Of a stretch of DNA of 64,000 nucleotides, positions 1 to 64,000 are shown piece after piece. Position numbers and translations under genes: made by a program. The first letter of the stretch is position 1. Every line of letters begins with the position of its first letter. Source of the stretch: Podarcis pityusensis (Eukaryota); the NCBI GenBank assembly GCA_964106645.2, contig OZ067042.1; one strand, given 5' to 3'. The notes below the pieces were generated by a model. It worked only from the letters and a program-made list of their open reading frames with translations, made no database searches and was not told the DNA's origin.

Positions 1-136
1 ACGCAGCTCCATGCCGGGAAGGGGAGAGCAAGAGGCAAGCAGGAAGGCATGTCCAGCGGCTGCCACAACCGGCCCACCCTGAGGCGAAGCAGACCCTCCC
101 CTCAGGGCCCTGGCTCCAGCTAAAGCCCCCTCTGAC

Positions 137-246
137 CTGGGGTGGCGCCTTTTCCGCGGCCGAGGGAGCGAAGGCTCCGCGTCGCGGCGATAAGGGGGAG
201 AAGGGAGCAGCCAGGAGCGCAGCGCCTGGGAGAGCCATTTGTACAT
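137..246 (-). CDS. SENP2: Probable first coding exon of SUMO protease SENP2 (gene continues left of the window)
   Basis: ATG at 246 reads MYKWLSQALRSWLLPSPPYRRDAEPSLPRPRKRRHP, then AG|GTCAGA donor (phase 2). Resembles the human SENP2 N-terminus (MYRWL...KRRR). SENP2 is a known neighbour of TMEM41A/MAP3K13. Only 36 codons are visible. Confidence 0.72.
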
Positions 247-976
247 AGGCCTCAGCCACAGCGGCCGGCCCGGAATTGCGTCACTTTCCCGCGACCGGCG
301 CGCAGTCAGTGACGAAGTGACGAAGAGATTAGGAAGGGAGGCTGTTTATATACTGTATATCTATATTTCGAAACTTTTCTCTTCACCCGCCGTCTGCTCT
401 AAAAGAAAACAAAGTGTGCGCTTCATATGCATGGTCATAGTATTCTCTTACTTTGGGCCGAGCTCCATGTCTGCAGTTCTGCTCCTCGCGCACCCGTCAG
501 GCGTCTTTCCATTCGGGTCTCTACTGCCTGACGGGCGGGGGGAGGGGGAGACCCTATTTTATACCACGCGGGTGCGGAGAACATGGGCGGGGGGACCACA
601 GGAGCCAGTAAACGCGGAGAACGCGCGCTTTTTCGCAGCCCTTTGCCTTCCCCACCCTGGTTCTCCACTTATTTGCCTGCCTTTAACTCCCGTCAGCGCC
701 CACCATGGACCGTCCTGGCTGGGGCTGATGGGAGTTGAAGTCCAACAGGAACCCGGAGCCGAAGGGGTAGAGCGCCGCCCCATAGACTCGGAGGCCGGGA
801 TGGCGGGCGGCCATTTTCACAGGAAGTTCCGGCTGTGCGTCGCCACGTCCCTCCTCTGTTTGTGTGAGGGACGGGGCGCCGCGTCACGCGGGGGCAGGTC
901 CCGGAGTTCGCCGCGCGGCGCTTTCCGTTCCTCCTCGTTTTCCGTTCCTCCCGGCGGCCGTTGTGAATGCTCCGCT

Positions 977-9272
<8,296 letters not shown>

Positions 9273-11934
9273 ATGGGCTGGGTTAGGACCAGATATTATA
9301 GAAGTCTATTTATGGGAAAGGTGCAATTCTCCCCCCCCCCCCAGCCCATTTTGTTTTTACTGAACTTTAAAATCCCTGGTGCAGGCTTGGGCATCTCCTT
9401 TCAGTAACACATAGACAGAAAACAATTTCTGCTCTTACTGTGTGTGTTTTTTTAAATAATTAGACTTGCAAAACTCATTTTTAAAAGGTGCTTGCAACTG
9501 TTCCAATGTGTTCTGTAACAAGAATGCTGTCACTGGAACAGTTTTATGTCATGTGGTTTTGCTACCACTGACGTAGAGGTTGTAAATGATAATACCTACC
9601 TAGAAATTTGAGGTTGCTTCCTACATGACAGCAAATTCAGGAAAAGATCACATACAAAGCACCCCTTACTGTTGGCAATCGCAGTGCATTCTATGGGACA
9701 CACACTTGACTGGCTGAAATACCAGCACCAACAATTGAATCCTATTATCTTCTCTATTGAGGGAACCCATCTTGAGTGATTTTTCCTCCCTCTGCCTGCT
9801 TGGGAATCCCAAAGAAGAAAACTAGGTTAATGTAGGCTATTGGAACTATTGAGGCTTGAAGGACTGATTTATTGGTTTCCTTCCCTTGTAGGCTGGAGAA
9901 GTGGTGGTGATGAAGTCCACATACTGGCTTTGTTCTCAAAGCCTCAGTACCTTGGTTACTCTGGCAGCAGCAACTGTACTTACTGTAAAGGTAGAACGGG
10001 TTTAGTAGAATTACGTCAGTGCTGTTGCTTTTGCAAATCTAAGAGATCTAGTTAAGGATGGGTAGGGAGATGAGAGATGTCACTTCTACATCTGCCTTTG
10101 TGGGGAGCTACCGAGGTGTAAAGTACTCCTACCATCATGTACTGACTGCTGATGAAATGAAGTATCTTCCACTTTGTTGCAATTCCCCAGGAGAGTGTAC
10201 TATGTAAAATGGCTCCGGGATATCTCTTTGTTCAGGTTTTGTGTCTATTTTAACCTCCCTATCACTTTTTCTGTGCCTCCTGGAAAACCACATTCTTTGC
10301 TTATGCTGTATTTTGTCTTCATTGAATAATGGACATGGTTGTGTCGCTAGTCCATTAGATAATCCACTGCTTAAGGGGTGAGAAAACTTATTTATGAGTG
10401 AGGTCATCCTTTTTCCTTTGCTTCTTAGGAGTATACAATCAGCCCAGAGATGAAGCCCTATCACTTCATCTCCGTATTCTGCACCCCACCCCCCTTAGAA
10501 AGTATTTGGTAGCGGTCAACAGCCACTATTACAAAAACCTTTCATCGAGTTACCTTTTTGACAAGGGTCTAATTCTCACTGAAGTTGTAGAATTGGAAGG
10601 GACCCCGAGGGTCAACTGTGAAGTTTTAACTGGGCAAAACTACTACTTCAGAATGCAGGTAAAGATGTGTGCTTTTATGTTCTATACAAATACAAATAAA
10701 ATCTCTTCATATAGAACACTAGGTGTTGGTACGGCAGCTAACCTTGAACCCTTTTTTGCTGTTCGATGTGACAATCTGACCACCTCAAGTGTAAGTACTA
10801 GGCTAACGTTTCAGGAACTCCTGCATGGATCATTGGGTTTCTTGTGAAAATTATTAATCTACCTTATCTGTGCTGGAAGAGGTGGGTTTGTTAAACACTT
10901 TGCTATCCTCCACTAAAGTAATGGTATTATGCTAAACTTGTCAACATTAATGACAAGCTTCTCAGGATGGTATTATAGTATGTGCTATATGCTAGAGAGA
11001 CTGTAATAAACCCTGATGTAACAATTGTAGCAATTTGGAACTGAGACAAGGGCAAAAGAAAAATGTCTGACTTCAATTAGCCTGTGCAAAAATTATGTCT
11101 TAATCAAGTGCCTTACCTCCTGTGTGTGTGTTTACATGGAAACTGTATTATCAGATAAATGTTGGTGAAAACGGTGGTGTAAGGTGTTGTTTGTATAAAA
11201 GGAACACGGTATGTTTAGCTACTTTCCAAGAGTGACATCTAAGCACTGTGCATTTAAGAGCTCCTCCTTTCCAATTTACAGACAAACTAACTGGGGGAAA
11301 GTTCTGCTTCCACTCAGTAGCTTAGCTTCCCCTTTCAGCAAGAAGCCACAAGGTAGCTGTTTTAACTCATTTGCACCTAGCCTATGTTCTCCAGCAGTCC
11401 TAGATTCCAGAATACTTTGTACTTGGCCTCCACAAAGGCAATTTGAAGTTATATCCTAATCTTGCCGAGATTTCCCACTGTTTCTGTGTGCTAAAGAAAG
11501 GTTCCCTTCACGTAGAACATGGCACAGCCCCCATTGTGTGCTAATCTGATTATCTGGGAAACACGGCAAGTATTGAGAAACTAAGACCGCAATCCTGTGC
11601 ATACTTAGGACTACAACCTGCTGAAATCAACAGAACTGTACTGAAAGTGTTGACTGTAAGATCATGTTGTTTGCCACGGAAACACACTCATCAGTTGCTA
11701 GAGGAAAAAAAGCAGGTAACTGAAGGGGCAAGTGACAGCATACTCCCAAATGATTGTATTTCAGGAAAAATCTATTTAAAGTGTCACCAATCAGAAAATA
11801 ATACAAGAGAATACACCTTACTCATTAAACTCCTCCCTAGCTTTTAATGTAGGAGGATAATGTGGACTTTCACTATGTATGCTCTATGAAGTAATTTTCA
11901 TTATTCTGCTGGCACTATTGACATATACCTTTCA

Positions 11935-12290
11935 GTGGGTGGCACTGTGGGTAAATCCTCAGCGCCTAGGACTTGCCGATCGCATGGTCGGCGGTTTGAA
12001 TCCCCGCGGTGGGGTGCGCTCCCGTCGTTCGGTCCCAGCGCCTGCCAACCTAGCAGTTCGAAAGCACCCCCGGGTGCAAGTAGATAAATAGGGACCGCTT
12101 ACCAGCGGGAAGGTAAACGGTGTTTCCGTGTGCTGCGCTGGCTCGCCAGATGCAGCTTGTCACGCTGGACACGTGACCCGGAAGTGTCTGCGGACAGCGC
12201 TGGCTCCCGGCCTATAGAGTGAGATGAGCGCACAACCCTAGAGTCTGTCAAGACTGGCCCGTACGGGCAGGGGTACCTTTACCTTTACCT
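11935..12290 (+). mobile_element. Sauria SINE
   Basis: Core GTGCAAGTAGATAAATAGG and 3' tail (ACCTTT)n. Confidence 0.9.
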
Positions 12291-12594
12291 ATATAATTAG
12301 CAATTATACAAGTTATATTGTGGAAAGAGCTGTAGCTCAGTGGCAGACCATCTGCTTTGGATGCCAAAAGGTCTCAGATGCACTAAATAGACCAATTGTC
12401 TGACTCAGTATAAGGCAGCTTCCTATATTCCTATTTTCCACAAGATCCTGAAGAGAGAACAGTCTTTGGAAATACAGAACTGCATCCAGTGGTGTGTGGG
12501 CAATTGACCAAAGCATCCACTTTTGGGTGTAATACACACAGCTACAGTCGCACAGGACATAAGAGCCTATAAAGCACTTGAGGTACACTGGCTT

Positions 12595-15500
12595 TTTATT
12601 CCATGCATCTGTTTTTGATAGTCAGTCTTGTTCCCAATTGTTATACACTGTTCAATACAAAACAAAAAAAATCAAGTTTGCTTCAGGAAGCCATAGAGTA
12701 GGGAGAAAAAAACAGCATATGAAATGATTGTTTCAAATGACATGTAAAACCATTAACTCCCATTAGCCACCACACTTGATTGTGCCATAGCTGCACCCAG
12801 TAGTTAAGAATGCATTATGAGTTGTGACTAAAACCTAATTAAGCAACTTGCCTTGAGTTCTCTCTGGTTTGCATTGCTTATTGTACACATACTGCAGATT
12901 GCTATCCCCTTATTAGCAAACCCTTAATCAGGCAGTTATAATGTTGTAATGCCATTGGCACAGAATAGTAAAAACACAGCCAAAAGGTTAATCACTGAGG
13001 ATTGCACACATGGCAATACTGTCTCATAATCTGGATGACATGATTTGTTGGGTTTATGGCTTTCAGTTAAAGGGAACTTTGTTCTAAGAACTAAATCTAG
13101 ACTCTGCAGCACAAGGCCATCCATTCCACTGACACCCCTAAGATGCTAACAGTGTGTTTACACATAGACTGAACTACTTTCCTACCCTACAACAAAAATG
13201 CACTGTTTTGTTGGTGCCAAGAAAGCATTTCTTGTGCTGCTTGCTCCTTGAACACAAAAGCAACGTAATGTGTGGAAGAAGCATGGTGGCTACCTACCCC
13301 TTTCTGCCAGTAAACTTGACACTGCTTTCTAGGGAAAAGGACAATTAAAGTGTGTGTTTCTCTGTACTAGTATTTCCAGCTACCATAGTTTTGTCGGTGT
13401 CAGTTAATATTTAATGCTTTGGAGTGTTGTTCCCAGAGAAGAAAGTAGGTATATAGTCAGTACCTTTTATTAGACCTACAGAACAAAGCAGGCTTTTTAG
13501 AGCCCAAAGTCACACAAATACCTGAGAGTCTGTTTCCACATTAAAAAGGACTTAGCCCTCACATTTAAGAGAGAGACTTAAAAACATAACCTGCATACTC
13601 TAAGAGAACATCAACCATTTAAAATCTCACCTCTGTTAAACCAATATAATTTTGGAGCACAATTCACCATCCATATTCTAGGGTTAGTAAGTCTATCTTT
13701 TTGAGGCACAACATTTACAGCATTTTTGTAATACAATAGTACAACACCATGTCTCTGCTTAGGGCCAGGCTACATGCTATGGCGTCACTGGGGCAAATTC
13801 TGCCCCTCCCTGCATGAAACAGCATGATCACATGAGATGCTCTGTTCCCAGCAGTGGCAATTGCATGGAGTGTGGACTAGGAAACTCACAATATGAGGAT
13901 GCTGTATCATGTGGTGAGTGCCCTAGACATTGCAACACTAGGGAGAAAGTCAGCACTGTTCTGGTATTTTTAGCCATTATCCTGGTGGTCATAACATATA
14001 GCCCAGCCCTCAGTTAACTATATAAACAATATCACAGCTCTCTAACTTAGAAAACTTGGGTGGCTTAGCTTGATTTTCCTCTCTCTCTTGGATCTCTCCA
14101 CAGTCCTGAAATTTGCTAGAATTGTCTAAAGTTACAAAAAATATTTGTGCATTTAAGAGTACCCAAAAGTTGAGAGCTGATAACAAAAGGTATAATGGCA
14201 TGGGGAAAATATGAGATGAGTAATCTTATTTCTGATTATATTTTCAGCTCTTTTAAAAATGACTTTCAGTTGAGCAAAACCTGTTCAACTTAATTGAAGA
14301 AAGAGGAAATGGCTCTGGAAGAATTCTCTCAATGGCACAAATCACAAATACCAGTTTTGAATATTCTACACCCAAGCACAAGTTGCTAATTCCTAACACC
14401 TGATTTTCATAACACCAATTTACTAGCTGCCTTAAATTAATGCCCCTTTATTTCAACAGCTCTTTGGGGATCAAAGCAAAACTGGATTTTTTAAAATGGA
14501 AAGGAAAGCAAAGGACACACACATTTATGAGGAGAGAGCATGTCCTTTGAGACCCCGGTTGTCATAACTTAATGAATTTTCCTTAAACCTTTACATATTC
14601 CTTCAACATACTATAACTGCAGGATGACATCTACAGATGCAGGCTGTGTGCAAATACCAAAAGAAACAACCAATAACAGACACAAGAGGCCATTAAATCA
14701 GACACATTTTCACTAATGTTAAAGACTCTGGGGAGAGGTTGTACTTCAGTGCGAGAGCACATACGTTGAATGCCTAAGACTCCAGGCTCAATACCTCTAA
14801 TTAAAAGATCACAGGACTTTCCTTTGCCCAAGACCCTGAGAAGTTATGCTTTAAAGCTGACAGTTCTACATTATATATCTGAGGCATTTCAAACTAATGC
14901 TTCTTGCCCTAGAAAAGAGATGAAGACCACAGTGGGCTAACAATACCAAGTGCTTCATATGGGAAAAGCATCATGCAGCTACTTGTCATTCTTCACACCA
15001 TCCCCCACTTTGTCTTATTGCGAAAAATGAACTTTTCAAGAGCATAGTCAGCTAACTGGGCTATTAAACAGGAGTCTTTATGCTGGGCTGAGCTGGGGGG
15101 AGGAAGAAAGAGTGTCTTTATTGCCAAATTGTCTGATTCCATTAGTGAAGCAGACAGTTTCCCATTCAGAGATCATCCAAACAACAGTATTCAAAGGTAC
15201 CCATAAACATGAGAGTGTTAGTAATAGCACACTACGGACACACTGTTAAGACCATATTCATGGAAGACAATCTTACTCGGCTACGAGTGATTGCCAAAGA
15301 AAGGAGGAGAGTAAAAGCAAAGCAAAGTAATTGTCCACAGGGACCAGGAAGAATGTGGTGAAACTCAAAGGAGAAACAAAGGCTGCAAGGTAGTTGTACT
15401 GATAGCTTGGATCATGCCAAGAAAGACATGCTTCCCAGAAGAAGCACCAAGCTAGGTGTCTGTGGTGGACTTGACAGGTGCAATAATGTGCTGCTTCCCC

Positions 15501-17712
15501 AACAGCTTGGTCCATACACCAATGGAATGGTATTTATTGAAGTGTGGAATAAACAGCATCTGTGGGTGTCCCCCAATAAAGGTAACTCACCCTTAAGCTT
15601 GCCAAGGAGTACAAGTGACCAGACAGAATTTCCTTCAGAGTGGGCACAGCTCAGATCAGTTTAGTGTAAGCATATTAAGCTTAAGGAATTCTTGTTCAAT
15701 TTCAAGTGAACAGGGCTTATTTGCTTTTTTGTTGTTGTTTCATTCCGATATATCACAATGTTTGGGACTGCAGCTGGGAGGCTAAAGCATGCCAAGAGGT
15801 CTTAGCTCTGCATCCTAACCATGTCACACTCCATGCACATGCAGCTCAGGACTCCTTTAATTTGCTTGTACGGGCCTACGCCCCGTCCTAGTGTCAGCAG
15901 GCTGCTGCAGCCAGCAAGATAAGCATGGCCTATAACACATTATTAGGTCACAACATTAAGAAAACACCTTGGCTCCTCCTCCTGGGATAAGTAGCCATGA
16001 AGCAACTGAACAGGGACCACCAATATGTTGTGCTACAATAAACCCTGCCTTTAATCTATAGAAATTAAAATAAATAATGACATAACTTAAGATTCATGTA
16101 GTCCAGCTACATAATTTTAAAATATGGAATAATTTAACTCATACAATACTGCTCTCTGTATAAGTAAAGAATTTCCCTTCATTTTGCCACTAGACACTTA
16201 AAAAAAATCAAATCAAATGTAAACAAACAGCATGCAACCCATCTTTGCCCTTCATTTTGGGGGTGGAGAGTGCGGGGTGCAACTGCTACTCACTACTATA
16301 AATATGGAAACTGCTAGGATACAATTTTACACTCAAGACAATGAACCGTTCTTCCCTGAATGTAATTAACTAGAGACAAATTGAGGGCACAGCCAAAATT
16401 ACTGGCAGAACTTTGGCTATAAAACCAAAATAGAACATTTTAGTGTTTTTGTTTTGCTTCCGTTGGACATGTCAGTTAAAGGAGCCATGATTATAAACCG
16501 CAGGAAGTTGCTCAGGAAAAATGAGGTATTGCAGAAGGAAAGTGGGATACCATTCAATTAGGAAAGGCAATAGTCTTGGACCCTCTCCAATCCAAAATCC
16601 ATCAATATGAAAATATGGCTTAGGCTCCCTCAGACCCAAGATGAAGGGCATTCTCTACTCATCATCACATTTCAATGTTACTTTCCACCAGTCACACCAC
16701 TAAACAAGCAGAGGCCACTTGTGTGGTTCAGGCCAGACTATTCCCTTGGCTTCATCCAAGTACAATACTCCCTTATGGTGTTCGACCTATGGTAGGAAAA
16801 TTTCCAGTTTCTTCCTTCAGGATAGTCCTCAAGTTGTACAGAATGTGCTTTTCCATGGCTTGTGAGTTCTTGATCTTCACTAATTTGATCGATTCATTTT
16901 TCATTGAAGGAAGCAAACAAAAGGCAGGTTGGAATGGAGAGGAAGGTAACTTAGAAAAACAGCATCTCAATTTCTCTCTATTCATCAGCCACTCCATGCT
17001 GTGTCTCCTGATCTCACAGTGGCATAGTGATGCTGGAAAATGCTGGAGAGAGGCTGAGGCTAGAATACAGCAGCAGGATGTCACAACCAACCAAATGCCA
17101 ATTTAAAAACACAATTAGTTGCCACTCTCACATGCTAGGGGAGCAGTGACTCAAGATACACCTTTCCAGGAATGTGAACAAGTTCCTATTGAAAAAGTTA
17201 CGCTGGTTACACTGATGGCATTTGTTCACAGTTTACCTGATCCACTGCTTCACTGGATGTGATCAAGTCATTGAGTTAACTTCCTTCATTTCCGGTCTTT
17301 CAGAGCCGCATGACCTGGTCCCATGTCAAAAGTAGAATCAGATCCTAGCCTTATGCATGCTGTCTAAGACTCAAAAAGATTGTTGTCCTTCATAGGCTAG
17401 TCTTCTGAACTTCTTTCTGCAATCAATTATTTTGTCTATGGATACAGTTCACTCTTCAGAGTAAAAAGTGTTAAAATGCCAAAAATATGATACAATAGCT
17501 CAATTATTCAATAAAATACATCCCTGCCATTCGTGATTGAAATGCTCACCGAGAAACCAATTCATCAGAACATTTCTCCAAAGATTCAAGTTATTGCAGA
17601 TCATCTGGGTGATGGGGTGGAGATGCAGCTTCTCAGAGGAATGAAGAGGGGATTCTTGGGGGAATCAGAATGCCAGTTGATCAAACGACTGAAGGAGGGA
17701 GGAGATACATCT
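12595..17712 (-). other. MAP3K13: Probable long MAP3K13 3' UTR (end uncertain)
   Basis: Repeat-poor, AT-rich stretch after the stop. Minus-strand AATAAA candidates at ~15533, ~15117, ~14447, ~13465 and 12595. Confidence 0.45.
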
Positions 17713-17814
17713 TTACCAAGTTGCAGAGCTGCAGGCTTTACTGGTCCTCACTGTTGCATCAGAGCATTCTGCATCTGAAGAGTCACCACCTGATTCTCCA
17801 AACTCTCCAGGATT
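17713..17814 (-). CDS. MAP3K13: MAP3K13 last coding exon
   Basis: [33 protein letters not shown]. Confidence 0.96.
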   Translation of the reverse strand, partial: NPGEFGESGGDSSDAECSDATVRTSKACSSATW

Positions 17815-20800
17815 CTGTGTCACAAATCCAAGGGAACAACTTTTAAAATCATTTATTAGCATTTTATCTGCAGACAGAATCGTCCCTGGTCCATCTCAAA
17901 AAAAAGCGAAAGCACATCTGAATGTGCAGCTCATCCTTTAGTTTTCTCGGAATCTGATGCATGCAATAGATTACTAAGCCACAAAATTCCTGACGTGATT
18001 CTGGCCATGTCCTTATATACTAGGGTTGCCATACGTACGGATTTTCCCGGACATATTCAAAATACTGCAGTCGGCAGCAGTGTCTGGGCAGAAATCGGGA
18101 AAATGTCCGTGAAAATTGGCACATATGGTAGCCCATGTTGGCAGTGCCGTTTTTGCATAAAAAATAGCTCAAAAATTGCATTTTTAAAGCAATTTTGCCC
18201 CAAAAGCTTGATGTACTAGTTTTGTTTCTGTAAAAATTCTTTTAAACCCATGGGAAAGCATGCAAATATACAATCCCACACAGATTAACTTTGGTTTTAA
18301 TCTTTCATTAGTGTGGAGTAAATAAGCTATTTGTCAAGTTGGCACTTGAGGGAAATGGCACAGCTGAACCCTGAAAAGGCTTCCTGTCTTCTCAATGAAC
18401 TAAAACACTGGGGAGAAGTAAAACAATGGGACATCAAATAAAAATAGAATGATGTAAGAAAAAACTGATAGTGAAAGCAAAGGCTAGCAGAGCTCCAGTT
18501 GGAAACCTTGCAATGTATTTATTCAACAGCCCTAGTTTCCAAGCATCTAATTAATATTTTAACTTCAAGCAATGAAGAGAGAGTTACTGACCTCATAGCC
18601 ATGTTCCTCTGGACATAACTTGCCAAGTGACATCTGTGTTTTCACCCTGCGTACAGCACTCTCCTTATCTGAAAGGCCATCAGACTGGGTAGATATCTCA
18701 ATGGGGATTTCTGGAGTCTGTGACAACATCTCATCCAGCTTCTCAGCCCGTTGATCTTTACGCCTGTTGGCCAGCTCGTCTGGGCTGTTGGAATGGTCAC
18801 TGGTATTGCCCTCCTCTCCATCAGACACAGAGAGGTTCTCAGAGCTGAAGGTCGAGTAAGACTGGCAGCTGCTAATGCAGCGATGCGGCCTGCAAATCCA
18901 TAAAACATTAATGGGTTTGATTTGATTCAAAGGCTGCAAGCACTTGATCTAATGAGCAGGGTATTACAAACAAGGATGAGAAGAAGGCCAAGTCCATTCC
19001 TAAAGATACATAAAGAACAGCCTTGGTAGATCAAACCAGAGGCCCACCTAGTCCAGAATCCTATTCTCACAGTGGCCAATCAGATGCTTATGTGAAGTCC
19101 ACAAGCAGTACAATAACCCTCTCCCATTCATGACCCCCCAGCAACTGGTGTTCAAAGAAATCTTGCCTCTGAGGTAGTACATAGCTATCATGAGTGGCAA
19201 CTGATAGCCTTATCCTTTGTGAATTTGCCCAATCTTTTTCAAGGCTGTCCACAATGGTGGCCATTGCTGTTTCTTGTAATGGTGAATTCCACAGTTTAAT
19301 TAAGTGCTGTACCTCCTTTTGTCTGTCCTGAATCTTCCAACATTCAGCTTCATTGGATGACCTCGGGTTCTAGTATTACGAGAGAGGGAGAAGAACTTCT
19401 CTATCCATGCATAATTTTATACACCCCTATCAAGTCCCCTTCCCTTACTCATGTTTATTCTAAACGGAAAAATTCCTCTGATTGGTTCTCATGGAAGAGG
19501 AAATGGGTACAACAGCCCCATGGCTGGTGTACTCTTCCCATTGTCCAGGGACATGTCCAGTGAAGGATCAACTTGCCTCCAGAATTATCCCTTTTTGTCT
19601 TCTCCTTGCTGCCATCACAGGGAGACCTCTAGTATATCATAAGGCTGTTGTGATGCTCTCTTAGATTGCACTCTAAGTTAGGTTAAAATTACTATAGTAC
19701 TGAGACACCAGAGACAAATCCATTAAAAACATTTTTAATAAGAAAGCCTAAATCTCAGGCTTCATTTCTTATTTTTATCTTAATCCTAAAATTCATGCTG
19801 AGTCTTATTTTAGCCTACTGGTTCTCCTTGTAAATAGGTTGATATATGTAAATTAGCCCTATTTTGTTGTCATTTTAAGTCTTATATTGCCTTTGGCACT
19901 GAAAAACAGGTTACAAATTCAGCATTTTCTTATGCAATAAGATCTGAAAATATTGTTTTAGCGAACTATGGGGAGGGGAGGGGACTACCAATAATTTATT
20001 CAAACTAACAGGAGGCAACGTGGGAGAGGATTCCCTAAAGAGCACTGCAAGGTGATGACAGTTTCATTAATGCAAAGCAAAAATCACTTTAGCAGAGATG
20101 TAGCTAAAACTAATAGTCAAAATGAAGACGGAGATCTGAAGCATCTTACTAAGTGAATTCTACTTCTCCCCAAAAGTACTTATATGAGCTGATATATTTT
20201 ACAGTAAAACAAGGGTGTGCAATTTTGTGGCCAAACAAGCTGATCTGCCTTTAACACCTCACCAACACCATAACATTTCGTAAAACTTAACTATGTCTTA
20301 ACATCATAACATTTTTCTCTCCCCCACCCATCCACTGCCAGTGGCAACCAATGAAGAAATGTAGAATGTTGTGATTCCACAGACAGATTCCCCACCCCCC
20401 ACCCCACTAGTCTTTCTGGGAGAGAGAGAGATAAATAAATACATATTCTTGGTGGCACAAATATATTCAGCATCACCTCTAGTTTGTCCCTTTGCCAAGA
20501 CTTGACTCAGCAATCAAAAGAAAACCTGTGAAAATTATCAAGAATGCTAAGAGACAGGTAAGCAATGCTGGTCATCACACTAGAAAAAAACAGCCAAAAA
20601 ATCCTGGCCATTCAAACCCAAGATGAAGAGCCCTTTGCCTTGAAGTACAAAAACCCAGGACACACAGGTGACATGACCACACCACTTTGATAGAAACAGG
20701 GTAGGAACTCTCACTTTGGTTCAAAGTAGAAATGATGGAGGTGGCATATAACAGCCTTTTCTCCCCTACCCCCTGGGTAAAAACTCAAGGGGCAATTCAA

Positions 20801-23800
20801 AGAGGAGAAGCTGTGGGCAACCAAGAGCAAAGCATCCACACCACTCACTAAAGTTTTTCTGCTCCCTATGAGTTTTCCTGGAAGAAATGGTATCAGGTTC
20901 AGTTACAGGTAAATCCAGTTAGACTCTACAATAGAAAGAACCAATGTACAGAAGTGAGCAGACAGTGCTAGTTTATGACTATTCTGGAACCACAAAATAA
21001 AAACTGTCGAATGGCATCCATCTGAAAGTTTTTGAAGAAGTCAAATGTGAAATCACTTCAAATGGAAATATGTAACTTGTTCCTAAGATCAGCCTCCATG
21101 CCAGAAAACTGGAGTGGCCAATGTAACACCAATTTTTAAAGAGCGATCCAGTGGGGATACTGGAAATTAAAGGCCAATTTTCTGGGGAAACTGCTGGAAA
21201 ACACTGTTAAAGATAAAATTACCAAGAATGGAAAAGAACAAGTCTTGCTGAAGCAGAACCGGCATGCCTTTTACAAGGGTAAGTCCTGTCTCACTAATCT
21301 ATTAAAGTTCTATGAGCGTGTCAAGCAGCATATAGATAGAGAGGTCCAGTTGAGATATAGCATACCTGGACTTTCAAAAAGCTTTTGACAAAGTACCTCA
21401 CCAAAAATTCTTGAGTAAGCTTAGAAGTCATGGGATAAGAGGAGAGGTTCTCTTGTGTATCAGAACTGGTTAAGGAACAGGAAGCAGAGAGTTCTCCCAA
21501 TGGAGGGATAAAAATGGTGGAGTCCCCCAAGAATCGATATTGGGATCTGTGCTTTTTAACTTATTCATAAAAGATCTAGAATTAAGAGTGAGGAGTAAAG
21601 TTGCCAAGTTTGCAGATAATACCAAATTGCTCAGAGAGGTTAAAACAAAAAGGGATTGTGAAATGCTCCAAAAGGATCTCTCCAAACTCAGAGAATTGCC
21701 AATAAAATGGCAAATGCAATTCAATGTACGCTAGAATTGGGACAATTCCCCCCCCCCCCAAAAAAAAATTTAAATATATTCTCATAGGGTCTGAACAGTT
21801 GGTGACTTCACCAAAAATGGGACCTTGGAGTTGTAGGGGGCAGCTTGATGAAGAGGTCACCCCATGTGCAACAGCTGTGAAAAATGGTAGGGATCCCTAG
21901 GGACTGATAATAAAACTGACAATATCACAATGTTATTATACAGATCTTTGTTGTGACTTCATTTGGAATACAGTTCTGGTGTATACAGTTCTGGTGATCT
22001 CACCAGGAATGGTACAGCTAGAAGGGGTTCAGAAAAAGGAAGCCAAAATGACTAGAAGAATGGAGCAACTCCCCTTGGAAGAAAAGTTACATTAGGGAAC
22101 CTTTCCGTTTAGAGAAAAGGCGAGCAAGAAAGGACATGATAGAAGTATATAAAATTATACATGGAACGTAGAAAGTGGATGACGTTTTCTCCCCTCTTTC
22201 ATAACACTGGAACTTCAGTAATCCAATGAAGCTGAATGTTGGAAGATTTAGGACTGACAAAAGGAAGTACGTTGCAGAGCACATAATTATAGAGCCTTGA
22301 TCACCAGCAAATTCCATAATATCAAGGATGAATGGAAATTTATCTCAACCCTACTTAACCATATCTACATTTAACCAATTAATTAAGGAATTCTCCCTCC
22401 TCTTCCCAGAACACATCCTGGCACAGTCCAGAAAATAACTATTTGGGCAAGATGTTTGAGGGAGTAGTGGCTGTTCAACTCCAAACAGCCTGAGACGATA
22501 CTGATTATCTAGATCCATTGCAATCTGGCTCAGGTCTAACTTTTGAAATGAAGCAAATTGGTTTTAATATGGAAGAAGTTTTACTACTGAATGATTTTAT
22601 TCTGCAGTTTTATATTTTTAGCTGTTTTATTTATTTTTTAACCATTCAGGGAGGTATTGTTTTTAGATATTGTTGTTTTTATTCTTTTCTTTCTTACTTT
22701 AATGTTGTTTTAGCACCAGGCAAAAACCTTTTAATTTTCATAGGCTTTTAAAGTCTTCCCCCCCCACACACACACACCTGTTTGGAAGGTTTTTATTCTT
22801 TGCTACCTCATTTGGGAATTTCTTTAAACTTAAAAGCAGACTACAAATGTCAAAAACAAATATACAAAAAAAATCATTTTTAATCATAGATCATAGAGCC
22901 TGCCTACTTTCCAAAAGCAAGCAGTGTATGCCTTTTATGTAGGAAAGAATCATGACTAATTGTGCTAGCAATTTTTCCAGATTTTTGTAGATAAGTCTCT
23001 TGTGCTTTTGCATACCAGAAAAAATGTACTGTGGGGAAAACACATTAGAAGCAGCACCTCATGATTATCATGATCAGATCTAGACATTTTCAGTATAAAT
23101 GTGACATGGGTAGAGAGTTTTTATGCTATTTTTTTCTGGTAGTTTCCCTGTTCAAAGAACCTGGATAACAAATAATGTTACAGTCACCCCTCTTAAGTTC
23201 TCATCATGTTACAATGAAAAGGACGATTGGTCTTACCTGACGTGTAGATTTGGTGGATAAGGAAGGGTTCATTGGGGGGTAATGTTCACGACAAAAACAA
23301 TCAGATCACAATAAGCACACACAAGCAAACACAGAAGGACAGAATAGAAAAGAAAATGGGAAGAAAAAACACTTAACTGACATATTTGCCAAGGCAGGAG
23401 AGAAAAGGTGCTGGTTTTAACCTTCAAAGCCCTATACGGCCTAGGACCCTCGTATCTACGGGACCGCCTCTCCTGGTATGCCCCACAGAGGAACTTACGG
23501 TCTTCAAATAAAAACATCTTGAAGGTCCCAGGCCTCAGAGAGGTTAGGCTGGCCTCAACTAGAGCCAGGGCTTTTTCGGCTGCGGCTCCATCCTGGTGGA
23601 ACGCTCTGTCACAAGAGACAAGGGCCCTCCAGGACTTGACATCTTTCCGCAGGGCCTGCAAGACAGAGCTGTTCCTCCAGGCCTTTGGTCAGGGCGCAGC
23701 CTGACTCCCTCCTTTGGCAATCTTTACAATACTTTAGTTTATGGTTGCCATCAATTTTGATTTTAATTAATTCTTTGTTGTTTTTATAATGTTGCACTAT

Positions 23801-26800
23801 TTTAGTGTTGTTAGCCGCCCTGAGCCCGGCTTCGGCTGGGGAGGGCGGGATATAAATAAAATTTATTATTATTATTATTATTATTAAAAAACTGAGATTA
23901 TCTCCACCTCCCAGAATTCTGCTCTCCTGCCTTTGTCATAGCTCATGAACATTACCCAACCATTAACCCTTCCTCATCCCACCAAAATTTTAACTCACCA
24001 TCCTTTTGTTAAACCAAACCTTTGTTTAGCAATCACGATAAAAATAGAGCAGTTCAGTGTCCTACCTCTGTCTCCGTGGGAATTCCACTTCACTATCTAC
24101 TTCCCCTTCTTCTTCTTCTGAAGAGTCATCTCCACTCTAGTAGAAGATTAAAGGCAATGTTATTTGCCACTTATTTACAAGCATACAGCCACCTGAGCAA
24201 CTTTCATGAACGGAAGTCTCCAAAGGTAGTCTACAGAAAGAACTAAGAAATTTAGGGTGCATGAGAAAACAGCAAAATGTAAATCTGTCCATTGCTTCCA
24301 GGATGGTTGGAGGGATCTTACCTTTGGGATGGGCCGTGTTTTACCCGGGAGTCCTGGAGTACTTGCAGGATGAGATGAGCCAAGAGAAGACACTGATCTG
24401 TGGCTGCTGAATTCACCTTCCTCATTATTTCCAGGAAATTGCTTATTTGCATGCAATGGTGCTTCAGACTTCTCCAGCCCTGGCTCAAGTGACTGTCCTT
24501 GATTTGCAGTATTTGTCCCCATCCTGCACTGCGGGCAAAGGTTGTATGTATCTCCTTTACAACATTCCCAATGATTAGCCTCGCCCTCCCCATTCTCGTT
24601 CTCCTCCAGATTTCTCCGTGAATCAGCTTCCATAGCAGCAGAGATAAGGTCAGGACTAGAACCAGACATCCTCCTTTGGGCGTGATTACTAAGAGGACTG
24701 CGTAGGGCTGCAGCAGGGCCAAAATATCGAAGGTTGTTAGCACAGTTGGCTATGTCCTGGCCATGGATGTTCATTCGGGGGTGATGCCCATGATGATGGG
24801 GGTGGTGCTGATGATGGTGCGATGGATGGGCCAAGTCATCTTGAGCTGACTGATTTTTCAAGATCCCTGTGAAATCATTGTAGCTGCCTTTGCTGTTTCC
24901 TCGCCGGTGGCGTGGTTTGCTACGGTAACGTCCTTTGTTACTGAGGGTTGACATCTTTGGACTTCCTGAAAGGGGAGAACCACTAGGAGCCACTTCAGTG
25001 CTGGATATGCCATCCGTCTTCAGCAAGTCAGGCCTGAGAAATGATGCAAAAACCAGCATGCTCTCTATTAGAATTAACATATGCAAGCTTCCACTATTTC
25101 CTTCATTTTTTGTCAACATGCCTATTGACAGATGACATTGAAATAACACAGGCTTTGTTATAGGTCACATAGGGTAAACTAAAAATAAAATTCGGAATTG
25201 GCGGGTACCAAAGGAAGCACTGAGGTGAAGCAAAGGCTTCATACATCCAGTGGGCTTCTTGACTTTTTGCCTTAAAAAAAGAAAATTAGACCTGCATTCC
25301 CACCCCATCTTACTTGCTTAATAATTCAGGTGAACATAGAATAAATCCTATAATTACTAATATGACTACCAGTTTGCAACAACAGGTTTTCAGCAATGTG
25401 AATTAGCTGTAGCATTATGCTAAAGCACTGGTTTTAAAAAATGCTTGGCTACAAAAGCCCAGCTGTGATTTGTAGGCATTTACTTCTCAGATCTGTGGTG
25501 GTTCCATACTACCCACTATCAACAGATCAGTACATACTGAAGAACTCCTCATTCTAAATGGCAAGGAGCAAAAATGCTGAAATGCCACAACCAAACTCCA
25601 GAATTAAAGCTGTCTAGATAACCCCTTAGTACATTTAATCCAGACCAAATATCAGATGACCATTTTGCTAATCACTCTCTGATATAAAAGCTGCATTGGG
25701 TACTCTGAGATTCCTAAATGACCACCGATAAAACTGTTTGGTCCAACATTCCGCTCTTAAATTGCATCTGCTCTACATTACTAAAACATCCATGTTATTG
25801 GTGATCATTATCAAGGACACACATATCCCATCTTATAGATTAATGTCTAATTCAAGGATGCTACACACCAGAAGATTTGTCAGTGCCACTTGAATAATCA
25901 GTCATTTTGTGCAATAATGGATGCTGACCCTAGCAGATGTGGCTTCCTCATTTTGTAGATATATGCACATCATTGTGAAAAGCCTTTGAACATGTTTTTG
26001 TTATTTGGCTCACCGTTTAGTCTGGCCTCCAGGCTTGTGCGAGACTCCTCTCCTCTTCATCAATTTTTCCATTGCATTGGCATGGATTATTGGTCGGACT
26101 GGGTGACGCTTGTAAGTCCCAGGATATTTCTTTTCCACAGCTTGCTCCCGCCTGCACATGGATTAAAAATGAAATTTGTAATCTTTTCATTATAAAATGA
26201 ATTTTTTAAGAATATTTGCAATTTCCCCAAGTCAAAAGAATAATAAATTAATATTACAAACTGTTGTCCACGCAAGTGCTCATGTCAGCATTTTTGGGGA
26301 GAAACCTAGTTATTCTCTAGGCCACTGTCTTAAACTGGGGAGATGGGACCCAATACTAGGTAGAGCTTGATCTAAAGGAAGCAATAACAGCAGCACTACC
26401 ACCCAAAAAAAATATGGTAAACAAAATTGGTGTGTTTAGGTTAAAGGTAGGTCTGCATCTGAAGAGGTTGGAGTATGCTGATCTAGGCAACAACTAATGC
26501 AACCATAAGTGCTGGTTGTGTTTCATATCAAGATTAAAAAACATGGATGTGCAATAGAAGTGTTGTGTTCTAAAATAAGAAGCTTTCCCCACCACAATCT
26601 TGATTAGAAAAAGAAGTGTCTGGAGCAGATCCATGGAAAAAGTTAATACTAAGGAATGGTGATTGTTCTCTTGCACTATAAGGGAAACACAAAGAGAACA
26701 CTCTTTTTAATCTAGAACAATCGAAAAACCTATGAATCCCTGCTTCTAATTATGTCATCTGCATGGCTACAAGGTACATCTATGTGGATAAGCGTACTTG

Positions 26801-29800
26801 ATGAGCTCCTTTTCTCGAACCTCCAGCTGTAACATGATAGCACTGAGCTCCATGTACAAATTATTGGCTCTCTCCAGTTTTCTCTCATAATGTTCACGAA
26901 TGTCCAAGGCATGCCTATGAAAAAGAAAGGAGAGCTACAGGTGAGTGGCTTTTCCTGTAAGGGACAATTTGTACAGGCAAAAGGGAAGCTTAATAGATGT
27001 ACTTATGCAGAATTATTCTCAATTAAACATCTCATCTACCACTTCCAAGATAAGCAAATGATGAAAGTATCTGAATGTAATAAAACCAAAATCAGAGTTT
27101 AGATATGAATGAAGCACTCACTAAAGAGAACTCTGTTAAGATCCTTCTCCCATAATTCAGGGTCACCCAGGATAAGAGATTGGCAGTAAATTCAGGACAA
27201 ACAAACAAACTAATGTTATCTCTTTATGCTGTGCATAGTTAACATAAGGAATTTCCTGCAACAGGATGCTTATCTCCTTAAAAAGAAATTAGACAAATTA
27301 CTGACAGATAAAACTATTGACAGCTATTAGCTATGATAGCTAAATAGAACATCCAGGGTCAGAGGCAGTCTGAATGTCCTGTTTGCATTCTTCCCAGAAA
27401 TATCTGGCAGTCTCTTGGTGGAAACAGGATAGTTAATTGATCTGAATTAGCAAAGCTCTTCTCACGCACTGAAAGTCAACAGACCTGAGTTCTTCTCTTC
27501 TGCGACGAATAAGTTCTTCATCTAACCGGTGTATGCAAGTTCCTTCACTTTTAATCTTCTCAAAGTGCTTCTTCACTTCTTCTCTCCATTCAGCCTGCCA
27601 AAGCAATTTAGATGGATACACAGCATAACTCATGGCAGTGACAACTGCACAATAAAGGGTTGCACTACTTTAACATATTAAACAAGAAACCCAAGCTTCT
27701 TTATTCAATAGTACTTTTGTAGTAGGAGGCTGCAAAGCTATCTGATCACCAGGCTTGACCAGGGACTCATCTTTTTAGCTGAAATTCTAACATTAAGTAC
27801 AGACGTGTATTGCAAATCTCTCCTAGCCTATAAAACTGATTGCCATTTCAAACCTATGAACAGCTCATTTCTTCTCAAATCTGTAGCCAACTGCTTTTCA
27901 GGCCCAAGACGACATGGAGAGTATGCAATACTCAAGAAAATATAATAACTATTTATTTGGCTTTAGATTTCATACCACAATTCCTATGGATTTGCACTAA
28001 AATACAGCGTAGAAATCTTGATCACCTCAGTAAAATGCTTTACTTTAATACTTCACTGGAACAAAATCTGCACCCTGCAGACACCATCCTATCAGGAGGT
28101 CCATTCTGCACAATGTTGGAATCAGGTCTTTTGTGTGACAGCACCTACCATTTGGAACTCTGTCTTACTGTATATCACACAGGATTCTTCTCTTTTATCT
28201 TCTAGATGCCGGCCAAATATATTGCTCTTTCAACAAGCCTTTTAAAACCTTCATCCCAGCTGGTATCTAGCTTGGAATGGAATTAATTTTATGTATGTGC
28301 CGTTGCTTTTTATTTACTGCTTTTTATTTACAATTATGTTATTATATTGTAAATAGCTTTGGGGTGCATTATGGGAACATAAATGAATGCCTGTGCTTTT
28401 CTCTTCCTATTCCTACCATATAAGTCTTATTAAAGAACACATGGCAAGCCAACGATACAGTCTGGTGCTAGAAAAAAAAAATAGATTTACCTGAGACTTG
28501 AAATAAGTCTCTTGAGGGGTACCCAACACATCAGCAGATGCAATGTCAAGGTGCATAAGCGTCTGTCGAAAAGAGGGCCGATTCCGGGGCTTGCTTTGCC
28601 TGACAAATTAAAGAAAAACAGACAGGAGAGACCATCCAAACATAATTAAGAAACAATTTGGAATATTTTAACTGATGGTTTCATTTGAAATAGGCCTTTC
28701 TCACTGCCTATTAGAATACCACCACCCCCTAAAGAAAAACAAAGGAGGCAGTAATCAGGAATACATAAATGTCAGTTTCCTTATTCCCTCTCCCGTATCT
28801 GGCAAGGCAAACCAAACCCTCAATGTAACACTAATGTAGAAAGATTAGCTAGATATGAACACTATATCCTCTCACTTTGTTATTTTCCACGCATCCATTT
28901 CAGAAGCATCTTTACTTATTCTCCTTTCTCATCCCTTCCTTTCCAGCTACTGGAACAATTATGGTGGGAAAAGAAAAGGGCACCAAATTCAAAAAAGTGC
29001 TGAATTATGGTCACAAAGGAAGTATTAGGTGCGTATTCGAAGTGTATCCCCATTCTTCCTTTGCAGGCATGGCTTCTACTTATTACCTTACTGTCTGCGG
29101 CAATCATAATGCATTCGTATCAGTTCATACACTTGAAGAAGTTGTTTTTCCCCAAGCCAATGTATTATTCTAAACTGTGCTTTACAAAAGAACAGACTGT
29201 AGTATCACAGTGTTAATGCTAGTCAGTGCAGACAGAGATCTCATCCTTCACTCTCATTTTGTGGGCATACTGTGGCGTTTTTGTACTGGGGGTGGAAGGG
29301 GGGTGTGCACAATACCAGCTGGGCACAGGTGTGGACAGAACAACCCTTACCATGTTTGCTTCATAAGGATCTTGAATCCATCTGGGCAAGTGGAGGGCAC
29401 AGGAAGGTGCAAGCTATTACTGCCTACCCCCCAGATGATAGCTGAGGAGTCAACATCCTTATATGGAATCTCTCCAGTGAGAAGCTCCCACAATACTACT
29501 CCAAATGACCTGATAGAAAATGAGAGAGATAAAAATCAGAAAACTGTATATAACAAGGGGGTTAAGGCTCAGATCTTCTAAAGCAAAGCTGCTAGTGATG
29601 CTAAGTCATGAGAACATAGTTTGTCTCAGAAGTTCTGTTGGAAACACTGAAACTGACAAGTACTTATTAATGCATTACTCACCAAATATCCACCTTTTCA
29701 GAGACAGGTTCATTGCGAATCACCTCTGGCGCCATCCAAGCTACAGTCCCTGCAAAGGACATTTTTGTACTCTTATCGCTGAGTTCTTTAGAAGTACCAA

Positions 29801-32800
29801 AATCTGAAATTTTTACTGTATCATTGTGAGTAACTAATACACTGAAAAGAAAAAAAAAAAGGAAAAATGGGGAATAAAGTTTGAATGTAATTCCAACTCA
29901 CAACCACAATTTAGGTCAAATCTCATTTTCTGTCTTACACTCCCCACATGCTAACAACTCACTTGGGCGACTTGAGGTCTCTATGGATTATTTTATGAAG
30001 ATGTAAATAGTTCATTCCACTAGCAATCCCTGTTGACCAGTCCACAAGCAGGCGAGGTGTGACCTTCCTACCGGCTCGCAACACTTCATACAGCTGTCCA
30101 TGAGCACAGTACTCCATTATTATACAGTAGCACGGTGCCTGAGTACAAACGCCCCTGGCATAAAAAAGAACTATAGATTAAAAACAACAACAACATTTAT
30201 AATAATGAGAACATGCAAGTGAAACAAAATGAAAAGTGCTGCTAATTCTCCTGGACAGTAAAAGTACTTCTCACCTTGAGACTAAATCACTCTTTCTTTT
30301 AATTTATTCATATTCATATTCTATCCTTCAAATAAATTCACATTATTTTCACTTTATCCACCAATTAATTGGTCATATATGTACCAGAATAGTAAGTGGA
30401 ATAATTAAAAGTCTTCCCAGAGCTATTTCATTCTAAACATTCTTTTTCATTCTAAAATTGAATTTCATGAGGTAGCGTTGATTATTATTCAGGGTCTTGG
30501 GGCAGAATAAGGAGGATGAAATGCTGCTGAATTAACTCACATTAAAACTCTTTCCACACATAACAATAAAGTTTTCACAAAGAAAGGAATGGGAAATAAA
30601 ATTTTAAAAATTGCTGCAATAATAGATTGGGAAGAACTCAGGCTTCCACAGAATACAAAGCATGTTATCCAACTACAGTCATACCTCCGCTTACGTATCC
30701 CTCCAGTTACGTAAACTTTGGGATACGTAACCGGCAAAACCACAAGTATATTTCTGGGTTTTTGCCACACGTACATGCGCAGAAGTGGTCTCTCTGGTTG
30801 CAAAAACCTAGGGATCCGGACGGACCTCCAGAACGGATCCCGTCTGCAACCAGAGTTACCACTGTACCATGCATCCATAAACAGCAACTTTGTTCCTCCC
30901 TTCATATGAACTGGAAACAAGCCAGGAAGTTTCAGTTTACTACGGTTTCCATTTATATACTGGGAAACTATGGCTAATGGCTTCCAAACAAGCAAGGATA
31001 TGAAGCCTTAGTTTAAAGCTGGTTTAATATCCTGGTTTGTTTGGAAACTACAAAAGGAAGCAACTATTAAGTGACACTTGCCGGCTTGTTCACTCACCAA
31101 TATCTGATCATCTGAGGATAGTCAATTAATATAAGGATTCTGTTTTACCATCAGCAGGCATGGCTAAAGAAATAACCTTGAAGTTGAGATTTTCCAGCTA
31201 GAACTACTGTTTAGAGGACAGAAGGAGACCATTGTAACCTGAACACAGTTTAAGGTAAACGTAAAAGGTAAAGGACCACTGACGGTTAAGTTAAAGGCGA
31301 CTATGGGGTGCAGCGCTCATCTCGTTTTTCAGGCTAAGGGAGCCAGTGTCTGTCCACAGACAGGTCATGTAGCCAGCATGACTAAACTGCTTCTGGCACA
31401 ACGGGACACTGCAATGAGTGCCAGAGCACACAGAAAGGCCATTTACCTTCCCACCACAGCGGTACCTATTTATCTACTTGCACTGGTATGCTTTTGAACT
31501 GCTAGGTTGGCAAAAGCTGGGGCAGCTCACCCCGTTGCACAGATTCAAACCTCCAACCTTTCAATTGGGAGCCCAAGAGGCTCAGTGGTTTAGACCACAG
31601 TGCCACCCACAACACAGTTTAGCAGGACATGAAGACATATAGCATATGAGTCCAAAAAAAACCCATTATTGTAGAGTCAAGATAATCAAAGTATGACCTA
31701 CTTGAAAGCAATGATGTTGGGATGCTTCAACTTCCTCAAGTGCTTGATATCCGTTTCACTCTGTTCTCTCACTTTCTTGATGGCCACCTCCTCTGCTCTG
31801 AATTTCCCTAAGAAAACAGCTCCCTGCGCTCCACTGCCCAACCACTGAAGTTCAGAAATCTCCTCAAAAGGAACTTCCCATGTATCTGATAAGAAACAAG
31901 CATTGTTATTCTGACTGCTATAGCTACATTTTGTCAAGCCTTCGAGTAATCAACCAGTTAGTGCCTTTGTAGTCTGATGCCCTGTAGAACTTTGCTAGCA
32001 TGCAAAATGCTCACATCTAGATAATATTGTATTTTAAAAGGAAAAAAAGCACTAGTGCTTTCATTAGCTGTTAAGCTTCCCAGGAAATAACTAGGTGAGC
32101 ATTCCCATAATAAAGATACTGAGATAGAAGGACAAACACTGTATCTCTTCAACCTAAATATCCCAAATGTTCTACTTATAGAGGTGCTTTGGACCGGAAG
32201 TGCTTCCAGACAGGAAGTCAGTAAAGTAAGGGATATCTGACTCTGAAACTGCCTTTGGTGCTCAGGGGTGATGCTACAAGGGGCACCAAACATTTGAAAG
32301 CACAAGTGATTGTCAACTTCAGCTCTGTACAAACAGGAGGGGCCCCATTCATTTAATGAAAGAAGCTCTGAGTATTCATTCCCACTGTACATGAAGCTCT
32401 TCCCCACAAATCAGCCCCACAAGCACAGCTTTTCCATGCATAACAAATGCACATTTGTTTTGCTTTAATCACATTTTAAGGAGCTCAGACTATTTGTTTC
32501 TTGATCTGGTTTGAGGATCCCTGCTTTAAAGATTATTAAGAGCAACTAAGAATATGATCTTGCCACACCTAGGAAGAGATTTTGCTTGCAGTCATCCCCA
32601 CATCCCCCCTCCCATCCCAGGGTAGAAAAATAATAGCCCAGATCAGGGGCATAGTGTAGGCGGTGCTGGGGGGCCATGGCCCTGGGCGCACAATTTATGT
32701 GGGGGCGCAAACCATGCAAGCAACCCCAGTGCAGCCCAGCCTGGCACTCCTCTCCGCCCACCAAGGGCAGTGTCGATCAGTCAATCTCCCCCTGCACAGG

Positions 32801-33804
32801 TGGGCAGGCGACTCAGCACGGCCCCGCTTTGCTCTGGTGGGGGTGGGGTTGTGGCAGTGGCAAGGGCTGGCGCCTGCCCAGCTCACCCACCCTGGGCATC
32901 GACAACCAACCCTACACCACTGTTCCAGGTGTCCAATAAATGACCCAATACGAGAAGCAACAAAGAATAGCAGAAATCGCTATTTGGTTTCGGGACTGCC
33001 TTATTTTTAGACATTCTGAAAGGTGAGAGGCAGTGCTTTTTTCAGGGGGTACTCAAGGGTCCACAGTATCGGCACCTCTTTTCTTTTTGTTAAAAAGTGT
33101 GACACTTAGTGTTAACAACTTCATGGTGAGTACTGGCACCTATTTTTCTCGAAAAAAAGGACTGGTGAGTCAGATAGGAAACATTGATCCATAAATTCAA
33201 ATAGATGAGATTGAGGCTACTGCAATTTTATGACACTCTGGAGGCTATACTTTCCCCTCCTTTATATCTGAGAACATTTTTAAAGCCACAAAAATACATG
33301 GTTTGACTTTTTAGGTTTACCTTGTTGCTGCAGCTTGTAGTCAGTGGAGTAAGCTTTCCCTATAATATTCCATACAGGCTTCAAACAACCAAAGAGTCCT
33401 TCAAGAAATCCACCATTTCCACTACTTGATCTGTTGAACTGGATCTTGATATCTTCTGTTCCATTGTTGGTCTCTCCAGGTATATTATCATTGGTGCCCT
33501 GATGAACAGTAGTTTCCAATTCATCCTGTTCCGTTAACTGTAGCACGCTGTTTTCAAATTGGTCCCTGGAATCCTCACTTACACTGGTCAATACTGTTGT
33601 GGCAACTGGACTGCTCATGTTCTCTGATGCATTGCTATGAAGTAAGCCCTTGTCTCGTACGTCTTCTATGATCTCAGATGAAGGATGGAGACTACTGGGT
33701 ATATGTTCTCCATGCATCCTAGTGAAATCTTTATCTTCATTGAGGGTCTTGGCGATCACAGTCGTAGAGGAAGACCAGCTCAGGGGCTCCTGAGAACTGG
33801 TCAT
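17713..33804 (-). CDS. MAP3K13: MAP3K13 / leucine zipper-bearing kinase LZK, 13 coding exons, 944 aa (950 aa from in-frame ATG at 33822)
   Basis: Exons total 2835 nt; all GT-AG, in phase. Kinase motifs GSGAQG, HRDLKSPN, DFG, WMAPE; dual leucine zipper; SDGLSD; C-terminus ...SSATW* as in human MAP3K13. Confidence 0.98.
18592..18889 (-). CDS. MAP3K13: MAP3K13 coding exon 12 (SDGLSD at 18667-18684)
   Basis: [18 protein letters not shown]...SDGLSDKE...EHGYE. Confidence 0.97.
19008..19510 (-). mobile_element. CR1 3' fragment
   Basis: Partly the reverse complement of 22110-22260 (AATGAAGCTGAATGTTGGAAGATT). Confidence 0.75.
21085..22290 (+). mobile_element. Degraded CR1 LINE (RT region)
   Basis: [40 protein letters not shown] and KFADNTKL motifs, with frameshifts. 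Confidence 0.9.
23405..23886 (+). mobile_element. L2-clade LINE 3' end with (TTA)n tail
   Basis: [20 protein letters not shown]...[14 protein letters not shown]...KTELF, then AATAAA and (TTA)n. Confidence 0.85.
24066..24136 (-). CDS. MAP3K13: MAP3K13 coding exon 11
   Basis: [25 protein letters not shown]|gtagga. Confidence 0.96.
24322..25033 (-). CDS. MAP3K13: MAP3K13 coding exon 10 (712 nt)
   Basis: PDLLKTDG...[17 protein letters not shown]...TRPIPK|gtaaga. Confidence 0.96.
26014..26151 (-). CDS. MAP3K13: MAP3K13 coding exon 9
   Basis: [20 protein letters not shown]...GQTK. Confidence 0.96.
26798..26914 (-). CDS. MAP3K13: MAP3K13 coding exon 8 (leucine zipper)
   Basis: [23 protein letters not shown]...EKELI. 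Confidence 0.97.
27485..27594 (-). CDS. MAP3K13: MAP3K13 coding exon 7
   Basis: [15 protein letters not shown]...RRREEL. Confidence 0.97.
28491..28599 (-). CDS. MAP3K13: MAP3K13 coding exon 6
   Basis: [17 protein letters not shown]...YFKSQ. Confidence 0.97.
29351..29509 (-). CDS. MAP3K13: MAP3K13 coding exon 5
   Basis: [16 protein letters not shown]...FKILMKQT. Confidence 0.97.
29683..29841 (-). CDS. MAP3K13: MAP3K13 coding exon 4
   Basis: [15 protein letters not shown]...[18 protein letters not shown]. Confidence 0.97.
29963..30154 (-). CDS. MAP3K13: MAP3K13 coding exon 3
   Basis: [15 protein letters not shown]...HRDLKSP, donor gtgagt. Confidence 0.97.
30676..30864. mobile_element. Tigger-like MITE with asymmetric ends (CAGTCATACC / CAGTGG)
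   Basis: TA flanks; similar to 56206-56434 in the opposite orientation. Confidence 0.75.
31251..31610 (-). mobile_element. Sauria SINE (diverged)
   Basis: Same core and tail motifs. Confidence 0.85.
31702..31885 (-). CDS. MAP3K13: MAP3K13 coding exon 2 (kinase N-lobe)
   Basis: [22 protein letters not shown]...HPNIIAF. Confidence 0.97.
33321..33804 (-). CDS. MAP3K13: MAP3K13 first coding exon (acceptor at 33895)
   Basis: [10 protein letters not shown]...[30 protein letters not shown]|gtaaac. Confidence 0.95.
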
Positions 33805-34467
33805 TGTACTGTGGGTGTGCATGGAGTTGACAGTCAAAGATATTGCTCTAACAAACACCCGTGCTCACTCCCAGTGTAGAAAGTGGCCACAACACCTGAA
33901 AAAGGAACCGCAGAAAGGTTATGAGAATCATATATCTGATTACATTTGGAGACAAATATTTTAAATGAACAATAAACTGATGTAAACCAACTATTTGTTC
34001 TTCAGTTTAAGCCCAATGATTCATTTCCTAACAAAAAGGCTATCCTGTCCCAAGGAACTTTTCATACAACAACAAAAGTAGCAATTGCTTGAAGTTACAA
34101 CTGTTTTCCCACAGTTGTGGTATCTCTCAGCAATATATTGCATGCTGGACTTTGCCCATCTGTCACATTAAGCCACCTGACATCGAAACCAAACAGGCTC
34201 ATGTGACAAAACTATTGAACTATTTACATAGCTTGCCATAGAAAATCCAAGCTGCAATAGGGTCATTCCATGCATCGTAAAACAACAATTTTATTAATAT
34301 AGAATTAGGTATTTAAAATTAAAGTTAAACAAGGCTGATATACTTTGTAAATGGATTTGTTATCATAATAGCCATTCAAAACAATTGTGCCCAACTGTAA
34401 CGCAAATTTTTAATAAGTGTGCATTTAGGGGGAAACTATGGTACGTTGTGTTGTATCTCTCTATATA

Positions 34468-34604
34468 AGGTGTGGGGAGCCTTGGACACCCAATCACCCC
34501 AGATGTTGCTGAGATACAACTCCCACCAGCAAGCACAGCCAATAGCCGGGGTAGTGGGAGTTATAGTTCAGCAATAACTGGAGGGTCAAAGGTTCCCCAC
34601 ACCT
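34468..34604. mobile_element. hAT MITE (similar copy at ~57446-57555)
   Basis: AGGTGTGGGGA...TCCCCACACCTG inverted termini. Confidence 0.65.
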
Positions 34605-36347
34605 GTTTTATAAATAGGTAATTTCTATTGGGCTACCATTTGATACTATGAGTTTGGACTTACTCAGGCATTATTGCAAGGACAAGTGTGAACTTCACCC
34701 ATTTAAAGGTAAATATTACTGACAAAAGTGAATTACTGAGGTACATAGGAATGATCTTCTGTTCAACTATCTGTTTTACTATTACTGGGTTGTTAGTCCC
34801 AGCTTAGAATAGTCTAACATCGAACACAGTCGTTCCTTAAGACAAGACAGGCTGAACTGAAGGAGAACCGACAGCTATATATAAGCAGGCTGAAACTAAC
34901 AGTGGAGAAAAAGCTGGACTTGAGTAAGCTGATCTTACAGGAGACTTGCGTTTACTAGAATATGAACAATCCAGTTCCTCCAATTATGCTTTACTATACG
35001 GTATTGTTATACTATAACTGTCTTTCTATATTATGTAACACCCTTACAAACTGGTTGCATCTATAGCAGCTGTTTGTGATTTATATTCAAAACAAGGGAT
35101 AGAAATCTTATATGCCTTATGCACTTATCTATATAAACCTGGAGGTAACAATTTTTTTAAAAAAAAAGTTAAGATATGTTAAAAATATACATTTTAAAAG
35201 AGTCTTCAAGATACAACTGCTGAAATCAACTTTACATCCCTGGAAAAAGCTCTTAAAGCATGTCTGGAATATGCAAACTTTGGAAGACAGAAGAGTTTCA
35301 CAACCTGGAGCTGAACCACCACTGAGAGCACATCTATAAGTGCCTTTCCTGCTCTAATTTGTCATGTTATGTTCCACTATTATGTTTCTGGGAGCCCCCC
35401 TTTTGCAGATACAACTTTTATTTTGTAATTCTGTCAAGCAAGAAGAAGAAATGTTTACATCTTTGTTCTGGCATTGGAGAAACCAAAGCTAATTACATAC
35501 TGTATCTGTACATGAATTGACAGACAGAATTGAATTCTGCTCCCCCAGTCTGAAAAAATATGTCTCAGATAAGCTGTTCTTCACATAAATAAAAGCTCAG
35601 TTTCAATTGCCCAAGAAAATGTTGCCTTTATTCTGTAAACAATACATTTTATATGTATGATCTTCCCATGTGATATAAAAGATATTTTTAGCATTGTTTC
35701 CATTCAGAGCATTTTCATGTTCACAGTCCAGTGGCTCTAGATTGCATAATCTAGTGTCACACAAAATAAATAAGGTTGCATAATGACTTCTGGTAATATC
35801 AAACACAGTATTTTTTAAAGTTAAGTTAGAAAAGGAAATGCACATTCATTATTATTATAGAAATATCACTGAACTGATATTTACACTACAAGTTATAGTA
35901 TGAAAATGAGAATCCACTATCACACATTTCATTAATCTGTTTCTGTTTCATTAATCTGAAGGGGTCCACTTTGCATTCTCTATATAACCATTATGCAGGC
36001 AGAAAGAGCTCTCCTCAGCTCCTAGTGTTGTCACAGTAAGATATGAAACCAATAAAAGTTCCTGGCAGAAGCTACTCAGAATACCTCTTTTTACATGCCT
36101 TCCATTTATATACACTATACATTTTATTCTAGTAGCCTATTTGTCATACAGCTTACAGAGTATGATAGCATATTTGTCATACAGCTTACAGAGTATGACA
36201 AAAAAACTTATTTCTTTTAAATTTCATAGTTGAGTTGGGGAATGGGGGGAAGAGAGTCAAGTAATTTTTTAGCATGCCCTTAGCTTTAATTTTTTGACAA
36301 AAAATGCATGTGAAAGTCACCCATCAAAACCTATTCACCACAAACTA

Positions 36348-37378
36348 CCGTATTTTTCGTTCTATAGGACGCACCGGCCCATAGGACGCACCTCGTTTTT
36401 TTTGGGGGGGGGGAAATGAATAAAAAAAATTATCCCCCCCCCCCGCCGCGGCTGCCGCCCCAAGCCTCGCGTGCTTCGGGCTGCAGGCTACCGCCCCAAG
36501 CCTCGCGCACTCAGCGGGACCTCCCACCGGGCGCGCGAGGCTTGCAGACACTCGCCCGAAGCACGGGGAGCCCTCCGGAGGGCTCCCCGTGCTTCGGGCG
36601 ACAGGCTGCCGCCCCAAGCCTCGCGCGCTCGGCGGGACCTCCTGCCGGGCGCGCGAGGCTTGCAGACACTCGCCCGAAGCACGGGGAGCCCTCCGGAGGG
36701 CTCCCCGTGCTTCGGGCGACAAGCTGCCGCCCGAAGCCTCGCGCGCTCGGCGGGACCTCCTGCTGGGCGCGCAAGGCTTGCAGACACTCGCCCGAAGCAC
36801 GGGGAGCCCTCCGGAGGGCTCCCCGTGCTTCGGGCGACAAGCTGCCGCCCCAAGCCTCGCGCGCTCGGCGGGACCTCCTGCCGGGCGCGCAAGGCTTGCA
36901 GACACTCGCCCGAAGCACGGGGAGCCCTCCGGAGGGCTCCCCGTGCTTCGGGCGACAGGCTGCCGCCCCAAGCCTTGCGCGCTCGGCGGGACCTCCTGCC
37001 GGGCGCGCAAGGCTTGCAGACACTCGCCCGAAGCACGGGGAGCCCTCCGGAGGGCTCCCCGTGCTTCGGGCGACAGGCTGCTGCCCCAAGCCTCTCGCGC
37101 TCGGCGGGACCTCCTGCCGGGCGCGCAAGGCTTGCGGACACTCGCCGGGGCTGCAGGCTGCTGCCTGCAAGCCTTGTGAGCCCGCGGGAACTCCCACCGG
37201 GCTTGCAAGGCTTGCGGATAGCTTCCTGAAGCCTGGAGAGCGAGAGGGGTCGGTGCGCACCGATGCCTCTCGCTCTCCAGGCTTCAGCGAAAGCCTGCAT
37301 TCGCTCCATAGGACGCACACACATTTCCCCTTCATTTTTGGAGGGGAAAAAGTGCGTCCTATGGAGCGAAAAATACGG
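36348..37378. mobile_element. Tc1/mariner-pogo type MITE (CCGTA ends) with internal 118-bp tandem array
   Basis: TA flanks; 27-bp TIR CCGTATTTTTCG(T/C)TC(T/C)ATAGGACGCAC; 5+ copies of a GC-rich 118-bp unit. Confidence 0.92.
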
Positions 37379-37951
37379 TACCTCCTAAACAGAACTCTTT
37401 CCGAATAGAACACATAGGATATTTTGGGATTCTCCTTTCTGAAAGTGTGGCAGACCTGGTTAAATTAAACCCAGTTTCTGAATTTTTCCCAAATGGAGGA
37501 CTGTGGTTTAATGTGGTTTACTGACAATAATCTTAATTGAGGATCGAACTATTGCTTAAGAGCCTGGCTAGCCAACTGACATCAAACCCATTTGATGCCA
37601 GTTCCCTATTTGACAATCGTCCTCCTAGCGCTGTTTCTCCAGAGAGAGACACCCACTAACAGAGGACTGAAGGAAGTTCTTGCCAGTACCTTTTACACTG
37701 CAGCCCTCAGGACCCCCTGAAAATCTGTTATGAGGGTTGGTGGACTGTCCAGAACAGATTTTCAGGGGGCACTGGGGACTGCAAGAAAGAGGGAGAAATC
37801 AGCAACATATTGCTTTTCCCTCCTCCTCCAATAGTCGACATCTCTCACCAGAACAAAAGCCTTTATAACAGGGCAACAACTGGATACAACCTTTTGGGTT
37901 TCTTTTATTTAGAATTTTGTTATAAATACCATAAATACATGAGATATGGAA

Positions 37952-38028
37952 TAGAGCTGGACGATGGACTGAAGTTCACACCATGATAACAGTTTCATAA
38001 TAATTAGTATGGCAATATATCGCGAATC

Positions 38029-38064
<36 letters not shown>

Positions 38065-38354
38065 GTAAAAAATCATGATATGGGAAGAACTGTGAAGCCG
38101 GTCATCTCTTCTGCCCCTGTTGCTCTGTACTATAAAATATCAGTTGTATCAATACTTAAAGGTAAGTAAAATACTTAAAAGTAAGTAAAAATGTATCAGT
38201 TTCAGACCCCTAAGTAGTAGAAGTTGCTAGGACATTACCCCATTCACCTCTACATAGTTACATCCTTATTTCAAACATAGTGATATATCAGTATAGCACA
38301 ATGTTTAGTGGATAATATATCACAATGTTGAAAACTATGTATCGCCCAGCCCTA
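37952..38354. mobile_element. Degenerate hAT element containing a (TG)n tract
   Basis: TAGAGCTGGACGAT...ATCGCCCAGCCCTA termini; TSD ATATGGAA/ATATGGAG. Confidence 0.7.
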
Positions 38355-39101
38355 ATATGGAGATATATATTTACAGCAGACCCTCCAAGTGTCCCTATTT
38401 TCCAAGAACATCCCTGATTTAGAGAAGCTGTCCTGGTTTCTGATTTGATCCTGGAATGTCCCACTTTTCCTTAAGCTGTCTCTATTTTCATTGGAGAAAT
38501 GTTGGAGGGTATGGAGTTATCCGACCCCCAAGCCGTCTGAAGGCAATCCTATATAGGGAAGTTTGAAATGTTTAATTCTGTTTCTATAGATATTGAAAGC
38601 TGCTCAGAGTGGCTGGTGCAACTCAGTAAGATGTGTGGGGTATAAATAGTAGAATTATCATTATGGAATGGGGTGTCCCTACTTTCATCAGAGAAATGTT
38701 GGAGGGTATGGTACTGTAGTCTACCCTACCCCAGGTGGGAATTCCTAGACATGGAGGATACACACACATACAAACACCTATTCTTTGATGCCAAGGCAGA
38801 ACCATCAAGCAATCATCTTCTCCTCACTACCACACATACCATCATCAAATAACAATCCACACAACAGTATGGAAAATAGATGCCTGCCATAGTAAAATAC
38901 TGTCTGAAGTCATTCTCCTCCTTCGGAAAGGCATTTATACATGCACTTATTCATCCATTCTCATTGCCTTTAAAAAGGACACTTTTTTCTATCCCAACCC
39001 TGATGCCTACCCCTGTAGTGCCAAAACGATCAAGTAGCAGGTGGTGTGAAAGGCCTCTTCCTGAAATCTTGGGAGAGTTGCCTGCCACTCACAGCAATAT
39101 A

Positions 39102-39332
39102 CAGTGGTACCTCAGGTTACATACGCTTCAGGTTACAGGTCAGACTCCGCTAACACAGAAATAGTGCTTCAGGTTAAGAACTTTGCTTCAGGATGAGAAC
39201 AGAAATTGGGCTCCGGCAGCACGGCAGCAGCAGGAGGCCCCATTAGCTAAAGTGGTGCTTCAGGTTAAGAACAGTTTCCGGTTAAGTACAGACCTCCGGA
39301 ACGAATTTAGTACTTAACCTGAGGTACCACTG
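39102..39332. mobile_element. Tigger-derived MITE
   Basis: TA flanks; TIR CAGTGGTACCTCAGGTTA. Confidence 0.9.
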
Positions 39333-41818
39333 TAATATTAGGCTAGATGGGCTTGGTATAAGGCAGCTTCCTATATTCCTATCATGTGAGAGGGCTCAGG
39401 TTTGGACACATCAGCCCTGAACCTGAGCATTCTATACGTTAGGTGCTATGGGTAGTAAGAGACAGTCTATGGAATAGGAAAGGGGAATTTAACCTCATAA
39501 TGTGTATTACCCCCCCACCCCAACTCCAGGGAAAGTAAGTATAATCTGTTAAAGGCATAAGCAGTCTAATTTCCTTATCTTCCCTCCCTCCTATCAGTCC
39601 CCCACCCACCCACGTGAAACTTATCAGGCTGTTGTTTTTGTTTTCTTTGTTTTGCCTTTTAATTTACAAGCTTATATACTTATGGGGGCAACTCTACCAA
39701 GTACGAACTACAACAACCTTCCTTTTGGAGTGGCACCATTTTGATTCCAAACTGATGGGCACTTGGCCCCCTACTCCCCAAAATTGCTATTAAAATAAAT
39801 TATAGAATAGTACCCTATTTCCACATGTACAGTTGCTGGATTTTTTGAAGGCAGAAAATTTTATTAATTTATTTTTTACTCTTCTTAAAGCTTTTAGTAA
39901 CACTCTGAACACCCTTAAGACAAATACTGTTTCTTTGGTCCTTAAGAATTCCAAAGATGCAACAGAATTTTTGTATTTTGACCGGGACCACAAGCTGAAC
40001 AACAAAATTAATTTTAATTGATGAAATAAGCCTTACATCTTACAAATTTATAAACATGGTCAAATATGTCATTAATACCAACTCACTTAAAGCATATCTG
40101 CAAAACAATGGAAGAAGAGTTGGAAAAATCCTAGTCATTTGGTCAACTGTAATTTGAACTTAGCAATTTCTGTATGCCATAATGGGCTGGTGGCTTAAAA
40201 AAAATATTCTGACATCTCAGAATTTTAAATGCTTTTTCCAGTTCCGATGATAAACATGAAATTTATCAGAAAAAGAGTAAACACTCTGAAGTTACTTTCT
40301 CTGGAGTAGTTGAGAATTATTAAAATGAACTTTAATACTTAAGGAATTCTATTTAACTGCACACAGGAGGAAACTGACCCTTCCTGTAGCAAGTAGTGCA
40401 AAAAAAAGAAAACCCTGACCTCTGCTGACCACAAGAGACAGAAGAGATGCAGTGCTCTTTGTCAATAATCCATCTAAAGAGATTAACAAGATGCCAAGCT
40501 TCACTTTTTGGAATTAATTAACATACAAACCACAAATCAAAGCTGCACTAGCCTTATTACAATCTGAAAAGATAGCCACAGATTTAAAAAACCCTACTAT
40601 TAACCAGTTGTTGTAATATTAAATGCCTATAAATAAGCATAAAGATCCCCCCATCAATTAAGAATGGATTTAAGTTAATTGTGTAAGAATAGAAATTTGT
40701 CATTCAGTTTCCACAACTGTACTTTGAAACATAGAGGCATGTGAACCCAGAGAGTAAGTAACAGAGAAGTAAGTAACAAAGACAACCAGGTATCAAGGGA
40801 GTGGATGTCCCAGTGAAGAGAAAGGGTAAGATGCATTTTTTTCCAAACATGGAAACCAGGGTTGTGGGGTGGTTTTTTTGTTTTTGTTTTTTACTTTTCT
40901 TGCTTTGTTACTCTCACCTTTTTTTTTTGTTACACTCGTCTTTTATTCTAGGCACAATGTCAAAAATAGAGCTTTACATGTATTTCCAATTTCAGCAACA
41001 AACTCAGGAAAACACTATGTTGTAACTTAGGATGGGAGCATTAAAAATGAAGTGGAGCCAGAACTATTAGGTCCAAGGCATTTGCCTGAAATATGTTTTT
41101 GTCACTTCTGGTACTTCTTTTTTTCAGCAATTTCTGAAAGGGCAAGATTCAAGGGTAAGATACATTGCCATTCCGTATGAACTCTCACTGATTTCACTAG
41201 CAAGCAGGACAATCAAACCTCAGCAAGGATAATCTCAGTAAACAGTAAATCATTGGGACTTTATACCTATTTTTTTTTTATGTTAAAAGAAGCCATTTTT
41301 ATTTCTACGGAAGGATTTAATCATTAAACTTCTCCTTAATACCTAAATTGTTCCCAAATCCAGTCAAAATATATTGACAAACATCTTAAGTTTTATTAAA
41401 AAGCTGCACCACCATTGAAGATTACATTTTCACAAGGACGTGGGAAGAGGGAGAAGTCTCCTGTTTTAAGATCAGTTGCAATTTTCTCCCTTGCTATTTG
41501 CGATCTCTGCTTTTTCAGACAGCCACAGAAATGCATTCTCTCCCATTTTAAAAAGAGGGAAGGACCATTACACAACCTCCAGAACAACCTCCAGAACAGC
41601 AAATGAAACATGTCTATGTTTGCTCTACAAAGAAGTAAATGGGCAGAAACAGAAATATTCTTGGCTTTAATATGGTCTCTTTCAGCATTTTTTCCAGTCC
41701 ACTCACACCCCAAATGCACCATCCATCTGCTCCTCTGAAATAAATGGCAGGAAGGTAACATCGGTCATTTTGCAAACGCAGCCCCTTGAAGGAAGACAGA
41801 TTTTGTTAATATACTTAC

Positions 41819-42170
41819 GGTGGTGAGTAATTTCTACAATCCTGCTCCATTTTCATGCGTTATGATGTGGACGGCAGAAAAACGAAACCCAAACCTGATC
41901 TGCAAAATACAGCAAGGAAATTCCACCCACACAATCCTGCAACCCCGCTGCAAAGGAGAACACAGACACTACTGACGTCACAGATTCATGAATGGATGTA
42001 TACGGGGCTGTTTTAGGTTTCAGAATACAGCCTGCTGTGGTGTGCTCTGAAAAAGGAGGGGGGAAGAGAAGAGGAGAGTCAGGTGGGACAGCCAATCAGA
42101 ATCAGGCAACAACAGCCTGCCTTTCTTCAGAGGAATCTCATCACAGAGCAGGCAGATGCTACCAATCAAA
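41819..42170 (-). promoter_or_regulatory. MAP3K13: Candidate proximal MAP3K13 promoter and 5' exon
   Basis: Consensus donor CC|GTAAGT at 41819/41818; perfect CRE TGACGTCA at 41973-41980; CCAAT boxes at 42092 and 42162. Confidence 0.6.
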
Positions 42171-44158
42171 CCCCTGCGACACAGCATCAAAGGGTTATGA
42201 TACAGACCCTGCCAGCTGGGAGGGGTGTGGGGCAAGTGGGACCGGATGATAATGAAAACAATGCTGATACGTGAGGTGAATATTAGAACAGCATGTAGAA
42301 AAGCTGCAGAACAGAAAAGCTCTCTCCCTTCATTATATGATGAGTGCATAACAATATCACAGCAAAGCCAGCCATCCGAATAGATCTTGCATGACAAACC
42401 TATCAAATATCTGATATCTGCTATAGGAAACTAGTACATTTATTAACCAGAGACCTACATTACTTCAAGCATACACCGGATCCAGACTTAATCGTGCTTA
42501 GAGAAGGCCCACTGAAATCAATGGGATTTAAGTTAGCGTAACAAACCTCATTGGTTTCAAGGGGAGCTACTCTAAGCATAACTAAGTCTGTATCCAATCC
42601 CAAGTTAATAACTAAACATTATACCCAGATTTGAGGAGTATATAAAAGGAAAATAATATAGGATTGTATGCATAATAAAGGGAACACAGTAAACAATAAA
42701 TATAGAGAAACCTAGAACTTTGTTTTGAAAATGGCGGTTCCTCCCAAAGGAGAACAAAATTTGAAGTGTTAGGTGCAATTTAAAGAACTGTATGAAATTG
42801 GTTGTTACTGTTATTTTTATTTACTGGTATATCCCACCTTTCCTCCAGAATTGTAGAGTTATGCTGGTACAGACCCTAACATTTCACATGGTGTATGTTG
42901 AAAAAGTAAGCTACTGTAATTCTCACCTATTAATATTCTTTCCGTTCTAAATCTAAGGTTCATTCTGGTACCTGATCATTGTTCCAGGCACGGCAACATC
43001 CCATGCCCTCTCTTCAAGCTGTGCATTGATTTGCTCTTCAAGGTAGATAAACCAAGCTGACACTCAGTGCAGCTTCAAAGAGCAAGAGTAAGACATTCCA
43101 ACACTGGATTCTTCTATCTGAAAATAGCCAAATAAAACAAGACTAATAAGATTTTTTAAAAGAACGTTTTGGCTTGAATTGCACCAGGCTCTGCATATAC
43201 TTTTCACATGGTCCTCCAAAGAGAACTGAATCCAAGGGATTCCCTAAATACAACAATATGAAATTCAACAAAATATAACTATGATGTTTACATTATATAA
43301 GATTCTATATACTGTAAACTAGTAAATATATTTTTAAAAAACCTGTCCTCATGCAGCTATGTGAACTGTACAAGCTCAGTGTCTCACTGGCTCTATTCAA
43401 CCATAATTCCAAGCCATATTTTGGAACCACACAACAAAACTTGGGATCATACACTCCCTCCTCCCTCAAATTCCTTCCAGTACTTCCTAGTTCTGTCAAA
43501 AATAGTGTATACATAGTGTGTACAGAAGAAGGAAAGGGCAAGAAAAGGGGATACACAAGCCTAAGGCTTGCTCATGAAACACCAAACAATTAGTATTACA
43601 TCTGAACTGAACCAGTATCTTTATGACTCCCAAACCATCACCATATTTTGAATTAAGAACTTATAGTCCCAGTTTGCATGTGATGCTAAGCCAAACCATG
43701 ACTTAGTAGGAACATGAAAGTTCCCAGAGAGGAGACTGTGGCTGCTTTGCTGCTTCATGGTTTATCTGGAGCACAAAAAGTATAAGCCTGGGTTCTGGCA
43801 ATATGCTACATGAAATCATTGCTTAGCTCACAGTATTGCAAAAGCAGGGACAAAGGAGAAGCAAAGCAACCAGAATCTGCCTTTGGGGAGCCTGTGTGCT
43901 TGTGCTAACTCATGGTTTAGGTCTACATTACATGTGAACCAAATCATAATCAGATTCTTGAAAATGCAGTGTCAGGTTTCAGCTCTGCCATCGCCTCTGG
44001 AGACACCCAGGTCAATTTATAGAGAGGTCCATCAGTACACACTAACTTCTTCTTGTATTTTACCAATCTAGGGCATTCTTCAAAACATGACTCCTGCTTT
44101 AGGCTCTATCAATGAACTTATCAACTGTCATGACAAAATCAAAACATGTAGGACTCTA

Positions 44159-44391
44159 CAGTGGTACCTTGGGTTACGAACTTAATTCGTTCCGGAGGTC
44201 CGTTCTTAACCTGAAACCGTTCTTAACCTGAGGCACGCTTTCACTAATGGGACCTCTCGCTGCCACCACCGCACGATTTCCGTTCTCATCCTGGGGCAAA
44301 GTTTGTAACCCAAGGTACTACTTCCAGGTTAGCGGAGTTTGTAACCCGAAGCGTTTGTAACCCGAAGTGTTTGTAACCCAAGGTACCACTG
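44159..44391. mobile_element. Tigger-derived MITE
   Basis: TA flanks; TIR CAGTGGTACCTTGGGTTAC; internal GTAACCC repeats. Confidence 0.9.
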
Positions 44392-45980
44392 TATTTGACA
44401 TCAGAGGAATGCTGCAACTCAGGAATGATAAGGTACATTCCAGACCTAGGGCAACCTTCTTTCTAGTGGTTAGGCAATCCTTAATATTTGGGTCTGTAAA
44501 ATCCCAAGTTCTGACTACAAAATTTAAAAAAAAAAATGTTATCAAAACTTCTCAAAATAGTGTATTTTCCAACAAATACAATATTTCTCTTAAAAGATAG
44601 TAAATTGTGCTCAAACAAAAACTGATCCACTCATCCAAATGTTTAACAAATGTATAGACAGTTGAAACTCAATGACATATAGAGAGAGAAACAATTAGGT
44701 GACAGGTGAATCAGTCTGCTTTTATTCCAGTTGGGGAGGTGTGTGCTTAACAAGTGCAAGAGTTAAGATACATTAAATTAGGAATGAAGGATTTTATTAT
44801 TTGAACTAAGGAATTAAAATATAACTGAGATAAGAATATCATATACAAGTATCTTGAACAAAGAAAATTATATTCACAATGCGGGGGATTTCGGAATGGT
44901 TCATTATAAAAAGTGTGTTTTTTTCTAAAAAAAATGTTTAGGGATACTCTCATTTTCCTACTCATATTGAAATACTGCTCCTCAAAAAGGCCAAACTTAG
45001 ATTCACAAAATGTTTAGGGATATGTGTACCCCAGCATCCCCCCAGAAAAAAAGCACTGATTATAAATATAAATGTTCTTAAATAATATGACTGAAAAGTT
45101 CTATAAAACAGATGTCCAACCACTGGGAAGAAAAAATTCAATAGCTTTATAAAACATTTGCTAATTTTTCAAGAGAATAAAAATTTAAAGCTTGTACTGC
45201 CAATATTTATTCTTTCTACTATGGTCCCATTGCTAGCTATGGCAGATTGAATTCAGAGTGCATGAGACACTTTTCTCATTCATAGCAGACAATAGGAAAA
45301 CCCACTCACTCACCTCTTCTGCCCTCCACAGGAGTCATTATGTGTATTTACAGATTACTTTAATGTGCATCATTTGCTAGCAGGAAATGGATCTCTCTCT
45401 AGATAAATCTATTGAGTTAAAAACTCAGTATTTTAATTTAAAATACTCACTTTAAACTGCATTGGACTACATAAAACAATGCAAAACTTTTGTTGCAGTG
45501 GATCTCTTCAGTGTGTAAACTTTGTCCCCATCAAGTCTGACTGGTATAACATTTGTACACATTTACTCTAGCCCAGAAGCCTTGGGGAGTTTCTGTCCAA
45601 CTCAGCAAGGTGGGAGGGTTTGTTATTTTAACTGCTGGTTGATAAGGGCTTATCTCTACGTACTCAAAAGGTTGAATTCAACACACTTAAGAGATAGATC
45701 AAAGAACACAAGGTAAGCCCAGGAATTTTACTTCCTTATGCGAAAGCTTTCCACTCTTTTCGCTGCTCAGGGCTTGTACTGCAGTAGTTAGGCTCCACCA
45801 TGCTACCCACACAATTCATAGCCATAGTTTGCTTGGGTTTGGACAGGCATACCGCCGGGTGGTATATAACCACACTCTGGTTCCCAAACTGATCCTGGGC
45901 AATGTATTGATACATCACCCAGGCCTAGCATAGAGTTTAGTTAGCAACCAATGACGCATTCCTTAAGGAAATGAAGATTA

Positions 45981-46289
45981 CCGTATTTTTTGCCCCATAG
46001 GGTGCACCGGCCCATAAGGCGCACCTAGTTCGGGGGGGGGTGGGGGAATAAAGAAAAAAATTCCGGGGTGCTTCGGGGTGCAGGCAGCTCTCTGCAAGCC
46101 TTGGGAGACCGGCTCCCAAGGCTTGCGGATAGCTTCCTGAAGCCTGGAGAGTGAGAGGGGTCGGTGCGCATCGACCCCTCTCCCTTTCCAGGCTTCAGCG
46201 AAAGCCTGCATTCACCCCATAGGACGCACACACATTTCCCCTTCATTTTTGGAGGGGAAAAAGTGCGTCCTATATGGTGAAAACTACGG
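45981..46289. mobile_element. Short copy of the same CCGTA MITE family, without the array
   Basis: TA flanks, CCGTA termini; last ~170 bp closely match 37205-37378. Confidence 0.9.
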
Positions 46290-49200
46290 TACACTCTGGA
46301 TTTTGCTTGAATCCAGCATGCAGAATGCACACACACACCTGCCTCACAACTCTTTTCTCCTTACAAATCATTTTACTGGTTTCTTAAAATGGTCTAGACA
46401 AACATAAGTGAACAGAGAACTATTACTCATGGTAGTTTTCATGTTCAAGTGGCAATATACTTTGCAGTACGCTGGTGACATGCAACAGACAAAAGCCATG
46501 ACCTGTGTGTGCGCTTCCAAAGACATTTGGCCAGCCACTGGTGGAAACATAATGCTGGACTTTGGTCTTCACCAGCAAGTAAACTCTTAATCTGAAAATC
46601 TGTTGATAAGCATTTCTAAGTATATTTAAATTTGTCTGTCTGACTAGAAATGTTCCCCATGTAGGTTAACAGCCCAATTACAGGCATGTTTACTCAGAAT
46701 TCCCACTGAATAGTATCAAACTTGTGTCCTATGACACAAGTGAATATGAGAGAGAGAAGCAAATTTTAAAAGTAGCGGGCAGTCTCATCACAGCACCTAA
46801 CTCAAGGGTAGGGAAGCTTTGGCCATCATCCCAAACCAAGCAAGTATGCTGGTTCACAGGGAGAAAACTGAAACTAGGTCACTCCTCCCTCACTTTTGAG
46901 AGCTAAGCCATGGTTTGGTGAGTTATATTCGAACCTGGGCTTGTGAGTTACATTCGAACTTGGGCTTGTGATTTGCCCTACTCCCAACAAACCAAGCGCT
47001 GTAACTAAGGCATGTTCTTGATGTACCACTCCTTGTCTGTTTGGGTGGGGCAAATTGCAATCCCAGGTTTGGACATAAAACAAAGCTAAACCATGACTTA
47101 GTTCCTGAGTGACAGAGGTGTGGACAAGCTGCACGTTTCTGTCTGTGAATGCTTGCTTGTTTTATGGTAAGTCATAGTTTGCTTGGGTTTGGACAGGACA
47201 CTAAGATGTGGTTAAAAACAGAAGCAAAAGTCACCCCAGAGTAGTGGAGGAAAAGGTGAAGATGACATGTCTGAGGCTCATTCATGTAATACTAAGGTTT
47301 AGCAGTTCAAACACAGCCAATAATATTAATGTTGCCAATACAAACTGGGACCCTGTGTCCAGCAGTTGAAAATGTTACTATGTGTAGTTCCCCACCACCA
47401 CCACCACAGATCTACAGTTTGAGAAGTGAATTTGCCAAAATTCTCTCTTCTAGCCAATTATTTGAGGCATAGTTGGCCTTTCGTTTTCAAAATCTAGTAA
47501 CCTTAATTGCGACTGTCACAGCCTAAGTAACTCTGTGTTTTGATCTGTGCTTCATTTTGCAACTTTCCTTATTTATATATAAATCCCTGTTTATATAACC
47601 TCTTTATATAACTATGAACTAGAGCACACTGTGGCAGCTAGAGCTACAGTTGCCTAAAGGTAATATGTAATTCTTGCTTCTATTGCAGCTATTCAAGGCA
47701 CAGAAGCTCTATGCCATATGGAACCTGGCAATCCTACTAGAAAACTAGACTATGGAAGAATTTCAGCTATAATTCCATCTTCTTTCTAAATTGGAGCCTG
47801 AAGCAACATACACTGGAATCACGCTAGGAAAGGCCTACAAGAAAAAGGTGGAAGACCATTGGAGAGGTTAGAAACTTATCCACAAAAAGTTATTGTGCAT
47901 ATTGTACAATAGTATATTAGCTTTCTAAAAATTTCCTGTCACTGAAGTTTCAGCCCAGTTTATTGCTGGGGAAGAAGCTTGAAAAAACCCCACATATAGT
48001 GATACTCTTGACAGCTGTAATGCTTCTTGACTTAACTGGGGCAAAGGAAATTGTGAAAAGCCAGTTCTATATTAACAATCCTGGGTGCTGAGAAATCCTC
48101 CTTGCAGAATAAACTACTTTAACATCCCTTTCAAATGCATGCTTTGTCATAATTTTTGCAGAACACAGTTCTGTTCAGTAACACAAACATGCATAGTACA
48201 AACAGCAGCTATAAACTGAAGCTTACATTTTAAATTACCATTTACAGTTGCTTTACAGCTCTGGTTCGCATGTATAATAGGGACTAGACACATTCGATGA
48301 ATACTGGCCATATCTGGAGAATTGTCCATAGTTTCATATACTACTTATGATTTATGATGCATGGCCAAACCTCATGACCACATACACCTCCTTTGCCTGT
48401 CCTCCCCTTGCACACCAACTTCAGCACAGAGATTCTAATTTACATTAAGTCAGAGTTCCCCAGTAAATCCAAACTGGAGTACTCTGGCTTAATCTTGGTA
48501 AACTAATCAACACAGGAACCAACAGGAAAATGGTTGAAATCTTAAGCCTTCTTTTAGTCAACTCAGCTAAAGGCTCAGCATTCAAATATGTCAAATTCTG
48601 AGCCATTTCAATAAAAATGTGGCAACAGTATCCATTAAAATGTACACCTTAACCCTAAACATCTTTATCAGGAAGGATTGCAGGTGAAAAGCTGTCAAGC
48701 TATAGTTTTACTAAAAGCAAGTTAGTGCATATAGTAATAGTATTGGTTTAAACTTTAACTTGAAATGCACTTCATATTATGTTCTGGATGCCCATTATAT
48801 TTTGAAAGCATCTTGACTTACAGTTTTCCAACAGCAAGGGTACTTGTCAATTCACATTTAGCAGAATATTTTCTATTAATCCAAACAACTGTCCCTCACA
48901 TTCCTCATTATACATTTTGGCTATAGAAACCCTAGCTATTGTAACTAGAACCAACCACTAAGTGAAGATGAAGATTCCCCTTTTCCCTATAAGAGTTTTT
49001 ATTATTAAATATACCACATACAGGGGGGGAAGCCTTACAAAATGTTAACTCTATGTTGTGGAGCTAGACAATGGCCTGATTTACACATAACAAAAAGTCA
49101 TAATTTTGTTAGTCTATGGTTTATTTGAACTACCGGTATGTCTTGTTTGAACATGTGAACCTAGCCCAGCAGACTAAGCATGGTTCTTTTCTACCAACAA

Positions 49201-51275
49201 ACCATTATGTGAACCCATGGTTTACTTTTGGCATATGAACCAGGGCCTGTTTTAACTATAGTTTGTTTGGACACTCAACCCCAAAGGCTAACTATGCTTC
49301 AAATGTGTGAGACAAGAGCAACTAGAAAACAAAGAAAGAAAGCTTTGTAAAAGCAGACCATAACATGCTTGTTAAGATGATTTACTGAACAAATCATGGC
49401 TTAGCGATAAATGTGAACACAACCATAAAGATATTTCAATGCTGTAACATTTTGACCAATTTTCTGTGAGTTATATATCACCCGCCCTATCATGTCTAAT
49501 ATGCATTAGTTCTTATGTGTACAGGCAGCAACCAATTTGTGTGGGGGTTACATTCCACGTTGGCAGGGGTTAGGGATTGCTACCTGCAATTTCTTCCACA
49601 AAACACAATGACTGTTAAAACCTACAAATAAATATTTAAAAGGTATCAACAGAGGAAAACTTATGTTCCTAACATACAGAAGCCTTTATCAGCAAGTCCT
49701 TTTGGATGACACCAACTAAATGTCAGTGTGATTTCTCTCTCTCTTTTTTTTGATAGTTTGTTTGTTCACTTGACAGAATTGCATCTCTAAAACACCACAC
49801 AAAGCAAAAATAACTACTTACTGTCCTCAAATTGTGGATTCCAGAAGAAGGGTAACAATTCACGACTCATTTTTGGAAGCTTTAATTATCCATGCATTCC
49901 TGCTGATTGGGTCTGTTTGACGCTATCCCCCAAAATCTGGATTTTAGTGCACTGGGGGGGAAATTCAAACAGTTAGTCAAACATATGCACATTTTGTGAT
50001 TTATAACATTTACAAAAGAGCGCACACTATGTAAAGAAACTATGTTTGTTTCCTGCCAAATTCTAGGGAATGTTCTTGTTGGATATATAATCCAAGAGGG
50101 AAAACTTCATTTAAGGTGCAGAGCTTAGGCACAAGACTAGGACAACTTAAAAATACTACAAGAAACAAATGCAAAATTGAGTAAATTCTGCTTTTTTGTG
50201 CACAGCATGGGGGGACTTAACTCTGCACTATTACATGAACCTGCTTATTTGCTCAACATTGCATAAAAATATTAAATAAAATCATGGTGAAATTTAACAT
50301 TTTTCTTTCTGGCAGCCTGAGGTAAAAGCAGAAAATAATTTCTTGAGAAGTGTGTTTTAACTGTTCCAAAGAGAGTTTATTCTCACCTTCGCAGTTACAG
50401 CTTCTGAAAGGTTTATAGAGTAAGTGCATTTGTCCAAACTTTGTTGAAACCAATTTGATTATAAACAATAAGGTGATTTAATATTGTTTTTGACAAATTG
50501 CTTTTGTTTTTATTTTAAATCCACTTTAGAAGAAAAATATTTTTAAAAATTGTATATAAAATAACAATAATAAAATAAATAATAATAAAATAAACTTAAC
50601 TATTCCAGAAGGTTGTACCACTATGGGGCACTGCTATATTAATAGGGTTTACTTCCTGATAAATTAGTGTAAGACTGCAGAACTCTTTTTTTTTTAAAGC
50701 AAAAATAACATCACAGTAACATTAAAATATTATTGTCAACTTTTAGAAGTTGACTATGGACATCAAAACTGGCATTTTCACTAATGCATACTATTTTTAA
50801 CATTTTGTTTATTTAGATATTTATTCTCTCAGAGTCAAAACATACAATGGTCATAAAATAAGATAATTGTAAAACAGGTTAAAAATCACATCTAAGATTT
50901 ACAATAATAACTATCTAAAAACAACTGTTTTCAAAATCAGCACTAAAAAAAATAGCAGCAATACTTAAACATTATAACATTAAGAACCTAGATAGACTAA
51001 TATCATTATCACTTAAAAGCAGAAGAAAACAAAACCAGTCAATGAGAGAAACACACATCCAATGGGAGGGAATTCTGTAACAATGCAGTCAGCATTGAGA
51101 AAGTCTTCTATCTGCCTATCTCTCCATAGGACAAGTTCATTTAAGCTGGTGGTACAAAAAGGGCACAGACTGTAAAAACTTTAGACAAATTTGTATCTAC
51201 TAACTGCTCTCCGTTTTATAATAAACACTCCATTCAGTACTCCATTCTGGGTTTGCTTGCTATTTCCCCACTTAC

Positions 51276-51318
51276 GTAATTGCTGTGCAAGACAACAACC
51301 CTGTGGTGGGCCACAAAT
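51276..51318 (-). other. Candidate 43-nt 5' exon
   Basis: tatttcccccag|ATTTGTGG...CAATTAC|gtaagt; both splice sites near consensus. Confidence 0.55.
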
Positions 51319-52060
51319 CTGGGGGAAATATATTGATAAGCATGCTTTCATTGATGGCAGGTGTTTTCATGTATGTTTGCATGTAACATGTGATCAGGAC
51401 ACCATGAGCAAATACCTAAGCCTAAAAGATATGGCAGGAAACAAATTTAAATTTAAATGAACTTATTTGTTGTAACATATCTTACTAGGAACTCTTTCTA
51501 GAATGTAAATCCTTCAGCCCCTTTTATTGCACTCCCTGTGCATCAAACATGAATAGGAAGGTCATAGAGAAGCTCTCTTGATGATGCAAAAATTAGCTCT
51601 GCAACTCACTTCCAAGTTACAACCATATATTATTTAATTTATATCCTACCTATCTGGCAGTATTCTACTTTACAAATGGAAATACCAGCTGCAACATTTA
51701 ATCAATTGAAAGCTTAGTCAGTTAAAAGCTTGCTTTTTTCAGAGCTGTTGTTTTAATGCCTATGCAAATTTAACAAATGCATTATTCCACTCATTAATCA
51801 ACTAAGAATTATTTAATCACATGACAGCCCTAAACAAATCCTCGTTTTTGATATTATAACAAGTAGTTAATACATTACAGATTGTAGCAGCATACTTAAA
51901 ACAATGTGCACAATCAAGTGTTCTGAAAGAAAATTCAGAACATGAGCTAGTCTAAATCTGGAACCATGTTAAATCATTTGACTAGGCAAGGACAACATCT
52001 CGCACATGCCAAAAAATCTGTATAAAAATTATGGTGTTTCATTTGGCCCTAAGTACAGAT

Positions 52061-53657
52061 AACCTAGCAGTTCAAAAGCACGTCCGAGTGCAAGTAGATA
52101 AATAGGTACCGCATTTCCGTGCGCTGCTCTGGTTCACCAGACGCAGCTTAGTCATGCTGGCCACGTGACCTGGAAGCTGTACGCCGGCTCCCTCGGCCAA
52201 TAAAGCGAGATGAGCGCCACAACCCCACTGGAGCGGTACCTATTTATCTACTTGCACTTTGACGTGCTTTCGAACTGCTAGGTTGGCAGGAGCAGGGACC
52301 GAGGAACGGGAGCTCACCCCGTCGCGGGGATTTTAACCGCCGACCTTCTGTTTTTTTTTTTTTTTAAATATTTATTGGGGTTTACAATAGAAATAAATAT
52401 AATAAACAGTGTAACATATATCTTAACATAATTTCACATTTTCTTTGGACTTCCTCACATCTCCCGCTCCCACTTTCATCGTTGTAACATTTTGCCAGCA
52501 ATTTATTATCTTATTTGCATTCTTATATCCCATCTGTATATTTATAATCTTATAATTCTCAGAAAAGTTCATATTTTCTCAATTTCACTTATTATCTTAA
52601 ATCATCTAATTTAGTGGTGCTCAATTATTTGTGATCTAGCATCCTGCTTAACATTCACTCAAATTACAATGTTTTTGTAAATAGTTCTTAAATTTCTTCC
52701 AATCCTCCTCCATCTTCTCTTCTCCCAGGTCACGGATTCTGCCGGTCATCTCGGCCAGTTCCATATAGTCTATCAGTTGCATCTGCCATTCTTCCAGTGT
52801 GGGTAGATCTTGAGTTTTCCAGTGCTTTGCGAGAAGTATCCTTGCTGCTGTTGTTGCATACATAAAAAATGTCTGGTCCTTCTTTACCACCCCTTGGCCG
52901 ACAATGCCCAAAAGAAAGGCCTCTGGTTTCTTAGTGAAGGTATACTTAAATACCTTTTTCAGTTCATTATAGATCATTTCCCAGAACGCCTTCACTTTAG
53001 GGCAGGTCCACCAGAGGTGGAAGAATGTTCCTTCACTCTCTTTACATTTCCAGCACTTATTATCAGACAGGTGGTATATTTTTGCAAGTTTGACTGGGGT
53101 CATATACCATCTATATATCATTTTCATTACATTTTCTTTCAAAGCATTGCATGCAGTAAAGTTCAACCCAGTACTCCACAACCTTTCCCAGTCCTCAAAC
53201 ATGATATTATGCCCAATGTCCTGCGCCCACTTTATCATAGCCGATTTAACCATTTCATCTTGTGTATTCCATTTTAACAGCAAGTTATACATTCTTGAAA
53301 GTACCTTAGACTTTGGTTCTAACAGTTCTGTTTCTAGTTTCGATTTCTCCACCTAGAACCCTAGTTTCTTGTCATTTTTAAAGACTTCTTTAATCTGAGC
53401 GTAATGTAACCAGTCTCGCACTTTATCCTTCATTTTCTCCAAACTCTGCAATTTCCAGTTGTCTCCATCTTTTTCTAGTATTTCCCAATATTTTGGCCAT
53501 TTAGCCTCCATATTGGGTCTTTTTCGGGCCTTGGCTTCCAAAGGTGAAAGCCACCTTGGAGTTTTATTTTCCAACAAGTCTTTATATTTTGTCTGAACCG
53601 CCGACCTTCTGATCGGCAAGTCCTAGGCTCTGTGGTTTAACCCACAGCGCCACCCGC
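52061..53657. mobile_element. Sauria SINE fragments: + at 52061-52227; - at 52228-52350 and 53596-53657, split by an L1
   Basis: Match the copy at 4552-4900; the SINE resumes exactly after the duplicated target site. Confidence 0.85.
52351..53595 (-). mobile_element. 5'-truncated L1-clade LINE (ORF2 C-terminus, 3' UTR, poly-A)
   Basis: Zinc knuckle CWKC...HLWWTC; one in-frame stop at 53353-53355; AATAAA plus poly-A; 16-bp TSD AACCGCCGACCTTCTG (52335-52350 and 53596-53611). Confidence 0.92.
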
Positions 53658-54099
53658 GTAGCAAGCAGTAAACTCTGCAACAAGGCGTTGCAAGGTGTGG
53701 GCCATAGCTGGTATCCACTGGGTCCCTTCCAACTCTACAATTTTGTGATTCTACAAAGGATCACACACAAACCACACGTGTGGTTTCCAAACGCATCTTT
53801 ATCAAAAGAACAGTGATTCACTTGACTTGGGGAAGTGGTAAAACATATGTTTGGCACACAGAAGGTCCCAGGTTCAATCACAAGCATCTCTAGCGAGGGA
53901 TGAGAAAATCCACTGCGTGAAAGACTAAGGAGCTGCTGCCAATCAGTGCAAACAATACTAAACGAGATGGGCCAACGGTCTGACCCAGTGTAAGGCAGCT
54001 TCGCATGTTCCTAATCGATGGAAAGCAGAATGGAGTGTGCAGCTGGTGGTGAAGAGCATCCAGCCATGTGAAATGGTGGGAAGGGGTTTCAGGGAGCGA

Positions 54100-54900
54100 T
54101 TTTTGTGGAATCAGAACAGGGTTGTTACAAGCGCGTCCCTGTTTCCATCTGCCAAGTATCGAGGAAGAGGATACGCCTGGTGGCGCGGATGTGCGGATTG
54201 CGTGCCCCAAAGACACCAGCGACGAGCTGCGGTCCTGCCCGCACCACGTAGCCAGGAATCCGTGTCTGAGGTGAGGGAAATCCCCTCAGCCGGCGGGGCA
54301 AAGGAACCGGCAGGACCCCCTGCCCAAAGCAGCGCCCTCTCACAAGGAAATGCTGCGAGAAACTCCCCCCGGCCAAACCCCGGAGGTGCCTCCGCGCGCC
54401 CAACCGCCGCCACGCCGCGAAACCGCGGCCCGAGCCAAGGACGCGCGTCCCCCCAACTAGCTCGCTCGCCTCACAGCACCCCGTTACTCACCGCCCAACC
54501 GCCGTCCTGAAGCCACTAGCGGCCATTGGTCCTCCTCCCACCTGCCGGGCCATCAACAGCGCGTCACTTCCGGCATCACCTGACACTAAAGCAAACGCTC
54601 TCGGCCGCCAACCTTGTGTTTTGGGTCCTCGACTTCCGGCTCCACGACGCCTCCGGAAGCTGCGCAGTGCTTGGAAGGCTTACATAAATGCGTTTAATTC
54701 GGGATGCGGCTTAAAGCGTGTTCAGCCTAAATCGCTTTTAATGCCAATGTGAACTTTGAAAGGCCAGAGGCTTGCGGCTATTCCAAGTACCAATTTCTCC
54801 CTCCTGCTTCCTATTCCGCAGTAACCTATACAGCGCTCTCGTTATAGATAAATAGCGCCGCGGGGTTCGACGGCAGTTGCAGCAGAGATGGAAGCTGGAA
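54100..54900 (-). promoter_or_regulatory. MAP3K13: CpG island; candidate distal MAP3K13 promoter and first exon (donor at 54492)
   Basis: CpG-rich; composite CRE/ETS GCGTCACTTCCGG (~54561-54573); further CTTCCGG/CCGGAAG motifs; minus-strand donor CG|GTGAGT. Confidence 0.7.
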
Positions 54901-56205
54901 TTCTATATACACACTTACCTAGGAGTAAGCCTTAATGAACCTAAGTGGACTGACTTCTGAGTAGATGCACACAGGATTGCATTGTGATCAACTAATTCAC
55001 ACCCATAGGAGCCAAGGTTCCTACAGCCCTCCCAATAAAATATTTGAGGGGACCGCTCCCTCCCCTCTAGGATAATGGGCATTGCTATTCAAATAGGGTT
55101 ATGTGATCGATTTTTATTTTTATATTTTCACACCTAAGTGAAAAAGCTATTTTCGTTTTGTGAATTCATCTCAGGTGCGTATCCAGGGGGTTGGCAAAAC
55201 TGGCCTCCGGGGGCCAAAAATCCCCCCAGAAATCTGTCTCCAGTTTTCTCTTTCTCTCTCTCCTTGACTATGCTGGAGATGGACATAAAAGGGGACCAAA
55301 AACAAAAAGGTGTGGAAACCTCTCATCGACATCGCTAAGCAACGATTATTTGCTCTGCTATGCTCCCGCAAGGGTATCTGGCTGCCTGTGGAGCAGCTGA
55401 TCCATTGTTTGGGAAAGAAGAGCGGGGCTGGCGGGGTAGGCGGAGCAGCTTTCCCTGCGCCTGTGTATGTGAGTGACTTGAGTGGGCATGAGGAGGAGGA
55501 GGAGGAGAATGAAATGAATGAAATTTGCTTTCGCAGCCAGACTTCCCCGTTTCTAAAAGCGAGCGATCCTTCTCCTTTCGCTTTCCCCGGTGGGTTTGGG
55601 TTAAAAGCGGATCTACACGGATCCTCATGGATCCTCCACTTTTAAAAAAATAACTCCAACAAATCCAGTGTCAAATCACATCTGGAAGTGTCAAATCACA
55701 TCCAGTGTCAAATCACAACCTACAGACTGGACTATAAAAAAAGTGGATCCAACACTTAGCCGTGCTGCAGCACCACAAAAACATGGATCCTCATGAATTC
55801 ATATGATTTTTATATTGAAACAAAATAAAAACACCATGATACTCTACACCTCGTATTTGTCTGTAGGCAGAACCAAAAAAATCATGTATCCACTGTTTCA
55901 TGGTACCGCAATGGCGCAAAACCATGGTTGAAAAACACGGATCCTCATGATTTTTGCACTAGATCAGCCCAAAGTCATCATCGGATCAAATATCATGGCC
56001 ATGTCACAACCTGTACCACAAAAATAATGGATCCACAGCTTCCTGGCGACACCGTGGCCCAAAACGTGGTTTTGCATTGGGCCACTCCAAACCCACCGTC
56101 AAATCACACATCATAGCCAGGGGCACAGCCTGCACCACAAAAATCACGTATCCACAGCTTCCTGGCAAAATTCACTGCAAGTTAAGCCCTAAAACAAAAT
56201 TGGTA

Positions 56206-56434
56206 CAGTGGAACCACGGGTTGCGGACATAACCCGTGACGGAGGCACATCTGCAACCCGCAGCGTTCGCATCCTGAAACGCTGTGTCTGCGCAGGCGCC
56301 GGCACAATTTGGCGCTTCTGTGCATGCACAAGCGGTGAAACCCGGAAGTAACCCTTTCTGGTACTTCTGGGTTTCCTGCAGTTCGCAACCCTAAAACACG
56401 TAACCTGAAGCGGCCGTAACATGAAGTATGACTG
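56206..56434. mobile_element. Tigger-like MITE with asymmetric ends
   Basis: TA|CAGTGGAACC...GTATGACTG|TA. Confidence 0.75.
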
Positions 56435-56539
56435 TACAAAAATTGCTGGAAATGTCATAGATCTCAAGGAACCTTCTTCCATTTATGGTGGACCTGTGAA
56501 AAGACCAAAAAGTTTTGGAGGAAAGTTCATTTCGAAATG

Positions 56540-56960
56540 AAAAAATGTAAAAAAGACAAAAATTTGCACTGGACCCCAAAACTATGCCATTGGGAATGAC
56601 TCCTTCAGCTACTGTATTGTGAAATCGTCAGTGGAACTATTTAGTTATATGACCACAGCAGTCAGAGTGGTGTTGGCTAACATATGGAAATCTGACATAT
56701 GTCCTGGAATAGATGCATGGAAAGAGAAACTATCAGAATATGCAGTAATGGCGAAACTCGCAAATTTAGTAAATGATAGACTCGCGGGAGAACATAAAAA
56801 AACTTGGAATCTTTATAATTTGTATACAACTTAACAGAACTGTAACAAAATAAACATCTGTATGGATTTGTATAATAGACCTTAGGTTACAAAAATATTT
56901 CCTGTTTAAAAATAGAAGTTTTGTGTGTATATGATAACGAAAGAAATATGTAGCAGAAGA
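56540..56960 (+). mobile_element. Degraded L1 3' fragment
   Basis: LFSYMTTAVRVVLANIWKS...WKEKLSEYAVMAKL resembles the ORF2 end of the L1 at 52.6-52.9 kb. Confidence 0.65.
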
Positions 56961-58335
56961 AATCTTGTCTGTCTGATCTAGAAATGAAATCATATTTTTA
57001 AATAATCTTTGCTTTAGATTTTTATAATCATATATGGTATTTCTCCAATAGCAAACTACCTAGAATTGGAAATAATATTTAGTACACTAACCTTTTTTTA
57101 ACTCTTGATAAATGTCAGCTTGCTGAGTTATTTTGTACCATTGTGATTCAATGTTATATTTGCCAGCAGGCAGACCCAGCAATACAGAGTTTTGCTGCTT
57201 AGCAAGAGATTTGGGGAAGTTGCTACCATTCTTCACTGTGATAAGATTACACACTGAGTACTCGTCTCCCGTTTACTGTGCAAGCAAGTCAGCCAGGCCA
57301 TAGCATGAGTACCTGCCAGCCATCTCATCCTAGGTCACCTCCTATGCAGCATCATGCAGGTGAAGTCACTAACATCCATGAAAAAATACACTTAAGGCGA
57401 ATTCTGGGACTCCAGAATCCACAGATACCTGCAGAGTCTCTAGCTCAGGTGTGGGGAACCTCTGGCCCTCCAGATGTTGCTGAACTCCTGCTTGCTAGAG
57501 TTGACGGGAGTTGCAGTCTAGCAAGAGCTGGGGTGGCCAAAGGTTCCCCACACCTTACAAGAGGAAAAGGATTCTGCATATGCTCAGGAGCACATTTGCC
57601 CTGCGGTCTTTGAAATGCTACATGCCCCTTGGAGATCAAGGATTTCTGTGCATGCTCCAGGACACTCAGCCAAGGTGCCAGAATTTTGGACAGCCCAAAG
57701 GTAGCTGCTGTACTCTTTAGACACAATGTCTGCTGAAATTGCTGATAAATTTGCACTGGCTTCCTCGCACTTCGAGACTAGCTGAGGTGGGGACTGGAAC
57801 AGGCCTGCCTCTTTGAGGACTTGTTAATTTATTTTAGCACTACTTTGGAAACAAGCAGGTATGTGCTCTTTGCGACTGGGCATATTTCCAAATGTGAATT
57901 CCACAGAAAAACAACAGACTGTGGAGCATTCACGTGCCCCATGTGCCCATGGCTCTGGAATTCATGTGCTCCCATGCAAGAGAGGTTTTATGAGCGAATT
58001 TGGTGGTTCCTTTCCCCACTTAGGCCAGACAGGTCCCCCACGTGTCTGCCTTTAATGTTATGGCCCACCATTAAACTTGCATGCACCACGAAATGTGCCA
58101 CCCACATAGAAAGAGCAGGCTGCATTTACCCTTTTCTCTCCCGATTTGAGTTCCACCTGAAAATTATGTGGCAGAAATTACAAATGCTTGCAAATCCATG
58201 CCCCTGCTTAATTCACAGAGTGCAGAAGGGTAGTGATATTATTAAACCCCCTGCAGCAAACGTAGAAAAAGAGAGCCACCAAGCACCTTAGAAACAAGTG
58301 GATTTATCATGGCAGAGCCAGTCGTAGGGCTAGAG

Positions 58336-58472
58336 CAGGCATCCCCAAACTTGACCCTTCAGCTGTTTTTGGGACTACAACTCCCACCATACCTAGCTAA
58401 CAGGACCAGTGGTCAGGGATGATGGGAATTGTAGTCCCAAAACAGCTGGAGGGTCGAGTTTGGGGATGCCTG
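58336..58472. mobile_element. hAT MITE, same family as 5022-5157
   Basis: CAGGCATCCCCAAACT termini; TSD GGCTAGAG/GACTAGAG (7/8). Confidence 0.85.
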
Positions 58473-59025
58473 GACTAGAGAGTTTGGGATTAGAGCATTC
58501 TGCATATCTGATAAAAAGCACAAATCCATAGGGTTCCCCCCTCCCATCAATCTGTGGGGAATTTGATGCCCCTCCCCCCTTCAGCCTCCAAAGGGGGGCG
58601 GAGTTGCAGAGAAACAAATATCTGGGCTCTGTTGCTATACAGTGGTGCCCCGCAAGACGAACGCCTCGCAAGACGAAAAACTCGCAAGACGAAAGGGTTT
58701 TCCGTTTTTTCAGCTGCTTCGCAAGACGAATTTCCCTATGGGCTTGCTTCGCAAAACGAAAACGTCTTGCAAGTTTGTTTCCTTTTTCGTAAAACCGTTA
58801 AAACCCAGGGTGCATTGCTGGAAGAGGTGCAGTTGCGACTTGACCTCGAGGAGCAACACATTGCACGCGGTGTGGTGGCCTTTCTGAGCTTTTTAAAGAG
58901 TTTGCTGGATTTTTGAAGCTTTTCCAAAACTTCTTTTGCAGCTGTTTGGTAAGTTAAACTTTTAAAACTTTTTTTGGGTTTTTTGGATTTTGGGTTGGGG
59001 TGTTTAGAATTCAAGGACTTGGTGT

Positions 59026-59700
59026 TGGGGAGGGGTTTGCAAGAATCTGGGAGCTTGTGTGGTTTTTTTCTGCATTTTTATGATTTTCTGTGACCATTGG
59101 GCCATTTTTTTTTTTTTTTAAATATCTGGGTTTGAATTTTTGAATTTCTGTGTGCTGGGTGGATGGGGGAACAGCTGGGGAGGGGTTTGCAAGAATCTGG
59201 GAGCTTGTGTGGTTTTTTCTGCATTTTTATGATTTTCTGTGACCATTGGGCCATGTTTATTTAAAAAAATAAAAATAAAAATCTGGGTTTGAATTTTTGA
59301 ATTTCTGTGTGCTGGGTGGATGGGGGAACAGCTGGGGAGGGGTTTGCAAGAATCTGGGAGCTTGTGTGGTTTTTTCTGCATTTTTATGATTTTCTGTGAC
59401 CATTGGGCCATGTTGTTGTTTTTTGAAAAAAATTTCAGGGTTTTGAATTTCTGTGTGCTGGGTGGCTGTGGAAACAGCTGGGGAGGGGTTTGCAGGAATC
59501 TGGGAGCTTGTGTGGTTTTTTTTTTTTTAATTTTTATGATTTTCTGTGACCATTGGGCCATGTTGGTTTTTTTTGAAAAAAATTTCAGGGTTTTGAATTT
59601 CTGTGTGCTGGGTGGCTGGGGGAACAGTTGAGGAGGGGTTTGCAACAGTTGGGGAGGGGTTTGCAACAGTTGGGGAGGGGCTGGGGGAACAGTTGAGGTT
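59026..59700. repeat. ~150-bp tandem repeat (4 full copies plus partial) inside the Tigger 5' region
   Basis: GGGGAGGGGTTTGCAAGAATCTGGGAGCTTGTGTGG... recurs at ~59026, 59177, 59334 and 59480. Confidence 0.9.
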
Positions 59701-59932
59701 TTTGAAGACTTTAGTGATTTTTAAAGCTTTCCCAAAACTTCTTTTGCAGCCATTTGAGGATTTTGAAGACTTTGGTTATTTGCAGCCATTTCGTAAGTTA
59801 AACTTTTAAAACTTTTTTGGGGGTTTTTGGATTTTGGGTTGGGTGTTTGGAATTCAAGGACTTGGTTCTGGGTTTGAATTGCTGGTTTTTTTTTTCTTTT
59901 TCTGAGTTTACAAAGGTAACAGCTGTGCTGCC

Positions 59933-61636
59933 ATGGGACCCAAGAAGACTGCTGCTGCTGCGGAGGCCGGCGAGAGGAAGAAGGAGAAGGTGACGCTGGA
60001 GATGAAGAAGGAGATCATCCGGAAGCACGACGGTGGAATGCGTGTGACGGACCTCGCCAGGGAGTACGGCAGGAACCCATCGACCATCGGGACCATCCTG
60101 AAGATGAGGGAGAAGATCCTTGCGACTGATGCAGCCAAGGGAGTCACCAGGATCGTGAAGAACCGCCCAGCTGTTCTGGAGGAGGTCGAGAAGTTGCTGC
60201 TCATCTGGTTAGAAGAGAAGCAGCGTGCAGGGGACACAGTGACTGAGGCCGTCATTTGTGAGAAGGCCAAGGCCTTGCACGCAGACCTCATCCGGGAACA
60301 GCCAGGAACCTCGGCCAAGCCAGAAGTCTTCAAGGCAAGCAGAGGCTGGTTTGACCGGTTCAAGGCAAGATCTGGAATCCACAGCGTGGTCAGGCATGGA
60401 GAGGCTGCCAGTTCTGATGTTCCTGCGGCTGAAGACTTTGCCTTGGAGTTCCTGGAGGTTGTGAAGACGAAGGGCTACGTTCCACAGCAGGTCTTCAACT
60501 GCGACGAGACCGGGCTGTTTTGGAAGAGGATGCCCAAAAGGACTTTCCTCACACAGGAGGAGGCCAAGTTGCCTGGCCACAAGCCCATGAAGGACCGTCT
60601 GACCCTGCTCTTCTGTGCCAACGCAAGCGGCGACCTGAAGATCAAGCCCCTGCTGGTGTACCACTCGGAGAACCCACGGGCCTTCAAGAAACACAAGGTC
60701 GACAAGGAGCGGCTGAGTGTCATGTGGCGATCCAACAGCAAGGCTTGGGTCACACGTGTGCTGTTTGTGGACTGGGTCAATCTTGCTTTTGGCCCTGCTG
60801 TCAAACAGTACCTGCTGGACAACGACCTGCCGCTGAAGGCTTTGCTTCTGATGGACAATGCTCCTGCTCATCCTAAAGGCCTTGAGGTGGACTTGTTGGA
60901 GGAGTTCAGCTTCATCAACATCATGTTCCTGCCGCCTAACACCACGCCACTGCTCCAGCCAATGGATCAGCAGGTCATCGCCAATTTCAAGAAACTCTAC
61001 ACCAAGGAGCTTTTCAGGCGATGCTTCGAGGTGACTGATTGCACCACCATCACCCTGCGGGAATTCTGGAAGGACCACTTCGACATCGTCACCTGCTTGA
61101 AGATGATCACCACGGCCTGGAACGGGATCAGCCAGAGAAATTTGAATTGCGCTTGGCGCAGCCTGTGGCCGGACTGTGTGGCACCAAGTGACTCTGATGC
61201 ACCAGAGTCAACAGTGGTGCAGGACATTGTTGCCTTGGGGAGGACCATGGGCCTGGAGGTCACAGAGGAGGACGTCTGCGAGCTGGTGGAGGAGCACGAC
61301 CACGAGCTGACCACCCAGGAGCTGGTTGAACTGCAGTCAGAGGTTGCGCAGGAGCAGGCCTCGCTGGAAGAGGAGGAAGCAACTGAGGAACGGCCGTCCT
61401 CCAAAGAACTGAGGGACATTTGCCAGAAGTGGAAGGAGGTGCAGGCTTTTGCAGAGCGGCACCACCCTATCAAGCACGTGGCACATGACCAAGCGAACAC
61501 TTTTGATACGACGGTCATGTTGCCTCTCAGGGAGCTGCTGAAAAAGCGGATGAAGCAGCAGACCATGGACAGGTTCCTCAGCAAGAAGCAAAGAGTGGAA
61601 GAGGAACCTTCTTCGAGTGGTCCCCCAGAGTCTTAG
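59933..61636 (+). CDS. Tigger/pogo transposase, 567 aa (CENP-B-type HTH + DDE_1, DD36D)
   Basis: Uninterrupted ORF with GCCATGG Kozak; motifs FKASRGWFDRFK, VFNCDETGLFWK, KDRLTLLFCANASG, LLMDNAPAH, QPMDQQVI; 36 residues between the second and third Asp. Confidence 0.95.
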   Translation: MGPKKTAAAAEAGERKKEKVTLEMKKEIIRKHDGGMRVTDLAREYGRNPSTIGTILKMREKILATDAAKGVTRIVKNRPAVLEEVEKLLLIWLEEKQRAGDTVTEAVICEKAKALHADLIREQPGTSAKPEVFKASRGWFDRFKARSGIHSVVRHGEAASSDVPAAEDFALEFLEVVKTKGYVPQQVFNCDETGLFWKRMPKRTFLTQEEAKLPGHKPMKDRLTLLFCANASGDLKIKPLLVYHSENPRAFKKHKVDKERLSVMWRSNSKAWVTRVLFVDWVNLAFGPAVKQYLLDNDLPLKALLLMDNAPAHPKGLEVDLLEEFSFINIMFLPPNTTPLLQPMDQQVIANFKKLYTKELFRRCFEVTDCTTITLREFWKDHFDIVTCLKMITTAWNGISQRNLNCAWRSLWPDCVAPSDSDAPESTVVQDIVALGRTMGLEVTEEDVCELVEEHDHELTTQELVELQSEVAQEQASLEEEEATEERPSSKELRDICQKWKEVQAFAERHHPIKHVAHDQANTFDTTVMLPLRELLKKRMKQQTMDRFLSKKQRVEEEPSSSGPPES

Positions 61637-62625
61637 AAAATGTAATGTACCCTTTTTTGATTTTTACATGTTTTTCCTGTCATGTTTAGAAACTTAATTT
61701 ATTGTTCCTTCAATTTTTGATATGCTCTTTAAAGTATGTGTGACTTTAAAGAGCAGTTAATAAACTCTTGTTGTACCAAATTTGGCTTTGTTTGGACTTT
61801 TTTTGACCATAGGAACGCATTAATTGAATTTCAATGCATTCCTATGGGAAACCGTGCTTCGCAAGACAAAAAATTCGCTAGACGAAAAAACTCGCGGAAC
61901 GAATTAATTTTGTCTTGCGAGGCACCACTGTACAAAGCTTAATAGAAATGATAAATGGAGATGAGATGAAATGGAATTACAAACAATATAGAATGTATAC
62001 AGAAAAGGGGAAAGAGAAAATTGAATATATGGTAATTCACACAAAATCCAGTAAAATATGACGGAGCGAATGATTAGCAATTGGATATGATTTGCATGCT
62101 TATTAGCAAATGGCAAGCACTGGCAAAGCAATAAAAGGGACTAACATATTCAATAATAATTTTTTAATTAATTTTCAATTTCAATCCAATAATAGCCTCA
62201 TTATAACGATACCAAACTATAATACAATTACAAACACCTATTGTTCAAATACAAAATTATATAATTTAGGTGGCCTCCCATTTGCTAGAATTGATGGTTG
62301 ATTATTTTATTTCTGCGTTCCAAAATCTTACGGATTTCAATTACATTCCAGTCAAAAAAAATTTCCCTTATACAATTGCAATATTCACTCCATAAATAAT
62401 AAAGGATGGGGAAGAATCAGCTCTAAGTCCCCATCGTAAACCTTTTGCAAAATAGAGTTTCCCTCCCTTTTTCCTTTTTTTTTTTTTTTTTACACGCACA
62501 GTTCTGTTTGATGTTATCTTCCATATCTATAATATGGATCAGGCTTGGTTTCTAACTGCCTCTGAGTTCTGACAGAGGAGCATCACCACTCAGGAGGGGC
62601 CAGGTGGGGTTGCCACGGTGACAAG

Positions 62626-63244
62626 TGTGGGAATGTTCAGGGATGCAGGAGAGGATATATTGTCTGATAATACCCTTTCCAACTTGGGTTAACAAGTTTA
62701 CAATTTTAGCAGAGTAACATTCCCCCTTTTAAATTTGCAGCGGATGCATTTGCTCAGGCTCGCTAAAGCCTCTATAATAACTGTTTTGGTATTTCCCCCC
62801 CTATTCCCTCATAAAAGATAAGACACTACACAGTCTTCTACAAAAGTATAAAAAGGTTTACTCACATATCATTCTGTTCACAATCGGATCCCAGAAGGCA
62901 GACTTAGCTTAGAAAAGTAACATACACTTGGAAACTATTCCATAAGAAGACAGTCCCTTTGTCCTCTCTTGGATGGAGCCAAGAGGGCATCTTTGGCTAA
63001 GCAGATGTTGCTTCTTCGATGCATGTAATGAAAGAGAGAGAGATGGCTGCCCTGCCCTGTGCTTTTGTCATTACCTGCACAGGTGAGGCCACACCCACCT
63101 CTAGTCACATGCAGAGGAAGTCTGTCCCAGCCCAGAAGGAAACAGGAAGTTTACCTGCTGGCTGGACAAACATTCCTCCCCATGTGTAAACATGTTCACT
63201 CTAGGAATGTTGTACTTGACTGCTCTTGTGTTTCACATCCCACA
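62626..63244. mobile_element. Solo LTR, 619 bp
   Basis: TGTGGGA...TCCCACA termini; exact 5-bp TSD ACAAG. Confidence 0.85.
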
Positions 63245-64000
63245 ACAAGGACCTGCCTTCCTTTGTGACATCTCTTGCTTTTCCTTTAAAAGCCACTGAC
63301 ATGCAGGCGGCCATTGTGGGTTAGTGAGGAGAGGTCAGAGGAGAGAGGAGGTGGTGGTGGCAGCGGCAGTTGGTGGAGAGTAGGCGGAGGGTTAGTGAAT
63401 AGTTCTTTTTTCGTTTTCTTATTTTGATTTTGATTTCATTTATTACTTTTATTTGATTTGATTTGTTTTTATTTTCTTTTATTATTTTCTTTTAACACTT
63501 TTATTTATTTTATTTTTTGTTCTTTGTTTTAATATTTTTGTTTTTTGTGCACATCTGTGCATATTCTGTATATATTTTGTGTATTTTTTTTACATAGAGT
63601 AGTAGTTAGGGTTAAGTGTAGGGTTAGGGCGGGGTTAGGTATAGACTTAGGGCAGGGGTTGGGGTCAGATTTAGGCTTGGGTGGGCATTTCAGATAGTTA
63701 GTTACTTTAGATAGGTGGGTGGGATCTTTCGTAGACGACATGGGCAGGCTGTAAGTAGCATCCCTTTCTCTTCATTTCCGGGAGGGTGTGTGTGAGTCTG
63801 TTTCCCAGCCAAGTTGTCCTGGCCAAGTCCCCAATCCATGTAGGTTGGATCCACTCTTGTCCTTGAGATGGCTACCTGTCTGGCACTCAGAGACCAGGAG
63901 GGCAGTGATTATCACCCAAGCAGAAGGGTTGCTGTGTACGTGGTCTCATGCATCAGGGATGATGGCTGCCGCTAGCCATGTCCCAAGTGCCTCCTCTGGT

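Follow-up and report, generated by a model that had tools for sequence, protein, structure and literature searches.

The window, a stretch of 64,000 nt of DNA from Podarcis pityusensis (contig OZ067042.1 of assembly GCA_964106645.2), holds the first coding exon of MAP3K13, the gene of LZK, a kinase with roles in axon growth and in signalling after injury. Upstream of this exon lie a likely proximal first exon, the small candidate exons E to A and a CpG island (Table 1). The gene order matches that of human and mouse, whose MAP3K13 neighbours are tabulated in PMC5774710: an EHHADH-like gene stands head to head with MAP3K13, beyond the island. A tight bidirectional promoter shared with EHHADH was rejected, as the likely first exon of the EHHADH-like gene is 16 kb off, with transposons in between. 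A Pfam search for ECH did not pick up the EHHADH-like gene.

Table 1. Features of the MAP3K13 upstream region, positions within the window
Feature	Position	Strand	Details
CpG island, likely distal promoter	54001..55000	.	GC 0.51-0.62, CpG o/e 0.86-0.89
Exon A candidate (3' part)	54492..54553	-	ATGs 54553 and 54526; GT at 54491
Old dispersed repeat fragment over exon B acceptor and first 19 nt	51300..51398	-	74% over 100 nt
43-nt exon B candidate, either a pseudo-exon or an exonised repeat	51276..51318	-	splice-site letters
Exon C candidate, 17 nt	50387..50403	-	carries the A+B+C stop, 8 nt before the exon C donor
Exon D candidate (5' part)	50272..50316	-	strong acceptor behind a 70-nt intron
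130-nt exon E candidate, which may correspond to human distal exon 2	49822..49951	-	branch-point motif
Probable proximal MAP3K13 promoter and first exon	41819..42100	-	CRE 41980, CCAAT 42090, donor GT 41818
First coding exon of MAP3K13	33321..33895	-	ATG 33822; in-frame stop ahead of the ATG within the exon

The in-frame stop before the kinase ATG lies inside the same exon, so no upstream exon can lengthen the kinase. An N-terminal extension of LZK was ruled out by this stop and by the homologues: none of the 120 listed of 1131 starts with a frame of exons A–E. The kinase likely has a proximal first exon of its own near 41.9 kb, in a single-copy region, which would be used as the start of its transcript. 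A GC peak at 36.4–37.3 kb was considered as a proximal CpG island and found to be a 118-bp tandem array. The earlier note had suggested that one promoter chooses between a short peptide transcript and full-length LZK; the likely separate first exon (donor 41818) weakens this suggestion. Neither the proximal first-exon candidate nor exon E had figured in that note.

The CpG island is single copy in the genome. A motif scan of its minus strand found ETS/GABP sites at 54639 and 54573, a CCAAT motif at 54531 and a GC box at 54496, and the exon A donor at the island's edge ranks in the top 0.5% of GT sites. With this promoter anatomy and a strong first-exon donor facing MAP3K13, the island at 54.0–55.0 kb probably serves the locus as a distal promoter of the housekeeping type. 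CCAAT motifs usually lie upstream of the start site; ATG 54526 falls within this one. Both ATGs of exon A have a pyrimidine at −3, a weak Kozak context. The proposal that the CpG island acts as a distal promoter and feeds small upstream exons of the MAP3K13 locus fits the motifs, the donor and the human gene; its microprotein part is not supported.

The positions previously given for exon A (both ATGs and the last base), exons B and C, the 70-nt intron, the exon D acceptor and the kinase-exon acceptor (33895) were all reproduced. The candidate splice sites lay within the values seen at genuine exons of MAP3K13 in the window, with 7–8 of 11 U1 matches (real exons: 5–9) and 10–12 of 14 pyrimidines at the acceptors (real exons: 8–14). 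The exon D acceptor is in the top 0.25% of AG sites. The exon B acceptor derives from an old dispersed repeat. The closest copy of the repeat fragment, on contig C3, matched at an E value of 1.7e-6, and the repeat family is present at 6 loci on 5 contigs. No retrocopies of A, B or C–E were found in the genome.

The number of candidate exons was near background. Under a rule loose enough to let in B and C, 8 candidate exons were counted in the 12.2 kb from 54490 to 42300. Markov simulations (n=300) gave 7.1 on average, and the probability of three or more within 1.6 kb was 0.63. Control strands (n=4) contained clusters of 3–6. In the chain's favour, the antisense strand of this interval had only 3 candidates. 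The chain that had been put forward as a candidate gene is therefore not above chance. Two properties are mildly unusual: exon C followed by a short intron and a strong exon D acceptor (P 0.06 in 400 simulations, one case in 93 kb of controls, in a post hoc test), and three open frames across the 43 nt of exon B (P 0.04).

The reading frames were as described before: the 28-aa A+B+C and the 40-aa A+B+D frames translate as reported, and the uORF formed by A, B and the kinase exon stops 25 nt ahead of the kinase ATG. All upstream frames stop before this ATG or lie out of frame with it. The peptide had been likened to a mitochondrial presequence with a weakly PTS1-like end. Of 5000 simulated open frames, 22% had no D/E, ~11% combined this with four or more K/R and 5% also had the hydrophobic moment; a basic, acid-free amphipathic N-terminus is thus not beyond chance. 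The PTS1 consensus is [SAC][KRH][LM], which the C-terminal YKL does not fit. Protein homologues were found neither for the exon A frame nor for the exon E and exon B frames, in searches of low power that had at most 14–22 exonic residues to work with and cannot reach an unannotated peptide. Atlas matches for the exon B frames were all below 0.9. A Pfam search with the short exonic queries matched no family; a match of the unspliced exon D frame to Ig_mannosidase (E 0.0015, below the cut-off) was taken as chance.

Three Ribo-seq uORFs, c3norep231, c3norep232 and c3norep233, lie in distal exons of human MAP3K13 (PMC10032668, supplementary file 2). Of 405 YAG sites compared with the first bases of human distal exon 2, the exon E acceptor came closest (10 of 14 nt). 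The sizes are similar (130 vs 119–127 nt), as are the distances from ATG to donor (49 vs 48 nt). The match expected by chance was 0.07 among 100 pyrimidine-rich acceptors and 0.28 among all 405 sites, for a likeness that was noticed first and tested after. Exon E thus appears to resemble human distal exon 2 weakly (p about 0.07–0.25). The A+E frame passes the junction in the same phase as c3norep232, with four of the five residues there in common. All three human uORFs are classed as 'young', with PhyloCSF values in mammals of −583, −336 and −153 and 0 MS studies (3 of 3 MAP3K13 rows of PMC10032668); c3norep232, at −336, belongs to the de novo class of Old World monkeys. The human upstream transcripts had been named as a possible source of support for the microprotein; their three uORFs are translated, and none of them is like the lizard peptide or PhyloCSF-positive. 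The human evidence applies to mammals, not lizards.

On balance, we consider it fairly probable that the island is a distal promoter with a non-coding leader or short ncRNA exons, whose frames would be incidental uORFs. Transcription would begin in or near exon A, which would be spliced to a variable subset of the small exons, most likely E, then C–D and least likely B. The RNA may end a few kb downstream or splice on to the exon at 33895; this link is drawn by analogy with the human gene. On the long transcript, ribosomes would encounter uORFs that terminate ahead of the kinase ATG, and less LZK would be produced from the distal promoter as a result. The proximal first exon would account for most of the kinase, and a peptide, if made, would be a by-product not under selection.

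It is rather unlikely that B, C, D and E are unspliced pseudo-exons and that the island, unlinked to MAP3K13, drives an unrelated ncRNA or acts toward the EHHADH-like gene. The background-level exon counts, the repeat origin of exon B, the missing retrocopies of A, B and C–E and the likely first exon of the kinase are consistent with such a view. It is opposed by the strong donor on the minus strand at the edge of the island, the assignment of the human distal exons to MAP3K13 (PMC10032668), the resemblance of exon E to human exon 2 and the C–D geometry. The possibility that the small exons belong to a snoRNA host gene, whose functional RNA would come from an intron, was rejected and is given hardly any weight. 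Such host genes have housekeeping promoters, short exons and short frames, a pattern that the locus would fit, and 50230–50030 contains a loose H/ACA-like arrangement. Against this, no Rfam match in the window reached the gathering score and none was credible at E up to 1; the fold had a z of −1.76 and its two-hairpin form was not the minimum-energy fold; the H/ACA scan gave 7 candidates in sense and 6 in antisense; and the single C/D candidate had a 3-pair stem.

It is improbable that the island drives a microprotein gene, whether A+B+C, A+B+D or A+E, whose product would be made in place of LZK and might enter mitochondria. The open frames, the basic, acid-free peptide and the A+E junction shared with c3norep232 speak for it, as does the GABP-type promoter, which is typical of mitochondrial and housekeeping genes. 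The chance-level chain, a composition reached by 5–11% of simulated frames, the weak Kozak context, the ATG inside the CCAAT motif, the repeat-derived exon B acceptor and the homologue searches with short queries speak against it, and so do the human uORFs, which are unlike the lizard frames and unconserved, c3norep232 being de novo (PMC10032668). A functional microprotein from this chain is accordingly quite unlikely. Very improbable is the fuller proposal that the distal promoter encodes an unannotated basic microprotein conserved among reptiles. Its most plausible source would be an A+E junction mirroring the human exon 1–2 uORF, and it would replace LZK via early 3' end formation and be sent to mitochondria. 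If true, a conserved microprotein would be one more gene at a well-studied locus.

The leader-encoded microproteins MIEF1-MP, ASDURF and SNURF are similar in that a short frame lies upstream of the main gene and shares its promoter. Their frames are conserved across vertebrates and have protein homologues, whereas none was found for the lizard frames. Mouse 1300002E11Rik, which we take to lie between Ehhadh and Map3k13, resembles the lizard locus in this presumed place and in its non-coding annotation. It is a lncRNA in PMC7673042 and PMC9606684; the fossil-gene lncRNA list (PMC5577775, four files) has no row for it, MAP3K13 or EHHADH. The conserved-sORF list (PMC4568590), in 9 of its 16 files, has at least one MAP3K13 row, an in-frame kinase fragment. 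According to PMC3636048, it is much more common for lncRNAs than for coding transcripts to draw their splice sites and ends from repeats, and the candidate exon B acceptor is comparable to such exonised repeats in lncRNAs and leaders. The human MAP3K13 gene differs in that no counterpart of B, C or D and no likeness to the A+B+C peptide was seen, and in that its uORFs are translated (Ribo-seq), while those of the lizard are predicted from the sequence. As in the lizard candidates, its distal exons are small, sit a long way upstream of the exons that encode the kinase, towards EHHADH, and carry short spliced uORFs. Its first-exon ATG frame crosses the junction in phase 2, as in A+E, and its exon 2 is like exon E in size and first bases. 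Exon E hints that this distal exon layout may date far back in amniotes and could dampen LZK. Read this way, the lizard locus is unremarkable and would resemble human MAP3K13, with a distant promoter followed by small non-coding exons that carry uORFs.

MAP3K13 lies on the minus strand of the window. The kinase exon matched named MAP3K13 proteins at 97–100% identity for most of the 120 matches listed, and squamate N-termini agreed with the kinase ATG at 33822. An alligator-lizard homologue aligned in 12 stretches, from 33822 to 17719. These matches suggest that the source is a lizard. The exon that we take to resemble the start of EHHADH is found ~16 kb beyond exon A (the candidate first exon in the distal CpG island), with transposons between the two.

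Features of the window and its flank (window positions, or contig C5 where given)
Feature	Position	Strand	Remarks
Window	G000:C5:38688001-38752000		genome 1.5 Gb
Presumably TMEM41A-like gene	950-1100	+	first coding exon; tail to tail with MAP3K13
GC-rich tandem array	36470-37146		118 bp x 5.7; mimics a CpG island
Proximal first-exon candidate, from its ATG	41856-41819	-	ATG 38 nt before donor; possible further uORF
Candidate exon E, from its last ATG	49870-49822	-	good Kozak context; in phase with acceptor 31885
Repeat at exon B	51398-51300		80 nt before B acceptor and first 19 nt of B
Acceptor	51922	-	second-best match (9/14) to human distal exon 2 start; no strong donor after
LINE-like 3' fragment	52350-53590	-	234-aa frame (Pfam match: none); poly-A tail; inside a SINE; target duplication 16 bp
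Tigger/pogo-type DNA transposon	58640-61931	+	seemingly intact; matching inverted ends adjoin TA
Transposase frame of the same	59906-61636		open, 576 aa; DDE_1, HTH_Tnp_Tc5, CENP-B_N
Exon presumed to resemble EHHADH start	near C5:38758700		
3HCDH_N domain (E 2.7e-48)	C5:38778670	+	in 470-aa frame

The distal island had a GC content of 0.51–0.62 and a CpG observed/expected ratio of 0.86–0.89, with two ETS/GABP motifs, one CCAAT motif and one GC box. Among GT sites, the exon A donor ranked within the top 0.5%. Position -3 was a pyrimidine at both exon A ATGs. The ATG at 54526, 37 nt from the donor, lies within the CCAAT motif. CCAAT boxes are usually located upstream of the transcription start site, and hence the RNA may not contain this ATG. 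A second, single-copy first-exon candidate combines a CRE, a CCAAT motif and the donor at 41818, 8 kb from the coding exon. As the kinase has this proximal candidate of its own, the distal island is likely not required for it. The GC peak at 36.4–37.3 kb was rejected as a CpG island because it is a tandem array.

We hold it reasonably probable that the distal island is a promoter whose small leader exons carry uORFs damping LZK. The housekeeping-type island would likely start RNA in exon A, which would be spliced to some of the small exons; the RNA would then end early or run on to the acceptor at 33895. In the long form, the leader uORFs would stop ahead of the kinase ATG and lower LZK output. 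When A and B are joined to the 33895 exon, the uORF stops 25 nt before the kinase ATG. An N-terminal extension of the kinase was excluded by an in-frame stop before 33822 within the coding exon, and no upstream frame was at the N-terminus of any of the 120 homologues listed (of 1131 found). Splicing of exon E to the acceptor at 31885, with translation from the last ATG of E, would yield a kinase without the N-terminal exon, a form seen in none of these 120.

The small exons could also be pseudo-exons that are never spliced, which we think rather unlikely. Their candidate splice sites were on a par with those of real MAP3K13 exons. The earlier note's coordinates and translations were all correct on recheck against the sequence, but its chain of exons is no rarer than chance. 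The region 54490-42300 held eight candidate exons versus 7.1 simulated (P of at least eight = 0.43; 300 third-order Markov runs, with an exon rule loose enough to admit B and C), and its antisense held three. At least three candidates inside 1.6 kb occurred in 63% of simulations, cluster sizes on four control strands were 4, 4, 6 and 3, and a pair of small exons within 1 kb had a P of 0.35. The most unusual piece was a small exon separated by an intron of 65–120 nt from a strong acceptor. In a post hoc test, this arrangement had a P of 0.06 (400 simulations), with one case in 93 kb of controls. A stretch of 43 nt with all three frames open had a P of 0.04.

The acceptor of exon B lies within a dispersed repeat, so B either is a pseudo-exon or arose by exonisation of the repeat, in all likelihood. 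The repeat matched a place on contig C3 (74% identity over 100 nt, E 1.7e-6). The C3 copy in turn matches a C2 copy, and the C2 copy matches a further three, located on C1, C3 and C4. With a model derived from the first three copies, the remaining three scored E 2e-18 to 1e-7 over the B-acceptor columns. The direct window-to-C2 alignment alone was no better than shuffles. High-copy matches belong to a neighbouring element rather than to this repeat. Among the copies, the pyrimidine run at the B acceptor is unique to the one in the window. C, D and E had no other genomic copy at E up to 1. Repeats are described as supplying start sites, ends and splice sites often to lncRNAs and rarely to coding transcripts (PMC3636048).

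A functional microprotein, as proposed in the earlier note, appears improbable. Among 5000 simulated open 28-codon frames of local base make-up, 22% lacked D/E, 11% also had at least four K/R and 5% additionally reached the observed hydrophobic moment. The supposed PTS1-like end of the 28-aa peptide falls outside the PTS1 consensus. Homology searches used unspliced frames, with at most 14–22 exonic residues per query, and cannot detect an unannotated peptide. Within that scope, the C-terminal 40 residues of the frame through exon A gave no candidate of 22–70 aa; of 1.84 billion representatives, whatever their length, none matched at E 0.001. The E frame gave no candidate of 22–70 aa, Atlas scores of two B frames were all below 0.9, and Pfam on seven frames found none above cut-off. 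A snoRNA host gene seems a very remote prospect. Among the literature matches listed for MAP3K13 upstream ORFs, microproteins, a snoRNA host or an EHHADH promoter, there was no study of the locus; bioRxiv preprint supplements and seven files of PMC4568590 lie outside this search and may hold a relevant ORF.

In mouse, this interval is presumably occupied by 1300002E11Rik. That gene is listed as a lncRNA (PMC7673042, PMC9606684). In human, the distal MAP3K13 exons contain three Ribo-seq ORFs (chr3:185,282,976-185,291,633; all three MAP3K13 rows of the PMC10032668 supplement). They are 27, 22 and 22 aa long and all young, with mammal PhyloCSF scores of -583, -336 and -153 and no MS study; almost 90% of such ORFs are given as young (PMC10032668). 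Compared by eye, they showed no likeness to the lizard A+B+C and A+B+D peptides. The likeness of candidate exon E to human exon 2 is a lead, not proof. Its acceptor (49951) was the best of 405 YAG sites in 54490-41900 for the human exon 2 start, with 10/14 bases matching those deduced from two overlapping human frames; the next best reached 9/14. Matches as good are expected 0.07 times among 100 pyrimidine-rich sites and 0.28 times among all 405. Candidate exon E has a branch-point motif and measures 130 nt; the human exon measures 119–127 nt, assuming that its listed donor is right. The ATG-to-donor distance is 49 nt in E and 48 nt in human. Joining A to E produces a frame of 34 aa, which has the same junction phase as the human uORF c3norep232, with 4/5 residues alike there.
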